This document shows positions 1 to 64,000 of a DNA stretch of 64,000 bases, piece after piece; positions within the stretch are counted from its first letter, which is position 1; each line of letters begins with the position of its first letter. Under the pieces are notes generated by a model. It saw only the letters and a list, made by a program, of their open reading frames with translations. It made no database searches and was not told the DNA's origin. The DNA is from an uncultured Nitrososphaerota archaeon. GTDB lineage: Archaea; Thermoproteota; Nitrososphaeria; Nitrososphaerales; Gagatemarchaeaceae. The stretch spans positions 736,001-800,000 of the forward strand of contig CAWISW010000003.1 in the NCBI GenBank assembly GCA_963838925.1, read 5' to 3'. Made by a program: the position numbers and the translations under genes.

Positions 1-416
1 ACATGTCGACCGCGACCGAGCTCGCCAACGAGCTCGTCCGGGCGGAAGGCGTCCCGTTCCGCCAAGCCCACCAGATAGTTGGCGAGCTCGTGCGCATAGC
101 CGTCGAGAAGGAGATGTCCCTCGAGGACTCCGCCGACGAGTTCCTAGCCGAGGTAAGCAAGAAGGTGACGGGCCGAGCGATAAAGATTGATAAAGCGCGT
201 CTTCGGGCCGTGCTCGATGCACTCAAAACCCTGATGCTTATCGGAAGCGCCGGCGGAGCGAACCCAAAGTTCGCAAAGCGGCAGGCAGTGCAGAACAAGA
301 AAGAGATAGAAAGACTTAGCATTTGGCTCGTAGAGAAAGAGAACAAACTCAATGAATCCAGGACCAGTCTCCGCCACGAAGTGCGCTCGTATCTGAAACG
401 CGAGGTGAGAAGCTAG
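1..416 (+). CDS. argH: argininosuccinate lyase, C-terminal part (5' truncated by window)
   Basis: STATELANELVR..GVPFRQAHQIVGELV is the ArgH C-terminal motif; lies upstream of lysW-argX. Confidence 0.9.
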   Translation, partial: MSTATELANELVRAEGVPFRQAHQIVGELVRIAVEKEMSLEDSADEFLAEVSKKVTGRAIKIDKARLRAVLDALKTLMLIGSAGGANPKFAKRQAVQNKKEIERLSIWLVEKENKLNESRTSLRHEVRSYLKREVRS

Positions 417-590
417 CTGAAGACAAAATGTGAAGAGTGCGATGCAGACATCAACGTCCCAGACGACGCCATCGTCGGAGAGATAGTGAAGTGCAAGGAG
501 TGCAGCTCCGACTACGAGGTGGAGTCGATATCCAAGGGCGTCGTCAAGCTCAAGCCGGCAGAGGTCGCCGAGGAAGACTGGGGCGAATAG
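417..590 (+). CDS. lysW: amino-group carrier protein LysW (copy 1), 57 aa, CTG start; not in ORF track
   Basis: Manual translation MKTKCEECDADINVPDDAIVGEIVKCKECSSDYEV...AEEDWGE*: two CxxC and C-terminal EDWGE; GAGGTGA Shine-Dalgarno-like (SD) sequence upstream. Confidence 0.95.
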   Translation: MKTKCEECDADINVPDDAIVGEIVKCKECSSDYEVESISKGVVKLKPAEVAEEDWGE

Positions 591-596
591 ACTAGA

Positions 597-1454
597 TTGA
601 AGCTCGCAATCACCTTCGACAGGCTCCGCCTCGAGGAGAAGGAGCTGCAGAAGGAGGCACAGAAGGCCGGGTGCAAGTCGGAGCTCATCGACGTAAGGAA
701 GCTCTCGTTCAACATCACAGGGAAGAAGATGGGCAACGGCTTCGGCGACGTCGTTCTCCAGAGGTGCATAAGCTACTACCGCTCCATCTTCCTAGCCCGG
801 ATCCTCGAGAACTTCGGGGTCCACGTGATCAACTCGACCAAGGTCTCTGAGGCGTGCGGGAACAAGCTGGTCACCTCGATGCTCCTGGCGAAGGCCGGCG
901 TCCCGACCCCGAAGACCTACGTCGCCCTCGATGCCGAGTCCGTGTTCGAGACGGCCGAGAAGGTGGGATACCCCGTGGTCATCAAGCCCTTCACGGGCAG
1001 CTGGGGCCGGATGGTGGACATCGCCAAGGAGCCGCAGACCCTCGGGACGATAGTGGAGTACCGAGAATCGATGCAGAGCCCGGTCGAGCACATGTACTAC
1101 ATCCAGGAGTTCGTAAAGCGGCCGCCGCGCGACATCCGGCTCATCGTCGCGGGCGACGAGGTGATCGCCTCGGTCTACAGGAACGCCCCGAAGGGAGATT
1201 GGCGCACGAACGTGGCGAGGGGGGGCACCACGACCAGTTTCAGGCTCAACAAGGAGATAGAGGACATCACGCTGAGGGCAGCGAAGGCTGTGGGCGGAGG
1301 GATCCTGGGAGTCGACGCAATGGAGTCCAAGGACGCGGGCTACACCGTCCACGAGGTCAACAACACCGTGGAGTTCAAGGGAGCGCAGGTCGCCACGGAG
1401 CACAGAATCGCCAAGAAGATAATCGACTATGTGATCCGGGAGGCCAAGAGATAA
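597..1454 (+). CDS. argX: LysW-glutamate ligase (RimK/ATP-grasp), ArgX-type
   Basis: KPFTGSWGR, PPRDIR; WRTNVA and EFKGA match the glutamate-specific signature; follows argH-lysW. Confidence 0.8.
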   Translation: MKLAITFDRLRLEEKELQKEAQKAGCKSELIDVRKLSFNITGKKMGNGFGDVVLQRCISYYRSIFLARILENFGVHVINSTKVSEACGNKLVTSMLLAKAGVPTPKTYVALDAESVFETAEKVGYPVVIKPFTGSWGRMVDIAKEPQTLGTIVEYRESMQSPVEHMYYIQEFVKRPPRDIRLIVAGDEVIASVYRNAPKGDWRTNVARGGTTTSFRLNKEIEDITLRAAKAVGGGILGVDAMESKDAGYTVHEVNNTVEFKGAQVATEHRIAKKIIDYVIREAKR

Positions 1455-2515
1455 TGGTCCGCGTCGGAGTCCTGGGGGCGTCAGGCTACGCCGGAGGCGA
1501 GCTCCTGCGGCTCCTCCTCGAGCACGGCAAGGTGGAGCTGGCGTTCGCGAGCTCGCGGAGATACGCGGGCGAGTACCTGTTCCGGGTCCACCCCAACCTG
1601 AGGGGCGTCACCGAGATGCAGTTCGTGGGCAACGACCTCTCCAAGATATCGGGAGGGGCGGACCTGATCTTCACCGCGCTCCCTCACGGGGAGTCGATGA
1701 AGTTCCTGCCGCAGCTGATCAAGACCGGCGTGAAGGTGGTCGACCTGAGCGCCGACTTCCGCCTGAAGAACCCGGCAGACTACGAGACGTGGTACGGGTT
1801 CAAGCACCCAGCCCCGGAGATGCTCGAGAAGTTCGTGTACGCCGTCCCTGAGCTCAACAAGGACGAGATCAAGGGCGCCAGCCTCTCAGCTTCGCCGGGG
1901 TGCATGGCGATCACGTCGATCCTCGCGCTCGCGCCGCTCTTCAAGCAGAAGGAAGTGAAGATAGACAAGGACCACGTAGTGGTGGACGCGAAGATAGCGT
2001 CGTCCGGCTCGGGAGGCAAGCCCTCCCTCGCCACCCACTTCTCCGAGAGGTACGGGGTCGTCCGGCCGTACAAGCCCGTCGGGCACAGGCACAGCGGGGA
2101 GATCGAGCAGGTGATGAGCGGGCTCTCGGGCTCGAAGGTCACGGTCTCGATGTCTGCGCACGCAATCAACATGGTGCGCGGGATACTCTCGACATGCCAC
2201 GTCTTCTACGAGGGCGACATCCAGAACTCCACCGTCTGGAAGATGTATCGCTCGCTCTACAACGGCCAGCCGTTCATCCGCATGATCAAGGACAAGCAGG
2301 GGCCGTTCCGGCTGCCAGACCCCAAGGTCGTCATCGGCTCGAACTTCTGCGACATCGGGTTCGAGATCGACGAGCGGGGGCACCGGATAGTCGCGATAGG
2401 GGCCATCGACAACCTGCTCAAGGGGGCCGCGGGCAACGCTGTGCAGGTGATGAACCTCATGCTGGGCTTCGACGAGAAGCAGGGGATATCCGCCGCCCCG
2501 CTCCACCCGGTGTAG
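1454..2515 (+). CDS. lysY: LysW-gamma-aminoadipyl/glutamyl-phosphate reductase (ArgC family)
   Basis: ATG at 1454 overlaps the upstream TAA; GASGYAG, SPGC, DNLLKGAAG. Confidence 0.93.
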   Translation: MVRVGVLGASGYAGGELLRLLLEHGKVELAFASSRRYAGEYLFRVHPNLRGVTEMQFVGNDLSKISGGADLIFTALPHGESMKFLPQLIKTGVKVVDLSADFRLKNPADYETWYGFKHPAPEMLEKFVYAVPELNKDEIKGASLSASPGCMAITSILALAPLFKQKEVKIDKDHVVVDAKIASSGSGGKPSLATHFSERYGVVRPYKPVGHRHSGEIEQVMSGLSGSKVTVSMSAHAINMVRGILSTCHVFYEGDIQNSTVWKMYRSLYNGQPFIRMIKDKQGPFRLPDPKVVIGSNFCDIGFEIDERGHRIVAIGAIDNLLKGAAGNAVQVMNLMLGFDEKQGISAAPLHPV

Positions 2516-2518
2516 TCC

Positions 2519-3331
2519 ATGAGGACAGTCGTGAAGCTGGGCGGAGACATCGTCAAGGGAGAGATACCGCCAGACCTCTTGGCCGACCTGAAGAAGCTAG
2601 TCCAGACCAACCAGGTCGTCCTCGTCCACGGAGGCGGGGATGTCGTGACGGAGATCGCCACCAAGCTGGGCAAGGAGCAGCGCTTCGTCGTCTCCCCCGA
2701 CGGGATGAAGAGCAGGTACACCGACAGGGCGACCGTCGAGATATTCACAATGGTCATGTGCGGGCTCATCGCGAAGAAGCTGGTCGAGATCCTCCAGCGC
2801 GGCGGGATCAGCGCGGTCTCGCTCTCCGGGCTTGACGGCGGCGTGCTGCGGGCGACGAGGAAGAAGAAGCTCCTGATCGTGGACGAGCGGGGACGGAAGG
2901 TGGCGATCGAGGGCGGCTACACCGGCAAGATGCAGTCGGCGGGCGGGCCGGTTGTCGAGGCGCTCCTGGAGCGCGGGGTGGTCCCCGTAATCTCTCCCGT
3001 GGCCATGGGAGAGGAGGCTGAGCCGCTCAACGTCGACTCGGACAGGGCGGCGGCCTTCATGGCGATGGGCGTCCACGCCGACTCGGTCCTCTTCCTGACC
3101 GACGTCAAGGGCTTCATGATGGACGGGAAGGTGGTCGAGAAGCTGACCCCGGAGGCCGCGCGCGAGCTCCTCCCCAAGACCGGGTTCGGCATGCAGAAGA
3201 AGATACTCGCCGGCGTCGAGGCCGTGGAGGCGGGCGTAGGCGAGGCCATAATAGCGTCTGGGTTCGGCCCAGAGCCTCTCTCAAACGCCCTTATGCACAA
3301 GGGCTGCACGGTCATGTCAAGGGCACAGTGA
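2519..3331 (+). CDS. lysZ: LysW-aminoadipate/glutamate kinase (ArgB family)
   Basis: VVKLGG, VHGGG, SRYTD, GGYTG, LNVDSD, GMQKK. Confidence 0.93.
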   Translation: MRTVVKLGGDIVKGEIPPDLLADLKKLVQTNQVVLVHGGGDVVTEIATKLGKEQRFVVSPDGMKSRYTDRATVEIFTMVMCGLIAKKLVEILQRGGISAVSLSGLDGGVLRATRKKKLLIVDERGRKVAIEGGYTGKMQSAGGPVVEALLERGVVPVISPVAMGEEAEPLNVDSDRAAAFMAMGVHADSVLFLTDVKGFMMDGKVVEKLTPEAARELLPKTGFGMQKKILAGVEAVEAGVGEAIIASGFGPEPLSNALMHKGCTVMSRAQ

Positions 3332-4560
3332 TAGAGTTGGCAACCAAGAAGAAGCTCGACATCATAGCGACCGAGGACGCCCACGGCCCTCACACGTACC
3401 AGAAGTTCCCCGTGGCCATAGTCCGCGGCAAGGGGGCGCTCGTCTGGGACGACAAGGGGCGCGAGTACGTGGACTGCATGGGCGGCTACGGGGTCGCAAT
3501 CGTGGGCCACACCAACGACAAGGTCGTCGCCGCGATAAAGCGCCAGGCCGAGACGCTGATAACGTGCCACGGCTCGCTCTACAACGACGCGCGAGCCGAG
3601 TTCCTCGAGACGCTCACGTCCTGCTCCCCGAAGGGCCTCGACGCGGCGTTCCTCTCGAACAGCGGGGCGGAGGCGGTCGAGGTCGCGATAAAGATCGGGA
3701 GGAAATTCACCGGGAAGAAGGGCCTGATCGCGATGAAGGGAGCCTACCACGGAAAGACCGCCGGGGCGCTCTCGGCCACCTGGAGCAAGAGATACCGCGA
3801 GCCCTTCGAGCCGCTCCTACAGGGAGTGAAGCACGTCGAGAACGGCGACCTGGGGGCCCTCGAAAGGGAGATCGACTCGGACGTCGGGGCGGTCATCATA
3901 GAGCCCATCCAGGGCGAGGGCGGCATCGTCCTCCCGCCCAAGGGCTTCCTCCGCGGGGTCCGCGAGATCTGCGACAGGAAGGGCCTCCTGCTGATAGCCG
4001 ACGAGATCCAGACGGGGCTGGGAAGGACTGGGAAGCTCTGGGCGATGGAGAACTGGGGCGTCGTACCGGACATCATGACCGTGGCCAAGGGACTGGCGGG
4101 CGGCGTCCCAATAGGCGCCACTGTGACGAGGGCCGACATCCTAGACTCGCTGAAGAAGGGCGAGGCGACGAGCACTTTCGGGGGCAACCCGCTCGCTTGC
4201 GCCGCCGGGACGGCCACTCTTCGATACATCTTGGACAACGACCTTCCGGCGATGGCCAAGAAGAAGGGTAAGCTCTACCTGGACAAGCTCAAGGCGATGG
4301 GCGAGGAGCACCAGATCACGAGGGAGGCGAGGGGGCTGGGCCTCATGCTTGCCTTCGAGCTCAGGGTCGACATCCAGGAGCTGCTGAACGAGTCCATGAC
4401 GATGGGCGCGATCTTCACCTACTCCGGTCGCACGATAGTCAGGATGCTCCCCCCGCTTGTCATCACCGAGCGGCAGATCGAAAAGTCAGTCAAGATACTC
4501 GGGGATGCCGTCGGAGCAGAGGAGAAGCGGCGCTCCAGCGGCGGTGGCGGCGTTGGATAA
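3328..4560 (+). CDS. lysJ: LysW-semialdehyde aminotransferase (ArgD family, class III PLP)
   Basis: SNSGAEAVE, EPIQGEGG, DEIQTGLGRTG, AKGLAGG, STFGGNP. Confidence 0.92.
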   Translation: MIELATKKKLDIIATEDAHGPHTYQKFPVAIVRGKGALVWDDKGREYVDCMGGYGVAIVGHTNDKVVAAIKRQAETLITCHGSLYNDARAEFLETLTSCSPKGLDAAFLSNSGAEAVEVAIKIGRKFTGKKGLIAMKGAYHGKTAGALSATWSKRYREPFEPLLQGVKHVENGDLGALEREIDSDVGAVIIEPIQGEGGIVLPPKGFLRGVREICDRKGLLLIADEIQTGLGRTGKLWAMENWGVVPDIMTVAKGLAGGVPIGATVTRADILDSLKKGEATSTFGGNPLACAAGTATLRYILDNDLPAMAKKKGKLYLDKLKAMGEEHQITREARGLGLMLAFELRVDIQELLNESMTMGAIFTYSGRTIVRMLPPLVITERQIEKSVKILGDAVGAEEKRRSSGGGGVG

Positions 4561-4969
4561 GACCGACGAGCAGATACTACAGATACTAAGACAGGACTCG
4601 AGGGCGGCGTTCGTCGACATCGCGACCCGGGTCGGCCTCTCGGAGGCCGCCGTCAGGAGGAGGGTCTCGAACCTGGTCAAGGAGGGCACCATCAGGAGGT
4701 TCACCATCGACGTCGACGAGCCCCAGACCGCGACGAGCGCCATCACCTACGTGTCGGTCAGCCCATCCGCGCCCACCGCTGACGTCAGCAAGAAGCTGAA
4801 ATCAGTGAAGGGGGTCGAGACCATCTACGAGACGACCGGCTCCTTCGACATCGCCGCGATAATCAAGGGCGAGAGCATCGCGGAGGTGAACAAGTCCGTC
4901 GAGGAGATCAGGAGGCTCGACGGCGTGCTCAAGACAGAGACTACGATAATCCTGCGGACGATAAGGTAG
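4553..4969 (+). CDS. lysM: Lrp/AsnC family regulator, LysM-like
   Basis: TTG at 4553 gives LDKTDEQILQILRQDSR..GLSEAAVRRRV wHTH plus AsnC ligand domain; located in the lys operon. Confidence 0.8.
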   Translation: MDKTDEQILQILRQDSRAAFVDIATRVGLSEAAVRRRVSNLVKEGTIRRFTIDVDEPQTATSAITYVSVSPSAPTADVSKKLKSVKGVETIYETTGSFDIAAIIKGESIAEVNKSVEEIRRLDGVLKTETTIILRTIR

Positions 4970-4997
4970 GTCGAGGGAGACCGCCCTTCGCCCGCGC

Positions 4998-6419
4998 TCA
5001 GCCGTCGCTCGGGTAGACCTCGGACACGGGCATGCTAATCACCCGGCCGCCTTGTCCGGCGACGATCACTTCCTGGCCTGCGAATACAACGTTGCCAGGC
5101 CCGAGCCCGGCTCCCACATCGGTCGTCTTCAGGAGCGCTCCTGTGGTCGGGTTCAGGACGAACATCATGCCGGCGCTGTTCACAATCGAAAGGTATCCCT
5201 CGAACACGTTGGCGTTGGAGGTGTCCGGGCCGGTCTTGAAGCTCCACAGCAGCGCGCCGCTGGACGCATTGACCGCGTAGAGCGTCCCGCTCTCCGTAGG
5301 GTCGGAATAGACGATGCCGTTCCAGACAGTGAGGGGCGGGACCTGAATGGCAGGAGGATGCGCGCCCGCCCCCTCATTGAATTGCCAGAGCACTCGACCG
5401 TCGCTCGCGTTCATGGCGAAGAGGACTGGCTGCAACAGCCCAGTGCTCGTCACGAGCGTGTACCCTGAAACCACCGTGTCGTTCCAGATGGCCGGCGAAC
5501 AGTCGTCCAGCCCGCTGTTAGCCGTCGTCTGAGTGCGCCACGAAATCTGACCAGAGGTCGCATTCACAGAGTAAAAGTCGAAGGGATCAGCCGCCCCGAA
5601 GTAGATCGAGTCGCCCGAGAGCGCCGGAGATGACATGCTCACGTAGGAGCCCTTCGGGAGCGCCGCGTTCCACTCGTCCTGCCCGGTGAGCGGGTCCAGG
5701 GCGTACACGACTCCGTCTCCGTTCGCCCCAATCACCAGGCCATGCGAAATCACAGGGGTGGGCATGTCTTCGCCGCTCGTGGCGTACGTCCACACCACCT
5801 GGCCGTTCGAGGCGTTCAACGCCGCTACGTAGTTTGTCCCCGTCCCCCTCACCTGCGGCGAGGTGCTCTCGAAGACCTTGTTTCCTAGGCCGATCACGAC
5901 GAGGCCGTCGTAGGTTAGAGGCTGGGTCATCATCTGGTTTGGTACCGTTGTCTTCCACACCATCTCGCCGGTCTGCATGTCGATCGCGGCCACCCCGCCC
6001 GAATATTGCGCCATGCCCGAACCTGACATGCCCGAGAGGTCTGCTAGCAGCAGCCCGTCGTAGACGGTCGGGGGTGCGATGACGGAGGCGCCCAGGGTCA
6101 TGTTCAGCGTGGCCATCTCGCCGTCCCAGGTGTAGTTGTACACGTGGGCGCTAGTCCCTTCGAATTGCAGGGCTCCTCCTCCGAGCCCCGGAACTAGCTG
6201 AAAGGAGGAATAGTCCGTCGTCTGCGCCGCAGGCATGTCGGATGACGAGGGGGCCATCCAGGGCATGGTGTCGCTCATGGTCGTGGCTGTGCCCGTGGTC
6301 CCTCTCGTGAGGCTGAGGGGCAGGACGACGAGGGTGGTCACAGCTAGCAGCAGCAGGGTGACCGTCCACTCAGCCCTAGCGACTCTGGGCCTGACGAAGC
6401 TCCGCCGAGGGATGTCCAT
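4998..6419 (-). CDS. membrane-anchored PQQ-like (BamB-type) beta-propeller repeat protein
   Basis: N-terminal hydrophobic helix, Thr-rich linker, repeated (A)xD/NxxTGxxxW blades; start uncertain (6419 or 6467). Confidence 0.75.
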   Translation of the reverse strand: MDIPRRSFVRPRVARAEWTVTLLLLAVTTLVVLPLSLTRGTTGTATTMSDTMPWMAPSSSDMPAAQTTDYSSFQLVPGLGGGALQFEGTSAHVYNYTWDGEMATLNMTLGASVIAPPTVYDGLLLADLSGMSGSGMAQYSGGVAAIDMQTGEMVWKTTVPNQMMTQPLTYDGLVVIGLGNKVFESTSPQVRGTGTNYVAALNASNGQVVWTYATSGEDMPTPVISHGLVIGANGDGVVYALDPLTGQDEWNAALPKGSYVSMSSPALSGDSIYFGAADPFDFYSVNATSGQISWRTQTTANSGLDDCSPAIWNDTVVSGYTLVTSTGLLQPVLFAMNASDGRVLWQFNEGAGAHPPAIQVPPLTVWNGIVYSDPTESGTLYAVNASSGALLWSFKTGPDTSNANVFEGYLSIVNSAGMMFVLNPTTGALLKTTDVGAGLGPGNVVFAGQEVIVAGQGGRVISMPVSEVYPSDG

Positions 6420-6570
6420 GGTCAGCGACAGCCACGGCGAGTAGGCGGCCTGATAAATCTCTAGCATCCTCAACCGAAGAGGCGACCCCACCTTCGCCAT
6501 CACAAACGCGCTTTTCAACCGAGCAAGGGCTTGAGTTTATCACGCCGCTCCGGTAGGAGGGATAGAGAGG

Positions 6571-7350
6571 ATGAATCCTCGACAGGCTCAGGTCGCACTC
6601 GCAATCTTGGTGATACTCCCCATGATACTCATCGTCTACTCGGAGAGCGTGGCCGACCCTGAATCGACGTTCGCCTGGATATACGGCGGGCTCGTGATAG
6701 GCGAGACCCTGGTCCTGCTCTCGTTTGCAATGCTCCTCGCTCGCCTGTCCACCCGAAATCCTGGCTCCTTCCTGGCACGCAGAGTTCAGCTGCCCCGGCC
6801 AGTCAGGGTCATTGCGATGCTGTCCCTGCTCGCCGGGCTTTGCGTCCTCGCGTTCTGGGTCATGGTCGACCTCCTGAGCGGTTACCACAGCTTTCCAGCC
6901 TACTCGTTTGCCGCTCACCCCCTCACGCTCGCGATCTACAACGACATGGGGCTGGGCAGCCTGCCCCTTCCCGACAAGAACCGCGCCCTCGGATTGCTGT
7001 CCTTCGGCGTCGCGGTGCTGTGTTTCATCGCGCTCCGGGCGGAGAAGGGCATCGGAGTCGCCGTGAGGGACGGATTGCTGTTCTTCGCCGCCCCCATCAT
7101 GATCGTCTTCGAGCTCGCGCTCTGGTATTTCGCTCCGGCTGAGATGTACTGGCACGCGACCACCTTCGTTCCTTGGTCCCTCGGTAGGTACCTCACCCCC
7201 GCGCAGTTCCTTGACGTGACGTACTCGCGCCTCACTTTCGTCTGGGGAGGGAACGTCTATCTCATGAGCAACTGGCTCGTGCTGCTTTCAGCCTCCTCGC
7301 TCTTCGCACTCGGCGTAGCGCGCGCCTGGCGCCGAACACACCCGGCGTGA
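6571..7350 (+). CDS. hypothetical multi-pass membrane protein
   Basis: 259 aa ORF with about six hydrophobic segments; ATG preceded by purine-rich sequence. Confidence 0.7.
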   Translation: MNPRQAQVALAILVILPMILIVYSESVADPESTFAWIYGGLVIGETLVLLSFAMLLARLSTRNPGSFLARRVQLPRPVRVIAMLSLLAGLCVLAFWVMVDLLSGYHSFPAYSFAAHPLTLAIYNDMGLGSLPLPDKNRALGLLSFGVAVLCFIALRAEKGIGVAVRDGLLFFAAPIMIVFELALWYFAPAEMYWHATTFVPWSLGRYLTPAQFLDVTYSRLTFVWGGNVYLMSNWLVLLSASSLFALGVARAWRRTHPA

Positions 7351-7365
7351 GACGCCGCGCCCTAA

Positions 7366-7383
7366 ACAATCGTTAAATATTGT
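7366..7383 (+). promoter_or_regulatory. TATA-like box TTAAATA within an ACAAT-N8-ATTGT inverted repeat upstream of lysW2
   Basis: acaat cgttaaat attgt, about 40 nt before the lysW2 start. Confidence 0.4.
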
Positions 7384-7420
7384 CGGTCATCGAGCGGTCA
7401 AAGGAACCCAGGGTGAGTCA

Positions 7421-7594
7421 CTGACGAACTGCGAGGAATGCGACGCTCCGCTGACGATTCCGAGCGACGCCATCCAAGGAGAGATCGTGAGCTGCAAGGA
7501 CTGCGGCGCCTCCTACGAGGTAAAGAAGGACGAGGCCTCCGGGCTCATCACGCTGAAACCAGCCGAGAAAGAGCAAGAGGACTGGGGCGAGTAA
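7421..7594 (+). CDS. lysW: LysW (copy 2), 57 aa, CTG start; not in ORF track
   Basis: MTNCEECDAPLTIPSDAIQGEIVSCKDCGASYEV...KEQEDWGE*; GGTGA SD upstream. Confidence 0.95.
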   Translation: MTNCEECDAPLTIPSDAIQGEIVSCKDCGASYEVKKDEASGLITLKPAEKEQEDWGE

Positions 7595-8454
7595 GGGCTA
7601 CGCCATCGTTTGCTCTGCTCTACGACGTAATCAGGTGGGAAGAGAAGGCCATCGCGCAGGCTGCGGAGAAGAGGGGCGTCAAGGCGACTCTCGTCGACCT
7701 GAAGGAGATGGAGGTCAGCCTGACGGGGGGCGGCTCCGACCCGAAGATCAAAGAGAAGGTCGTCCTCCAGAGGTGCGTCAGCCACTACAGGAACCTCTAC
7801 TCCACTGCAGCCCTCGAGGCCGCCGGCCACACCGTGGTCAACTCGTTCCGGACCGCCTGGAACTCTAGCGACAAGCTCCTCTGCAGCCTCGCGCTCAAGA
7901 GGGCGGGCATCCCGACCCCGGAGACTCACGTCGCCTTCACCGAGGAGGGGGCCATGCGAGCCATCGACAAGCTGGGCTACCCCGCCGTCCTGAAGCCCGC
8001 GATAGGGAGCTGGGGGCGGCTCTCTGCCCTCCTCAAGGACCAGGACTTCGCGCAGGCCGTGATCGAGGACAGGGAGTACATGCACCCGAGCTACCAGGTC
8101 TACTACATCCAGAAGTACGTGAAGCGCCCGCCTCGCGACATCAGGACGTTCGTGATCGGAGACAAGACCGTCGCCGCCATCTACCGCACCTCAACGGGAG
8201 ACTGGCGCACCAACACCGCGAGGGGCGGCAAGGCGGAGCCGTGCAAGATCACCAAGGAGATAGACGACATCTCGGTCAAGGCAGCGAAGGCTGTGGAAGG
8301 ACGCTTCGTGGGGGTGGACCTCATGGAGTCCCCCGACGGGCTCGTCTGCCACGAGGTCAACAACACCACGGAGTTCAAGAACAGCGTGCCCGCGACCGGC
8401 ATCGACATCCCCGGGCTCGCGGTCGAATACCTCGCGGCGCTCGACAAGCGATGA
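7591..8454 (+). CDS. lysX: LysW-aminoadipate ligase (start codon unclear, 7591-7615)
   Basis: LYDVIRWEEK, GSWGR; WRTNTA and EFKNS match the aminoadipate-specific signature. Confidence 0.85.
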   Translation, partial: VRATPSFALLYDVIRWEEKAIAQAAEKRGVKATLVDLKEMEVSLTGGGSDPKIKEKVVLQRCVSHYRNLYSTAALEAAGHTVVNSFRTAWNSSDKLLCSLALKRAGIPTPETHVAFTEEGAMRAIDKLGYPAVLKPAIGSWGRLSALLKDQDFAQAVIEDREYMHPSYQVYYIQKYVKRPPRDIRTFVIGDKTVAAIYRTSTGDWRTNTARGGKAEPCKITKEIDDISVKAAKAVEGRFVGVDLMESPDGLVCHEVNNTTEFKNSVPATGIDIPGLAVEYLAALDKR

Positions 8455-8484
8455 CGTGATTGCCCTGACCCACGGAGCGTCGCC

Positions 8485-9597
8485 ATGACAAGCACGAAGG
8501 ACCCAGCAGTCCAGTTGTTGATTCAAACGCTGAGCACCTACTCCGTCTCCACCAAGGAGGAGAAGCTCTCCAAGCTGCTGAGGGAGCGGATGCGCCAGAT
8601 GGGCTTCAAGAACGTCCGGACGGACAGGGCGGGCAACGCCATCGGCGAGGTGGGAAGCGGCCACCCCCACGTCCTGCTGTGCGGGCACATGGACACCGTG
8701 CCCGGTTTCATCAAGGTCAGGGTCGAGGGCGACCAAATCTACGGCAGGGGCGCTGCCGACGCGAAGTCGCCGATGTGCGCCATGATATCAGCAGCGGGAG
8801 GGGCGGTTCCCGAGGGGGTGAAGGTGACCATGGCGTGCGTCACCAGGGAGGAGGGAGACAGCCTCGGGGTAGAGACGCTCATCGACTCGGGAGGGGACTA
8901 CGACTACGCGGTCTTCGGCGAGCCGGCGGGGGCAGGGAGGATCACCGTCGGCTATCGGGGGAGGTTCGCCGCTCGGATCGTGGTCAAGACCGACGGCGGG
9001 CACGCGTCCTCCTCGTGGGCTCACCCTAGCGCCGTGGACGAGTCCCTCGGGATCATGTCGCTGATCAAGGAGTACGAGAGGAAGAACACCGTCGAGGGCA
9101 ACCACTACCGGTCCCTCAGCGCCAGCCTCACGGTCATCAAGGGGGGCGCGTACTCGAACGTGGTGCCGAAGAGGTGCGAGATGACCTTCGACGTCCGCAT
9201 CCCGCCCGGGATGAAGAGTGCGCGCGCGAAGGAGGACATCAAGGCCGTGGTCGACGGCTACGCGATGATGAAGGGGGGGATAGACGCGAAGGTGGAGTTC
9301 GACGGCTCGACCGAGCCCTACGACGCGCCTCTCGACTCGGTCGTGGTGAGGGGCTTCCAGCGCTCGATACTCAAGACCCTCGGCTCGAAGCCGGTCCTGA
9401 CGCACAAGACCGGGACGGGGGACATGAACACGCTCGCGGATAGGATGGGCATCCCCTGCCTCACCTACGGCCCCGCCGACTCGAACCTGGGGCACACCGA
9501 GAACGAGTTCGTGGCCGTCCAGGACTACCTCGCCTCGATCAGGGTGATCGAGGGGGCCCTGCGCGAGATAAAGGCCCTCCACGGCCGAGCGGACTGA
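8485..9597 (+). CDS. lysK: LysW-gamma-lysine/ornithine carboxypeptidase (M20)
   Basis: GHMDTVPG, GRGAADAK, REEG, GEP, TGDMN, YGP..HT.NE. Confidence 0.9.
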   Translation: MTSTKDPAVQLLIQTLSTYSVSTKEEKLSKLLRERMRQMGFKNVRTDRAGNAIGEVGSGHPHVLLCGHMDTVPGFIKVRVEGDQIYGRGAADAKSPMCAMISAAGGAVPEGVKVTMACVTREEGDSLGVETLIDSGGDYDYAVFGEPAGAGRITVGYRGRFAARIVVKTDGGHASSSWAHPSAVDESLGIMSLIKEYERKNTVEGNHYRSLSASLTVIKGGAYSNVVPKRCEMTFDVRIPPGMKSARAKEDIKAVVDGYAMMKGGIDAKVEFDGSTEPYDAPLDSVVVRGFQRSILKTLGSKPVLTHKTGTGDMNTLADRMGIPCLTYGPADSNLGHTENEFVAVQDYLASIRVIEGALREIKALHGRAD

Positions 9598-9600
9598 GCC

Positions 9601-10821
9601 TCAGCTCTCGACCTTGTACTTGAGCCGGGACTTGCCGAACGCCGAGATCAGCGTCTTGGTGTGCTGCGCGTTCTGGGTCTCGAGGTTGAGGATGACCTCC
9701 GCCTTGCCTATCGGGACTCCCTCCCCGACCCGGTCGTGCTCAATGCTGATGACGTGAGCCCTCGACTGGTCTATCACCTCGATGATGTCCTTGAGCGCCC
9801 CCGGCTTGTCGGAGATGAGTATCCTGACCCTGAGGAGCCTGTGCTGCTTCTCGAGGACCTTGGTCACTATCTGGTCGAGGAGGTACATGTCGATGTTGCC
9901 GCCGCTCACCACGGTGGCGCACTTCTCGCCCCTCGCCTTCACGAGGCCTGCCATGCACGCTGCGACGCTCGCCGCCCCGGCTGGCTCCGCCACGACCTTC
10001 ATCCTCTCGAGCATGAAGAATATCGCGCTCGCGATGTCCGCGTCGCTTACGAGGACCACGTCGTCCACGTACTTCTTGATCAGCTTGTACGTGAGCTTCC
10101 CGGGCTGCTTGACCGCGATCCCGTCGGCTATCGTCTCCTGGGTCTTGTAGGGGACGAGCTTCGCCGTCTTGAACGCCATGTACATGCTGGGGAAGGCCTC
10201 TGACTGGACGCCCACCACCTTGACGGAGGGCTTGATGCTCTTCGCGGCCACCGCGACCCCCGAGATGAGCCCTCCCCCTCCTATCGCGACCACGATCGTC
10301 TGAAGCTCGGGAGCGGCCTCCATCATCTCGAGCCCGGCCGTCCCCTGGCCGGCGACGACCATCGGGTCGTCGAACGCGTGGACGAACGTCGCGTCCTCCT
10401 TCCGCGCTATCTCGCGCCCCATCTCGAGCGCGTCCTCGAAGCCCGCCCCGTGCAGGACCACCCTCGCCCCGTACCCCTTCGTCGCGTCGACCTTGGCGGG
10501 CGAAGCGCTCTCTGGCATCACGATGGTCGACTTGACCCCCAAGAGCGTAGCCGCGTGCGCGACCCCCTGCGCGTGGTTGCCCGCCGAGGCTGCCACGACC
10601 CCCCTCTTCCTCTCCGAGTCCGTGAGGGAGTGGATCTTGTAGTAGGCGCCGCGCATCTTGAACGACCCAGACCGCTGGAAGTTCTCCATCTTCAGGTACA
10701 GGTCGATGCCGGTCAGCTCGCTGAGAGTGTTCGAGCGGTCGAGGGGCGTCACGCGGGTGACCCCCTTCAGGACTGACGCCGCCCTCTCGATCTCCTCGAG
10801 CGTGACTTCTTGTTCTTCCAT
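9601..10821 (-). CDS. ilvA: threonine ammonia-lyase with C-terminal ACT domain
   Basis: ENFQRSGSFKMRG, SAGNHAQG, GGGGL, DKPGAL. Confidence 0.85.
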   Translation of the reverse strand: MEEQEVTLEEIERAASVLKGVTRVTPLDRSNTLSELTGIDLYLKMENFQRSGSFKMRGAYYKIHSLTDSERKRGVVAASAGNHAQGVAHAATLLGVKSTIVMPESASPAKVDATKGYGARVVLHGAGFEDALEMGREIARKEDATFVHAFDDPMVVAGQGTAGLEMMEAAPELQTIVVAIGGGGLISGVAVAAKSIKPSVKVVGVQSEAFPSMYMAFKTAKLVPYKTQETIADGIAVKQPGKLTYKLIKKYVDDVVLVSDADIASAIFFMLERMKVVAEPAGAASVAACMAGLVKARGEKCATVVSGGNIDMYLLDQIVTKVLEKQHRLLRVRILISDKPGALKDIIEVIDQSRAHVISIEHDRVGEGVPIGKAEVILNLETQNAQHTKTLISAFGKSRLKYKVES

Positions 10822-10824
10822 CTG

Positions 10825-11649
10825 CTATCTCACCAGCGCGGCCGCTCCCACCTTGTCGCTCCACGCGAACGGGTCGCCCAGGTTCCAAGCGTCGTCACCG
10901 TAGCGGGTCGAGAGGAGCTCCTCCATGAGCTCTAACTCCTTCCCGCCGGGCTTCGCAGTTTCTAGCGCCAAGTGGCTCTCGTCGGCGAGAGTGCCGACTA
11001 GGGAGCGAATAAACGAATCTACGCCTAGCGCCACGTTGGCGGTCTTCGTGTCGCGGCTCCGCGTGTACTTCCTTCCTATCGCCTCCGCCGACGGAGTCGT
11101 CAGGGCCTTCACCCTCTTGAGGTCAGCCCCGATCAGTAGCGTCCCGTGGCAGACGAACCCCTTCCTCGACACGTAGGCAGCCATCCCTGAGACCTTCCCC
11201 TCTTTCGTGACGACCCTGTTCGGCGGGTCGAGCTTGGCCTCCACCCCGGAGCTCGCCAGGGCAGAGAGGAGAGGCCGCGCCGCGGCGCGGAAGATGGCGT
11301 GGGGGCTCGACTCGTACCTGAGCGACCCAGAGTCGACCCCCCTCGCCACGAATAGCGACCAGTTCAGGTTCCCCGGCCCGTTGTAGACCGCGCCTCCGGC
11401 GGTGAAGCGCCTCACGACGGGTATCCCGTTGGCCCTGCAGTAGCCTACGTCGGTCTCGAAGCTGGCCAGCTGGGCGCGCCCGATTATCACCGACTCGCTG
11501 TTCTCCCAGACCCTCAGGATGACGCCCTCGTTCCTCAGGAAGAGTGCCTCCTCGAGGGCGAGGCTTGCGGCAGGCTCGTGCTCGACCTTCCCTACGCATG
11601 CGGGGAGAATAGCCCTGCCTGCGGCTGCCTCGCGATTCGAGCTCGTCAA
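10825..11649 (-). CDS. lipoate-protein ligase A family (catalytic domain only)
   Basis: VVRRFTAGGAVY, GKVSGMA, HGTLL; TTG start chosen at 11649. Confidence 0.8.
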   Translation of the reverse strand: MTSSNREAAAGRAILPACVGKVEHEPAASLALEEALFLRNEGVILRVWENSESVIIGRAQLASFETDVGYCRANGIPVVRRFTAGGAVYNGPGNLNWSLFVARGVDSGSLRYESSPHAIFRAAARPLLSALASSGVEAKLDPPNRVVTKEGKVSGMAAYVSRKGFVCHGTLLIGADLKRVKALTTPSAEAIGRKYTRSRDTKTANVALGVDSFIRSLVGTLADESHLALETAKPGGKELELMEELLSTRYGDDAWNLGDPFAWSDKVGAAALVR

Positions 11650-11749
11650 GTGAGGCTCCCCACGCCTCCCGCGTGAAAAGCGTATTGGCCGCCCAGGATG
11701 CCGCGGCATCGGCCGCACCTTCATAAAGCCCGGGAGTCGCGTCGGGCTG

Positions 11750-12208
11750 TTGGTCAGCTCGGCCTCGCGCAACTCGGGCTTCCGGTTCCTTTCCAACATC
11801 GCCCTAGCGGACATCGCTTTCGTCGCCCGCGGAGACTCTCTGCCCGCCATGTTCGAGTCAGCCGCCAGGGCCCTCACGGAGGTTATGGTGGACAGGCGGA
11901 CTGTCGTCGCGCGGATGAAGCGGACGATAGAAATCAAGTCTCCCACCGTCGACAGGCTGCTCTACGACTTCCTCACGGAGCTCATCGTGATAAAGGACGT
12001 CGACTCTCTCCTCTTCAAGGACTTCAAGGTCTCCATCCACCCCGGCAAGGAGAAGCGGCTGACCTGCGAGATGCGGGGAGAGGAGATCGACAGAGCGAGG
12101 CACGCCCTGAGGAACGACGTGAAGGCGGTCACCATGCACATGTTCGGGGTAAGGAAGCCGGACAAGAAGGGCGGAAGGTGGGAGGCCACCGCCGTCCTCG
12201 ACATCTGA
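11750..12208 (+). CDS. archease
   Basis: ADIAF..G, DVKAVTMH, AVLDI C-terminus; directly upstream of rtcB. Confidence 0.9.
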   Translation: MVSSASRNSGFRFLSNIALADIAFVARGDSLPAMFESAARALTEVMVDRRTVVARMKRTIEIKSPTVDRLLYDFLTELIVIKDVDSLLFKDFKVSIHPGKEKRLTCEMRGEEIDRARHALRNDVKAVTMHMFGVRKPDKKGGRWEATAVLDI

Positions 12209-12265
12209 GCGCAGAAGGCTTAAGACTAATCAGCAGGCGCGGCCGGCCGAGACGCTCGCCAGCAG

Positions 12266-13726
12266 ATGACAGAAATAAAGAACGCCAAGCAAATCTCGGA
12301 CGTCGTCTGGGAGATACCCACGACCTACAAAGCCGGGATGAACGTTCCCGCCAGGATCTACGCGACCAAGAAGCTCCTCGAGGCGATGGACTCGGGGGTC
12401 ATCGAGCAGGTGACGAACGTCGCGATGCTCCCCGGGATCGTGAAGTACTCATACGCGATGGCGGACGCGCACTGGGGGTACGGTTTCCCGATAGGGGGCG
12501 TGGCAGCGTTCGACCCTGAAAAGGGTGTGATTTCCCCTGGCGGAATCGGATTCGACATAAATTGCGGAATGCGGCTTGTCCGGACTAATTTACGCGTTTC
12601 GGAGGTTAAACCGAGGATTAAGGAGCTCGTGGACCTGCTATTCCGCCTCATTCCCACCGGCGTGGGGGTCAAGGGCTCGGTGAAGGTCAGCCAGTCACAG
12701 TTCGAGGACGTCATGAGGTACGGGGTCAAGTGGTGCGCCGAGAACGACTACGGCTGGGACGACGACGTCGAGAAGGTCGAGGAGGGGGGCTTCATCAAGG
12801 GCGCGAACCCCTCGAAGGTCAGCCGGCAGGCATCGAGCCGGGGCATAAGCCAGCTGGGGACGCTGGGCTCCGGCAACCACTACTGCGAGGTCCAGGTGGT
12901 CGACCCGGCGAGGTTCTTCGACGCGAAGATGGGCAAGCACTTCGGCCTGGTCCACGACGACCAGGTGGTGGTGATGGTCCACTGCGGGAGCAGGGGCTTC
13001 GGCCACCAGGTCGCGTCCGACTACCTGAGGGTCTTCGACGAGGCCATGAAGCGCTACGGCATCACGGTCAGGGACAGGGAGCTCGCGTGCGCGCCCTTCT
13101 CGTCGAAGGAGGGCGGGGACTACTACGGCGCCATGGTCTGCGCCGCGAACATGGCCTTCGCGAACAGGCAGGTGATAGTCCAGCGCATCCGCGAGGCGTT
13201 CAAGCAGGTGTTCCACAAGGACCCCGAGGCCATGGACATGCACATCATCTACGACGTCTGCCACAACATCGCGAAGGTCGAGAAGCACACGATTGACGGC
13301 GGCGCGGCGAGGGACGTCCTCGTCCACAGGAAGGGCGCGACTAGGAGCTTCGGCCCGGGGCACCCTGACATCCCTCCGGCCTACAGGGCGCTAGGGCAGC
13401 CCGTCATCATAGGAGGCTCGATGGAGACCGGCTCCTATCTGCTCCTGGGGACGGAGAGGGCGATGAAGGAGACCTTCGGCTCGACCGCGCACGGCTCGGG
13501 GAGGACGATGTCCCGGACTGCCGCCAAGCGGCAGGTCAGCGGCGCCGAGCTCCAGAAGAGCATGGAGAAGCACGGGATATACGTGAAGGCCGCGACGATG
13601 GAGGGCCTCGCCGAGGAGGCTGGGATGGCCTACAAGGACATCTCCGAGGTCGTCGAGACGATGCACCAGGCGGGCATCTCCCTCAAGGTGGCGGCCCTCA
13701 GGCCGATCGGCAACATAAAGGGCTGA
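12266..13726 (+). CDS. rtcB: tRNA-splicing ligase RtcB (no intein)
   Basis: DAHWGYGFPIG, DINCG, GSGNH, HCGSRG, HRKGA, HGSGR. Confidence 0.97.
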   Translation: MTEIKNAKQISDVVWEIPTTYKAGMNVPARIYATKKLLEAMDSGVIEQVTNVAMLPGIVKYSYAMADAHWGYGFPIGGVAAFDPEKGVISPGGIGFDINCGMRLVRTNLRVSEVKPRIKELVDLLFRLIPTGVGVKGSVKVSQSQFEDVMRYGVKWCAENDYGWDDDVEKVEEGGFIKGANPSKVSRQASSRGISQLGTLGSGNHYCEVQVVDPARFFDAKMGKHFGLVHDDQVVVMVHCGSRGFGHQVASDYLRVFDEAMKRYGITVRDRELACAPFSSKEGGDYYGAMVCAANMAFANRQVIVQRIREAFKQVFHKDPEAMDMHIIYDVCHNIAKVEKHTIDGGAARDVLVHRKGATRSFGPGHPDIPPAYRALGQPVIIGGSMETGSYLLLGTERAMKETFGSTAHGSGRTMSRTAAKRQVSGAELQKSMEKHGIYVKAATMEGLAEEAGMAYKDISEVVETMHQAGISLKVAALRPIGNIKG

Positions 13727-13766
13727 GCCCTTCTCAAGGTAAGTTAGGAAGGCGTGGCGTCTGTGA

Positions 13767-14567
13767 TCAGCCGATGTAGCCGGGCTTCCCCTCGTCCTTG
13801 GCGCCCCTCGCCTCCTCGAGGCCCTGCTCGGCCATGCCTTGGACCTGGCTGAAGATCTGCTGGGCCTCCCTGGCCCTCTCCTCGATGGAGGTCATGTCTA
13901 TCTTGACTCCCAGTATCCGGGAGAGCGCCTCCAGCACCGAGTGCGATGCGGCCGGGTCGAGCAGGTAGCCCGAGGTCTCCCCGAGGAGCGAGACCCCCTC
14001 CATCCCCAAGAGCTTCGCCATCCCCACCATCACCCCGTTCATCCCGCTGATCCCTCCCTCCTTCATGATCTGCACGCCGTTCTGCGATAGCCGCGGAAGG
14101 ACGTCGAGCGAGGTCGCCGTCCCGAAGACGCGCCTCTCCTTGACGAACCCACCGGTGATGTAGGCCGCGAGCGAGAAGACCGTGCCCGCGTGGAGCCTCT
14201 TGGCCTCGTTGAGGACCGCCTCCGCCAGCATGTACTCCCCGTCCGAGGTCGCCGGCTGGGCGTCCGCCGTGAAGATGAGCAGGTCGCTCCCCTGCCCCGT
14301 CTCAGCGTGGAAGAGCTCGCCCTTCAGCCTGAGCGCAACCCCCTCGTCGTTGATGTTCACGTGGGGCGGGAAGGACGCAGCGTAGAACTCCGCGACCTTG
14401 CTCGCCTTGAACACGGTCACGAGGTAGTCGGCAGCGAGCTTCCCCACGTAGCCGCTCCCGGGGAGGCCGCAGACGAGGACGGGCTTCGACGGCGAGGGGC
14501 TAGAGACCGTCTTCACCCGAATCTCGGGAAGGGCCGTGACGATGCCCGACCCGCGCCGCTCCTCCAT
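13767..14567 (-). CDS. proteasome assembly chaperone (PAC2 family)
   Basis: GLPGSGYVGKLAADYL, GISGMNG, LLGETSGY. Confidence 0.85.
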   Translation of the reverse strand: MEERRGSGIVTALPEIRVKTVSSPSPSKPVLVCGLPGSGYVGKLAADYLVTVFKASKVAEFYAASFPPHVNINDEGVALRLKGELFHAETGQGSDLLIFTADAQPATSDGEYMLAEAVLNEAKRLHAGTVFSLAAYITGGFVKERRVFGTATSLDVLPRLSQNGVQIMKEGGISGMNGVMVGMAKLLGMEGVSLLGETSGYLLDPAASHSVLEALSRILGVKIDMTSIEERAREAQQIFSQVQGMAEQGLEEARGAKDEGKPGYIG

Positions 14568-14574
14568 CTCCCTG

Positions 14575-14979
14575 TCAGCCCTCTTGCATGTCCATCTTCA
14601 GCTTGTCTTTGAGGTCCACGAACCTTCCCTTGTCCTGGACCTTGATCGTGGTCTTCAGGCTGAACCTGATCCCGAGGTTCCTGAAGAGCTCGTACAGCTC
14701 TCCCCCGGATATCCTCTCCCTCCCTCCGTTCTGTATCAGCAGCCTCGCAAGCTGGTCGACTATGATCTCGGTCTGACGGGGATAAGCCTGGTACGCGGTC
14801 TGGAGCACCTCGTCTCCCCTGTCGTAGAGCGCGTCCAGGACGACCTCCCTGCTGGTCTTGGCCGGCTTCTGCGCGGCCGCGGCGGCGAGCGTGGACGCGG
14901 CCGAGGCCCTCTGCGCCCTCTTCTTCAGCTCCGCTAGCTTGCGGGCGTTGATGAGGTTGAGCTCCGCGTCTTCTTCCAA
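14575..14979 (-). CDS. PDCD5-like double-stranded DNA-binding protein
   Basis: EEDAELNLINARKLAELKK, DRGDEVL..A..AYP, GELYELFR..GI; TTG start at 14979. Confidence 0.65.
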   Translation of the reverse strand: MEEDAELNLINARKLAELKKRAQRASAASTLAAAAAQKPAKTSREVVLDALYDRGDEVLQTAYQAYPRQTEIIVDQLARLLIQNGGRERISGGELYELFRNLGIRFSLKTTIKVQDKGRFVDLKDKLKMDMQEG

Positions 14980-15086
14980 GTCAAGTCTCACAACCGTCTG
15001 TAGGCCTAAAAACTTTGTCTCGATTTCACACTGCCCGACCAAGAAATCTGATGGGTCCTTAATAGTGGAACCAATGTTCTGGGCGG

Positions 15087-16193
15087 TTGACAGAAGGACC
15101 GGGTACAAGCGATGCTCCCCCTAAGGATGAGGACCAAGTTCTCGCTCTCCTCCGTACGCCCGGCCTGAGCGTCAAGAACCTAGACCCTGCGACGAAAGAG
15201 AAGCTAAGGCTATACATCCAGATGAAGCACATAGAGCAGGGATTCTCGCTCGGAGACATCGCGAAGCTGATAGGCAACAAGACGAGCGGCTACACCAGTT
15301 GGTTGACGCGGCAGTTAGGCATCCATCCACGAGGCTTTGAGGAGGCGAGGCTCAAGGGGATTCATGAGAAGGTTAGGAAATACGAGAGGAGGCCTTTCGA
15401 CGGGACCGACGAGGACAAGGCGTACATGCTCGGCCTGAGGCACGGAGACTTGTCGGTATCGAGGCCTTTTGGCGATGCGATACGCGTTTCGACGTCGACA
15501 ACCCATCCGACAATGGCTGCGGTGTTCAAGTCTCTCTTCGAACCATATGGACATGTCTATCAGCATCCAAGATTCAAACAAGACACGAAGACATACGAAT
15601 GGAATCTATCGACTATTCTTGATGGCAGCTTCGAGTTCTTGCTCGAAGACAGGGTCACATCGTGGAATTGGATTCAGCGCAATTTGAACACAATTCTCGC
15701 CTATCTGGCGGGGGCATGGGATGCGGAGGGACACGTTGGAATTCTCAAGAACGCTAACTGCACCGCGATAACGCTGACTATCTTCAATACCAACACGGAT
15801 TTCTTGGGGTTCGTCCGAACAATCTTGATCCAGATCGGCTACCATCCGGTAGGGCTGTATCTGGACAAGCGGAAGGGGACGGTCACTTCGAAGTACAAAA
15901 TAGAGAGGAAGAAAGATTATTGGAAGTTGGTCGTGGCAATCTTCGACGAAGCTCAATCACTGCTTCGAAGTATGCCAATTCAACATCCGGAGAAGATTGC
16001 ACGAAAAGAACTGGCGCTTACCTTGCAACGTGGAGATAAATGGGAAGACGTTCGCGGACGAGTCAAGGCTCTTCGGCGTTCTGAGATCCAGGGGCGGGAT
16101 GATTTCGTCAAACTAGCTGAGACTATGTACTTGCAAACCCATCCAAGACAGGATGAGTCGCAAGAAGATTCGCCCGGGCCGACCGTTGTCTGA
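15087..16193 (+). CDS. free-standing two-motif LAGLIDADG homing-endonuclease-like protein with N-terminal HTH
   Basis: FSLGDIAKLIG (HTH), AYMLGLRHGDLS and AYLAGAWDAEGH; AT-richer than flanking genes. Confidence 0.75.
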   Translation: MTEGPGTSDAPPKDEDQVLALLRTPGLSVKNLDPATKEKLRLYIQMKHIEQGFSLGDIAKLIGNKTSGYTSWLTRQLGIHPRGFEEARLKGIHEKVRKYERRPFDGTDEDKAYMLGLRHGDLSVSRPFGDAIRVSTSTTHPTMAAVFKSLFEPYGHVYQHPRFKQDTKTYEWNLSTILDGSFEFLLEDRVTSWNWIQRNLNTILAYLAGAWDAEGHVGILKNANCTAITLTIFNTNTDFLGFVRTILIQIGYHPVGLYLDKRKGTVTSKYKIERKKDYWKLVVAIFDEAQSLLRSMPIQHPEKIARKELALTLQRGDKWEDVRGRVKALRRSEIQGRDDFVKLAETMYLQTHPRQDESQEDSPGPTVV

Positions 16194-16197
16194 GACA

Positions 16198-16626
16198 CTA
16201 CGGTTGCGTGATCTTGATGCACTGGGTGGGACAGCTGGTCTCGCACGCCATGCAGTAGATGCAGTCCTTCTCCCTCACTGGGTCGGACTTGTCAGACCTC
16301 CACGCCAGCCAGTCGGGAGAGTTCGGTGCAAGGACCATGTCCTTGCCCGAGCCGGACTGGCCCGCGTTGAGCGCCCATTCGTAGACGAAGACCGGGCAGA
16401 CGTCCATGCAGACGCCGTCAGCGCTGCACGCGTCCCAGTCTACCGCCGTGTTTGTGCCGTGGATCCCGTGCGCCGTCGGAAGCGGCTTGCCTTCCCCGTC
16501 CATCCTCTGGACTCCGGCCGCTCTCACCTTGTGATTGTTATGCTCCCCGGTGATCGGATACTCGTCGTTCTTGGAGAGGAATGCCTGATCTATAGGCTTC
16601 GTCTTGTAACCCATATCGCGCGTCAT
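16198..16626 (-). CDS. dicluster ferredoxin with His-containing N-terminal extension (zinc-containing ferredoxin type)
   Basis: CSADGVCMDVCP and CIYCMACETSCP; N-terminal GEHNNH..HGIHG; alternative start 16614. Confidence 0.85.
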   Translation of the reverse strand: MTRDMGYKTKPIDQAFLSKNDEYPITGEHNNHKVRAAGVQRMDGEGKPLPTAHGIHGTNTAVDWDACSADGVCMDVCPVFVYEWALNAGQSGSGKDMVLAPNSPDWLAWRSDKSDPVREKDCIYCMACETSCPTQCIKITQP

Positions 16627-16680
16627 GTGTGCGAATCATGCTTGCCCCGAACCCACATTATAAATCTGTTCTCGGCGACA

Positions 16681-17379
16681 TCAGTTTGCCGCTTTGAGGG
16701 CCTCGTAACTTCCGTCGGGCCTGATCTTGTACACGGTGACTGGCCTGATCACGAATATGCCCACCTCGAGGACTCCTGGGATGGACTTGAGCTCGACCTC
16801 CAGCCTCGCGGGGTTCTCGATGGGCGCGAAGAGCGCGTCAAAGAGCATGTTCCCGTTCTCGGAGTATGCGGGGTAGCCCCTCGCGTCCAGACGGATCTTG
16901 ACGTCCTTGCTCCCCCTCTTCTTCAGCATCGCCATGGCCGGTTCCCTCGCGAACTGGCTCACCTCTATCGGTACGCGGTAGTCGCCCATCCCGAGCTTCT
17001 CGACGAACTTCTTCTCATCCGCGACTATCGCAGAGTCTTTGGCGCTCCCGAGAAGGACCTTCTCCTTGAGGAGCGCGCCTCCTCCCCCTTTGATGAGGTT
17101 GAGCCTGCTGTCGACCTGGTCGGCCCCGTCGACGACCTTGGCGATCTCGGGGCTCGTGAGGGGCCCCACCCTGACCTTCAGCTCCTGCGCGACCGCCTGG
17201 ATCTGCAGCGACGTCGGCACCCAGGTAGCCTCGACCCCCTTTTCACGCATGGCCCTCACCATGGCAGGCAGGAGCCGCGCTACCGTCGACCCGCTCCCGA
17301 GCCCGACGATGTCGCCGTCCTTGATGCCTGACGCTAGCTCCTTGCCTAGCCTCTCCGAATTGGAAGTCGCCGCGCTCAA
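16681..17379 (-). CDS. rpiA: ribose-5-phosphate isomerase A
   Basis: GLGSGST, DGADQV, IKGGGGALLKEK. Confidence 0.95.
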   Translation of the reverse strand: MSAATSNSERLGKELASGIKDGDIVGLGSGSTVARLLPAMVRAMREKGVEATWVPTSLQIQAVAQELKVRVGPLTSPEIAKVVDGADQVDSRLNLIKGGGGALLKEKVLLGSAKDSAIVADEKKFVEKLGMGDYRVPIEVSQFAREPAMAMLKKRGSKDVKIRLDARGYPAYSENGNMLFDALFAPIENPARLEVELKSIPGVLEVGIFVIRPVTVYKIRPDGSYEALKAAN

Positions 17380-18107
17380 GTGCCTTCGTTCTCTTTCCTA
17401 GAGTCTATCTGCTCGAGCCTCTCGAGGGCTTCCATGACCTCGTCGCGGATCGCCTTCACCCTCCTCTCTCCCTCGGTGTCGTCGCGCTTCGGGGACTTGC
17501 GCTCGACCGCCCTTTCGAGGTCCTCTCCCTGGGTCGAGTGGGCGGAGACGGTCGCAGCGATGGTCGGCGCCGAGGACTTGGCCCTCGCGCCGCTCGCGGC
17601 CATCTGCGCCTCCAGGCTCTTCGACTCCTGCTGAGACACGGCCGGGAGCCTCTCCTTGGCCTGGTCGAGCCTGCTCTCGATGTTCTGGATCTTCTCCCTG
17701 AAGAGCGTGACCAGCTCGTCGCGGAGCCCTTCGAGCTCCCCCACCTCGACGACCAGCTCCTTGTCCCTCAGCTTCGTCTCCATGTCCCTGATCTGCGTGC
17801 TGTACCTCTTCGCGATCATCTCCCTCTCCTCGCGCGTTATCTTGCCCTCGTTCTCGGCCTCGTAGATCTTGGTCAGCGCGGCGGAGAGAAGGTCCCTCTC
17901 CAGGATGAGCGTGCGCATCTCCCTCTTCGACCTCTCGAGCTCGTCCGCGGTCACCGTCTTCTTGCGGAGCTGGCCCGCCTCGTCTCTCTGCACCACCTGC
18001 ACCTTCCGGTTCTTTCCCCTGGGGTTGAAGGAAACGTAGGAGATGCCGAGCCCGGCCGCCCCACCAGCCGCCACCCCGATGATGAGCGTCGTTGGGTCGA
18101 AGGACAT
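17376..18107 (-). CDS. hypothetical membrane-anchored coiled-coil protein
   Basis: N-terminal hydrophobic helix, then an E/K/R/L-rich helical region; host-like codon usage. Confidence 0.7.
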   Translation of the reverse strand: MSFDPTTLIIGVAAGGAAGLGISYVSFNPRGKNRKVQVVQRDEAGQLRKKTVTADELERSKREMRTLILERDLLSAALTKIYEAENEGKITREEREMIAKRYSTQIRDMETKLRDKELVVEVGELEGLRDELVTLFREKIQNIESRLDQAKERLPAVSQQESKSLEAQMAASGARAKSSAPTIAATVSAHSTQGEDLERAVERKSPKRDDTEGERRVKAIRDEVMEALERLEQIDSRKENEGT

Positions 18108-18225
18108 CTGCGCTGGGATTGGGGGCGGTGGGGATATTAACGTTCGCCGAGTTTCGGGCCGCCCCGCCCTCCCCCTCCAAGGTCCGCACGGCAAAAAGCC
18201 TAAAAGGAACTCAGCGCTCGATTTT

Positions 18226-18308
18226 TCCGACGATGAGGTAAACGCCGTCCCAGTCAGAGGCCCAGATAGCTCCGGGCCAGATGATGAACTCGCGACGATA
18301 CTGAGTCA
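18226..18308 (+). ncRNA. candidate C/D-box methylation-guide sRNA
   Basis: C-like ACGATGA (18230-36), D'-like CAGA (18255-58), GGCCC/GGGCC hairpin, C' ATGATGA (18281-87), D CTGA (18301-04); A-rich promoter-like tract ~25 nt upstream. Confidence 0.55.
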
Positions 18309-18366
18309 TCCACTCAACCACCACCGCGGAACCTTTTCAAGAGAGATTCGCTCGGCAGGGAGACAA

Positions 18367-18555
18367 ATGCTTGTCACGAAGGGGGTCAAGGTCCACGCTG
18401 ACACTCACAGGGTCCTGAAGGCGATAAAGGAGAAGAACCGCAGCAAGAGCATGGACGACGTCATCCGGTCCCTGATCAAGGGCGCGACCGGGAAGAGCGT
18501 CGAGCAGCACTCTGCGGTGAAGAACAACACGCGGCTCTCCTCCTTCGCCGATTAG
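18367..18555 (+). CDS. small ribbon-helix-helix/antitoxin-like DNA-binding protein
   Basis: KGVKVHADTHRVLKAIK...SMDDVIRSLI pattern. Confidence 0.6.
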   Translation: MLVTKGVKVHADTHRVLKAIKEKNRSKSMDDVIRSLIKGATGKSVEQHSAVKNNTRLSSFAD

Positions 18556-18604
18556 CGTCCTCGAGGCGGAAGACAGAAATAAACTGGCCTGCGAGGCAAG
18601 CCAG

Positions 18605-18751
18605 ATGGCGAAGTTCAGCGGCATAGTCGAGAAGAGGCTACTCACGGTCACCGAGAAGGAGAACGAGCTCACGCTCGTCTTTGAGGATAACCGGTTCCTG
18701 TTCGTCTCACTGAAGGACGGAAAGCTCCACTCTGAGAGCGTCCCAGAGTGA
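18605..18751 (+). CDS. small hypothetical protein, 48 aa; not in ORF track
   Basis: MAKFSGIVEKRLLTVTEKENELTLVFEDNRFLFVSLKDGKLHSESVPE*; G/C-ending codons; fills the intergenic gap. Confidence 0.6.
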   Translation: MAKFSGIVEKRLLTVTEKENELTLVFEDNRFLFVSLKDGKLHSESVPE

Positions 18752-18766
18752 ATCGAAGTCCTTGGC

Positions 18767-19366
18767 CTAGACTGATATTGCTTCCTCGCGGAAGCCCGAC
18801 CTGTCGAGCGTCAGCAGGTCTATCCCGTTGCCGCTCATCGCGTCCCTCTCGATTGCGGCCTTTATCGAAGACACGGTGAGGTCCCGAGCGTCCTTCTCGG
18901 ACAGCCCCGCCTTGAACCCTGCCTCGATGACTCCAGTCGCCATCTCTGCTCCGGTGCCGACCGAGGCGTACTCGTCGGTGATTAGGCTGCCGAGGGGGTC
19001 TAGCACCCAGACCTTCGGCTTGACGTCGACCCCGCCCAGTATCACCTGGGTGAGCAGCGGCGAGAACCTCCTCTCGAACATTATGACAGACGTGAGCTTC
19101 GCGACCGCGGAGGCCTTCAGGGTCCTCTTCGCCTCGAGCTCTTTCAGCTTCGCGTAGACGCCGACCTCCTTCACAAGATTCTGCATGTCCGCGATCATCC
19201 CTGCGCACACGGCTCCGCAGCTGTCGGTCATCCTGAAGACCTTCTTCCCGTGCTTGCTGATGACCATGTTTCCAAGCGTGATCCTTCTCTCCGCCCCGAG
19301 CACGACCCCGTCCTTGTAGGCGATGCCGACGGCCGTGGCTCCGGGGATATACGCGTCAAACGACAT
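18767..19366 (-). CDS. psmB: proteasome beta subunit, probably non-catalytic (Ala at the Thr1 position)
   Basis: PGATAVGI, GMIADMQ, GTGAEMA, RDAMSGNG. Confidence 0.9.
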   Translation of the reverse strand: MSFDAYIPGATAVGIAYKDGVVLGAERRITLGNMVISKHGKKVFRMTDSCGAVCAGMIADMQNLVKEVGVYAKLKELEAKRTLKASAVAKLTSVIMFERRFSPLLTQVILGGVDVKPKVWVLDPLGSLITDEYASVGTGAEMATGVIEAGFKAGLSEKDARDLTVSSIKAAIERDAMSGNGIDLLTLDRSGFREEAISV

Positions 19367-19461
19367 TTTGCTGATTACGACCTAACAGTCGCCGTTGGCG
19401 CGGTGTTATTAGCTATTTTGTTCGCGACGGGGAGATCGAGAGCAGGGAGGCCTCCCCGACC

Positions 19462-20460
19462 TCAGAAGAACCCGAACTCCGCGGACGTGAACTGCCTGGC
19501 CACGTGAAGGCTTGTCCTCAGGTGCTCCGTCACGTATGGGATCAGCAGCGAGGACGGGGACTCGGAGAGGCAGAGCACAGGCGCGAGCATGTCGGCCAGG
19601 TGGACGTCGGCCCTCGCTCCGGAAGCGTAGGCTGAAAGGAAGCTCTCGGCGGCCTCCCTCCCGACCTTCTCGGCGGGCTTCTCGCGGGCCCCTATGGAGT
19701 CGCCCCCTATGTAGCAGCCGCCCCCGACCATCGAGACGAGTATCGAGCTCCCAGGAGACACCGAGTCCTCCAACGACACGTGCCTGTCCAGCACCTCGAC
19801 GCCTCTTGGCCTGAGCGCCGTGACGGCCGCCCTGGCCTGCCTCTCAGCGACCGAGACCGGGAGCTTGCTGCATCTGCTCACCAGCGAGACGACGCCCTGG
19901 CCTTCCCCTCCCTCCCTCTTCGAACCGAGCTGGAGAGGCTCGACCGACTCGCACGCCTCGATGTGTATCGCCGCCCTCCCGCCGCCGTTCGGGTAGTAGC
20001 CTCGCCTCTCGACCTTTATCGAGAACCCTATCCCAGCCGCCCCCATCGCTGGCGCGACGACGCGGTCGAGGTAGTCGGAGGTCGGGCTCCAGGGGACGTC
20101 GGTCCCCCCGATCAGGTCGAGGTCGTATGAGTTCCCCATCAGCGAGACCGCCGGCACGACCGCCTGGAGTACGAGCGGGATGCTCGCCGCCGTCCCCAGG
20201 TCGAACGAGCCCCGCGCGGTCCCGACCTCTCCGGGAGAGAAGGTCAGCTCCGTCGAGCCCACCGCCGCGCCCTGCACCTTCGCGGAGCATATCTCGCCGA
20301 GTATCTTGATCGTCGCGGAGTGCTGCGGACGGAGCCCCGGGATCCTCCTCCCCGCCCTTATCTTGGTGACGTGGATGGGGACCCCTAGCACCATCGAGAA
20401 GCAGACCGCCGTCCTGAGTATCTGGCCCCCTCCCTCGCCGTACGAGCCGTCTACCTCCAC
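19462..20460 (-). CDS. rtcA: RNA 3'-terminal phosphate cyclase (possible C-terminal frameshift)
   Basis: DGSYGEGGGQILR, GLRPQH, GGTDV, RGYYP.GGG, DVHLAD, TEHLRT; GTG start at 20460. Confidence 0.9.
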   Translation of the reverse strand: MEVDGSYGEGGGQILRTAVCFSMVLGVPIHVTKIRAGRRIPGLRPQHSATIKILGEICSAKVQGAAVGSTELTFSPGEVGTARGSFDLGTAASIPLVLQAVVPAVSLMGNSYDLDLIGGTDVPWSPTSDYLDRVVAPAMGAAGIGFSIKVERRGYYPNGGGRAAIHIEACESVEPLQLGSKREGGEGQGVVSLVSRCSKLPVSVAERQARAAVTALRPRGVEVLDRHVSLEDSVSPGSSILVSMVGGGCYIGGDSIGAREKPAEKVGREAAESFLSAYASGARADVHLADMLAPVLCLSESPSSLLIPYVTEHLRTSLHVARQFTSAEFGFF

Positions 20461-20565
20461 GGGGGTGGCTGTGTGGGGAGGCGGTCGATGCGTTTGCGTC
20501 GTGACTGTGAGACAGCGGCAAAAACCGCTTAAATACTCACCGAAATCCCGCAACCATAGAGCCAC

Positions 20566-21096
20566 TTGACCGTCGGCGTGCTTGTGGGGAGATTCCAGCC
20601 TTTCCACAACGGACACCTAGAAGCGGTGCGCCATGCCCTGCAAGAGGTGGACTTCCTGTACATCGTCATCGGCAGCTCGCAGAGGAACCACGAGCGCGAC
20701 AACCCGTTCACCGCAGGAGAGAGGATCGCGATGATCAAGGCGGCGCTCGACTCGGGCGGGGTCAAGCCAGGGAGTTGGATGGCGATCCCCATCGCGGACA
20801 CGGAGTCGCATGCGCTCTGGCCGGAGATACTGAAGACCACCGTCCCGCCTTTCAGCATAGTGTTCACCAACGACGGCTTGACCACGAGGCTCCTGAAGGA
20901 GAGCGGCGTCAAGGTCGAGGCCGTCCCATACCTCGACAGGTCGAGCTACTCGGCGACCAACGTGCGCAACCGCATCTTGGAGATGAAGGACTGGGAGAAG
21001 CTCGTCCCCGCGCCCGTCGCCGCCATGGTGAAGAGCATCGGCGGGGTCGAGAGAGTTAGAAGCATGATTCACAAAGACCTTGAAGGGGAGGAGTGA
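20566..21096 (+). CDS. nadM: nicotinamide-nucleotide adenylyltransferase
   Basis: GRFQPFHNGH, NPFTAGER, SATNVR. Confidence 0.9.
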   Translation: MTVGVLVGRFQPFHNGHLEAVRHALQEVDFLYIVIGSSQRNHERDNPFTAGERIAMIKAALDSGGVKPGSWMAIPIADTESHALWPEILKTTVPPFSIVFTNDGLTTRLLKESGVKVEAVPYLDRSSYSATNVRNRILEMKDWEKLVPAPVAAMVKSIGGVERVRSMIHKDLEGEE

Positions 21097-21107
21097 GGGG
21101 CTAACCG

Positions 21108-22259
21108 ATGACCGCGACTCATCCGACCAAGAAGCTCCTGATGATTCCGGGGCCGACCAACGTCTCCGACAGGGTCATGAACGCGATGCTGAGGCCGATG
21201 ATAAACCACAGGTCTCCCGAGTTCACCGAGCTCGTCGAGAGCATCACTGAGAAGGGCAAGTACCTGTTCCAGACCGAGGAGCACATCGTCACGATAACCG
21301 CCTCCGGGACGGGAGGCGTCGAAGCGATAGCGTTCGCCCTCGTCCGCCCGGGAGACAACGTCGTCGTGCCGGTCTACGGGGAGTTCGGGCAGCGCCTCGC
21401 TGAGGCGTTGGAGCTCGCGGGCGGCAACGTGGTCAAGGTGTTCGCGGAGCCTGGCAACGTCCCCCGCCTCGAGGAGGTCAGGGAGGCCATCAGGAGGACC
21501 GACAACCTGAAGGCGGTCTACACCGTACACAACGAGACGAGCACGGGCTGCACGATCCCCTACGTCCAGGACCTGGCGAAGGCGGCGCACGAGAAGGGCG
21601 CCTTCATGGTCGTGGACGGGGTGTCCAGCATCGGCGGGTACTCGGTCCCTGTGGACGCCTGGGGGGTGGACATGTGCGTCACGGCGAGCCAGAAGTGCAT
21701 CGCGGCGCCGCCCGGCATGGTCATCATCTCCCTGAACGGGAAGGTGGCGGAGTTCCTGAAGAAGACTCCCCCGACCGTCAGGTACTTCGACCTCGGGAAG
21801 CACCTGGACTTTCTGGAGCACGGCTTCACGCCGTTCACTCCCGCGGTCTCGCTGTACTACGCGCTCGACGAGGCGCTGACCGTCCTCAAGGAGGAGACCC
21901 TGGAGAAGAGGGTCGCGAGGCACGAGAGGTGCGCCGCCCAGCTCTACTCGGCGGTCGAGTCCATGGGCTTGGAGTGCTTCGCCGACAAGGGGTGCCGCTC
22001 GAACACGGTCATCGCAGTGAAGACCCCCAAGGGCATCGATGACGAGCACTTCCGGACCATCCTCAGCGACGAGCAGGGGGTCGTGATAACCGGGGGCTTC
22101 GGCCCTCTGAAGGGGAAGATACTGAGGCTGGGGTCCATGGGAGACGTCACCAGCGGGGACATCCAGAGGACCGTCGACGCGATGGCCAAGACCTTCACGA
22201 AGCTCGGACACCCGGTCCAGGCGAAGCCGCTCGCCGACGCCGCAGTCCGCCGAACGTAA
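21108..22259 (+). CDS. class V PLP aminotransferase (alanine-glyoxylate/serine-pyruvate type)
   Basis: LMIPGPT, HNETSTG, VDGVSS, SQKC, PFTP. Confidence 0.88.
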   Translation: MTATHPTKKLLMIPGPTNVSDRVMNAMLRPMINHRSPEFTELVESITEKGKYLFQTEEHIVTITASGTGGVEAIAFALVRPGDNVVVPVYGEFGQRLAEALELAGGNVVKVFAEPGNVPRLEEVREAIRRTDNLKAVYTVHNETSTGCTIPYVQDLAKAAHEKGAFMVVDGVSSIGGYSVPVDAWGVDMCVTASQKCIAAPPGMVIISLNGKVAEFLKKTPPTVRYFDLGKHLDFLEHGFTPFTPAVSLYYALDEALTVLKEETLEKRVARHERCAAQLYSAVESMGLECFADKGCRSNTVIAVKTPKGIDDEHFRTILSDEQGVVITGGFGPLKGKILRLGSMGDVTSGDIQRTVDAMAKTFTKLGHPVQAKPLADAAVRRT

Positions 22260-22310
22260 GCACTAAGCATTTAAACTGACTCGGGACGACGATGGGTGTT
22301 TCATAACAAA

Positions 22311-23108
22311 ATGGCATTCGCTAAAGGGACCCTCGTCTACGTGAACTACACCGCCAAGGTGAAGGATACCTCCGAGCCGATAGAGACGACCCTGGAAGAC
22401 GAAGCCAAGAAGCTCAACATCTACGACTCCGAGAGGAGGTACGAGCCGCGACTCGTCTCCGTCGGAGAGGACTGGGTCCTGAAGGGCCTGGACGAGGAGA
22501 TCGGCAAGATGGACGTCGGCGAGAAGAAGACCGCCGAGCTCCCCCCTGACAGGGCGTGGGGCGGGCGAGACCCGACGCTCCTGAGGATGGTCCCCCTGCG
22601 CAAGTTCGGCGACAGAGCCGACGAGCTGCGGGTGGGCGACGAGGTCGAGATGGACAACCGCGTCGCGGTGGTCCGGTTCATCGGGTCGGGAAGGGCGCAG
22701 GTCGACTTCAACCATAGGCTTGCAGGAAAGACGCTCATCTACGACATCGAGGTCATCAGGAAGGTCGAGCCAGGAGAGGACACAATCCGCTCCCTGATGA
22801 AGAGGCGGTTCCCAGGAGAGGGCGAGAAGCTGGCCTTCACCCAGGACGCCGGCGATGTCTCTGTGACCATCCCGGACGAGGCCTTCCTCGTCGAGGGGCT
22901 GCAGTTCATCAAGAGGGGGATTGCGAACGACATACTCCACTTCGTCCCCGAAGTGAAGAAGGTCACGTTCACAGAGGTGTACCCGCGCAAGGAAGAGGCT
23001 GCGAAGGGCAAGGCCAAGGGCAAGGCCGACAGGGCCGAGGGCGCAGAGGAGGAGCCGGTCAAGGCGGACGCCCCCGCGAAGAAGCAAGAAGCGAAGCAGA
23101 CGGCCTAG
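22311..23108 (+). CDS. long-type FKBP peptidyl-prolyl isomerase (SlyD-like)
   Basis: VNYTAK, KGLDE, DFNHRLAGKTL. Confidence 0.9.
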   Translation: MAFAKGTLVYVNYTAKVKDTSEPIETTLEDEAKKLNIYDSERRYEPRLVSVGEDWVLKGLDEEIGKMDVGEKKTAELPPDRAWGGRDPTLLRMVPLRKFGDRADELRVGDEVEMDNRVAVVRFIGSGRAQVDFNHRLAGKTLIYDIEVIRKVEPGEDTIRSLMKRRFPGEGEKLAFTQDAGDVSVTIPDEAFLVEGLQFIKRGIANDILHFVPEVKKVTFTEVYPRKEEAAKGKAKGKADRAEGAEEEPVKADAPAKKQEAKQTA

Positions 23109-23112
23109 CCGA

Positions 23113-24171
23113 CTAGATTACGCCCGTCTTCCTCGCCAGCTGCCCCGCGGACTTGCGGTCTAGCTTCACCTTCGAGAGTATCGTGTAGCGGTCCGGCCTT
23201 ATCGTGGGCGCCTCGACGAGCGCCCGCTTGATCTCGTCGTCGGTTATCCCGAGCTCCGCCCCAGACGTCGGGGCGTTCACGTCCTTCAAAGCCTGCCTGA
23301 CCCCCTCCCAGTCGAGACCGTGGAGCGATGCCATCATGATCGTCCCTATCCCGCACTGCTCGCCGTGGAGCCCCTTCCCAGGGCAGATCGCGTCGAGCGC
23401 GTGGCTGAAGAGGTGCTCTGAGCCGCTGCAGGGTCGGCTGCTCCCCGCGATCCCCGCGGCGACGCCCGCGCTGATAAGGCCCTCCACCAGGGCTCGCGCG
23501 GACGCCTTGTCGTAGGCCCCTATGCTCTTCGAGCCGTCCAAGAATACCTGGGCGCTCAGAAGGGCGAGGCTGGCGGCGTATCCGCCGAAGTATTCGCCCG
23601 CCTCCTTGCTCGCGAGCTCCCAGTCCTTGACGGCGGTGAGCTTCGACACCAGGTCGCCGCACCCGGCCGCCTCGAGCCTCTTGGGCGCTGCGGCTATGAC
23701 GTCGATGTCAGCCAAGATCCCGACCGGAGGCTTCGCTCGCTCCGAGTAATGGGTCCCCGTCCCAGAGATCGAGGCGAACGGGCTGGCGATCCCGTCGTGG
23801 GACGCGCTCGTCGGGACCGAGAAGAACGGCGCGTTGATCTTGAAGGCCGCGAGCTTCCCCACGTCCACGCTCTTCCCGCCGCCGATCCCGACTATGCAGT
23901 ACGCCTTGGACGAGGCCTTCATGACGCGCTCGACGTTGCGCATGTCAGAGGCGACGACCTCGACCCACTCGACCGGCTCGCCTATCGACTTGGTGACCAC
24001 GCCCCTCACCTTCTCCTGGACGTTCGCCCCTGAGGCGATGACGGCGGACCTCCTGCCTCGAGGGAACTCTATGAAGTCCCCGAGCTCCCCGAGGATCCCA
24101 TCGCCTATCCGGATCCGCCGAGGAAACTCCATCGTGTGGGAGCCCAGCGGCATCGACTTCGACGCTTGCAA
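23113..24171 (-). CDS. egsA: sn-glycerol-1-phosphate dehydrogenase
   Basis: GIGGGKSVDVGK, PTSASHDGIAS, SRPCSGSEHLFSH, LHGEQ. Confidence 0.95.
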   Translation of the reverse strand: MQASKSMPLGSHTMEFPRRIRIGDGILGELGDFIEFPRGRRSAVIASGANVQEKVRGVVTKSIGEPVEWVEVVASDMRNVERVMKASSKAYCIVGIGGGKSVDVGKLAAFKINAPFFSVPTSASHDGIASPFASISGTGTHYSERAKPPVGILADIDVIAAAPKRLEAAGCGDLVSKLTAVKDWELASKEAGEYFGGYAASLALLSAQVFLDGSKSIGAYDKASARALVEGLISAGVAAGIAGSSRPCSGSEHLFSHALDAICPGKGLHGEQCGIGTIMMASLHGLDWEGVRQALKDVNAPTSGAELGITDDEIKRALVEAPTIRPDRYTILSKVKLDRKSAGQLARKTGVI

Positions 24172-24339
24172 CCCGAGGATAAAAACTTCCAGACGGCTAG
24201 CCGACGAGTGGGCCTGAGCGATTCAATTCATGCAAAGGTTAATTAAGCGACGCGGCACAACCATTTTTCGTCCTCTCCGAGGACATTCGGCATGCATATC
24301 CCACCAATCATCGATACTGATAGAGAGAGAAAATAGAGA

Positions 24340-24999
24340 ATGAACACTTCGACCCAAAAGATACCGGAACAGGCCAGGTACCACGGCACGACCACCGCGG
24401 GGCTCGTCTGCTCCGACGGGATAGTCCTCGCCACGGACACGAGGGTGACCGCCGGAGGGTTCATCGCGCACAAGAGGGGGAAGAAGCTCCTACAGGTCGA
24501 CCGCCACCTCGCGGTGACAATCTCGGGAGGAGTGGCAGACGCGCAGAACGTCGTGGACAGCCTCAAGTATTACGCTAACACATACAGGGTCGAGCACAAC
24601 CTGCCACTGCCCGTAAAGTCCGCGGCCCGGATCGTCTCAAACATCCTCTTCGGCTCGCGCTACTATCCTTACATCGCGATCGTGCTCGTCGGCGGATACG
24701 ACAGCACCGGCGGCTCCATCTACAACGTCGACCTCTTCGGGTCGGCGATACCCGACAAGGTGACCGCGACGGGGAGCGGCTCCCCGGTGGCGTACGGAGT
24801 CCTCGAGGAGGGGTACCAAGAGGGGATGAGCGTCGCGAAGGGGGTGACGCTGGCGGCGAATGCGATAATCGCGGCTACCCGGCGCAACGTCTACACGGGC
24901 GACCACTTCGACATCGCCGTCATAGACAAGGCGGGCTTCAGAGAAGTTTCAGAGCAGGAGAAGGAGAAGCTCCTCGCTCAGTTCGCGGGACGCAGTTAA
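24340..24999 (+). CDS. psmB: proteasome beta subunit (catalytic)
   Basis: propeptide ending G^TTT, GGVADAQ, TGSGS. Confidence 0.93.
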   Translation: MNTSTQKIPEQARYHGTTTAGLVCSDGIVLATDTRVTAGGFIAHKRGKKLLQVDRHLAVTISGGVADAQNVVDSLKYYANTYRVEHNLPLPVKSAARIVSNILFGSRYYPYIAIVLVGGYDSTGGSIYNVDLFGSAIPDKVTATGSGSPVAYGVLEEGYQEGMSVAKGVTLAANAIIAATRRNVYTGDHFDIAVIDKAGFREVSEQEKEKLLAQFAGRS

Positions 25000-25002
25000 G
25001 TT

Positions 25003-26916
25003 TTGGCGCAGAAGGCAAACCACGTAAGCCTCATGGGGACGATTCTAAACAGTATCCCAGCGGAGGCTCAGATCACACGGATAGAGTACGAGGGCCCGCG
25101 CATCGCCCTGTACACCAAGAACCCGAAGTACCTCCACCAGAACAACTACATCATCTCCGAGATAGTCAACAGCGTCAAGAAGAGGGTCGTCACCCGCACC
25201 GAGAAGTCGATCAGGAAGCCCGAGCAGGACGCAAAGTCCCTGCTGGAGAAGGCGATCCCCGTCGAAGCCGGGGTCAACAACTACTTCTTCGACGACGCCA
25301 CCGGCGAGGTGCTGGTCGAGGCGAACAACCCCCGTGTGCTCTCCCCGGACGTGGGATACGACCTCGGGGAGCTGATGGGGCAGACGGGCTGGAAGGTCAA
25401 GGTCAGAAAGGCGCCCAACATCCCGTCCTCCGCGATACAGAGCATGTACTACGCCATGAGGACGGGCAGCGACGAGAGGGAGAAGTTCTACAGGGAGCTG
25501 GGCGAGGCCATCTTCAGGCCGAGGTTCACGACGGCGGAGCAGGTCACGATAAAGTGCTTGGGCGCCGGGCAGGAGGTCGGCAGGTCCTCATGGCTCGTCG
25601 AGACGTCTGAGAGCAAGGTGCTGCTTGACTGCGGGATATCCCCGGGTGCGAAGAACGCCTGGGACGCGTACCCCAGGCTCGACTGGGCGGACGTCCACCT
25701 CAACGACATCGACGCCGTCGTCCTCAGCCACGGCCACCTCGACCACATGGGGTTCCTCCCTGCCCTCTACAAGTTCGGCTACGAGGGGCCGGTCTACTGC
25801 ACGGAGCCCACCCTCCCGCTGATGACGCTCCTACAGAACGACTTCATCAAGATAGCCCAGATGGAAGGAGGCAGGGTCCTCTACGACCAGAAGGACATCC
25901 GCGACCTCATACAGCACACCATCACTCTCCAGTACGGGACCGTCACCGACATCTCCCCCGACATCAAGCTCGTCCTGAACAACGCCGGGCACATCCTCGG
26001 CTCCGCGACCGTCCACCTCCACATCGGGGAGGGGGTCCACAACATCGTCTACACCGGCGACTACAAGTATGGCCGGACCCAGCTCTTCGATTCGGCCAGC
26101 TGGAACTACCCGCGGGTCGAGACGCTCATCACCGAGGCCACCTACGGCAACAAGGAGGACATCATGCCTCCGCGCGAGGAGGTGGAGATGAACTTCGTCA
26201 ACGCCATCAACAGCACCCTCGCTAACGGCGGGAAGGTCCTCATCCCGATCCCCGCCGTCGGGAGGGCGCAGGAGATCATCCTCGTCCTCGACCACTACAT
26301 GAGGAACAAGGTCCTCACGGAGGCGCCGGTCTTCCTCGAAGGCATGATCTCGGAGGCCACCGCCATACACGTCTCCTACGCCGACTACCTCTCCAGGGAG
26401 CTCCGCAGCAAGATCCTCGACCAGGGCATCAACCCGTTCGTGAGCGAGTACTTCACGTCGATAGAGCACCCGTCGAACCGGGACGAGGCCCTGAGGGAGG
26501 GCCCCGCGGTCATCATGGCCACTTCGGGCATGCTCGAGGGCGGCCCGGTCCTGCAGTACTTCGAGCACATCGCGCCCTCCGAGAGGAACAAGATCCTCTT
26601 CGTCTCATACCAGGTCCAGGGGACGCTCGGCAGGCGCGTCCTCGACGGCACCCACCAGGCCAGCCTGCTCGGCGACAACGGGAAGATCAAGATAGTCGAC
26701 GTCAACGCCAGCACGGAGAAGGTGGACGGGTTCAGCGGCCACAGCGACTACAACCAGATAATCAGGTTCATCGGGAAGATGCGCCCTAAGCTCCAGCAGG
26801 TCATCGTCCAGCACGGGGACAAGAGGAAGATAGAGAACCTGGCCTACGTTATCCAGCGCATCTACAGGATTCCGGCGCTAAGGCCGGCAGTCCAAGAAGC
26901 TATCCGCGTGTTCTAG
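25003..26916 (+). CDS. aCPSF1 beta-CASP ribonuclease with KH domains (FttA)
   Basis: EYEGP, SHGHLDH, AGHILG, EATYG, AVGRAQE, FSGHSD. Confidence 0.95.
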   Translation: MAQKANHVSLMGTILNSIPAEAQITRIEYEGPRIALYTKNPKYLHQNNYIISEIVNSVKKRVVTRTEKSIRKPEQDAKSLLEKAIPVEAGVNNYFFDDATGEVLVEANNPRVLSPDVGYDLGELMGQTGWKVKVRKAPNIPSSAIQSMYYAMRTGSDEREKFYRELGEAIFRPRFTTAEQVTIKCLGAGQEVGRSSWLVETSESKVLLDCGISPGAKNAWDAYPRLDWADVHLNDIDAVVLSHGHLDHMGFLPALYKFGYEGPVYCTEPTLPLMTLLQNDFIKIAQMEGGRVLYDQKDIRDLIQHTITLQYGTVTDISPDIKLVLNNAGHILGSATVHLHIGEGVHNIVYTGDYKYGRTQLFDSASWNYPRVETLITEATYGNKEDIMPPREEVEMNFVNAINSTLANGGKVLIPIPAVGRAQEIILVLDHYMRNKVLTEAPVFLEGMISEATAIHVSYADYLSRELRSKILDQGINPFVSEYFTSIEHPSNRDEALREGPAVIMATSGMLEGGPVLQYFEHIAPSERNKILFVSYQVQGTLGRRVLDGTHQASLLGDNGKIKIVDVNASTEKVDGFSGHSDYNQIIRFIGKMRPKLQQVIVQHGDKRKIENLAYVIQRIYRIPALRPAVQEAIRVF

Positions 26917-27272
26917 CCAGAGAGCGAGCCGCGCCAGATCCTCACGCCGGGCGGCGTTATGACGATCCTCTCCTCGCCGAGCCTCGCGATGTCCCCGCCT
27001 ATCGAGGTCGCGAACTCGTAGAGCTGCTCCACGACCGTCTTGAGGTCCTCGACGCTCTTCTGCGCGAGGGGCGTGACCCTCAGGATCACTATGGTCCTCT
27101 TCGCCACGTCGTCCTGTATCCCAGGAAGGTCCTCGGCGCTGCGGAGCTGGAGCGCCTTCAGCAGCATGCCCCCTCCCTCCTGCGCGGCGCCCTCCCCGGA
27201 CTCTTCTGTGGTCAAACTCGATTCCAAGCTGATCTTGTCACGCTCAAGGAGATATTCCTGGCTTTTAAACAT
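26913..27272 (-). CDS. SepF-like (DUF552) protein
   Basis: IVILRVTPL, GGDIARLGEERIVITPPGV. Confidence 0.75.
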   Translation of the reverse strand: MFKSQEYLLERDKISLESSLTTEESGEGAAQEGGGMLLKALQLRSAEDLPGIQDDVAKRTIVILRVTPLAQKSVEDLKTVVEQLYEFATSIGGDIARLGEERIVITPPGVRIWRGSLSG

Positions 27273-27296
27273 AAATCCAATATATAGGGGGAGAGG

Positions 27297-27782
27297 TCAA
27301 ATTTTCTTGTACGCGTTCCAGTATTTGTCTCCAGCGTGATGGAGGTTCTTGACGCAGTTGCCCTTCTTCAGCTCCGCCATCTCGGCGCTTGACACCGCCG
27401 TCCTCCCGACTGCGGCAGCCCTTCCCTTCTTGTCCTCGCGCACGACGACGAGCTTCCCCGCCTCACCCCAGTCGTCGTACTTCGAGATCCCCGGCCTCAT
27501 CACGTCGGCGCCCTTGATGATGTACTTCACTGCCCCCTCGTCGATCGAGACCGAAGGGAACAGGCCGACCGCGTCGGGGGACCCGACATAGGGGAGGTAT
27601 CCGCCTCCTCCGCCGCTCACGAAGGTGAACTTCCCGTCGATTATCACGAACTTCGTCTCCTCGTCCGGCTCCAGAATCTCCACTTGGGCGGAACGCGCCA
27701 CCTCGAGGTGTATCCCGGTGGACCTCTCGATCTCCGCGATGAGGTCCCTCGAGTCGCTCTTTGACACGACCTGTCTCTTCAA
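27297..27782 (-). CDS. PUA-domain RNA-binding protein
   Basis: IDEGAVKYIIKGADVMRPGI, KNLHHAGD. Confidence 0.88.
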   Translation of the reverse strand: MKRQVVSKSDSRDLIAEIERSTGIHLEVARSAQVEILEPDEETKFVIIDGKFTFVSGGGGGYLPYVGSPDAVGLFPSVSIDEGAVKYIIKGADVMRPGISKYDDWGEAGKLVVVREDKKGRAAAVGRTAVSSAEMAELKKGNCVKNLHHAGDKYWNAYKKI

Positions 27783-27861
27783 ACGTCAGGTCAGCGTCGA
27801 ATACATCAATTTAATAAAGCCAGCCTGCGACGCCCGTTCTCAACCGGTGCCCATAGACACA

Positions 27862-28092
27862 ATGTCAGCGGACATGGCGATCAAAGTGCTCGAGACGAGC
27901 GTCGGAAAGGTAGTCCTCATCAAGCTCAAGGGCGGCAAGGTCATCAGAGGCTCGCTCCAGGGCTTCGACCAGCACATGAACCTCTCGCTGGAGTCTGCAG
28001 AGGAGATAGTCGCCGACGGCAAGTCGACTTCGCTTGGCACCCTGATAGTCCGGGGAGACAACATCATCATGATCTCCCCACCGCCCGGCTGA
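27862..28092 (+). CDS. Sm-like archaeal protein
   Basis: GSLQGFDQHMNL, IVRGDNI. Confidence 0.93.
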   Translation: MSADMAIKVLETSVGKVVLIKLKGGKVIRGSLQGFDQHMNLSLESAEEIVADGKSTSLGTLIVRGDNIIMISPPPG

Positions 28093-28167
28093 TCCTCGAC
28101 ACGCCGGCTTAGCAGCCCACGGTAGAACTCTTTTACGCGGCCCCCAACGCCAGCGCTCCAGGGAACC

Positions 28168-30159
28168 TTGAGCAGCGTCGGGCCCGGAACTCGCAAGATC
28201 TCCTCCGTCGCAGTGCTCGGGGCCGGGACGATGGGCCACGGAATCGCCGAGGTCGCCGCCTTGGCGGGGTTCCGGACGGTGCTCTACGACGTCGAGCAGC
28301 GCTTCCTGGACTCCGGTATGGACAAGATAAGGTGGAGCCTCTCGAAGCTCGCCGAGAAGGGCACGATCACCGCCGAAAGGGCGGAGAAGGCCGCAGCCGC
28401 AATACTCTGCACCACCGACCTGGGGGTGGCCGCCAGGTGCGACCTCGTGGTCGAGGCCGTGCCGGAGAGCCTCGAGCTGAAGAGGGGCATTTTCGCTCGC
28501 CTGGACTCCGCCTCGAGCGACTCGCTCCTCGCGACCAACACTAGCAGCATCCCGATCTCGGAGATCGCGGCGGCGACCACGAGGCCCGAGCGGGTCGTGG
28601 GAATCCACTTCTTCAATCCGCCAGTTCTGATGCCGCTCGTGGAGGTGGTCAGGGGGTTGAAGACCAGCGACGAGTCCGTGTCAAAGGCGGTCGAGTTCTG
28701 CGGGGCCCTGGGGAAGCACGTGGTCGTCTGCAAGAAGGACGTCCCCGGGTTCATAGTCAACAGGATCCTCGGCCCCACGATGAACGAGGCCGCGTGGGCC
28801 GTCGCCAGGGGGGAGGCGACCACGCGCCAGGTCGACTCGTGCTGCGTCTACAAGCTCGGCCTCCCGATGGGCCTCTTCGAGCTCGCGGACTACACGGGCA
28901 TCGACGTGATCTTCGCAGCCTCCCGGACGAGGAGCAGCAGGGAGCCCTCCTCCCTGCCCGTCGCGCCGGTCCTCGGGGAGATGGTCAAGGCTGGGAGGCT
29001 CGGCCGCAAGACCGGGGAGGGGTTCTACGCCTACCCCGCAACCGGGCCTCTCTACGCGAGGGCCGAGGGCGAGTCGGTCGACCCGCTCCTGTTCTTCTCC
29101 GTCGGCGTGAACTCCGCGGCCTGGCTGCTTCGTAACGAGGTCTGCTCGAGGGACGACCTCGACACGTCGGTCAAGCTCGGGCTCGGGTTCCCTGAGGGGA
29201 TACTCCGGATGGCCGACTCGTGGGGGATAGACAGGGTGGTGGCCGCATTACGTGCAAAGCAGGCCTCGCACGGCGACGCCTACGCCCCAGACCCCCTCCT
29301 CGTCCAGATGGCCGAGAGGGGCGACGTGGGCGCGTCCTCGGGCAGAGGTTTTTATGACTACGGCTCGAAAGAGACCAAGTTGGAAGAGGTCGTTCTCAAG
29401 AAGGCGCCGCCGCTAGCCTGGATAACCCTGAACAGGCCGCACAGGCACAACACCATCACGCCGAGGATGATGGACGAGCTGGAGGCGGTCTCGAGCGAAC
29501 TCGCGAAGGACGCGACGGTGAGGGTGGTCATCATCTCCGGCGAGGGAGGGAAGGCGTTCAGCGCAGGAGCGGACCTCACCGCGTTCGAGTTCACCACGCC
29601 CCTCAAGGCCTTCGAGGCCTCCAGGAGGATGTTCGAGGTCTTCACGCTCTTCGAGAGGATGCCCAAGCCGGTCATCGCGGCCATCAACGGCTACGCCTTC
29701 GGAGGCGGGTGCGAGCTCGCCCTCGCGTGCGACTTTAGGCTCGCATCCGAGTCCAGCCAGATAGGGCTGACAGAGACCAACCTCGGGATTATCCCCGGAG
29801 CGGGGGGCACTCAGAGGCTCCTGCGCCTCGTGGGCCTGAGCAGGGCGAAGGAGATGATCTACTTCGGGGAAAGGCTGCCAGCCCAAGACGCGCTCAAGGC
29901 AGGGCTGCTCGACAAGGTCTTCGCAAACGAGAGTTTTCAGTCCGACGTCGAGAGTTTCGCGAGGAAGCTCGCAAAGCGCGCCCCGGTCTCCTTGAAGCTC
30001 GCGAAGTACGCGATCAACCTCGCACAGCAGGTCCCCTCCGCCGACTCTGGCCAGCTCTTCGAGGCCGGAGGGTTCGGGCTGGCTCTCTCGACCCAGGACG
30101 CCTCCGAGGGCATCTCGTCGTTCCTGTCAAAGAAGGAGCCGGAATTCAAAGGCGAATGA
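28168..30159 (+). CDS. 3-hydroxyacyl-CoA dehydrogenase / enoyl-CoA hydratase fusion
   Basis: GAGTMGHGIA, TNTSS, HFFNP, PGFIVNR; AFSAGAD, GGGCELA, PGAGGTQRL. Confidence 0.92.
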   Translation: MSSVGPGTRKISSVAVLGAGTMGHGIAEVAALAGFRTVLYDVEQRFLDSGMDKIRWSLSKLAEKGTITAERAEKAAAAILCTTDLGVAARCDLVVEAVPESLELKRGIFARLDSASSDSLLATNTSSIPISEIAAATTRPERVVGIHFFNPPVLMPLVEVVRGLKTSDESVSKAVEFCGALGKHVVVCKKDVPGFIVNRILGPTMNEAAWAVARGEATTRQVDSCCVYKLGLPMGLFELADYTGIDVIFAASRTRSSREPSSLPVAPVLGEMVKAGRLGRKTGEGFYAYPATGPLYARAEGESVDPLLFFSVGVNSAAWLLRNEVCSRDDLDTSVKLGLGFPEGILRMADSWGIDRVVAALRAKQASHGDAYAPDPLLVQMAERGDVGASSGRGFYDYGSKETKLEEVVLKKAPPLAWITLNRPHRHNTITPRMMDELEAVSSELAKDATVRVVIISGEGGKAFSAGADLTAFEFTTPLKAFEASRRMFEVFTLFERMPKPVIAAINGYAFGGGCELALACDFRLASESSQIGLTETNLGIIPGAGGTQRLLRLVGLSRAKEMIYFGERLPAQDALKAGLLDKVFANESFQSDVESFARKLAKRAPVSLKLAKYAINLAQQVPSADSGQLFEAGGFGLALSTQDASEGISSFLSKKEPEFKGE

Positions 30160-30198
30160 AATGATAAATACAGTCTCGCCAAACTTTTTCCATCAGTC

Positions 30199-31359
30199 TT
30201 GACAGGCCTCCCAGCCATCTCCTTCTCGCCTGAGCATGAAGACCTCCGCGCCTGGGCCAAGGAGTTCGCCAGCAGGGAGATCGCCCCTGTCGCGGACAAG
30301 ATTGACAGGACGGACGAGTACCCTCGCGACCTTGCAAGGAAGATGGGGGAGTACGGGCTCCTTGGCCTGGGGACGCCGAAGGAGTACGGGGGCCTCGGCC
30401 TCGACATGATCTCATCGGTGGTCGTCGCGGAGGAGATCGCGAAGGTCAGCCTCTCGGCGGGCCTCATCATCGGCGTCCAGAACGGGCTGGTGGCCTACCC
30501 GATCTCGGAGTTCGGCACCAAGGAGCAGAAGGAGAAGTACCTCCCCGCCCTGGTGAAGGGCGACATCATCGGCTCCTACGGGCTCACCGAGCCGGGCGCG
30601 GGGTCGGACGCCGCCAACATCCAGACCAAGGCCGAGAAGATGCCGGGCGGCTCGTACAAGATCAACGGCTCGAAGATCTGGATCTCGCAGGGGATGCTTG
30701 CCGACGTGGTCGTCCTCTTCACCAGGACCGGGAGCGTCGCCGACGGCGCCGCGGGAATGACCGCATTCGTGGTCGACAAGGGCAGCCCCGGGTTCAAGGT
30801 CGGCGGCAAGCTCGAGGTCATCGGGATAAGGGGCACCGGGACGGCCGAGCTCGTCTTCAACGACTGCCACGTGCCGGAGTCGAACATGCTCGGCTCCGTG
30901 GGGGACGGCTTCCTCATTGCGATGGCCGTCTTGAACCAAGGGCGCATCGGGGCGGCAGCGGGCGCCCTCGGCGTCGCGAGCGCGGCGCTCGAGGCCTCCA
31001 TCTCATACTCAAAGAAGCGGGTGCTCTTCGACAGGCCCCTCGGGAAGTTCGAGTCGATCAGGTTCCTCATCGCCGATATGGCGACGAGGCTCGAGGCGGC
31101 CCGCCTACTGACCTACAGGGCGGCATACCTCAGGGACAAGGGGGAGGAGTTCGTGAAGGAGGCGTCCATGGCGAAGGTCTTCTCGACCGAGATGGCGGTA
31201 TGGGCGTGCGAGAGGGCCATCCAGATCCACGGCGGCATCGGCCTTAGCAAGCTGCTCCCCCTCGAGCGCTACCTAAGGGACGCGAAGATCCTCGACATCG
31301 TGGAGGGGACCTCCGAGGTCCAGCGGTGGATCCTCTCGAGGGAGATCCTGCAGGACTGA
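30199..31359 (+). CDS. acyl-CoA dehydrogenase
   Basis: LTEPGAGSD, NGSKIWIS, QIHGG, IVEGTSEVQ. Confidence 0.93.
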   Translation: MTGLPAISFSPEHEDLRAWAKEFASREIAPVADKIDRTDEYPRDLARKMGEYGLLGLGTPKEYGGLGLDMISSVVVAEEIAKVSLSAGLIIGVQNGLVAYPISEFGTKEQKEKYLPALVKGDIIGSYGLTEPGAGSDAANIQTKAEKMPGGSYKINGSKIWISQGMLADVVVLFTRTGSVADGAAGMTAFVVDKGSPGFKVGGKLEVIGIRGTGTAELVFNDCHVPESNMLGSVGDGFLIAMAVLNQGRIGAAAGALGVASAALEASISYSKKRVLFDRPLGKFESIRFLIADMATRLEAARLLTYRAAYLRDKGEEFVKEASMAKVFSTEMAVWACERAIQIHGGIGLSKLLPLERYLRDAKILDIVEGTSEVQRWILSREILQD

Positions 31360-31365
31360 GCGGCT

Positions 31366-32532
31366 TTGAGAAGCGTCGCCATAGCGGGCCTAGGCCACTC
31401 CAAGTTCGGAAGGAGGACCGACGTCGACGTGGCCGAGCTCGCGTTCGAGTCGATCAAGCAGGCCATCGATGACTCCGGCGTCCAGAAGAAGGAGATCCAG
31501 AACGTCACGCTCGGGAGCGCGGGCGGCTGGTACGAGGAGACCCTCCCCGCAGTGCTGGTAAACGAGTACGCCGGGTTCGAGGACGTAGGGACCATGCGCG
31601 TGGAGGCGGCGTGCGCAAGCGGGAGCGCGGCGGTTAGGAGCGCGTACCTCAGCGTGGCGAGCGGGGAGGCGGAGGTGGCGATGGCCGTCGGCGTCGAGAA
31701 GATGACCGAGGTGGACACGCTCACCGCCGTCGAGCTGATGGGGAGGTCAGGCTCGTACCTCTGGGAGTTCGAGAACTACGGGATGACGTTCCCCGCCTAC
31801 TACGCCCTCTACGCGGCGGCGCACATGAGCAGGTTCGGGACCACCCAGGAGGACCTCGCCAGGGTCGCCGTCAAGGCCCACCACTACGCGTCCATGAACC
31901 CGCTCGCCCAGTTCCAGAAGGAGATAACCCTGGAGAAGGCGCTCTCTTCGCAGGTCGTCTCGTGGCCCCTCAAGCTCTACGACGCATGCCCCATCACCGA
32001 CGGCTCGGCAGCGGTCGTCCTTGCAAGCGAGGAGGCCGCCAGGCGTCTCACCGACACCCCCATCTGGATCCGGGGGATCGGCTTCTCTTCCGACTCTGCA
32101 AACCTCAGCAAGCGGGCCGACTACGTGGGGCTCAGGGCCACCGTGGACGCGTCGAGGAAGGCGTACGCGGCCGCCAAGGTCGGGCCGGAGGACGTGGACG
32201 TCGCCACCTGCCACGACTGCTTCACGATAGCCGAGCTGATGGCCTACGAGGACCTCGGCTTCTGCGCGAAGGGGGAAGGGGCCAAGCTCATCCGTGAGGG
32301 GCAGACGGAGGTCGGAGGCAGGATACCGGTCAACGTCGACGGGGGCCTCAAGGCGAAGGGCCACCCCATCGGGGCGACCGGCGTCTCTATGATGGTGGAG
32401 ATCTCGAAGCAGCTCAGGGGCGAGGCGGGAGGGAACCGGCAGGCCTCCATCAAGAACGGAGTCGGGCTCGTCCACAACGTGGGGGGGACCGGCCACTACT
32501 GCTACGTCACTGTCCTCTCGAGGTCGAAGTAG
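31366..32532 (+). CDS. thiolase (archaeal/SCP-x type)
   Basis: EAACASG, HDCFT, GHPIGATG, HNVGG. Confidence 0.92.
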   Translation: MRSVAIAGLGHSKFGRRTDVDVAELAFESIKQAIDDSGVQKKEIQNVTLGSAGGWYEETLPAVLVNEYAGFEDVGTMRVEAACASGSAAVRSAYLSVASGEAEVAMAVGVEKMTEVDTLTAVELMGRSGSYLWEFENYGMTFPAYYALYAAAHMSRFGTTQEDLARVAVKAHHYASMNPLAQFQKEITLEKALSSQVVSWPLKLYDACPITDGSAAVVLASEEAARRLTDTPIWIRGIGFSSDSANLSKRADYVGLRATVDASRKAYAAAKVGPEDVDVATCHDCFTIAELMAYEDLGFCAKGEGAKLIREGQTEVGGRIPVNVDGGLKAKGHPIGATGVSMMVEISKQLRGEAGGNRQASIKNGVGLVHNVGGTGHYCYVTVLSRSK

Positions 32533-32973
32533 TTGGCGGACGACAGCTCCCCCCCGACCATCAGGTCGAAGCGCAGCCTCACGCTCAGGTTCAACATCCC
32601 GATGTCGAAGACCAGCCGGTTCTGGGAGGCCCTTGGCGAGGGGAAGTTCGTCACGACGAAGTGCGACGACTGCGGGAAGCTCACCTTCCCGCCACAGGCG
32701 GACTGCCCCCGGTGCATGAGCGGGAACTCCAAGTGGGTGGACCTCGGGGCCGAGGCCGAGCTCCTGACCTTCACGCACGTCCAGATCACGCCGACCAGCT
32801 TCGTCGACCACGACCCCTACGTCGTCGCCATCGGGAAGCTGAAGGAGGGGTTGAACGTCCTCGCGTGGGTGGAGGGCGCAGAGCCGGAGAAGCTCGCCCC
32901 GGGCGTGAAGCTCAGGATCGAAAGCAGGAAGGAAGCTGAAGGCGGGCCCGACTACGTCTTCGTCTTGGCATGA
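32533..32973 (+). CDS. DUF35 Zn-ribbon/OB-fold thiolase partner
   Basis: KCDDCG..FPP..DCPRC; abuts the thiolase gene. Confidence 0.88.
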   Translation: MADDSSPPTIRSKRSLTLRFNIPMSKTSRFWEALGEGKFVTTKCDDCGKLTFPPQADCPRCMSGNSKWVDLGAEAELLTFTHVQITPTSFVDHDPYVVAIGKLKEGLNVLAWVEGAEPEKLAPGVKLRIESRKEAEGGPDYVFVLA

Positions 32974-32986
32974 CCAGCGACGGTCG

Positions 32987-33370
32987 CTAGAACTCGACCT
33001 GGATCGAGCGTATGACCTCGGCGACCCTCAGGAACCTGTCCTTGTAGAAGAGGATCTTCGTTATGGACCCCTTGAACTTCAGGAGCCCCTTTAGCACCGC
33101 CGACTGGAAGTCGACCTCCCCCTTCGCGACCTTCGTCCACGTCTCGTACGAGCCCTCGAAGGAGAACTCGGCCTGCGTCGCAAAGTCCGACGGCGCGACG
33201 GTAGTCTTACCCTCCTCGACCTTGATGAGGTAGAACGACGCGACGGCCGAGTCGACCGAGCCCAGCTTCACGCTCGTCTTCAGGCCCTTCGTCCCCTCCT
33301 GCCACTTCGCGTCGTTCGTCAGAAGATCCTGCAGCTGCACGAAGAACTCGGGCGAGAAGTACTTGACCAT
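32987..33370 (-). CDS. SCP2 sterol/lipid-binding domain protein
   Basis: TWTKVAKGEVDFQSAVLKGLLKFKG. Confidence 0.8.
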   Translation of the reverse strand: MVKYFSPEFFVQLQDLLTNDAKWQEGTKGLKTSVKLGSVDSAVASFYLIKVEEGKTTVAPSDFATQAEFSFEGSYETWTKVAKGEVDFQSAVLKGLLKFKGSITKILFYKDRFLRVAEVIRSIQVEF

Positions 33371-33654
33371 CAGCTACCCGCCCCGGGGACGGCTTTTTTG
33401 AGCTTACCTATCGCCCCCGAGGTCAGCCTCGACTTGAGGGTGACCGCCCCCGCGCTGACCTCGAGCGCGTCCTTCACCATCGGGAGGTCTACGCTGTCGG
33501 TCTTCACTATGACGGCGTGGTCGAACCAGACGGCCTTCTTCGCGAGGGCGGGGGATATCTTCGCGATCCTGTGGGTGAGCTCCTTCCGAGCCTCCTCGTC
33601 TATCTGGGCCTCGCTCGTCAGCATGAGGTACCTCTTGTGCCTGGGCCCTCTCAA
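33370..33654 (-). CDS. probable RNase P protein Pop5/Rpp14-like
   Basis: RHKRYL at N-terminus, TSGAIGKLKK at C-terminus; TTG start overlaps the upstream stop. Confidence 0.55.
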   Translation of the reverse strand: MRGPRHKRYLMLTSEAQIDEEARKELTHRIAKISPALAKKAVWFDHAVIVKTDSVDLPMVKDALEVSAGAVTLKSRLTSGAIGKLKKAVPGAGS

Positions 33655-34091
33655 GCCGTCGCCCCCTCGAGGATCCGGGCGTAGAAGGCGGCCGGGTCTT
33701 CCTTCGCGAGATGTGCGCGCGGCTTGACCTTCACCCTGATCGGGTCGGAGCTCGCGAGTGTCGCGTTCCCGCTCATGACAAGAACTTGCTTGCTGAGCCT
33801 TATGTAAAGCGCGTTGTGCTCGTCGAGAAGGGAGCCGAGGTCCGCGAGTATCGCCTTCCTCTCGTCCTCTCCGATCTTGGCCACGATCCTCCTGAGCGCC
33901 TCCTCCGCCTCGTCCCCCGTCAGGTGGTGCCTGACCCAGACTATCGTGTTGCCGTGGTGCCCTTCCGCCTCCACCCGCTCCTCGGGGAAGTCGCGCCCCA
34001 GCAGCGCGCAGACTGCGCGCTTCACCTTCTCCTCGTCCTCGGTCATCTGGAGGAAGTAAGAAACCTCGAGCGACTGGACGGACGAGCTCAC
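33651..34091 (-). CDS. RNA-binding protein (DUF54 family)
   Basis: TEDEEKVKRA, EGHHGN, LYIRLSKQ. Confidence 0.8.
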   Translation of the reverse strand: MSSSVQSLEVSYFLQMTEDEEKVKRAVCALLGRDFPEERVEAEGHHGNTIVWVRHHLTGDEAEEALRRIVAKIGEDERKAILADLGSLLDEHNALYIRLSKQVLVMSGNATLASSDPIRVKVKPRAHLAKEDPAAFYARILEGATA

Positions 34092-34159
34092 GCCGCGCCC
34101 GACTTGGTGAAAATAACTTTATCAAGTCTCGCGGGCCGAAACCTCTCAGAAGAGGGAGT

Positions 34160-35170
34160 ATGCGCGGCCACCTGAGAGTCCTCGGCATAGAGAGCACCGC
34201 CCACACCTTCTCCGCCTCAGTGGTCGCAGAGAAGGAGGGGATCGTGACGAACGCGAAGGACGTCTACGCGCCGCCAGAGGGCAGCGGCATCCATCCAGCC
34301 GAGGCCGCCGACCACCACCTCGCGGTGGCGGTCAGGGTCGTCAGGGAGGCTCTGGTGAGGGAAAACGAGCGCGGGAGCGACATCGACCAGATAGACGCCA
34401 TAGCGTATTCCATGGGGCCTGGGCTGGGTCCGTGCCTGAGGGTCGGCGCCGTGACCGCGAGGACGCTATCGCTCTCGACCGGGAGGCCGCTCGTCGCGGT
34501 GAACCACGCCGTGGGGCACATCGAGCTCGGGTGCCTCCTCACCGGGGCCAAGACTCCCCTCGTCCTCTTGATCTCGGGGGGGCATACGATGGTCGTCGCC
34601 CACTCCGGCGGAGTCTGGAGGGTGCTGGGCGAGACGCTCGACCTGACGCTGGGGCAGCTCCTCGACCAGATGGGCAGGTACGTCGGGTTCGCCTCCCCGT
34701 GCGGGAGGAGAATCGAGGAGGCCGCCGCCAAGTCGAGCCGCTACCTCAGGCTCCCATACACGGTCAAGGGAAACGACGTCTCCTTCTCAGGCGTGCTCAC
34801 GGCCGCGAAGAAGCTGGTCGACGGTGGCGCCTCTTTCGAGGACGTCTGCTACTCGCTCCAAGAGACCGCGTTCGCGATAACGACCGAGGTGACTGAGCGC
34901 GCGCTCGCGTTCACGGGCTCCAGGGAGCTCCTCGTGGTGGGCGGGGTCGCTGCCAACCGCAGGCTCGCCGAGATGCTCGAGATGATGGCTAAGAGGCACG
35001 GCGCCTCAGTGAAGGTGGTGCCCCCGAAGTTCAGCGGGGACTGCGGTGCGCAGATCGCTTGGACGGGGCTCCTCGCCTTCAGGTCCGGGGAGTTCCTTCC
35101 CAGGGTCGCCGACAGCGTCGTCAGGCAGTCATGGCGGCTAGACACAGTCCCGACCCCGTGGAGGAGCTAG
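34160..35170 (+). CDS. kae1: KEOPS t6A synthase Kae1
   Basis: GIESTAHT, GPGLGPCL, NHAVGH, SGGHT, GGVAAN. Confidence 0.95.
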   Translation: MRGHLRVLGIESTAHTFSASVVAEKEGIVTNAKDVYAPPEGSGIHPAEAADHHLAVAVRVVREALVRENERGSDIDQIDAIAYSMGPGLGPCLRVGAVTARTLSLSTGRPLVAVNHAVGHIELGCLLTGAKTPLVLLISGGHTMVVAHSGGVWRVLGETLDLTLGQLLDQMGRYVGFASPCGRRIEEAAAKSSRYLRLPYTVKGNDVSFSGVLTAAKKLVDGGASFEDVCYSLQETAFAITTEVTERALAFTGSRELLVVGGVAANRRLAEMLEMMAKRHGASVKVVPPKFSGDCGAQIAWTGLLAFRSGEFLPRVADSVVRQSWRLDTVPTPWRS

Positions 35171-35199
35171 TCGATGATTGGGAGACGGGAAGGCGCGCA

Positions 35200-35838
35200 G
35201 TGAAGCTCCTCTATCGCGGCGCGGAGGCCGACGTCTACCAGGGAGAGTGGTGCGAGATGCCTGCCGTCTACAAGATGAGGAAGCCCCTCCCCTACAGGCT
35301 CCCCGAGCTCGACAAGCTGATCCGAAGCCAGAGGACGGTGCACGAGGCGCAGCTGATACACGAGGCGAAGCTCGCCGGGGTGTCCGCGCCGCACCTTTAC
35401 TATCTCTCTCCTCAGGACGCCCTCCTGGTGATGGAGTTCATCGAAGGAAGGAGGCTGAAGGCCGTCTTGCTGGAGCCGGGCCTGACAAAGGCGAGGCTCG
35501 AGGAGCTCGGCGAGGAGTTCGGCCGGAGCATAGCGAGGCTCCACGCGGCGGGGATAATGCACGGCGACCTGACGACCTCCAACGCGATAGTTGACGGCAA
35601 GGTCCTGAGCCTCATCGACTTCGGGCTCTCAGTCCACTCGCGGAAGCTCGAGGACCAGGCGGTCGACCTGAGGCTGATCAAGGAGACGCTGACGGGCGCT
35701 CATCACGACATCTCCAAGCGCTTCATGCAGGCGCTGATGTCCGGCTACTCCTCCGTGCTGGGGAAGGAGCGGGCGGAGGCCGCGACGAAGAAGCTTGCCG
35801 AGATCGAGAGGCGTGGGAGGTATGCCAGGGTCGAGTAG
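35200..35838 (+). CDS. bud32: KEOPS kinase Bud32
   Basis: RGAEA, HGDLTTSN, IDFGL, RGRY; GTG start at 35200. Confidence 0.93.
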   Translation: MKLLYRGAEADVYQGEWCEMPAVYKMRKPLPYRLPELDKLIRSQRTVHEAQLIHEAKLAGVSAPHLYYLSPQDALLVMEFIEGRRLKAVLLEPGLTKARLEELGEEFGRSIARLHAAGIMHGDLTTSNAIVDGKVLSLIDFGLSVHSRKLEDQAVDLRLIKETLTGAHHDISKRFMQALMSGYSSVLGKERAEAATKKLAEIERRGRYARVE

Positions 35839-36415
35839 CCGGAGAGCGAAGCCGGTCCTCTTCGCGACCTCGAACCGGGGGAAGCTCGAGGAGGCGAGGG
35901 CCATACTAGCTCCTCTCGGAGTCTCCGTGGAGCAGTACGACGGGAAGGGCATCGAGATACAGGCGGACACCAACAGCGAGGTGGCAGCGTACGCGTCCAA
36001 GGGCGCCGCTGCCTCCGCAGGGCGGCCGGTTCTCGTCGAGGACGCGGGTCTCTACGTCGACTCCCTCGACGGGTTCCCGGGGCCTTACTCCTCGTACGCG
36101 TTCAGGACCATCGGGCTCGCCGGCGTGCTCTCGCTCCTCAGCTCGCCCGGAACCGGGAGGGCCGCCAGGTTCGTCAGCTCCCTCGCGTACTGCGAGCCCC
36201 GCGGAGAGCCGGAGCTGTTCGAGGGCTCCGTCCGGGGGCGGATAACGACCAAGCCGAGGGGTAGGGAGGGCTTCGGGTTCGACCCGATATTCGTCCCCAG
36301 AGGCGGCGCGAAGACCTTCGGCGAGCTCACCCTCGAGGAGAAGTGCGCCGTCTCTCACCGGGCCGCCTCCTTGAAGAAGTTCGCGGAGTGGTATCTCTCG
36401 CGGGACCGGCGCTGA
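35822..36415 (+). CDS. rdgB: non-canonical purine NTP pyrophosphatase (HAM1)
   Basis: ATSNRGK, EDAGL, GFGFDPIF, SHR. Confidence 0.93.
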   Translation: MPGSSSRRAKPVLFATSNRGKLEEARAILAPLGVSVEQYDGKGIEIQADTNSEVAAYASKGAAASAGRPVLVEDAGLYVDSLDGFPGPYSSYAFRTIGLAGVLSLLSSPGTGRAARFVSSLAYCEPRGEPELFEGSVRGRITTKPRGREGFGFDPIFVPRGGAKTFGELTLEEKCAVSHRAASLKKFAEWYLSRDRR

Positions 36416-36464
36416 CGCCGGGAATGGTTTTAAACCGGGGGAAATCGAGTCGGTCAGGTTCCAT

Positions 36465-36914
36465 TTGGCGAGGATACATTCGCATCGGCACGGGAAGAGC
36501 CACCAGACCAGGCCCACGAGCAAGAGGGCGCCGAGCTGGCTCACCTACAGCGCCGACGAGGTCACCGCGATGGTCATCAAGCTTGCGAAGGAAGGGGTCA
36601 CCCCCAGCTCGATCGGGGTCAGGCTCAGGGACGAGTACGGGATCCCGCTCGTGAAGCCGATAATAGGCAAGTCCGTGATGGAGCTGCTGAGGGAGAACAA
36701 GCTGGCGCCGGCAATCCCGGAGGACCTTCAGAACCTCCTCGACTCGGCGAGGAGGGTCCAGTCCCACCTCAACGCGTTTAAGGCGGACAGGAAGAACGTC
36801 CGCTCGCTCGAGCTCATCGAGGCCAAGATCTACAGGCTCTCCAAGTACTACAAGGAGATAGGCGTCCTCCCGCAGGACTTCAAGTACAGCGCAGTAGTGG
36901 CTCAGCTAAGCTAA
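36465..36914 (+). CDS. rps15: 30S ribosomal protein uS15 (S15/S13e)
   Basis: ARIHSHRHGKSH, LRDEYGIP, IPEDL, IEAKIYRL. Confidence 0.97.
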   Translation: MARIHSHRHGKSHQTRPTSKRAPSWLTYSADEVTAMVIKLAKEGVTPSSIGVRLRDEYGIPLVKPIIGKSVMELLRENKLAPAIPEDLQNLLDSARRVQSHLNAFKADRKNVRSLELIEAKIYRLSKYYKEIGVLPQDFKYSAVVAQLS

Positions 36915-36922
36915 GCCGATAG

Positions 36923-38383
36923 GTGGTCCTCCGAGTGGTGGCGAACGAGGCTGCTACGAAGCCCGCTCCTCTCAAAGACCTTCATGCGCTCATGGCTCGC
37001 GCCAGGAGGGAGGCGGAGCACCTCGTCGCGCTCTCAAACCGGGGCGCCAGGGTCCTCGTCGTCACCCACATCGACGCCGACGGCCTCTCGAGCGGCTCCA
37101 TCGCCTTCTCGGCGCTGGCTCGGAAGAACTTCGCCGTCTCGGTGAGGGCGATCCCCGACCTCGACCCGCGCGCCATCGAGAAGCTGAAGGCGGACAAGTT
37201 CGAGTTCTACCTGTTCACGGACCTGGGCTCGGGGCTCCTCGGCGCCCTCTCCGGGGCGTTCGGCGAGAGCTTCGTCGTGGTCGACCACCACCAGATACCA
37301 GAAGGAGACGCCTCCCATCCCAGGCTGATCAACGCCTGGAACTACGGCTACGACGGAGGCGAGGAGGCGTGCTCCGCCACGATGGCCTACGCGCTCGCCA
37401 AGGCGTTCGACGACCGAGGGAACCAGGACCTCTCAGCCCTGGCGCTCGTGGGCGCGCTCGGCGACCGTCAGGACAAGATGGAGGGACGCTCGCTCGGCGG
37501 GCTCAACAAGGTGGCCCTCGACGACGCGGTCACGAACGGGCTCGTCGAGCTCTCCAACGACCTCCTCTTCTTCGGCAGGGAAACGAGGCCAGTCCACGAG
37601 GCCATCGCGATGAGCTACTCCCCCTTCATCGCGGGACTGTCTGGGGCGAAGGACGCCGCGCTCGCGGCGCTCACGAACGCAGGCTTCAGGCTCAAGGAGG
37701 GCGGGAGGTGGCGCACGCTCGGGGAGCTCTCCAACGAGGAGAAAGGAAGGGTGATCGAGGTGATCTCAGGCTTCATCGCCTCGGCGGGCCACGGCTCCGA
37801 CATCCTCAAGGACCTCGTGGGGACTGTCTTCACCTTCGAGTACGAGGACCCCCTCACACCTCTGAGGGACGCCAGGGAGTTCTCGAGCGTCCTGAACGCG
37901 TGCGGGCGCATGGACAGGACCGACCTGGGGGTCTCGATCTGCCTCGGGGACAGGGAGGAGGCGCTTCGTCTCGCGCTTTCGCTCATGGCGGAGTACAGGG
38001 GAAAGCTGAACAAGGCCATCCAGAGGCTCCAGCTGGAGCCCGACAAGGTCGCCACCACGGGGGACGTCATGCTCGTCATGGGAGAGGAGTTCATCGAGGA
38101 GAGGATGACCGGGTCGGTCTCGTCCCTCCTCGCGTCCTCCGACCGCTTCCGCGACAAGCTCGTCCTCGTCAGGGCCAAGTCCGGGGACTCGGACCTGAAG
38201 TACTCGTCGCGCATCGGCGACTCCTACCCCGGGAAGGTCAACCTCGGTGAGGTGATGAGGCAGGCCGCGGAGAGCGTGGGCGGAGTGGGCGGGGGGCACA
38301 GCATGGCAGCTGGCGCCAAGGTGCCCTTCTCGAGGCGGGACGACTTCACAAGGCTCGTCCTGGAGAAGGTGGCCGCGCGCTGA
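36923..38383 (+). CDS. RecJ-like DHH phosphoesterase (GAN/Cdc45-like)
   Basis: HIDADG, TDLG, VDHH, GGGHSMAAG; conserved position after rps15. Confidence 0.88.
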   Translation: MVLRVVANEAATKPAPLKDLHALMARARREAEHLVALSNRGARVLVVTHIDADGLSSGSIAFSALARKNFAVSVRAIPDLDPRAIEKLKADKFEFYLFTDLGSGLLGALSGAFGESFVVVDHHQIPEGDASHPRLINAWNYGYDGGEEACSATMAYALAKAFDDRGNQDLSALALVGALGDRQDKMEGRSLGGLNKVALDDAVTNGLVELSNDLLFFGRETRPVHEAIAMSYSPFIAGLSGAKDAALAALTNAGFRLKEGGRWRTLGELSNEEKGRVIEVISGFIASAGHGSDILKDLVGTVFTFEYEDPLTPLRDAREFSSVLNACGRMDRTDLGVSICLGDREEALRLALSLMAEYRGKLNKAIQRLQLEPDKVATTGDVMLVMGEEFIEERMTGSVSSLLASSDRFRDKLVLVRAKSGDSDLKYSSRIGDSYPGKVNLGEVMRQAAESVGGVGGGHSMAAGAKVPFSRRDDFTRLVLEKVAAR

Positions 38384-38682
38384 CCGCCGCCAAGGCCAAG
38401 AGCCCCGAGGCGGGCCTGAGCGTCGTGCTCATGATCGAGTGCGCGGACGAGGCAGTGGCCGACGCGCTGAACCAGGCCCTCATGCCGGACAACAGGTACT
38501 TCCCGAAGGACCAGCGGTTCAGGGCGTCGAAGGAGGGCTCCACCATCCGTTTCGAGGTCGACTCCCCGAGGGCTAGGCCCGTCATCAGCACCGTCTCGAG
38601 CATAATCTCTGACGCCCGGCTCTTCCGCGACGTCTGGGTGGAGGCGAAGACCCGTGGGCTGGGAAACGCCGCGCAGGGGTGA
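38380..38682 (+). CDS. pcc1: KEOPS subunit Pcc1-like
   Basis: ALMPDN motif; conserved recJ-pcc1-serS-rps3ae order; start CTG 38380 (overlapping stop) or GTG 38425. Confidence 0.7.
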   Translation: MTAAKAKSPEAGLSVVLMIECADEAVADALNQALMPDNRYFPKDQRFRASKEGSTIRFEVDSPRARPVISTVSSIISDARLFRDVWVEAKTRGLGNAAQG

Positions 38683-38760
38683 CAGAAGGCACGGCCGTAG
38701 CCGCCGCGTTATCGGGGCGCGAAGGTTAATGCGAGGGGCGGACGAGGGGAGAGGAGAACA

Positions 38761-40035
38761 ATGCTCGACGTGAAGCTGCTCCGCGAGAGCCCCGACACAA
38801 TCAGGAAGGACCTCAGGAAGCGAGGCTGGCTCGAGAAGCTGCCGCTCGTGGACGAGGCCGTCGCGGACGACGCCGAGTGGCGGCAGGCCAAGAAGCGCGT
38901 CGACGACCTGAGGCACGCCCAGAACAAGCTCACAGCCGAGATAGCCACGCTGAAGAGGGCAGGAAAGGACGCGAAGGACAAGCTCGGGGAGGTGAAGGGG
39001 ATACCCGAGGAGATCGCGGCGCTGGAGAAGAGGGCCCAGGAGCTTCAAGCGAGGGTCAGGGAGATACTCATGTCGCTGCCGAACATCCTCCACGAGTCCG
39101 TGCCCACGGGGCCCGACGAGAGCGGGAACGTCACGGTGAGGACCTGGGGCAAGCCGAGGAAGTTCGACTTCAAGCCGAAGGACCACCTCGACCTGCTGGG
39201 GGCCCTCGGGCTCATCGACATGGAGCGGGCGGCGAAGGTCTCGGGCGCGCGGTTCTTCTTCCTGAAGGGGGACGCCCTTCGGCTCGAGCAGTCGATAATG
39301 AGGTACGCGGTGGACTTCCTCTCCGACAGGGGCTTCACCGCGGTCGGCCCGCCGCTGATGATGCGAAAGGAGGCGTACGCGGGGGTGGTCGACCTCGCGG
39401 ACTTCGGGCCCGTCATCTACAAGGTGGAGGGGGACGACCTCTATCTCATCGCCACCTCGGAGCACCCCCTGGTCGCCATGCACATGGACGAGATCATGCA
39501 GGGCGGCTCGCTTCCCGTGAAGTACTGCGGGTTCAGCCCCAACTTCAGGGTCGAGGCCGGGGCCCACGGCAAGGACACCAAGGGGATATTCCGCACCCAC
39601 CAGTTCTACAAGGTCGAGCAGGTGGTCTTCTCGAAGCCCGAGCAGAGCTGGCAGCTCCACGAGGAGCTCATAGGGAACGCGGAGGCCATCTTCCAGAGCT
39701 TCGGGCTGCACTACCGCGTCGTGAACATCTGCACGGGGGACATAGGCACGGTCGCGGCGAAGAAGTACGACCTCGAGGCTTGGATGCCCACCCAGGAGAG
39801 GTTCAGGGAGATGGTCTCCTGCAGCAACGTGACGGACTACCAGGCCAGGCGCCTGATGATCCGGTACAAGGAGAAGCAGAGCTCCGAGCCCACGCTCGTC
39901 CACACGCTCAACTCGACCGCGGTCACCACGCGGGCGCTGGTCGCGATAGTGGAGAACTGCCAGCAGGAGGACGGCTCGATATCCATCCCGAAGCCGCTGG
40001 TGCCGTACATGGGCGGGCGCGAGAAGATTTCCTAG
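38761..40035 (+). CDS. serS: seryl-tRNA synthetase
   Basis: LIATSEH, FRVEAG, GIFRTHQF, EMVSCSN, HTLNST. Confidence 0.97.
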   Translation: MLDVKLLRESPDTIRKDLRKRGWLEKLPLVDEAVADDAEWRQAKKRVDDLRHAQNKLTAEIATLKRAGKDAKDKLGEVKGIPEEIAALEKRAQELQARVREILMSLPNILHESVPTGPDESGNVTVRTWGKPRKFDFKPKDHLDLLGALGLIDMERAAKVSGARFFFLKGDALRLEQSIMRYAVDFLSDRGFTAVGPPLMMRKEAYAGVVDLADFGPVIYKVEGDDLYLIATSEHPLVAMHMDEIMQGGSLPVKYCGFSPNFRVEAGAHGKDTKGIFRTHQFYKVEQVVFSKPEQSWQLHEELIGNAEAIFQSFGLHYRVVNICTGDIGTVAAKKYDLEAWMPTQERFREMVSCSNVTDYQARRLMIRYKEKQSSEPTLVHTLNSTAVTTRALVAIVENCQQEDGSISIPKPLVPYMGGREKIS

Positions 40036-40076
40036 GTCGATGTTTTTAAGCCAGATAAATCAGGCCGGCAAGCTAG

Positions 40077-40715
40077 TTGCCCAAGAAAGTAACAGGGAAG
40101 GTGCGGGACAAGTGGAAACTGAAGCAATGGGTCACAGTCCTCGCCTCCCCGTCGTTCGGGAACGCGCCCATCGGCAGGGTGCCGATGACCGACATCGAGA
40201 AGCCCGCCGGGCGGGTCGTCGAGACGACGCTCTACGACATCCTGAAGCAGGACCCACAGCACTACAGCTTCAAGCTCTACTTCCAGATAGACAGGGTCGA
40301 CGGCGACACCGCCTACACCATCCTAAAGGCGCACGAGTACTCGAGGGAGTACCTCCGCAGCCTGATCAGGAGGGGCTCGTCGATGTCAGACTTCATCAAG
40401 GACTACACGACGAAGGACGGCTACGTCGTCAGGGTCTACACGATAGCTCTCTCGCAAGGGAGGATGAACGCGTCAAAGAAGCACGAGATCCGCATGATCA
40501 CCGACAAGATAATCGGGGAGCGGGCCGCGTCCTTGGAGTACGACCAGTTCGTCCAGGAGACCGTCCTCCAGAAGCTCGCCTCCGACGTCTACAACGAGGC
40601 GAAGAACATCACCAGGCTGAGGCACGTCGGCGTGAGGAAGACCAAGCTCATCGGCAGGCCTACTGCCGCGTCGGCCGAAGCGCCGATCGAAGAGCTAGCC
40701 GCGCCTGCCGCTTGA
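40077..40715 (+). CDS. rps3ae: 30S ribosomal protein eS1 (S3Ae)
   Basis: DKWKLKQW, GRVVETTL, YLRSLIRR. Confidence 0.95.
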   Translation: MPKKVTGKVRDKWKLKQWVTVLASPSFGNAPIGRVPMTDIEKPAGRVVETTLYDILKQDPQHYSFKLYFQIDRVDGDTAYTILKAHEYSREYLRSLIRRGSSMSDFIKDYTTKDGYVVRVYTIALSQGRMNASKKHEIRMITDKIIGERAASLEYDQFVQETVLQKLASDVYNEAKNITRLRHVGVRKTKLIGRPTAASAEAPIEELAAPAA

Positions 40716-41897
40716 GATAATCTTCACGATATCCCTGTCTTTCAGCACATAGTCTGAAGAGAGTCTCATCCCCGTCCTCGCGTCCATAGCGTAGAGGAAA
40801 GTCTGCGCGAGGTCGCTGTGAATCCTCCTCGCCAGGTCCAGCGCGGTCGACCCCCCGTTCATCACGTACGCGTCCGGCAGCACGTCCCCGTCCTTGTTGC
40901 AGAGCTTCGTCTCGTCCTCCACCGGGTAGACGACCACCGCTTTGAGGAGCCCGAAGTACGCCTGGTCGATGGCCTGCTGCACCCCCGTGCTCCCGTAGAC
41001 GTCGATGACCCTCTCCTTCACCAGCTCGAGCGCCCTCGCCTGGGCCGGCGTCAGCCCCTCCTTGGTCACCTTGAACGACGCGTCGCCCGGCGTGTAGGCG
41101 ATTACGCCCGCCTCGGCCGCCTTGCGCAGGAGCAGCTCCGCCTCCGCCGCGCATGGTATGACGGTCTTCCCAGAGCTCCTCAGGGCCGGGATCTTGTCCG
41201 CCGCTGACGGCAGGTCGGCCTTGTTCGCCGCGATCAGGCTGGGCTTGTTCCTCTCCCTGAGCGCCCTCACGAACGACTCGAGCGAGCCCGGCCCCCAGCC
41301 CAGGGGCCTGTCAGCCTTGAGGTGCAGCTTGAGGAGGGTCTCCTCGACCATCGCCTCTGTGATCCCGATGCCGGTGAGCCTCTGTGCGAGCGCGGGCACC
41401 ACGCTCGTCTTCAGCTGCTCTGAGAGCTTGGAGGTCTTCTCCCAGTCTCGCTTGATTATCCCGAGGAGCCACTGGTCGACCTCGTTCTCCACCATCTCGA
41501 CGTCCTTCATGGGGTCCTGGCTCCCCGGGGCGGTCTTCTGCCCCTCCAGGTCGGTTGAGCCCGAGGCGTCGACGACGTGGACGACGGCGTCGGCCTGCAT
41601 GATGTCCTCGAGGAACTGGTTCCCGAGCCCCCTCCCGGTGGCTGCGCCGGACACCAGGCCCGCGACGTCTATCAGCTTCACGGGGATCAGCCTCACGCCG
41701 TTGGCGCAGACCGAGTTCTTCGGCTTGTCGACGACGCCCATCTCCTCGTGGATGCACTTCGTCCGGAGGTACGCCATCCCGACGTTCGGCTTTATGGTCG
41801 TGAACGGGAAGTCCGCGATGGGGACGCTCTTCAGCGTCGCCGCGACGAAGAAGGTCGACTTGCCGACGTTTGGCTTCCCCAGGATCCCGACTATCAG
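40695..41897 (-). CDS. ychF: YchF/OLA1-like Obg-family NTPase, CTG start
   Basis: Extending the track ORF upstream gives MIVGILGKPNVGKST...FPFTTI; DVAGL, NKAD, TGS domain. Confidence 0.92.
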   Translation of the reverse strand: MIVGILGKPNVGKSTFFVAATLKSVPIADFPFTTIKPNVGMAYLRTKCIHEEMGVVDKPKNSVCANGVRLIPVKLIDVAGLVSGAATGRGLGNQFLEDIMQADAVVHVVDASGSTDLEGQKTAPGSQDPMKDVEMVENEVDQWLLGIIKRDWEKTSKLSEQLKTSVVPALAQRLTGIGITEAMVEETLLKLHLKADRPLGWGPGSLESFVRALRERNKPSLIAANKADLPSAADKIPALRSSGKTVIPCAAEAELLLRKAAEAGVIAYTPGDASFKVTKEGLTPAQARALELVKERVIDVYGSTGVQQAIDQAYFGLLKAVVVYPVEDETKLCNKDGDVLPDAYVMNGGSTALDLARRIHSDLAQTFLYAMDARTGMRLSSDYVLKDRDIVKIISSGRRG

Positions 41898-42484
41898 GAG
41901 CCCTCGCGCCTCGTTTTCTTCCTGGTGATCAGCCGGACTCGCACGTCAACCGCGTGGTAGCTCTTTGGGAAGGCGAGACGGCTCTCGCTGTGGATGCAGA
42001 ACTCGGGCGAAGGGCCTAGGACCATCTGCCGCTGCCACAGGTCGGTCCTCCTGTCTCCCGCCAACTTTGAGAGGTCCTCCAGGAATGCCTGATAAGTCGT
42101 CCGGGGCGGCTTTTGGACCCAGGCCGCGAACCGTGCCTCGCCCAGGGGGAGCCCTCCCCTCCGCAGCCTGTAGAGCCCTCCTGCCCCGCCGGACGCCTCC
42201 ATCGCGACGTCGTCGTGCGCCTTCCTGTTGTCGTCGGACACCGCCCCTTCGTTCAGCGCTCCCAGCGACGCGTAGTCCCTCACCACGTACCAGTCCTCGC
42301 AGGCCCCAGAGCGGGCGCCCGCCCAGGGAAGGGCCCTGACGCGGAAGCTGAGGGTGTCGACGAGCCCGTCCGGCGCGTGCGCCTTGAGCGAGGCCTCGAA
42401 CTCCAGGAGCTTCCCCTCGTACGCGCTCTGGCTGATGCCCGGCCGGGGCCAGTGCCAGAAGACGTAGCCGAGGGGGGACGACAA
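41894..42484 (-). CDS. hypothetical protein
   Basis: GYVFWHWP..., LWQRQMVLGPSPEFC; host-like codons; start uncertain. Confidence 0.6.
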   Translation of the reverse strand: MSSPLGYVFWHWPRPGISQSAYEGKLLEFEASLKAHAPDGLVDTLSFRVRALPWAGARSGACEDWYVVRDYASLGALNEGAVSDDNRKAHDDVAMEASGGAGGLYRLRRGGLPLGEARFAAWVQKPPRTTYQAFLEDLSKLAGDRRTDLWQRQMVLGPSPEFCIHSESRLAFPKSYHAVDVRVRLITRKKTRREGS

Positions 42485-42572
42485 GGCGCGGGTCAGGCGC
42501 GTCCGCGTCGCTCTAGGTAAAAAGCCATCCCGAGACAAACCATTTACATCGAGCGACGCCTCCCCGCTACCC

Positions 42573-43886
42573 ATGCCCAGGGTGGTGGTGGTCGGCGGCG
42601 GGGTGGCCGGCCTGTCAGCCGCCCTGGCCGCCTCTGGGATGGGGGCGAAGACAACCCTCCTCGAGTCGTCGAAGAAGGTCGGGGTGTCCAGGGCCCTGAT
42701 GCCACTCTTGCTCTCCGACGGGTGGACGGAGGACGACCTCGTCCTCCCTCAGGCGGACGCGCTCTCGGGCGCCGGCGTCCAGGTGAGGACGGGCGTCACA
42801 GTCGAGTCCGTCCAGCACAGGGAGGGGATCGTCCGAGTCTCTTCGTCCTCGGCCGGCCTAGGGTTCGACTCCGTCGTGCTCTGCACCGGAGCGGCCAGCG
42901 ACGTCCCTCAGCTCAGGGGCGTCACGAAGCCGAACGTCTTCGTCCTGAGGGAGCCCGCGGACTACCTCAGGCTCTCCAAGTCGCTGCCCTCCCTTGAGAC
43001 TCTGGTCGTCTCGGGCCCCATCCCGCTGGGCCTGAAGCTCGGCGAGATCCTCTCGGCGAAGGGGAAGCGCGCCCTCGTCTACTGCGGGAAGGAGGGCCTC
43101 GCCCGCCAGTTCTCGGAGTCGGTCGCCGCCGCGATTCGGCGCGAGGCCTCGGCAATGGGCGAGGACCGCCGCTTGACCCTCGTCGACGACTCGGTCGACT
43201 CCATCCTGGGGGTAAGGACCGCCGAGGCTGTCTCCTCGTCCGGGGCCGTCCAGACGTGCGACGGGGTCGTGGTCATCCCGAGGAGCGTCCCCTCCTTCCC
43301 GAAGGTGGAGTGCGAGAAGGGGCGCGACGGCGGGCTCCTGGTCGACTCCGCCATGTGCACCAGCCTCCGAGGCGTCTACGCAGCGGGGGACTCCGCTGAG
43401 ATCAGGTTCAAGTCCGGCTCCGTGCCCGCGCGCCTCTACTCCACCAGCAGGATGGGGGGCGAGGTCGCGGGGATCAACGCAGCCGGGGGGAAGGCGTCCG
43501 CGGCGCCCTCCTGGTCGGTGGAGCAGACCTACTTCGGGCTGGAGTTCTGCTCCGCCGGGCTCAGCGAGGCGGAGGCCTCGGCCATGGGGCTCGAAGCCCT
43601 CACCTTCGACGGCGCCTCGAGGGAAGTCCTCCGTGGCGGTGCCGGCCGTCCCCACGAGACCCTTGTCTCCATCGTCTATGACGCGGCGACCCACCAGGTC
43701 TACGGCCTCCAGGTCGCGGGCTGGCGCGCCTCCTCCCTGTCGAGCGCGGCCTCCATGATAGTCTCCCTCGGCCTGACGGTCGAGCAGCTCGTCCACCTCG
43801 AGACCCCGTACTCGCCGGGCTCCAGTTACGACGTTTCTCCAATATCCTTAACAGCAGGAAAAATCCCGCGGTCCAAAGGAAGCTGA
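42573..43886 (+). CDS. FAD-dependent pyridine nucleotide-disulfide oxidoreductase-like protein (degenerate NADH oxidase/CoADR type)
   Basis: GGGVAG, LCTGA, TS.RGVYAAGD, C-terminal ETPYSP dimerisation motif. Confidence 0.75.
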   Translation: MPRVVVVGGGVAGLSAALAASGMGAKTTLLESSKKVGVSRALMPLLLSDGWTEDDLVLPQADALSGAGVQVRTGVTVESVQHREGIVRVSSSSAGLGFDSVVLCTGAASDVPQLRGVTKPNVFVLREPADYLRLSKSLPSLETLVVSGPIPLGLKLGEILSAKGKRALVYCGKEGLARQFSESVAAAIRREASAMGEDRRLTLVDDSVDSILGVRTAEAVSSSGAVQTCDGVVVIPRSVPSFPKVECEKGRDGGLLVDSAMCTSLRGVYAAGDSAEIRFKSGSVPARLYSTSRMGGEVAGINAAGGKASAAPSWSVEQTYFGLEFCSAGLSEAEASAMGLEALTFDGASREVLRGGAGRPHETLVSIVYDAATHQVYGLQVAGWRASSLSSAASMIVSLGLTVEQLVHLETPYSPGSSYDVSPISLTAGKIPRSKGS

Positions 43887-43887
43887 C

Positions 43888-44808
43888 TTGGCGAAGCGCA
43901 GAGTCCTGGTCTGCGACGCGATGGACGTCGCGACGCTTGGATTGACCGACGCCTTCGAGGTCGACTACGAGCCGAAGATCACCAAGGAGGAGCTCCTCTC
44001 AAGGGTCGAGAACTACGACGCCCTCGTAATCCGCAGCAGGACGAAGGTGGACGCGGAGGTGATAGCGCGCGGGACCCATCTGAAGATCGTCGCAAGGTCA
44101 GGAAGCGGGGTCGACAACATAGACCTCAGGGCCGCGAACGCCAATGGGGTCGAGGTGGTTAGCAGCCCCGAGGCGCTCGTAGAGTCCGTCGCGGAGCACG
44201 TGATAGGCCTGATGCTGACGCTTGCCAGGAACATCCCCGGGGCGGACGCCGCGATGAAGGAAGGGAGGTGGGACAAGGAGCGGTTCGTCGGCGTCGAGCT
44301 GAGGGGCAAGACCCTCGGGATCGCCGGGCTCGGGCGCATCGGGAAGCGGGTCGCCGAGATAGCCCGCGTCATCGGGATGTCACTCCTCGCCTACGACGTG
44401 GTCGAGATACCGCAGGAGACCCTGGCCTCCATGGGCTGCAGGATGGTCGACCTGGACACCCTCTTCGCGTCCTCCGACTTCATAACCCTCCACATCCCCC
44501 TCACCTCCGAGACGAGGCGCATGGTCGACTCGCGCAGGCTGTCGCTGATGAAGAGGAGCGCGTTTCTCATAAACACCTCCCGCGGCGAGGTGATAGACGA
44601 GGCGGCCCTCGGGCGCGCCCTGAGGGCAGGAGAGATAGGAGGGGCGGCGCTCGACGTCTTCGAAAGCGAGCCTCCTCGCTCGGACATCGCGACCGCGCCG
44701 AACATCATAGCGACGCCCCACATCGGGGGGCAGACCAGGGACGCCCAAGCGATGGCCGTGACCATAGTCGGCGCCAAGATCAACCAGTTCTTTGCGGGAA
44801 GGCAGTAG
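43888..44808 (+). CDS. D-2-hydroxyacid dehydrogenase (phosphoglycerate dehydrogenase-like)
   Basis: GSGVDNID, GLGRIG, INTSRG, LDVFESEP, TPHIGG. Confidence 0.88.
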   Translation: MAKRRVLVCDAMDVATLGLTDAFEVDYEPKITKEELLSRVENYDALVIRSRTKVDAEVIARGTHLKIVARSGSGVDNIDLRAANANGVEVVSSPEALVESVAEHVIGLMLTLARNIPGADAAMKEGRWDKERFVGVELRGKTLGIAGLGRIGKRVAEIARVIGMSLLAYDVVEIPQETLASMGCRMVDLDTLFASSDFITLHIPLTSETRRMVDSRRLSLMKRSAFLINTSRGEVIDEAALGRALRAGEIGGAALDVFESEPPRSDIATAPNIIATPHIGGQTRDAQAMAVTIVGAKINQFFAGRQ

Positions 44809-44843
44809 AGCGAAGACTTATCTTCCTCTTTCAAACCGGGGCA

Positions 44844-45308
44844 ATGTTCGCTTTGTACAGACAGATAGGGGAGACCTGGCAGAAGGTCTTCAAGGACAAG
44901 TCGGGAGACATCCTCGAGAGGGCGGTCGCCCTGAGGAGGGGCCCGACCATGGAGCGCATCGCGCGCCCCTCGCGCCTGAACAAGGCGAGGATGCTGGGCT
45001 ACAAGGCAAAGGAAGGAGTGGTGGTAATCAGGATAAGGGTCGCCTCCGGCGGAATGAGGCGGCCTCGCCCTGTGTCAGGCCGCAGGCCGAAGCACTTGGG
45101 GGTCCTCAGGATGAAGTCGGACGAGCCGGTGCAGAAGGTCGCGGAGCGGCGCGTCTGGCAGAAGCACGCCAACCTCAAGATGCTCGGTTCCTACGAGCTC
45201 TGGGTGGACGGCAAGCACAGGTGGTACGAGTGCATCATGATCGACCCCGAGCACCCGGTCATCAAGAAGGACTACGACTACCGGCGCAGACTCGGCCTGG
45301 TCTCCTGA
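44844..45308 (+). CDS. rpl15e: 50S ribosomal protein eL15 (short, 154 aa)
   Basis: RPSRLNKARMLGYKAK, GRRPK, VAERR, DGKHRWYE..IDP.HP. Confidence 0.93.
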   Translation: MFALYRQIGETWQKVFKDKSGDILERAVALRRGPTMERIARPSRLNKARMLGYKAKEGVVVIRIRVASGGMRRPRPVSGRRPKHLGVLRMKSDEPVQKVAERRVWQKHANLKMLGSYELWVDGKHRWYECIMIDPEHPVIKKDYDYRRRLGLVS

Positions 45309-45310
45309 GC

Positions 45311-46585
45311 CTAGAAGCCTACAAGCTGCGGCTGTTCCGGCTTCAAGACCTCCCTCAGCAGGACCGTCGCATACTCGCCCTTCCCCAGCGAGAACTCCAG
45401 CACGAAGCCCCTCTCCTCCCTTGCGCATGACAGGTCGCTCGAGAGGAGCGGCGCAGGCCTGAACCCGCCCTCGCTGCTCATCTCCTCGGCCTCCTTGATG
45501 TAGAACGCCCCCGGGGCGATCCCTTCTTCCTCGATCACCTTGGCGAGGACGGCGTCGAACCTCGACCCGTAGTTCCTGTACGCATATCCCACTATCTGCA
45601 ATAGGGGGACGGAGACGCCCTCCTTGGGAACCTCCTCCCTCACCCCGTGCACCCTCCCCACCGTTAGCCCGTCGTCCTTGAGGCGCGCCCAGTTGTCCCC
45701 TGGCAGGGCCTTTGAGATGTCGAGCCCCTCGGCCAGAGCCCTGCTCAAGGCGAGGTTGAAGATGTACGCCTGGTACGAGTTCACCAGAAGGCGCCTGATG
45801 GGGATGGGTATCCTCCTGAGCGCGCCTATGTGGTCCTCGGGCTTCTGGGCGAGGTGCGAGGCGATCTTCCGCTCCAGGTCCTGACGAGGCGAGAACAGCC
45901 GGAGCGCCTCCCCGTAGCGCCCCTCCCCGCACAGCCTTCTGGCCTCCCTGGCGTCCTCGTCCTCCCCCTCCCTCGGGTCCGCGACCATCAGCCCGACCGC
46001 GCCTCCAAAGTCCTTCGCGACTATCGCCTTCCCCACCCTGCGGTTCACCCCTCCCTTCAGGCCGAACCTCTGGTAGCCGTAGAAGTTCGCGACCCGCCTG
46101 GCCCCGCACGCGGCGAAGCACCTCTCGACGTCGCCCCCTATGTCCTCTTGAGTCTCCAGGAGTATCCTGAAACTGTTCCCGGTGAGCATCCCCCTCGTGA
46201 TGGGCCTCGAGAATCCTACCAGCACTGCCTCGAACCTGCTCCCGTGGAGCTCCGGAGGAGAGGACGCCCGCGTGCTCCTCGCGCTCATGTACTGGACGAC
46301 AGTGGCGTTCTTGTCCTTCAGGCCCGCGAAGTTCACCTCGCTCTTGATCATCTCGGCGATCTCCCTTGCGACGTGGGGCGTGTCGACCCCCGCCTTGGTC
46401 ACCCTGTAGACGGGGACGAGCCCCGGCTCCTTGGCCTGGACGACGCCCTTGAGGGAGATGAGCTCCTGGACCTGGAAGTCGTTGAAGCTCGTCCTCAGGC
46501 GGCCTTCGTGCCGCCCCCCTTCGGTGGAGTATCGAAGCAGGCCTGAGTCTGTGTCTATCTGCGGGGGCTGCGCCTCAGCCGTCAT
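45311..46585 (-). CDS. truD: tRNA pseudouridine(13) synthase TruD
   Basis: AGLKDK.A, GNSFRI, NFYGYQRFG, YQAYIFN, KGEYAT. Confidence 0.92.
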   Translation of the reverse strand: MTAEAQPPQIDTDSGLLRYSTEGGRHEGRLRTSFNDFQVQELISLKGVVQAKEPGLVPVYRVTKAGVDTPHVAREIAEMIKSEVNFAGLKDKNATVVQYMSARSTRASSPPELHGSRFEAVLVGFSRPITRGMLTGNSFRILLETQEDIGGDVERCFAACGARRVANFYGYQRFGLKGGVNRRVGKAIVAKDFGGAVGLMVADPREGEDEDAREARRLCGEGRYGEALRLFSPRQDLERKIASHLAQKPEDHIGALRRIPIPIRRLLVNSYQAYIFNLALSRALAEGLDISKALPGDNWARLKDDGLTVGRVHGVREEVPKEGVSVPLLQIVGYAYRNYGSRFDAVLAKVIEEEGIAPGAFYIKEAEEMSSEGGFRPAPLLSSDLSCAREERGFVLEFSLGKGEYATVLLREVLKPEQPQLVGF

Positions 46586-46587
46586 CG

Positions 46588-46947
46588 TCAAAGCAGCTTC
46601 AGTTTGCCGGTGACCTTGTCGATCTCGCCAGAAGGCCCGGGCCCAATCCCGAGGCACGTCGTGGTCCCAGGCTCGACCTGGGTCAGGCCCCTGTCCACGA
46701 TGAGGGACGAGGGGAGGCCGAGGCTCCTCGCCTGCTTCTGGAGGTCTGTCAAAGCGCTCTCCCCCCCTTCAGACTTGACCACGACCTTCGCCTGGCCCTG
46801 CTCCCTCCAAGAATCATACCAGTCGGGGTGCTTGTGCCGGGCCGCCTCCGCGGCGTCGAGGGCCGCGTGGGCCACCTGCGCGGCGACCTTGCCCTTGCCC
46901 ATCTTCAGGTCCGACCTGACCACGATTACCTGCTTGATTTCGGTCAC
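46588..46947 (-). CDS. pth2: peptidyl-tRNA hydrolase Pth2
   Basis: DLKMGKGKVAAQVAH, DRGLTQV, GIGP. Confidence 0.95.
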   Translation of the reverse strand: MTEIKQVIVVRSDLKMGKGKVAAQVAHAALDAAEAARHKHPDWYDSWREQGQAKVVVKSEGGESALTDLQKQARSLGLPSSLIVDRGLTQVEPGTTTCLGIGPGPSGEIDKVTGKLKLL

Positions 46948-47015
46948 GACGGCCGGGCACCCAATTCGAAGGGTTATTACGCGCCGGGTTAAGGCTTGCT
47001 CCGGCTCTGGACACG

Positions 47016-48230
47016 GTGGATCTCATGCCAAACGCCTCCGACACCTCCTCCTCTCGCCGATTCGACGTCATCGTGGGCGGGGGGAGCGTGGCAGGGCTCG
47101 CCTTCGCAGCAGAGGCCTCGAAGAGAGGGCTCAGCGTGCTCGTGTTTGAGGAGGACGGCGAGATCGGCGAGCCCGAGAAGTGCGACGGGCTCGTCAGCCT
47201 CCAGGAGCTGAGGAGGTACGCCATGCCCGAGAAGTCGTGCGTGCAGAGCCGCGTGACCAAGGGGGTGGTGTATTCGCCCTCTGGAAGGAAGGCGTCCCTC
47301 GACGCCTCCCGCCTGGACGTCATAGTAATCGACAGGAGCGCGTTCGACAAGCAGCTCGCCCGGAACGCCGAAGCCTGGGGGGCGGAGGTGAGGCTGGGGG
47401 CTCGCGTCACGGCGGTCGAGGAGCGTGCGGACGGCGTGAAGGTGAGCGCCGGCTCCGAAGTTTACTCCTCGACGTACTACGTGGACGCGACCGGCCCTAC
47501 AGGCGTGATGAAGTTCAACAGGAGCGGGCTCGTCCCGACCGCGAAGTACGAGGTGGAGGGCGACTGGTTCACCGACGGCGTCGTCGAGGTCTACACCGAC
47601 CAGGAAAAGTACCCGGGCTTCTTCGCCTGGGTCATCCCCCGGGGCCCCGGGATAGCCAAGGTCGGGGCGGCTGGCTTCGGGATCAACGCCGTGAAGGCCC
47701 TCGAAGCCTTCCTGGCTGAGCGCGACTCCAAGATCGTTAGCAAGGTCGCCTGCACAATCTACGTCGGAGGCCCCATCGACCAGTTCGTCTCCGGGCGGAC
47801 GGTGTACGTTGGGGAGTCCGCCGGTCAGGTCAAGCCGACGACCGCGGGAGGGATCCCGAGCTCGGTCGCGGGCGGGACCATCGCCGCCCGCTGGGTATCC
47901 GACTCCATCCAGCTGAAGGACCCCTCGCTCCTGGCGCGATACCAGCCCGACTGGTCTGGCAGGTACGGGAAGGAGTACAGGCTCATGACCAGGCTCAGGG
48001 GCATCTTTGAGAACCTCTCCAACAAGGACCTCGACAAGCTGGTGGCCACGCTCGAGCGGCCGAAGGTCGCCTCCAAGCTTGCCTCCGGGTCCTTCGACTT
48101 TCACGCGAGCGCCGCCCTCTCCGCCCTGGGGGTCAAGGGGCTCCTGCAGTTGGCGGGAGTGCTCGTCTCCTCGGAGGCGAAGCAGGCGGTGTCTGCCCTG
48201 GTCCGCCCTTCGGGCTCCAAAGAAAAGTGA
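47016..48230 (+). CDS. geranylgeranyl reductase family flavoprotein
   Basis: VGGGSVAG, EPEKCDG, DRSAFD, FAWVIP, GESAGQVKPTTAGGI. Confidence 0.85.
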   Translation: MDLMPNASDTSSSRRFDVIVGGGSVAGLAFAAEASKRGLSVLVFEEDGEIGEPEKCDGLVSLQELRRYAMPEKSCVQSRVTKGVVYSPSGRKASLDASRLDVIVIDRSAFDKQLARNAEAWGAEVRLGARVTAVEERADGVKVSAGSEVYSSTYYVDATGPTGVMKFNRSGLVPTAKYEVEGDWFTDGVVEVYTDQEKYPGFFAWVIPRGPGIAKVGAAGFGINAVKALEAFLAERDSKIVSKVACTIYVGGPIDQFVSGRTVYVGESAGQVKPTTAGGIPSSVAGGTIAARWVSDSIQLKDPSLLARYQPDWSGRYGKEYRLMTRLRGIFENLSNKDLDKLVATLERPKVASKLASGSFDFHASAALSALGVKGLLQLAGVLVSSEAKQAVSALVRPSGSKEK

Positions 48231-48287
48231 CCTGCGCGCGGGAAACTTCGGAAGGTATAATTCCTAGCCTCGGACGGGCCTTCTTGA

Positions 48288-48470
48288 TTGTCGCAAAGGT
48301 CAGTGGCGCTTCCGGTCTGCACGTCCTGCAACCGACCCATCATGCCGGGAGAGAAGGCCTCCAAGTTCAGCTGCCCCAGCTGCAGCCAGGTGTTCGTCTG
48401 GCGCTGCGAGAAGTGCCGCAAGTTCTCCCGAAGGTACAAGTGCGTCAACTGCAGTTTTGAGGGGCCATAG
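48288..48470 (+). CDS. Zn-ribbon RNA-binding protein (DUF1610 type)
   Basis: four CxxC, C-terminal FEGP; upstream of EF-1beta. Confidence 0.88.
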   Translation: MSQRSVALPVCTSCNRPIMPGEKASKFSCPSCSQVFVWRCEKCRKFSRRYKCVNCSFEGP

Positions 48471-48472
48471 CG

Positions 48473-48760
48473 ATGGCAGGCTCCTATCTCGTGCGAGTGA
48501 AGGTAATGCCGTCAGGCCCGGAGGTCCCAGCCGACAAGCTCCTAGAGTCGATAAAGGGCGTCCTGACCAGCGAGATGGTCTTGAAGGGGAGCAAGGAAGA
48601 CCCCATCGCGTTCGGGCTCTACGCGCTGATACTGGACATCGTGGCCCCTGAGGAGGAAGGCATGATCGACAAGGTCGAGCAGGCGGTGGCGAAGGCGCCC
48701 CTCGTGACCCAGTCCGACCTGATGGGCGTGAGCCGGATGTCGAGCCGCCTCAAGGTCTGA
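48473..48760 (+). CDS. ef1b: translation elongation factor 1-beta
   Basis: KVMP, EDPIAFGLYAL. Confidence 0.92.
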   Translation: MAGSYLVRVKVMPSGPEVPADKLLESIKGVLTSEMVLKGSKEDPIAFGLYALILDIVAPEEEGMIDKVEQAVAKAPLVTQSDLMGVSRMSSRLKV

Positions 48761-48849
48761 GCCCCTCGTTCCTCGAAGCTTTAATAACCCAGCCGACCTC
48801 CCAGAATCCTCTCTAGGGTATTAGGAAGAAAGAGCGTGTCGCTAGAATC

Positions 48850-49086
48850 TTGAAACCTCCACTTCGGTTTTCGCTTTACGAGCTGATCAAGGAGAAGAAG
48901 CACGCGACGGACGACGAGCTCCTCGGCATCCTCAACAAGGCCGACGGGTGCTCCATCCACGAGCTCAACAAGGGGCTCCTGGACCTCGAGATCCTAGGCG
49001 CCATCACGGTCAGGTGGGTCGCGAAGGAGAAGCGCCGCGTGGAGTTCGTGGAAGCGGTCGCCGCCCCCGTGAGATACGCCGAGTGA
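48850..49086 (+). CDS. small winged-helix hypothetical protein
   Basis: TDDELL..., ELNKGLLDLEILGAITVRW. Confidence 0.65.
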   Translation: MKPPLRFSLYELIKEKKHATDDELLGILNKADGCSIHELNKGLLDLEILGAITVRWVAKEKRRVEFVEAVAAPVRYAE

Positions 49087-49148
49087 GACTAGGTTTTTAG
49101 CCGGCATCGGAGGCCGAGAAAGGGGAAGATGCAGGTGAGCATCCGAGC

Positions 49149-50174
49149 TTGGGCGTAGACCTCGGGGACGTCATCCCCCGCAGGAAGGTCGCGCTGGAGT
49201 CCCTGAGCAACAAGAGGATAGCCATCGACGCGTACAACACCCTCTACCAGTTCCTCGCGATCATCCGCGGCGTGGGAGGAGAGCACCTGAAGGACTCCAA
49301 GGGCAGGGTGACCAGCCACCTCAGCGGGCTCTTCTACAGGAACATCAACCTCCTGGAGCTCAACATGAAGCTGGTCTACGTCTTCGACGGGGCGCCGCCT
49401 GAGCTCAAGGCCGTCGAGATAGACAGGCGGAGGAAGCAGAGGGACGAGGCAAGGCGCCAGTACGCGGTCGCCTTCGAGGCCGGCGACATGGCGAGCGCCA
49501 GAAAGTACGCCGAGGCGTCGACCTCCCTCCGCCAGGACATGGTCGTGGAGTCGAAGCAGCTCCTCGACGTCATGGGGATACCCTGGGTCGACGCACCGTC
49601 GGAGGGCGAGGCGCAGGCTGCGGTGATGGCGATGGAGGGCACCGTGGACGCGGTCGGCTCGCAGGACCACGACTCGCTCCTCTTCGGGGCTCCCCTGCTG
49701 GTCAGGAACATCACGATATCAGGAAGGAGGAGGCTGCCGAGCAAGAACATCTTCATCGAGGTCGAGCCCGAGACGATTAGCCTTGACGAGACGCTGAAGG
49801 CGCTCGGCATGTCAAGGGAGCAGCTCATCGACTTTGGGATCCTCATGGGGACGGACTTCAACCCCGACGGGTTCAAGGGCATCGGCCCCGTCAGAGGGAT
49901 GAAGCTCCTCAAGACATACGGCTCTATCGACAAGATCGAGCCTCTCAAGGAGGAGGTCGCTAAGATCGACTACCAGGCGATAAGAGACCTCTTCCTTCAT
50001 CCCCCAGCGAAGAGCGGGGTCACGCCCTCCTGGGGGGAGCTCAAGCCGGACGCCCTGAAGGCGTTCCTAGTCGACGAACACTCGTTTTCCGCCGAGAGGG
50101 TCGATGCCGCTGTCAAGAGAGTCTCCGGCCTGGAGAGCTCGAAGACCGAGACGCTCGAGAAGTGGTTCGGATAG
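49149..50174 (+). CDS. fen1: flap endonuclease 1
   Basis: IDAYNTLYQF, VFDG, EGEAQ, GTDFN, C-terminal PIP-like TLEKWF. Confidence 0.97.
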   Translation: MGVDLGDVIPRRKVALESLSNKRIAIDAYNTLYQFLAIIRGVGGEHLKDSKGRVTSHLSGLFYRNINLLELNMKLVYVFDGAPPELKAVEIDRRRKQRDEARRQYAVAFEAGDMASARKYAEASTSLRQDMVVESKQLLDVMGIPWVDAPSEGEAQAAVMAMEGTVDAVGSQDHDSLLFGAPLLVRNITISGRRRLPSKNIFIEVEPETISLDETLKALGMSREQLIDFGILMGTDFNPDGFKGIGPVRGMKLLKTYGSIDKIEPLKEEVAKIDYQAIRDLFLHPPAKSGVTPSWGELKPDALKAFLVDEHSFSAERVDAAVKRVSGLESSKTETLEKWFG

Positions 50175-50182
50175 GGCGCCTG

Positions 50183-50791
50183 TCAGTCCTGTGTCATCCC
50201 CTGGAACTCCTTGGCCGACCTTGCGCGCAGCGCGGGGTTGATCCGCGACTCCTCGCTCAACGTCCTGAAGGGGACGGCGCCGTAGTCGTGGCCGGGGTAG
50301 ATCACAGTGCTCCCAGGGAGCGGCATGATCTTCTCGTGGAGGCTCGCGAAGAGGGTCGCGGCGGAGCCCCCCGGGAGGTCCGTCCGCCCCCAGTAGTCGA
50401 TGAACAACGTGTCTCCCGTGAAGAGGTGCTTCCCGTCGTAGTAGCAGACGCTGTCCAGGGTGTGCCCCGGCGTGTAGATGACCTTCACCTCGCTCTGCCC
50501 CAGCTTCAGGGACTCCCCGTCCCGGACGCCGCGTCCTGGGTTGACCTCGGAACCTTGGAAAGCCACCGTCTCGGCCCCGAGCTCCGAAGCGAGCTTGTCC
50601 AGCGTCTGGACGTGGTCGTAGTGGTAGTGTGTCGCGCAGGCGTATCTCACCCGCATGCCCTCCTCTGAGGCGACCCTCAGTATCGGCTCGGTCTCCCATC
50701 CCGAGTCGACTGCCATGGCTTCCCCGCTCTCGTCGGCGACAAGGTACACAAAGTTCTGCATGGGGCCGACGGCGATCTGGAAGACCCTCAT
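50183..50791 (-). CDS. metallo-beta-lactamase-fold hydrolase (glyoxalase II-like)
   Basis: THYHYDH, TPGHT, FTGDTLF, PGH; ATG at 50791. Confidence 0.88.
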   Translation of the reverse strand: MRVFQIAVGPMQNFVYLVADESGEAMAVDSGWETEPILRVASEEGMRVRYACATHYHYDHVQTLDKLASELGAETVAFQGSEVNPGRGVRDGESLKLGQSEVKVIYTPGHTLDSVCYYDGKHLFTGDTLFIDYWGRTDLPGGSAATLFASLHEKIMPLPGSTVIYPGHDYGAVPFRTLSEESRINPALRARSAKEFQGMTQD

Positions 50792-51456
50792 CGGGCTCCT
50801 CCCCTCCCCCTGATGCCTATAGGCACGACCACCACCTCCCCGGTGAACTCCTCGCGCCCCCTCAGGCCTATCTTCGGAAGGTGGAGCGCCAGCGTGACGT
50901 CTGCCCTCACCGAGGGCCGGCTCGCCTCCCCCGTGCCCGGGTCGATGCCCGAGGGGAGGTCTACGGCTACCTTGACGCCCCTCGAGGCGTTGACCATGGT
51001 TATCGCGGTCGCGTAGGGCTCGTTCACGACCCCGCCCTTGACCCCTGTCCCGAATATCGCGACCACTATCACGTCGGCATCCGCGATGACGCCAGAACTC
51101 TGGGCCAGGGAGGCGGCGTCGTCGGCCACGTGGAGCTCGGCGCGGGTTCCCGAGAGCGTCCGCCAGTTCTCTCGCGCCTCCTCGGTCCGTATCCTCTCCG
51201 GCGCAGTCAGGAGCACAACCTTCACGGGGCACCTGGCCGAGAGATACCTGGCCGCCACCAGCCCGTCCCCTCCGTTGTTGCCCCCTCCGCACACGACGCA
51301 CACCCGCTTGGCATCGCCGTATCTGGAGAGGACGAACCGGGCGACCCCCCTCCCGGCGTTCTCCATGAGCGCTTTCACGCCCAGGCCGTACTGCGCGGCG
51401 CCCCTCTCCAGCGCGACCATCTCCTCAGGCGTGACGTACTCCAAGGTCTGCTGCAC
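50788..51456 (-). CDS. nnrE: NAD(P)H-hydrate epimerase (YjeF-N)
   Basis: LMENAG, GNNGGDG, FGTG, VDLPSG. Confidence 0.9.
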   Translation of the reverse strand: MQQTLEYVTPEEMVALERGAAQYGLGVKALMENAGRGVARFVLSRYGDAKRVCVVCGGGNNGGDGLVAARYLSARCPVKVVLLTAPERIRTEEARENWRTLSGTRAELHVADDAASLAQSSGVIADADVIVVAIFGTGVKGGVVNEPYATAITMVNASRGVKVAVDLPSGIDPGTGEASRPSVRADVTLALHLPKIGLRGREEFTGEVVVVPIGIRGRGGAR

Positions 51457-51522
51457 CTGCCAGCCAAGGAAGTCGAATCAGCTTTATCAACCATCGCGCT
51501 TCCCTCCCTCAGTGGAAGAGAA

Positions 51523-52011
51523 TTGAGCCGCAAGGGCGAGGGAAGGCACGTCTCGATGTCGCAGATGACGACCGTCAGGCTGATGATGCCGACGGACGGG
51601 AACGTCCTGGGGAACGTCTTCGGAGGCGCGATAATGAGGTACATGGACGAGGTCGCCGGCATCGTGGCCTTCCACCACGCGAGAACGAACGTGGTCACCG
51701 CATCGATCGACCGGATGGACTTCTACGCTCCCGTCTACATCGGGAACCTCCTGATTCTGAAGGCGGCCGTCAACTACGTCGGCAGGACATCCATGGAGGT
51801 GGGGGTGCGGATCGAGGCCGAGGACCCACTCACGGGGACGACCGCCCACACGGGCTCGTGCTACCTGACATTCGTGGCGCTCGACGGGAACGGGAAGCCC
51901 TGCCCGGTCGAGCCGGTCATCCCGGTGACGGCCGACGAGAAGCGGAGGTACCGCGAGGCGGTGGCGAGAAGGAAGCTCCGGCAGCGGATGCTCTCCCACC
52001 GGAAGCAATGA
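51523..52011 (+). CDS. acyl-CoA thioesterase (hotdog fold)
   Basis: GNVFGG..MDE, VGRTSMEV, LTFVALD; start 51523 or 51556. Confidence 0.9.
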   Translation: MSRKGEGRHVSMSQMTTVRLMMPTDGNVLGNVFGGAIMRYMDEVAGIVAFHHARTNVVTASIDRMDFYAPVYIGNLLILKAAVNYVGRTSMEVGVRIEAEDPLTGTTAHTGSCYLTFVALDGNGKPCPVEPVIPVTADEKRRYREAVARRKLRQRMLSHRKQ

Positions 52012-52078
52012 GTTTGATTAACAGTTCAAACAATATAGAGTTCCTATGAGTTAACGGTGCCGTGGGAGTCAACCTACA

Positions 52079-52432
52079 ATGAGCTTCTCCGACGTCCTCC
52101 AGCTGGCGAAGATAGGCAAGAGGGATGCCGCAGCCATCCTCCTGAGGGAGGAGTTCGGCAAGCTCCAGTCGCCCGAGCAGAGGGTCAACCTCTGCAAGTG
52201 GATAGCGTCGTGCTTCGAGGGCCTCGAGGAGTACGAGAGCGCCGCAGAGTGGTACGAGATGACGGGGCTGCTCTCCCTGGGCGAAACCAGCAGCGACGCG
52301 GCCAACGCGATCCGCGCGCTTCCCGAGTACGAGAAGGCCCGGGAGTTCTACACGATGTGCGCTGACGAAGAGAAGGTGGAGCTCTGCTCCTCCGTGATCT
52401 CGCAGCTCAACAAGTGCTTCGTCGCCTCCTAG
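52079..52432 (+). CDS. hypothetical helical (TPR-like) protein
   Basis: 117 aa; A..YE.A..Y repeats; own AT-rich upstream region. Confidence 0.6.
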   Translation: MSFSDVLQLAKIGKRDAAAILLREEFGKLQSPEQRVNLCKWIASCFEGLEEYESAAEWYEMTGLLSLGETSSDAANAIRALPEYEKAREFYTMCADEEKVELCSSVISQLNKCFVAS

Positions 52433-52441
52433 GCGAGAGCT

Positions 52442-52591
52442 CTAGCCAGACTTTTCCTTTCCCAGGGCGTTCCGCCGGTTCACGGTCTTCGTATAGCACG
52501 CCACGCAGATGAACTCCTCCTTCGTGCCAATCTTGAAGGGCTTGGCGTCGACCTTCAGTTGTGAGTCGCAAAGGTAGCACTTTAGCTCCAA
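52442..52591 (-). CDS. small CxxC..CxxC zinc-finger protein, 49 aa; not in ORF track
   Basis: MELKCYLCDSQLKVDAKPFKIGTKEEFICVACYTKTVNRRNALGKEKSG*; TTG start with GTGAGG upstream. Confidence 0.6.
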   Translation of the reverse strand: MELKCYLCDSQLKVDAKPFKIGTKEEFICVACYTKTVNRRNALGKEKSG

Positions 52592-52601
52592 GGAGCCTCA
52601 C

Positions 52602-52895
52602 TCACTTCCGCGCACGCAGGCGCCTCTTCTCCAGATTGCCCCGACCCTTGAAGTGCCATATCTCTGCGTCTGCGTTGAAGGCCTCTGCCCATTTAACCAA
52701 TTCCTTGGCCTCCTCGGCCTTCACCCTCGCCTTCCCGTTCTTCACCTGCACCAGCAGCGTCACGCCGAGCTTGGCGGCGAAGATGTCCACGGGGCTGTGG
52801 GAGCCCGCGCTCCTCCCGACGACCCACCCATCCTTTCTCAGAAGCTCCATCGCCCTGTACTCTTTTGATCTCCCCCGCTCGTACTGAGTGACCAA
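52602..52895 (-). CDS. Hjc-like Holliday junction resolvase (PD-(D/E)xK)
   Basis: G...E, RSAGS, PVDIFA, VQVK. Confidence 0.75.
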   Translation of the reverse strand: MVTQYERGRSKEYRAMELLRKDGWVVGRSAGSHSPVDIFAAKLGVTLLVQVKNGKARVKAEEAKELVKWAEAFNADAEIWHFKGRGNLEKRRLRARK

Positions 52896-52980
52896 ACGTG
52901 GGCACCGCCGACTAGTGAGTTATAGAGACATCGCTTCCAGACTCTGCCAAGTCGTCACCTCCGTGCTGATTTTTGGGGTG

Positions 52981-53634
52981 TTAGCTGCCGTCACCTAGGC
53001 CTGGCTTAGGGTTCTCCCCTATCTCGCGGTAGGACTCGACCGCCTCTTTCGCCACAAAAAGGACGATGATGCCTGTCGCGATGTAGTCAGCCCAAGCAAA
53101 CCTGAGAAAGAACTCGACCAACAAGCTTCCGAGCAGTGCGATTGCCATGAAGAGACACGTCGCCGACTCCGCCGCGTCTATCGAGAGTGGGCGGCAGTCC
53201 GCCTGCCGTCCTATCCTTCCTTTCTCGATCCAGAGGTAGGGCATCACTACGACTGCGCCTATGGCGATTGCGATGCCAAGCGGCGAACCTTCAGCCTTTA
53301 TCCCCGAAAAGTAGGAGTAGGCCGAGCCAAGAGCGATGATCGGAATCAGAAGGAAGAGAAGAGTAGCGGCAATCTTCTCCGTACTCTCACCGCTTGCCTT
53401 CGTTGCCCCAGGCGACCTGAGATAGGCGGCAACCGCATAGGCCGAGAGCAGTTCTATCAGGCTGTCGCCCCCAAATGCGACGAGGGCGAGACTTCCGGCG
53501 AGTATTCCAGCCCCTACTGAGATTGAGGCCTCCACCGTCATCCACCCGACACTGAAGTATTCCAGCAAGAGACCTCGATGAAGGAGCCTGAGGTTCCTCG
53601 TTTCGTCGCCCGCGGGTTTCAAGGCCACGGACAA
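52981..53634 (-). CDS. cation diffusion facilitator transmembrane-domain protein
   Basis: GSLALVAFGGDSLIE, IDAAES, WADY; lower GC than neighbours. Confidence 0.75.
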   Translation of the reverse strand: MSVALKPAGDETRNLRLLHRGLLLEYFSVGWMTVEASISVGAGILAGSLALVAFGGDSLIELLSAYAVAAYLRSPGATKASGESTEKIAATLLFLLIPIIALGSAYSYFSGIKAEGSPLGIAIAIGAVVVMPYLWIEKGRIGRQADCRPLSIDAAESATCLFMAIALLGSLLVEFFLRFAWADYIATGIIVLFVAKEAVESYREIGENPKPGLGDGS

Positions 53635-53742
53635 GCAGCGCCTACTCCTTACTTATTGTCTCGGCCTCGTGCCCGCGATTGGTTGTCGTCCCCCGAGGGG
53701 CAACCTTATGTCTTCCTAGTCAGCGACGTGGTCGTCACAAAC

Positions 53743-54426
53743 TTGGAACTAGGGGTAGACGAGTCGCTGAAGGGAGTCGAGGAGGGCATGCAGGAAGTGC
53801 TCGCGAGGAGGGAGAGGATCCTCAAGACCACCAGGGACTGCATCTCCTTCTGCTCGAAGGCGATAGTCCACCTCCACACTGGAAAGACCGCTGAGGCGCA
53901 GCGCGAGGTCAAGGAGGCCGAGAAGATCCTGAAGAGCCTGAGGAAGGAGGCCGGAGCCGGGACGCTCTCCAGATACCTCGCCTCGCCGGAGGCGGAGTTC
54001 GTCGAGGCCTCCTCGGTCGAGGCTATAGTGCTCGGCAAGCCCATCCCCCGGGCGAAGGACCTCGGTGTGTCCGGCGAGGGGTATCTCCTGGGGCTCCTCG
54101 ACACGGTGGGCGAGGTGAAGAGGCTCCTCCTCGACGCGATGATGAGGTCCGAGATAGAGAAGGCACGGGGGTACTTCGAGGTGATGGAGGGGTTGTATTC
54201 GGTTCTCTCGCCGTTCGCGGTCTACGACCACGTCGCGAACGGGGTGAGGCGCAAGATAGACGTCGCGCGCATGCTGACCGAGGACGCGAGGGGAGTCATG
54301 GCGGAGGAGGCCAGGCGCTCCAAGCTCGTGTCCTCGATGAGGGATCTCCAGGGCTCGCTCGAACGCAAGAGCACGAGCTCCCGGACAGCACGGAGCAAGG
54401 CATCGGGCAGGAAGCCCGCCCCCTGA
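53743..54426 (+). CDS. translin/Trax-family protein
   Basis: RERILK..R, EFVEA, YLLGLLDTVGE.KR, RRKIDVAR. Confidence 0.82.
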   Translation: MELGVDESLKGVEEGMQEVLARRERILKTTRDCISFCSKAIVHLHTGKTAEAQREVKEAEKILKSLRKEAGAGTLSRYLASPEAEFVEASSVEAIVLGKPIPRAKDLGVSGEGYLLGLLDTVGEVKRLLLDAMMRSEIEKARGYFEVMEGLYSVLSPFAVYDHVANGVRRKIDVARMLTEDARGVMAEEARRSKLVSSMRDLQGSLERKSTSSRTARSKASGRKPAP

Positions 54427-54445
54427 CCGAAGCTTGGGTCAGGCG

Positions 54446-55180
54446 CTAGGCGCCAAGGTCGTCGTCCCCAAGCGCGGAGACCTTCCGATAGTACACGTCC
54501 TCGTACCGGGCTGAGGGTTTCAGGATGAGGCCCGCGGCGATGAGCTTCTCGCAAGCGGCCTCGACGTCGTCAGGGTCGAGGTCGACCTTGTATCGCTCCT
54601 CCACCTCGCTCTCTATCGTCATCAGCCCCTTCTCCTGCATGTCCCCAAGGACTGCAAGGACCCGCCCCTCCAGGGTGTCTTCGCCAGGTGCTGGTGGGAG
54701 TTGCTTGACCTTCAGCTGCTTCGCCTTTAGCTTCTCGATGACCTTCGCCCAGTCGTTGAGGTTCCTCCTCCTCGAGGCGCCTGAAATCTGCTGCACGAAC
54801 TCGGTCGTGCGTGCGGCGCCCCCGCCTTCCGTCCAGCTCACCTCGAGCTTTGGCGCGATCGCCTCTCCGTGGTGGCCCGCGGCCTTGGCAATGCTAGAAA
54901 TCGGTATCTCGACGCTCGCAGAGTCGAGGGCCATCGAGCCCAAGCTCACGACGTCGGAGAAGAAGAGGCGCTTCGCGCTGAAGGCGCCGATCCTTATGCC
55001 CTCCTCCTTCTCGTTGCTGTGCACGTATACCAGCCTGCGGTCGGTGAGGACCAGCGTCCCCTCCGTCTCACCACCGAGCCCGAAGGCGCCCTCGACGCCC
55101 TTGCGGATGCCCGGCCCCCTGCGTATCACCGCCTGCTCTTGCGCGAGCATGACCTCTGGCGTGGAGTCGTTCTGGCCCAT
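54446..55180 (-). CDS. hypothetical protein (PH/GRAM-like N-terminus, wHTH-like C-terminus)
   Basis: EGTLVLTDRRLVY; VEAACEKLIAAGLI. Confidence 0.6.
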   Translation of the reverse strand: MGQNDSTPEVMLAQEQAVIRRGPGIRKGVEGAFGLGGETEGTLVLTDRRLVYVHSNEKEEGIRIGAFSAKRLFFSDVVSLGSMALDSASVEIPISSIAKAAGHHGEAIAPKLEVSWTEGGGAARTTEFVQQISGASRRRNLNDWAKVIEKLKAKQLKVKQLPPAPGEDTLEGRVLAVLGDMQEKGLMTIESEVEERYKVDLDPDDVEAACEKLIAAGLILKPSARYEDVYYRKVSALGDDDLGA

Positions 55181-55320
55181 CTGGAGTGACCTGCCTCCGA
55201 CGCAGACCGAGGCTATTAAAAGAGATTCGACAGCGAACTTGTCCGACGAGCGAGCCCCACTGACTTATATCCCGGCCAAAGTGGATTCGCCGCTCAACCG
55301 CAGAGGAAGAGACCAGAGAA

Positions 55321-56007
55321 TTGGAAAAGATCAAGCCCGTCCTCATCCCGACCCTCGTGGAGCTCGTCAAGCTCAAGGCGCACCTCGGGTTCGTGCCCCT
55401 CTCCACGGAGGAGCTCGCGGACAAGCTGGGGCAGAGCCAGCAGGCGGCCTCCAGGCACCTTCAGGAGCTCGAGAACCTCGGCTTGGTGGAGAGGAAGCGT
55501 TCGGGCGCCAAGCTCGTGGTGAAGCTCACAAACGCGGGGCAGGACGTCGTCCGCTCGCACTACTCGGGTCTCAAGGTCGCGCTGGACGGCAAGCCGAAGG
55601 AAGAGATGAGGTTCGTGGGCAAGGTCTTCCAGGGGCTCGGTGAGGGGGCCTACTACGTCGGGCTGGAGGGCTACAAGAAGCAGTTCTCAAAGGTCCTCGG
55701 TTTCGACTCCTACCCGGGCACCCTCAACGTAAGGCTGGAGAACCCAAGCCAGATGGAGCAGAAGAAGGAGCTCCGCGGGTTCGACGGGCTGAGGATAGAG
55801 GGGTTCGAGAGCGGAGGGAGGACGTATGGGGGCGCTAGGTGCTATCAGGCCACCATCGGCAAGGACAAGCTGCCCGCCGCCGTCCTGGTCATCGACCGGA
55901 CCCACTACGACGACAGCGTGCTCGAGATAATCTCCCCTCGCTACCTCCGGGAAGCGCTGGGGCTGAAGGACGGCGACCAGGTCGAAGTAAGGGTCTCGGT
56001 GGCCTAG
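55321..56007 (+). CDS. ribK: CTP-dependent riboflavin kinase with N-terminal HTH
   Basis: SQQAASR, GLGEGAYY, YPGTLN, RTHY, LEIISP. Confidence 0.93.
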   Translation: MEKIKPVLIPTLVELVKLKAHLGFVPLSTEELADKLGQSQQAASRHLQELENLGLVERKRSGAKLVVKLTNAGQDVVRSHYSGLKVALDGKPKEEMRFVGKVFQGLGEGAYYVGLEGYKKQFSKVLGFDSYPGTLNVRLENPSQMEQKKELRGFDGLRIEGFESGGRTYGGARCYQATIGKDKLPAAVLVIDRTHYDDSVLEIISPRYLREALGLKDGDQVEVRVSVA

Positions 56008-56010
56008 GCC

Positions 56011-56643
56011 TCACATCGAGAAGAGGATCTTCGAGGTCTTGACATCGGGCAGCGTCGCCCCGAGCCTAGCTGTGGTTATCTTGACGCCCCTCTTCGCGGC
56101 CTCGCGGACGACCTCCTCGCCGGCCAGGCGCTGGTCGTAGCCCAGTGCCACTACGTCTGGCCTGATCCTGAGAAGGATCTCGTAGATGCTCCCCTTGTTC
56201 CCGGGGAGGGCAAGGTCCACCTGCCTCATCGACGAAACCAGCCCGACCCTGGAGGCCTGGTCGGTCACTGGCGGCCTCCCCTTGTTCCTCTCCACGCTCC
56301 CGTCCGTCGCGACCACCACCACCAGCGTGTTCCCGAGGCTCCTTGCCTCGGCGAGGGCGTGGACGTGCCCAGGATGGATGATCTCGAAAGCCCCGCCGAG
56401 CATGATCACCTTCAGCCGCCGCCTGCCCGCCGGAGTGAGTCGGACTAGGCCTTTCTCCACCTTGACCAGGTTCCTCTCGTCCGACTCCCTGATGGCGGAA
56501 CGAGTCGCGCTCGCCGCAATCCCCAGCCGCGCGCTCACCGAGCCCACCGTGGCTCCGCCTCCCCTCAGTCCCTCGACGTAGACGGCCCTGAGCAGGTCCA
56601 CCGTCTCGATAGTCGAACGGCCCCCGGGCTTTCGCCGCGTCAC
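56011..56643 (-). CDS. ribL: FAD synthase (cytidylyltransferase fold) with N-terminal wHTH
   Basis: GGAFEIIHPGH, RPDVVALGYDQ, KTSKI. Confidence 0.8.
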   Translation of the reverse strand: MTRRKPGGRSTIETVDLLRAVYVEGLRGGGATVGSVSARLGIAASATRSAIRESDERNLVKVEKGLVRLTPAGRRRLKVIMLGGAFEIIHPGHVHALAEARSLGNTLVVVVATDGSVERNKGRPPVTDQASRVGLVSSMRQVDLALPGNKGSIYEILLRIRPDVVALGYDQRLAGEEVVREAAKRGVKITTARLGATLPDVKTSKILFSM

Positions 56644-57680
56644 CAGCTGAGCTTCACCTCTCCGGTGAAAGAGAGCGCGTCGATGAGGCCCTCGGCGTAC
56701 CCAACGCTGAGCATGGCGAGCTCGTCCTGGTTGTTCGCCAGGAAGTTCTCCGAGTCCTTCAGGTAGAGCTCGGCGTTCTCGAGCAGGTCCTTGTGCCTCT
56801 CCTTCAAGCTCTCTCTCGCCTCCTTGAGCGCCCGCTTCGCTTTTTCAACATAACGAGGCACCAAGACCTGTGCCGTTCGTTTGACCGTAGCCGAGTTGTC
56901 GACGATGTCCTTCTTGTCTATCTTTAGGACCGCCTCAAGGACCTCTTCCTCGGTGAAGTGCAGCCTTCCCGGGATTATGACGCAGTGGGGCGGCGGCCCG
57001 AACGACCTGGACCCGAGCGCCCCCATCGGTCCTCCGATGACGGATGCGTCCTTCATGCCGACCCTGCCCAGGACCAGCGCCAGCGTCCCCTCGGACAGGA
57101 CCTCCCGCTTGAAGTTCTTCTCCGCGTCCATGAGCCTCTGGAAGACGAAGCTCGGCTCCACGCCCTGCTTCTTCTCGACGTCGTACTCCAGCAGCAGCAG
57201 CGTGTGCTGGCCCTCGAGCAGGTTGCGGTGGATTCGCTGGTAGACGTCCTGGTGGTGGGAGGCGCTCTCCACGGTGAAGGTTATCGTCCCTCCGAACTTG
57301 TAGTAGTGGAGCCCGCTCTCGCTCGCCGCTGCAGCCGGGATCGTCGTCCCGTGGACGACGCTCGTCCGTATCCCCCGGGAGGCCGCCCTTACCCTGAGGT
57401 CGTTGTGGGTGGTCGCGATCATGGGGTCGCCCTGGACGGCGAGCACAACCCTGGAGGCGCCCGCCTTCTCGAGGATCTCCCTTCCGTCTTCCACGAACTC
57501 CCTGCCGACGAGCGAGACCTTCTTCCCCGTCGCCATCTCCAGGTCGTCTACCAGCGCCGCCGAGCCGGGTGAGGTGTAGCGCTCGAGGTATGTCGAGTCG
57601 GAGGACTTTATCGCATCTATCCCCGCCAAGCTGACGCCGCGTTCCCCAAGCCCCAACCCCACGAAGACCAGTTCTCCCAA
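56640..57680 (-). CDS. dph5: diphthine synthase with C-terminal DUF357 domain
   Basis: FVGLGL, ERYTS, GDPMIATTH, GLHYYKFG, LHFTE; AELYLKDSE...GYAEGLIDAL. Confidence 0.92.
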   Translation of the reverse strand: MGELVFVGLGLGERGVSLAGIDAIKSSDSTYLERYTSPGSAALVDDLEMATGKKVSLVGREFVEDGREILEKAGASRVVLAVQGDPMIATTHNDLRVRAASRGIRTSVVHGTTIPAAAASESGLHYYKFGGTITFTVESASHHQDVYQRIHRNLLEGQHTLLLLEYDVEKKQGVEPSFVFQRLMDAEKNFKREVLSEGTLALVLGRVGMKDASVIGGPMGALGSRSFGPPPHCVIIPGRLHFTEEEVLEAVLKIDKKDIVDNSATVKRTAQVLVPRYVEKAKRALKEARESLKERHKDLLENAELYLKDSENFLANNQDELAMLSVGYAEGLIDALSFTGEVKLSW

Positions 57681-57737
57681 GTTCTCGCCACGGGCGACCG
57701 CCGGCTCCCTAATAATACTCGACGCCTGCGGTGGAAA

Positions 57738-57745
57738 GTAAATAT
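57738..57745 (+). promoter_or_regulatory. TATA-like box of the tRNA-Lys gene
   Basis: GAAA GTAAATAT about 27-34 nt upstream of tRNA position 1. Confidence 0.5.
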
Positions 57746-57771
57746 CCCACACTTTGACCGGCACCCATGCG

Positions 57772-57913
57772 GGGCCCGTGGCTCAGAGGCTCAGTCGAGA
57801 AGACTGAGTCGAGAAACCAGGTCAGAGCGGCTGGCTCTTAGCTAGCAGTGGGAGCAACCAGCATGTCGTGGGAAGCGTCAAAGCGCTCACGAATTCAAAT
57901 CCCACCGGGCCCG
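57772..57913 (+). tRNA. tRNA-Lys(CTT) with three introns (57787-57816, 57841-57856, 57873-57893)
   Basis: Spliced: GGGCCCG TG GCTC AG|CCAGGTCA GAGC G GCTGG CT CTT A|A CCAGC ATGTC GTGGG|TTCAAAT CCCAC CGGGCCC G; all four stems pair; BHB-like motif at each junction; CCA not encoded. Confidence 0.92.
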
Positions 57914-59203
57914 CACAACTCTCCTCTTCCCTTGCTTGCCTGAACCTCTGACTTTTCTAACAACAATACTGCGCAAGGTCTTTTCGTCGTCAAGATACGA
58001 AAAGATGATGAAACCTACGCGAATTGCACTATTGTTAGCGAAGTCCTGACCCAGTTTCCTTGCGAGGGAAGCGAGTTGAGTTTTGATTGCCTCTTCTCGG
58101 CTGAACGGAAGAAATTGTGTAAAGTCCGCGATTAGTCTCGCCTGAATCGAGAAACGGTGATCAGCGGTCCAAAGGTCTCTTCCGCCTGCTGAAGGCTCGC
58201 CGATAACGGGGTTACTTAGTCCTAAGAATCTGGTACCAACCGAGTGAGCTATTTCTGCGCCTAACCTTCCATGTTCATAGGCTGTTCCTGAGTAAAGCAT
58301 CTTGTTTTCAAGAGCCCTCAGGATTCGCACCTTGAAGTGGAGGTGCGAAGTGGGTAACCCCTTAAGAAAGGATGGCGCCGCCTTTTCCAATTCAAAATCG
58401 AAAAGTTCCACGGGACTCTTGAGATAGCTTGTCCACAGATTGAATCTCCTAAACTTGCTGTAGGCGATTATCAGTCTGATTCCGTCCGAGAATACTAATC
58501 TTGCAATTCTGAACTGTCTTCCATCTTCAACTCCAAGTAACCCGTGGCAATCTCCGTCGTGATAAAGTGCCAGCCTCTTTTCTCGACTGAACAAGTCATT
58601 AACCTTCGCAATGAGTCGAGGTCGTCGGTTTGAGCTACCAAGATTTGTTATGGTGGCCTGTATATGGAATGATTCCTTCATCCGTCCCCGTTCTTGATCT
58701 AGATGGAGCCTTATTGCGCCCTTACCAATAACTTCAAAGGACATTCTGACTCTTTTTGGAGCTCGTCTTATTCCGATTGAGTTGAGAAACCTAACCTCCT
58801 TAAGGTTCTCGAGAAAGAGCCCATGAGTCAGAAGGCGCAGCCGAAGGCTTACCCTTGCGCCAACTGGCGCAGCATAGCTGGGGATTGTCGGCCTCCAAAA
58901 CAGCTTGCCTTCAAAAGCTCGGTAGAAGAGATGACTCGAACCCGCGACTTGGATTTCATAAAACCTTGCAAGAGGTGATGACCCAATCTTCTGTTTGTTG
59001 GGCCCTGGCAAATCTTCGGAACGGATTCGCAACCTTCCGGCTTTGTTAATTCTGGCATTCAATGACGCGACTTGCTGAATCGCACTGTCTGGTGGATTTG
59101 GTAGCACCCGCTCTCTCCCGATTATCACAATCTGCTTTATATTCGCCGACGCCAGGAATCGCAAGCGAGCTTCAGGTCTTGCATCTAGAGTTCGATATCG
59201 CAA
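57887..59203 (-). CDS. hypothetical basic protein with C-terminal PD-(D/E)xK nuclease-like motifs
   Basis: 438 aa ORF, AT-richer than host; HGRLGAEIA...GGRDL...SIQAR; start uncertain. Confidence 0.55.
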   Translation of the reverse strand: MRYRTLDARPEARLRFLASANIKQIVIIGRERVLPNPPDSAIQQVASLNARINKAGRLRIRSEDLPGPNKQKIGSSPLARFYEIQVAGSSHLFYRAFEGKLFWRPTIPSYAAPVGARVSLRLRLLTHGLFLENLKEVRFLNSIGIRRAPKRVRMSFEVIGKGAIRLHLDQERGRMKESFHIQATITNLGSSNRRPRLIAKVNDLFSREKRLALYHDGDCHGLLGVEDGRQFRIARLVFSDGIRLIIAYSKFRRFNLWTSYLKSPVELFDFELEKAAPSFLKGLPTSHLHFKVRILRALENKMLYSGTAYEHGRLGAEIAHSVGTRFLGLSNPVIGEPSAGGRDLWTADHRFSIQARLIADFTQFLPFSREEAIKTQLASLARKLGQDFANNSAIRVGFIIFSYLDDEKTLRSIVVRKVRGSGKQGKRRVVRARWDLNS

Positions 59204-59399
59204 GCATACTACAGAAACGATTGCAACGAGTGAAGGACAAACAGAATCGAGACTCGATGAATTCTCGATGTCAATGGATATGAGAACCTAGGCAAGTTTG
59301 GGAGCTTCATTGGATCTCGAGATCCCTTAATCAAAACAAGGACTCATTACTTTCTCTTATCCAGGAAATAGTCATGGGTTCAAATCCCACCGGGCCCGC
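57894..59399. mobile_element. tRNA-integrated single-gene cassette (no integrase) bounded by 21-bp direct repeats
   Basis: TTCAAATCCCACCGGGCCCGC at 57894-57914 and 59379-59399; abrupt compositional shift between them. Confidence 0.75.
59371..59399 (+). repeat. att-like copy of the tRNA-Lys 3' end in intron-less form
   Basis: GTCATGGGTTCAAATCCCACCGGGCCCGC vs intron-removed GTCGTGGG|TTCAAATCCCACCGGGCCCGC (28/29 identical). Confidence 0.9.
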
Positions 59400-59526
59400 T
59401 CAAATCATCCTCGAGCGTGCGGAGGCCTTGCCGAGACGGGTCAGCAGGAGAAGCCGGTCGCGCGCCGAAATTATTAACGATAACATAAGTTAAATATCTC
59501 TCGCAGGCAATCGACTCCGAAGCATC

Positions 59527-59910
59527 TTGACCGTGGTGAGCCTTTCTTTTCCCGATAGCATGCTGAAGGAGATGGACGCAATCCAGAAGGACTCGGGGTT
59601 CACGGGGAGGTCAGAGCTCGTCCGTGCCGCGATTCGAATGCTTCTCGAAGACTCGAGGGAGAGGGCGGCTTCCGTGGGAGAGATGAACGGGTTGCTCGTG
59701 GTCACCCACGACGAAGAGGAGGAGGCGCCCGTCACCAAGCTGAAGCACCAATACGAGGACATCATCACCACGCATGTCCACAACAAGACCAAGACGTCGA
59801 TGTGCATAGAGCTCTTCGTCGTCCAGGGGGACGCCAAGAAGATCAACGCCATGACCAAGTCCTTCCAGGCCGAGGACAAGATGAAGAGCACGAAGCTCAT
59901 CCCGATCTAG
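59527..59910 (+). CDS. NikR-family metalloregulator
   Basis: RHH N-terminus (VVSLSF..GRSELVRAAIR); KLKH, THVH and MCIE metal ligands. Confidence 0.88.
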   Translation: MTVVSLSFPDSMLKEMDAIQKDSGFTGRSELVRAAIRMLLEDSRERAASVGEMNGLLVVTHDEEEEAPVTKLKHQYEDIITTHVHNKTKTSMCIELFVVQGDAKKINAMTKSFQAEDKMKSTKLIPI

Positions 59911-60058
59911 GGACCAGCCACGCATATCCCCGCCTCGAACCGATATTGACAACGCTAAGATGGACTCTAACAGCTCGTTCGAGTCTTATCCGATTAATCC
60001 TCTAATGTTAATACTTTGTCGACAAATAGTTATTAATCTCCGAGTTGTCTCCGCTCAC

Positions 60059-60169
60059 ATGTCAAGCGGGTCCAACTCGCCGGTCAGTCGGTACCGAATG
60101 TGGGCGGCGGTTATCGTCGCCATCGCGCTCGTCTTGATGGCCGTCGCGTTCTATTTCGTGGCAGGCTGA
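60059..60169 (+). CDS. 36-aa single-TM micropeptide
   Basis: MSSGSNSPVSRYRMWAAVIVAIALVLMAVAFYFVAG*; TATA-like TTATTAAT ~25 nt upstream. Confidence 0.5.
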   Translation: MSSGSNSPVSRYRMWAAVIVAIALVLMAVAFYFVAG

Positions 60170-60232
60170 AGCTTATTCCGTCGGGGAGCCAAGACAGCTT
60201 ATCTCGCGACGAGTCCGTCTAGCGTGTCAGTC

Positions 60233-60991
60233 TCACCGAGTCGAGGATGAAAGATCAGTTCGGAGGTGACGTTTATCCTCGCGACCATGACTTCTCTCTC
60301 CGTTGAGCACGAAATGGTCGGTCGCGCCGAGGATCAAGATGCCTATCCCTAGAGCGAGGAGCAGGTCGGCATTCGTCAGCCAAGCCAACGGGGTGCCAAC
60401 CTGAACGTCCATGACGTGAACTCCGAACTCGCGCCTGTCAAAGAGGAGGATTTCTATCGGAAGGACGATTGTGGCGGCCGCAGCGAACTCGAACGAACGG
60501 ACCAACCTCTTGCCGAGTCCGCCTTGGAAGAAGGCGACCGAGAAGAGGAGGAGCATTCCGAGCCAGCCCATGTAGTACACGTCCAAGCTCGACCGGACAG
60601 TGGGAAACTGAACTAGACCCAGATAGGCGACGAGCCAGCCGGACGGAAGCCGGCTCGGGTAAAGCGTAAGCGCAGGCCCTAACAGGCCGCTCGTCCACAG
60701 GAACGCCAGGTTGAGGACGACGAGACTGGCCACCATCCCCGAGATGAGGGCCACCCTCTTGCTCAAGATGCGAAGCCAGAAACCCGCGAACAACCAGGCC
60801 GCAGAGTACTCCAGGAACAGATTTCCTGAATCCCGAAGGCCGCCATATGCCCCGTAGATGTGATACGAGGATGGAGCGGCCAAAAACTGAGTATAGTAGA
60901 ATACCGCCGCGCCGAGACAAGCGGTTGAAGCGCCGAAGGCTGCTCGTGCGCCCCACTTTCGGAAGGAGGCCGAGACCGACACTAATTCCAT
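60233..60991 (-). CDS. hypothetical multi-pass membrane protein
   Basis: 252 aa, several hydrophobic segments; motif similarity to 6571..7350. Confidence 0.65.
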   Translation of the reverse strand: MELVSVSASFRKWGARAAFGASTACLGAAVFYYTQFLAAPSSYHIYGAYGGLRDSGNLFLEYSAAWLFAGFWLRILSKRVALISGMVASLVVLNLAFLWTSGLLGPALTLYPSRLPSGWLVAYLGLVQFPTVRSSLDVYYMGWLGMLLLFSVAFFQGGLGKRLVRSFEFAAAATIVLPIEILLFDRREFGVHVMDVQVGTPLAWLTNADLLLALGIGILILGATDHFVLNGERSHGREDKRHLRTDLSSSTR

Positions 60992-61235
60992 GAATAGTCC
61001 ACCCTCAGTGCAGCGCTCCCCTGATTAACATGTTCGGTGCATTCGATGGTCGTAGGCCGTTCCGAATGCGCGTCCAGGAAGCCGAGTCGTCCGAGTCCAC
61101 GACAGGATTATTACCACCGAGGGGTTCTTAATTAGCAATACTAGAACTATTGCCTGAAGCAGATAGTGATGTTATTTAGAACGTTGACAATACTTAATAA
61201 CCTTGCTCGTGATACGTGAGCCCAGAGAAACGAAG

Positions 61236-62303
61236 ATGGAAACTTCGAAACCAGCGGGAAACAAGCTTCTGATGCCGGCCGTAGCAGTAATAGTAATCCT
61301 GGTGCTCGCCGTAGGGGCAGGGCTTTACTTTACCAGGGGCTCGTCCTCCACCACGACCTCGACGGTAACCGTTAGTGGGTCTAGTTCGGTAAACACGGGG
61401 TCCAACACAGTGATTAACATAGTTGCCGCCGAGAACTTCTGGGGCAACTTGGTGAGCCAGCTTGCGGGTGTTCACGGTAACGTCACCAGCATAGTCTCAG
61501 ACCCTAACACCGACCCCCACGAGTACCAGAGCAATCCAGCGAACGCGAAGGCCATAGCCGACGCGAAGCTAGTGATAGTCAATGGGATGAACTACGATAC
61601 CTGGGCTCAGTTGCTCATCAACGCGAGCAACACTCCGGGCCAGACCGTGGTCACTGCTCAAAACGTCGTAGGCATTAAGACCCCAGACCAGACGCAGACG
61701 ATAAACGGGGCGACTTCCACGATAAATCCTCACCTCTGGTACAGTCCCTGGTATGTCAACGACACCGTTCACGCAATGTATAACGCGCTCGTGAAGATAG
61801 ATCCCACCGATACGCCCTACTTCAACTCGAACTACGCCACCCTGAACTATTCGCTCTATCACGTCTACATGGCGCAGGAGGAGCAGATCAAGGCGCAGTT
61901 CGGTGGCACTTCTTATGGCGATGGCACGGCCAAGAATGGAACAAACATCGCCGCGACGGAGAGCATAGTCATCTTCCTGGCAAACGCCACGGGTCTGAAC
62001 ATCATCACGCCGCAGGGATTCATGAAGGCCATTGCTGAAGGGGACGATCCGTCTCCCGCGGACGTCGCGACTTTCCAGAACCAGCTGACCGGCGGGAACG
62101 CAACGGTCGCCTGCATGGTCTACAACGTCCAGACCCTCACGCCTATCACCCAACAGCTGAAAGTGGAGGCCACCCAGTACGAGATCCCGATCACCACCGT
62201 GTCGGAGACGCTACAGCCTCCGAACCTCCCGTTCCAGAACTGGATGCAAGGCGAGGTCGCGGGCCTGCAGAACTGCCTCAACTCCGTAGCCCTAGGCGCC
62301 TAA
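61236..62303 (+). CDS. Zn/Mn-type metal ABC transporter solute-binding protein
   Basis: N-terminal TM helix, Ser/Thr linker, DPHEY, NPHLW. Confidence 0.88.
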   Translation: METSKPAGNKLLMPAVAVIVILVLAVGAGLYFTRGSSSTTTSTVTVSGSSSVNTGSNTVINIVAAENFWGNLVSQLAGVHGNVTSIVSDPNTDPHEYQSNPANAKAIADAKLVIVNGMNYDTWAQLLINASNTPGQTVVTAQNVVGIKTPDQTQTINGATSTINPHLWYSPWYVNDTVHAMYNALVKIDPTDTPYFNSNYATLNYSLYHVYMAQEEQIKAQFGGTSYGDGTAKNGTNIAATESIVIFLANATGLNIITPQGFMKAIAEGDDPSPADVATFQNQLTGGNATVACMVYNVQTLTPITQQLKVEATQYEIPITTVSETLQPPNLPFQNWMQGEVAGLQNCLNSVALGA

Positions 62304-62307
62304 ACGA

Positions 62308-63135
62308 ATGAATAGGGCCACGAAGACGGTGGCCGTCGGCGTGCAAACGGCACTCATCACGGCCGACCGCCTTTCAGCAGGCTACAGGGAGAAGGTGGTC
62401 TGGCAGGACGCGAACTTCGAGTTCGGTCGGGGCGAGTTCGTGGCCGTCATAGGGCCGAACGGTGCGGGAAAGACCACGCTGTTTCGCCTGCTTTTGGGGC
62501 TCCAGCCTCCGTTGGCTGGCAGCCTCAAGATCTTCGGCGAGAGTCCTACCCGTGGCAGCCCGCGAATGGGCTACGTACCCCAAAGGCACACGATTGACAG
62601 CGACACCAACATCGAGTCCCTTGAGCTGGTTCGGCTCGGCCTATCGGGGAAGAAGTGGGGGTTCAATCCGATTGGCCACAAGGACCGCGAAGCCGCGTTC
62701 GAGGCATTGAAAGCCGTTGGGGCAACGGAGCTCGCGCACAAGCCGCTCGGGGTGATGTCCGGGGGAGAGCTCCAGAGAATCTTTCTTGCAGAGGCCCTTG
62801 TGAGCAACCCTGACATCCTCCTGCTGGACGAGCCGCTCTCTAACCTCGACCTCCGTCGAGAGACGGAACTCCTTCACCTAGTGAACGATATCGTTCGGAA
62901 GCGGGGTGTGACCGCCCTGCTCATCGCCCACAACATCAACCCTCTTCTGCCGCACCTCGACAGAGTGATGTATATCGCGAACGGCAAGGTCGCCACGGGG
63001 AAGCCTGAAGAGGTCCTGACGTCGGAGAGCCTCACCGCGCTCTATGGCGTTCAGGTCGAGGTCCTGCGCGACCCGCACGGTAATGTCGCTATAATCGGCG
63101 TGGAAGAGCATCACGGCGATCCTGGGGCCGGTTAG
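62308..63135 (+). CDS. metal ABC transporter ATPase (ZnuC-like)
   Basis: GPNGAGKTT, GYVPQ, SGGELQR, LLLDEP. Confidence 0.92.
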   Translation: MNRATKTVAVGVQTALITADRLSAGYREKVVWQDANFEFGRGEFVAVIGPNGAGKTTLFRLLLGLQPPLAGSLKIFGESPTRGSPRMGYVPQRHTIDSDTNIESLELVRLGLSGKKWGFNPIGHKDREAAFEALKAVGATELAHKPLGVMSGGELQRIFLAEALVSNPDILLLDEPLSNLDLRRETELLHLVNDIVRKRGVTALLIAHNINPLLPHLDRVMYIANGKVATGKPEEVLTSESLTALYGVQVEVLRDPHGNVAIIGVEEHHGDPGAG

Positions 63136-63136
63136 C

Positions 63137-64000
63137 GTGAGCGGCAGCTTCAACATCAATCCCAACATCTTCTACGACCTCCAGCAGATGTGGCATTACC
63201 AGTTCATGCAGCACGCCTTTGAAGCAGGCACTATCATCGCGGTTCTAGCGGGTGTCACGGGCTTTTTTGTGGTGCTCCGTCGGTCCGCATTCACCGCCCA
63301 CGCGTTCTCGGAGATTGGATTCGCGGGAGCGGCGGCAGCAATCCTGATCAATGTCGCCCCGATTGTTGGTCTCTTGGGCGGCTCAATCGCGGGCGGCCTC
63401 GCGATAGCGGCACTCGGCCGCCGCGCCACAAACCGTGACACCCAAATCGGTATTGTGCTTGCATTCTCGCTAGGTCTCGGTCTACTCTTCATCAGCCTCT
63501 ATTCCGGCTATTCGACCGAGGCCTATTCGATTCTCTTCGGTGACATACTCGGAATAAGTTCCAGCGCCGTCTTTCTGAGCCTTGAAGCATGCGGCGTGAT
63601 TTTGTGCGTTATCGGATTCTTGTACCGGCCCCTTCTGTTCGCGTCTTTGGACGAGGACGTCGCAGAGGCCAAAGGCATGCCGATGCTCTTCCTGGGAACG
63701 ATGTTCATGCTGATCGTCGCGGTCTCGGTGTCCTTCGCAGTCCAAGTGACGGGTGTCCTTCTCATCTTCTCTTTGATGGTGACCCCCGCAGCGACCGCCA
63801 CGTATCTCGCGAGGCGACCGCAGCGGGCCATCCTCATCTCGGTTGCGATAGGGGTCGGAGCGACCTGGTCGGGGCTCTTCATCGCCTACTACACACCCTA
63901 TCCCGTCAGCTTCTTCATAACTGCAGAAGTATTCGGCCTATACATCCTGGTGCGGGTCATCCGCGAGGCGCTCAGGTATCGTGTTCGCCGCGACGTGGCT
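63137..64000 (+). CDS. metal ABC transporter permease (ZnuB-like), 3' truncated; not in ORF track
   Basis: GTG 63137: ..FMQHAFEAG..GFFVVLRR..F.AHAFSE..LFGDIL..VTPAATA. Confidence 0.9.
   Translation, partial: MSGSFNINPNIFYDLQQMWHYQFMQHAFEAGTIIAVLAGVTGFFVVLRRSAFTAHAFSEIGFAGAAAAILINVAPIVGLLGGSIAGGLAIAALGRRATNRDTQIGIVLAFSLGLGLLFISLYSGYSTEAYSILFGDILGISSSAVFLSLEACGVILCVIGFLYRPLLFASLDEDVAEAKGMPMLFLGTMFMLIVAVSVSFAVQVTGVLLIFSLMVTPAATATYLARRPQRAILISVAIGVGATWSGLFIAYYTPYPVSFFITAEVFGLYILVRVIREALRYRVRRDVA

Follow-up and report, generated by a model that had tools for sequence, protein, structure and literature searches.

How a single gene comes to stand between a tRNA gene and a displaced copy of that gene's 3' end is the question raised by a locus of an uncultured Nitrososphaerota archaeon of the family Gagatemarchaeaceae. 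To our knowledge, tyrosine recombinases are credited with nearly all integration into tRNA genes. We analysed the locus within a stretch of 64,000 nucleotides (contig CAWISW010000003.1, positions 736,001 to 800,000), hereafter called the window, and all coordinates refer to it.

Structure of the tRNA-Lys(CTT) locus

The features of the locus are as follows.

56640-57764, minus strand: host flank, diphthine-synthase-like methylase gene (TP_methylase and DUF357; Pfam PF00590, 8.5e-16; PF04010, 2.1e-14)
57772-57915, plus strand: tRNA-Lys(CTT) gene with three introns, the functional copy and left end of the cassette (exons joined by coordinates; ARAGORN)
57787-57816, plus strand: intron 1, 30 nt, in the D-loop
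57841-57856, plus strand: intron 2, 16 nt, at the canonical 37/38 position (alternative parse 57849-57864)
57873-57893, plus strand: intron 3, 21 nt, in the T-loop, immediately 5' of the repeat
57894-57914, plus strand: left copy of the 21-bp direct repeat, comprising T-loop, 3' strand of the T-stem, 3' strand of the acceptor and discriminator +1
57915-59378, no strand: inserted AT-richer DNA, 45-51% GC
57887-59107, minus strand: the single cassette gene, 406-aa short form of an undescribed family (frame open to 59203)
59371-59399, plus strand: right, intron-less 29-nt copy of the tRNA 3' end, with the exact 21-bp core at 59379-59399; the host flank TCAAAT comes next, as it does behind the tRNA at empty sites
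59527-59910, plus strand: host flank, NikR-like regulator gene (Pfam NikR_C, 1.2e-11; RHH_1, 3.8e-06)

Over the whole window, neither default ARAGORN nor the Rfam gathering scan called a tRNA. When the three introns were cut out by coordinates, ARAGORN returned a clean tRNA-Lys(ctt) cloverleaf of 76 nt with both parses of intron 2, and the canonical acceptor, D, anticodon and T arms matched, as in a multi-intron tRNA. The canonical parse of intron 2 is consistent with the intron-less alleles of the genus. The fold of the pre-tRNA had a z of -4.4, and introns 1 and 3 form hairpins in its minimum free energy structure. An intron-enabled ARAGORN scan of the whole genome also proposed ten tRNAs with giant introns. 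Most of these have their 5' half within coding sequence and look false, and none of them encloses a member of the cassette gene family.

An earlier note on this DNA, made from the letters alone, had described AT-richer DNA between the tRNA and a downstream copy of its 3' end. This description was confirmed. The two ends share an exact 21-bp direct repeat, TTCAAATCCCACCGGGCCCGC, whose copies are spaced 1485 bp apart, and the flank-to-flank alignment score of the repeat was reached by none of 300 shuffles. Elsewhere in the 1.84-Mb assembly the repeat occurs only once, in a tRNA-Arg(CCT) gene of contig C2, again at its 3' end. The GC content of the insert (45-51%) lies below that of the 3.5 kb upstream (about 60-68%) and of the downstream DNA (52-63%). 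Furthermore, the right copy matches across the intron 3 junction, as the note had stated: the 8 nt before the right repeat (59371-59378, GTCATGGG) are identical at 7 of 8 positions to the exon piece 57865-57872 (GTCGTGGG), so that the copy skips the 21-nt intron 57873-57893, lacks the T-loop intron and agrees with the intron-removed tRNA at 28 of 29 positions. If equal base frequencies are assumed, at least 7/8 positions would match at a given place with a probability of about 4e-4. A longer right copy, reaching to the anticodon loop, was rejected, since shuffles matched its score in 211 of 500 and 82 of 1000 trials. An Illumina-type contig from a public soil run covers 57688-57922 without differences, and this identity supports the assembly of the left junction.

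An empty site in a close relative

In a close relative of the same genus (L023), the methylase gene adjoins tRNA-Lys without interruption, and nikR stands 54 nt behind the tRNA. L023 is a precise empty site, from which exactly the repeat-bounded segment is missing. The methylase gene is syntenic in 23 of the 40 relatives searched by DNA, the insert was unmatched in all 11 orthologous loci, and a cassette at the tRNA-Lys site was seen only in the lineages of the window and of L005. The 1,485-bp unit is best explained as an integrated minimal mobile element, consisting of one gene and a short copy, carried by the element itself, of the tRNA-Lys(CTT) 3' end.

The cassette gene and its family

The only long open reading frame (ORF) of the insert lies on the minus strand at 57887-59203 (438 aa open), and the protein annotated in the database, 406 aa long, would begin at about 59107. 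No other supported ORF of at least 80 aa was found in the insert. The 3' end of the gene overlaps the tRNA by 29 nt, and its last codons run through the left repeat copy. The ORF matched no Pfam family at E<=1 and gave no relevant NCBIfam match, in agreement with the earlier note's account of an integrase-less one-gene cassette. Likewise, searches of Pfam, NCBIfam and PDB sequences with the protein and with a 46-member profile gave no match, and recombinase families were matched by none of the 46 members.

The family comprises 150 clusters at E<=1e-3 among 1.84 billion representatives. It was present in 13 of the 23 genomes of the genus, the genome of the window included. Elsewhere in the order it was detected in none of 18 genomes, and 400 more genomes sampled across the phylum yielded weak partial matches only, in six of them. 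No searched genome outside this genus proved to have the family, and viral contigs yielded no relative.

Comparison of the window gene with the L005 copy gave a dN/dS of 0.18 over 159 codons, which indicates that the gene is under purifying selection. Between the two lineages, the ORF had a dS of 0.62 and the neighbouring host gene one of 0.90; the two copies look vertically co-inherited with the host, with no sign of recent movement. In a quick protein tree of 37 rows, from which two short rows were dropped, clades corresponded to one tRNA each (SH-aLRT 99 for Lys, 100 for Thr-CGT and 94 for His), a signal that is equally expected under vertical inheritance.

Short forms of the module have no transmembrane segment, whereas long forms carry an N-terminal transmembrane segment and an S/T-rich linker, which suggests an extracellular location that is hard to fit to a recombinase. 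The long forms occupy multi-gene, low-GC regions. Pfam searches gave nothing for the N-terminal extension of the long forms, for the conserved ORF behind them or for two island neighbours.

Relatives of the gene beside tRNA genes

As a check, the earlier note had proposed to look for homologs that recur beside tRNA genes with duplications, and such homologs were found. Of 22 distinct short-form loci, 19 have the family gene directly next to a tRNA gene (12 of 15 in genomes of the genus and all 7 distinct metagenome loci), and at least eight tRNA species are involved; the targets are Lys-CTT, Glu-CTC, Gln-TTG, His-GTG, Thr-CGT, Thr-TGT, a CAT tRNA, Leu-GAG and a Pro-like tRNA. Seven loci are one-gene cassettes with supported flanking tRNA repeats, spaced about 0.94-1.49 kb apart, which duplicate a tRNA segment of 21-61 nt.

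Window: spacing 1485; 0/300 shuffles
L004: spacing 1349; 0/300 shuffles
L017 (identical to L018): spacing 1231; 0/300 shuffles
L071: spacing 1224; 0/300 shuffles
L074: spacing about 940, gene fragment only; 0/300 shuffles
L003 (identical to L053): spacing 1417; repeat 60/61 nt
L041 (identical to L076): spacing 1443; repeat 51/54 nt of the tRNA 5' half

At seven further tRNA-abutting loci (L064, L065, L066, L070, L072 with 18/300 shuffles, L073 and L075), no significant second repeat was found. A blastn-short search (E<0.05) of 12 kb upstream gave no second tRNA copy for 11 of the 13 extended loci; after it, the repeat of L071 was recovered by local alignment, and that of L074 was significant. 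A candidate repeat at L066 (17/21 by eye) was insignificant in shuffling.

Predicted fold of the cassette protein

An AF2 model (pLDDT 91) gave an architecture of N-terminal beta-barrel domains followed by a C-terminal restriction-endonuclease-like domain, and the latter modelled alone had a pLDDT of 88. The N-terminal motif resembles, we presume, that of AbrB/SpoVT-type DNA-binding barrels. For the C-terminal domain, the top rows of VIA were mostly proteins of the restriction-endonuclease fold at Z 5-8.1, values within the range that the tool rates as common. They included 3syy (Z 8.1, rmsd 8.1), 3k93 (Z 7.6), CdiA-CT (Z 7.1), Hje/Hjc (Z 6.3-6.4) and I-Ssp6803I (Z 5.1), and CamS lipoproteins, at Z 7.0, equalled the nucleases in score. 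With either model, Foldseek returned no hit at E <= 0.001, and the ESM Atlas gave nothing usable (best score 0.78).

E317, D343 and G341 were invariant in all 55 members examined. Position 354 was Q in 43 and E in 12 of them, and position 356 was R, not K, in 53. Distant relatives have a canonical GPD...E-x-K at the collinear place. From the model and these residues, the C-terminal domain looks like a PD-(D/E)xK nuclease, although the arginine that replaces the catalytic-type lysine in 53 of the 55 members may mean an inactive nuclease fold. The earlier note had called the ORF nuclease-like. That description receives moderate support from the VIA fold matches, the conserved residues and the motif of the distant relatives.

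Intron history and the place of the crossover

Six species without the cassette (G022, G006, G012, G018, G002 and G011) have homologues of the T-loop intron and likewise of the window's 37/38 intron. Since the T-loop intron is common to these species, we infer that it was present in the host tRNA before the insertion; recombination must then have used the 21 bp behind it, so that the crossover probably fell within these 21 bp and the intron gave the site no protection. The T-loop intron is absent from 8 of the 16 functional tRNA-Lys(CTT) copies examined in the genus, and the element's tRNA copy was probably derived from such an allele. Of the four options that the earlier note had listed, recombination through the remaining 21 bp past the intron fits these data best. 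Its remark that the right copy looks like the mature tRNA was an over-reading, as the copy resembles another genomic allele.

The locus L004 gives a second view of the crossover. Its non-functional right copy, a nearly complete tRNA, has the allele type found in the closest empty relatives, and its functional left copy is of another allele type. The right copy has both the T-loop and the 37/38 introns, and these must therefore have been there before the insertion. With the ancestral allele inferred in this way, the arrangement suggests a crossover near the 5' end of the tRNA, against one near the 3' end in the window.

These observations bear on the note's option that the cassette entered an intron-less tRNA gene which gained its T-loop intron later. 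Intron positions do turn over fast in the genus, with at least six intron patterns among the 16 tRNA-Lys copies, and this would favour a later gain. The option is nevertheless highly improbable given that both the T-loop and the 37/38 introns have homologues in the six cassette-free species, that the cassette at this site is confined to the lineages of the window and L005, and that the right copy of L004 already had both introns. Another option, an intron-less copy made from the mature tRNA through an RNA-templated step, would account for the match of 28/29 across the intron junction. It has scarcely any probability left: an RNA template is unneeded because half of the tRNA-Lys alleles in the genus have no T-loop intron, the non-CCA flank CTCAAAT behind the right copy is the one found at empty sites, no non-templated CCA or post-transcriptional edits were seen in the copies, and ORF and Pfam searches found no reverse transcriptase in the cassette.

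The note had also proposed to compare intron status at filled and empty sites. Intron 1, in the D-loop, was found in all four loci with a family gene abutting tRNA-Lys and in one of the 11 species-representative loci without a family gene there, being missing in the other ten.

How the cassette may move

Our preferred reading, to which we give nearly, though not quite, even odds, is an autonomous element of one gene that encodes its own tDNA nuclease or recombinase. The single protein would then be the mobility enzyme of the element. As a DNA-binding protein, it would use its predicted C-terminal PD-(D/E)xK-like domain to cut at or close to either the tRNA gene or the tRNA copy that the element carries, and host homologous recombination between the two tRNA sequences would complete the insertion, in a manner akin to ends-in integration or homing that leaves a duplicated tRNA segment behind. 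Because the crossover could fall in any shared exon block, intron content would be exchanged between the element's copy and the host gene. A bolder proposal, which we make tentatively and would sooner doubt than accept, is that the family represents a new integrase class, neither tyrosine, serine, DDE nor Cas1, in which a PD-(D/E)xK-type protein of about 400 aa alone inserts an element of 1.2-1.5 kb into tRNA genes by cutting and by homology with the element-borne tRNA copy, introns being moved in or out as a by-product. Parts of the stretch are present in five public sequencing runs. The four examined yielded only short low-depth contigs, none of which spans the insert or the circle junction, and these are uninformative on excision either way.

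The main competitor of an autonomous element is a small non-autonomous satellite with an att site, which other elements would insert and excise in trans through their tRNA-specific tyrosine integrases. Selection would then have retained the ORF as cargo, for instance as a restriction-like, defence or addiction gene. We regard this reading as unlikely, though a serious one. The boundary of the direct repeat coincides exactly with the tRNA 3' end, as in classical tDNA islands and the products of tyrosine integrases, and in four supported pairs, among them those of the window, L018 and L071, identity is limited to the last 12-21 nt of the tRNA, which fits a fixed crossover near the acceptor end; the arrangement of L004, in contrast, suggests another crossover place than that of the window. 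A cargo role would also suit the long vertical persistence of the gene under purifying selection, and it would suit the distant relatives with canonical PD...ExK, which adjoin a TGT-like gene and not tRNAs. The earlier note had advised a search for tyrosine recombinases elsewhere. In G001, of the same genus, a 411-aa ORF directly behind tRNA-Lys(CTT) is a tyrosine-integrase homolog (24% identity, E 1e-14, to the PF00589-positive recombinase of the window's own genome), and a copy of the core with one mismatch lies at a contig end; the G001 contig stops 3 kb behind the tRNA, and the reading of an integrase-bearing element there stops with it. The window's own genome, 87% complete, has a single PF00589 match, about 780 kb away on contig C3 and beside a glnA fragment, not a tRNA. 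Furthermore, one and the same gene alone fills the cassettes at seven loci, in at least five tRNA species, and no cassette with different cargo was seen, so that a satellite would need several helper integrases that all captured the same cargo.

The locus could also be the eroded end of a once large island that bore an integrase, from which all DNA separating the gene from the right repeat has been deleted. The seven tRNA-abutting family genes without a detectable second repeat would be expected from erosion, as would the split or truncated genes at 5 of the 15 short-form loci of the genus (L043, L044, L046, L052 and L053) and the multi-gene surroundings of the long forms. Erosion is nonetheless improbable as the origin of the cassettes, since at seven independent loci a segment of 0.94-1.49 kb, flanked by repeats on both sides, holds this gene only, and deletion would have had to stop at the same place each time. 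In addition, the low-GC tract is just the gene in L065, L066, L070 and L071, and ORF and Pfam searches found no integrase remnant in the window's insert.

Comparison with known systems

An autonomous cassette would share several features with homing endonuclease genes, which are likewise single selfish genes of nuclease type, associated with a tRNA gene and polymorphic for presence or absence at a conserved site, and which spread by break and repair, as proposed here, with co-conversion of flanks. Among them, I-Ssp6803I (PDB 2ost), which we take to be the PD-(D/E)xK homing endonuclease of a tRNA-fMet intron, has weak fold similarity to the cassette protein (Z 5.1). Unlike homing endonuclease genes, the cassette gene does not lie within an intron and its insertion duplicates part of the target (21-61 nt). 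Moreover, the cassette protein has extra beta-barrel domains and QxR for ExK, and its cleavage is putative. The archaeal Holliday-junction resolvases Hjc/Hje, lambda-exonuclease-like nucleases, Cas4 and CdiA-CT resemble the C-terminal domain in its predicted core fold (Z 6.3-8.1), and the acidic residues of the domain stand at the expected places. The cassette protein differs from Hjc/Hje and other PD-(D/E)xK nucleases in having no sequence-profile match, arginine for lysine and about 245 extra N-terminal residues.

According to the available part of a survey of thaumarchaeal integrated mobile elements (iMGEs; PMC6563490), tDNA islands made by tyrosine recombinases, including the pNOB8-type, likewise insert in the 3' part, sometimes the 5' part, of tRNA genes, restore the gene, leave a displaced partial copy as a direct repeat, are foreign in composition, and have filled and empty sites among relatives. 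The cassettes differ from them in having no tyrosine or serine recombinase, in carrying one gene of unrelated fold and in a seemingly variable crossover place. They measure 1.2-1.5 kb, whereas the smallest element reported in that part of the survey measures 2.6 kb and has four genes, integrase included (PMC6563490). With SSV-type ("suicidal") integrases, in the portion of the source drawn on here (PMC7253208), the cassette shares a recombination site that overlaps its single essential gene and a compact integration module. However, its ORF is not split by integration, the overlap concerns the last 29 nt only, and the ORF has no tyrosine-recombinase homology and no PF00589 match.

Another related system is a 1,868-bp insertion at the tRNA-Thr(GGU) locus of Caldiarchaeum subterraneum (Sugahara et al. 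2012, PMC3293823). As far as the available part of that report goes, it is likewise small, lies between a tRNA fragment and a full tRNA, has one ORF of unknown family by the tRNA, occurs in multiple copies per genome and differs in intron content between alleles. Its ORF "b" (271 aa) was classed only by SVMProt and is likened to ours by description alone, and the element has an extra repeated region of 545 bp (PMC3293823). In the same part of the report, Sugahara et al. proposed that the attP of a mobile element, with or without an intron, alters the host gene, and assumed a pNOB8-type integrase acting from a plasmid (PMC3293823).

Implications

The recurrent one-gene cassettes beside tRNA genes point to a new kind of minimal tRNA-targeting mobile element. 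If the cassette is self-sufficient, its nuclease-like protein, unrelated to tyrosine recombinases, would add a new mechanism of integration, and no smaller tDNA-targeting element would be known. The locus also puts to the test the idea that introns shield tRNA genes from integration, because an intron just before the last 21 bp apparently failed to prevent the insertion. In addition, it supplies filled, empty and chimeric alleles for the model in which mobile elements with their own tRNA copies add or remove introns, which was proposed for Caldiarchaeum in the available part of that report (PMC3293823). If the family is indeed a new integrase class of the kind tentatively proposed above, it would be a driver of the rapid turnover of tRNA introns in this archaeal genus.

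Structure of the tRNA-Lys locus and its insert

The archaeal assembly that contains the window is 1.84 Mb long with 61% GC, and the window is part of its contig C3. Default ARAGORN and Rfam called no tRNA anywhere in the 64 kb. When exons were joined by coordinates, a tRNA-Lys(CTT) gene with three interruptions was read, followed by an insert and a second copy of the tRNA 3' end.

Features of the locus (window positions)
57772-57915: tRNA-Lys(CTT) gene with three interruptions
57787-57816: D-loop intron, 30 nt
57841-57856 (canonical 37/38 parse) or 57849-57864 (alternative parse): anticodon-adjacent intron, 16 nt
57873-57893: T-loop intron, 21 nt
57887-59203, minus strand: open frame of the single long ORF of the insert; gene call of 406 aa from about 59107
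59379-59399: exact second occurrence of the final 21 nt of the tRNA-Lys gene

With either parse, the joined exons formed a 76-nt cloverleaf that ARAGORN called tRNA-Lys(ctt), and the pre-tRNA folded far better than its shuffles (z = -4.4). The 8 nt preceding the right copy were identical at 7/8 positions to the exon piece before the T-loop intron, and the right copy matched the intron-free tRNA sequence at 28/29 positions, as the earlier note had stated. Similarity upstream of these 29 nt was not significant (82/1000 shuffles). The only further genomic copy of the 21 nt closes a tRNA-Arg(CCT) gene at its 3' end (contig C2:92484-92561). This gene shows a T-stem A-A mismatch as read, and an element-borne copy might have taken the place of its 3' end. 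When long introns were allowed, ARAGORN also called tRNA-Ser and tRNA-His at 14365-14724 and 32416-33384, with 'introns' of 258 and 871 nt. Both ends lie in high-GC coding-like sequence, and the calls look false.

The GC content between the repeats was 45-51%, against about 60-68% upstream, and the final codons of the cassette ORF read through the left repeat. The neighbours of the locus are genes for a diphthine-synthase-like methylase and a NikR-like regulator. The left flank was searched in 40 relatives, and all 11 other loci returned were read. At one of them (L023, same genus, flank DNA identity 79-81%), the methylase gene, tRNA-Lys, and nikR were contiguous, with 54 nt from the tRNA to the nikR start. 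The insert sequence was unmatched in all 11 loci at the tRNA-Lys site, and the letters TCAAAT behind the tRNA at empty sites were identical to those behind the right copy of the window. Taken together, these findings show that the repeat-bounded unit is a precisely delimited insertion.

Distribution of the cassette gene family

Pfam and NCBIfam have no family for the cassette protein, and no PDB sequence was matched by it or by a profile built from 46 members. Searched exhaustively, 1.84 billion cluster representatives yielded 150 relatives at E<=1e-3, 26 of them at E<=1e-30. The family was present in 13 of the 23 genus genomes (own included) and in none of the 18 genomes searched from the rest of the order; of 400 additional genomes sampled from the phylum, 6 gave matches, all of them weak and partial. 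The family has two forms. The short one (340-480 aa) lacks any hydrophobic segment; the long one (714-810 aa) carries about 350 extra N-terminal residues, with a transmembrane helix first and then an S/T-rich stretch. The own genome has one long form, on C3. Judging from a dN/dS of 0.18 (159 codons, window ORF against the metagenome copy L005), the cassette gene is under purifying selection.

The long-form paralog is located among copies of a repeat of about 100 nt (core GGGTTCATTGCGCCTCCGCCGG then GGCATTTCACTC...). Within 3 mismatches, the own genome has 23 occurrences, all in two low-GC regions (C3:171-204 kb and 363-372 kb), intergenic and irregularly spaced; those in locus L001 are at 3040, 7246, 8145, and 8824. 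The repeat also flanks the long form of metagenome locus L014; it may be a promoter/leader, an att-like site, or an RNA. Distant relatives from other lineages of the phylum (L082:1657-2817 and L078:2854-3567; E about 1e-10 to 1e-14; canonical GPD...E-S-K) begin at the stop codon of another gene, with no tRNA gene nearby. We take the C-terminus of this preceding gene to resemble a tRNA-guanine-transglycosylase-type protein. The beta-barrel part of the family was also found as stand-alone proteins of 229-263 aa.

Association with tRNA genes

The earlier note had proposed to test whether homologs recur beside tRNA genes, and the outcome was clearly positive, at 19 of 22 distinct short-form loci (counts here leave out five family match rows, all from genome G020). 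Twelve of the 15 short-form loci in genus genomes were tRNA-associated. At ten, an opposite-strand tRNA starts within about 40 nt of the stop; five of these tRNAs were validated, by ARAGORN (L035, L044, L046, and L063) or by splicing (L038, the own locus), and the other five (L039, L040, L043, L045, and L052) were recognised by inspection of acceptor/D-arm and T-arm/acceptor halves, the acceptor strands of which are complementary. At two (L053 and L041), the gene lies between a tRNA and a same-orientation repeat of that tRNA. No tRNA was found at the gene end in L036, L037, and L058. On metagenome contigs, all seven distinct short-form loci abut a tRNA, either antisense to it (L004, L005, L006, L016, and L017=L018) or upstream of it (L011=L013 and L015). 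The tRNAs read were Lys-CTT, Glu-CTC, Gln-TTG, His-GTG, Thr-CGT, Thr-TGT, a CAT tRNA, Leu-GAG, and a Pro-like tRNA. Furthermore, the C-terminal peptides of three database homologs are the translated same tRNA 3' end.

Flanking tRNA repeats were supported at seven distinct loci.

Loci with supported flanking repeats
Window: spacing 1485; score reached in 0/300 shuffles
L004: spacing 1349; 0/300 shuffles
L017=L018: spacing 1231; 0/300 shuffles
L071: spacing 1224; 0/300 shuffles
L074 (gene fragment only): spacing about 940; 0/300 shuffles
L003=L053: spacing 1417; repeat 60/61 nt
L041=L076: spacing 1443; 51/54 nt of the tRNA 5' half

The supported pairs contained the family gene alone, and a tyrosine recombinase in no case. 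The two tRNA copies of L071 differ by compensatory T-stem changes, so the displaced copy derives from another allele. At four of the extended loci (L065, L066, L070, and L071), the low-GC tract was the gene alone. No significant second copy was found at seven other tRNA-abutting genes (L064, L065, L066, L070, L072, L073, and L075).

Predicted structure of the cassette protein

AlphaFold2 with the family alignment predicted beta-barrel domains followed by an alpha/beta domain (pLDDT 91; 88 for the C-terminal domain modelled alone). The best VIA matches of the C-terminal domain were mostly restriction-endonuclease-fold proteins, all Z values being within the range that the tool calls common: 3syy (Z 8.1, rmsd 8.1, 110 aligned), 3k93 (Z 7.6, rmsd 4.2, 106 aligned), CdiA-CT (Z 7.1), Hje/Hjc (Z 6.3-6.4), tRNA-splicing endonuclease subunits (Z 5-6.4), and I-Ssp6803I (Z 5.1), together with CamS lipoproteins (Z 7.0). 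Foldseek gave no match for this domain at E<=0.001. E317 in the first long helix and D343 before the next strand were conserved in 55/55 sequences; in the following strand, position 354 was Q in 43/55 and E in 12/55, and R356 was present in 53/55. In the predicted model, these residues are at the places expected of a PD-(D/E)xK site, and a collinear canonical GPD...E-x-K occurs in the distant relatives. On these grounds, the label 'nuclease-like' given to the ORF is reasonable. With arginine instead of lysine, the predicted nuclease may be inactive.

Introns and the crossover site

Across the genus, tRNA-Lys(CTT) is a mosaic, with at least six intron patterns among the 16 functional copies read. 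Six cassette-free species carry 37/38 and T-loop introns homologous to those of the window, and the D-loop intron is absent there. The T-loop intron is thus older than the insertion, and its gain after integration, one option of the earlier note, is highly improbable. Of the options in the earlier note, recombination past the intron fits best: with the intron already in place, the crossover must have fallen within the 21 bp that follow it. As the T-loop intron is absent from 8/16 functional copies, a 3' end without it is nothing unusual among genomic alleles, and the suggested RNA template from mature tRNA is unneeded and scarcely credible.

At L004, whose protein is of the same clade as the window ORF (48% identity), the reverse outcome was observed. 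Its non-functional right copy is an almost full tRNA of the two-intron type, which is also found in the closest relatives with an empty site (G012 and G018, with flank identities of 15/16 and 15/17). The functional left copy is of a different type, with D-loop and D-stem introns and an intron-free 3' half. The simplest reading is that the element brought a nearly complete tRNA copy of its own, with the crossover close to the 5' end. Having two crossover places within one clade would favour recombination driven by homology over a recombinase with a fixed site, an argument built on two loci and inferred ancestral alleles. Whichever crossover holds, the cassettes exchange intron content with the host tRNA gene. 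The D-loop intron was present at 4/4 loci with an abutting family gene and at 1/11 species-representative loci without that gene (G009), although kin are not independent. This intron could have come with the element or by gene conversion, or it could shield a cleavage site.

Other putative mobile genes at this tRNA and in the genome

In the relative G001, a 411-aa open frame directly behind tRNA-Lys(CTT) (L033:2748-3980) showed 24% identity (E 1e-14) to the tyrosine recombinase of the own genome, and a 1-mismatch copy of the 21-nt core lies at the end of another G001 contig. Probably, a classical element with its own integrase occupies the same att site here. The only PF00589 match of the own genome, a 431-aa ORF (L021, C3:12443-15976), adjoins a 219-aa C-terminal fragment of a glutamine-synthetase-like gene, which points to integration of an element into a protein-coding gene. 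G014 (L030:2627-3289) and G020 (L028:2573-3223) carry insertions of about 0.7-0.85 kb upstream of tRNA-Lys(CTT), in the interval that separates it from the methylase gene. These insertions contain an ORF of about 220 aa with a LAGLIDADG motif (Pfam LAGLIDADG_3, E 0.001, below cut-off), and insertions are present at this position in G012 and G019 as well. The locus thus collects several kinds of selfish genes. A tRNA-Pro(TGG) call at C3:415542-416485 contains an 865-nt intervening sequence (51% GC) with a 259-aa open frame and a LAGLIDADG-like motif, which may be a homing-endonuclease-bearing intron.

Possible mode of mobility

The cassette anatomy, the empty site, the recurrence at many tRNAs with a sole gene, and the purifying selection are established, and a nuclease-like fold and motif are predicted. 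We tentatively regard the cassette as an autonomous minimal element, the single protein of which may be its own tDNA-directed nuclease or recombinase. The protein would bind and cut DNA, host recombination would be used, and a circular intermediate would be formed. This reading is weakened by the arginine in place of the catalytic-type lysine, the middling fold scores, the membrane anchor of the long forms, and the seven loci without a second repeat. It is also weakened by signs that the window and L005 copies were inherited vertically with the host (dS 0.62 for the ORF and 0.90 for the host neighbour gene), and by the clade-by-tRNA pattern of a quick tree, which vertical descent would give equally. 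No excision junction was found in the public reads examined (low-depth contigs), which we also counted against it.

The main rival, which we consider rather doubtful, is that tRNA-specific tyrosine integrases move the cassette as a satellite. Its repeats have the classical geometry, and in G001 a homolog of the only PF00589-positive recombinase of the own genome stands directly behind the same tRNA-Lys. It is improbable that the cassette is an eroded large island.

Relation to known elements

In the available text of Sugahara et al. (PMC3293823), a 1,868-bp, one-ORF insertion at a Caldiarchaeum tRNA-Thr was described and an intron-exchange model was proposed; intron exchange with the host gene is a likeness to the present cassettes. 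In the accessible part of a thaumarchaeal iMGE survey (PMC6563490), the smallest element was 2.6 kb and had an integrase. Apart from the Caldiarchaeum case, we found no description of the family or of integrase-less one-gene tDNA cassettes in the available literature text; the supplementary tables of the iMGE survey and of a paper on suicidal integrases (PMC7253208) might list small elements. The cassette belongs among the tRNA-gene integrative elements, and it would be categorically new if its protein proved to be an integrase.
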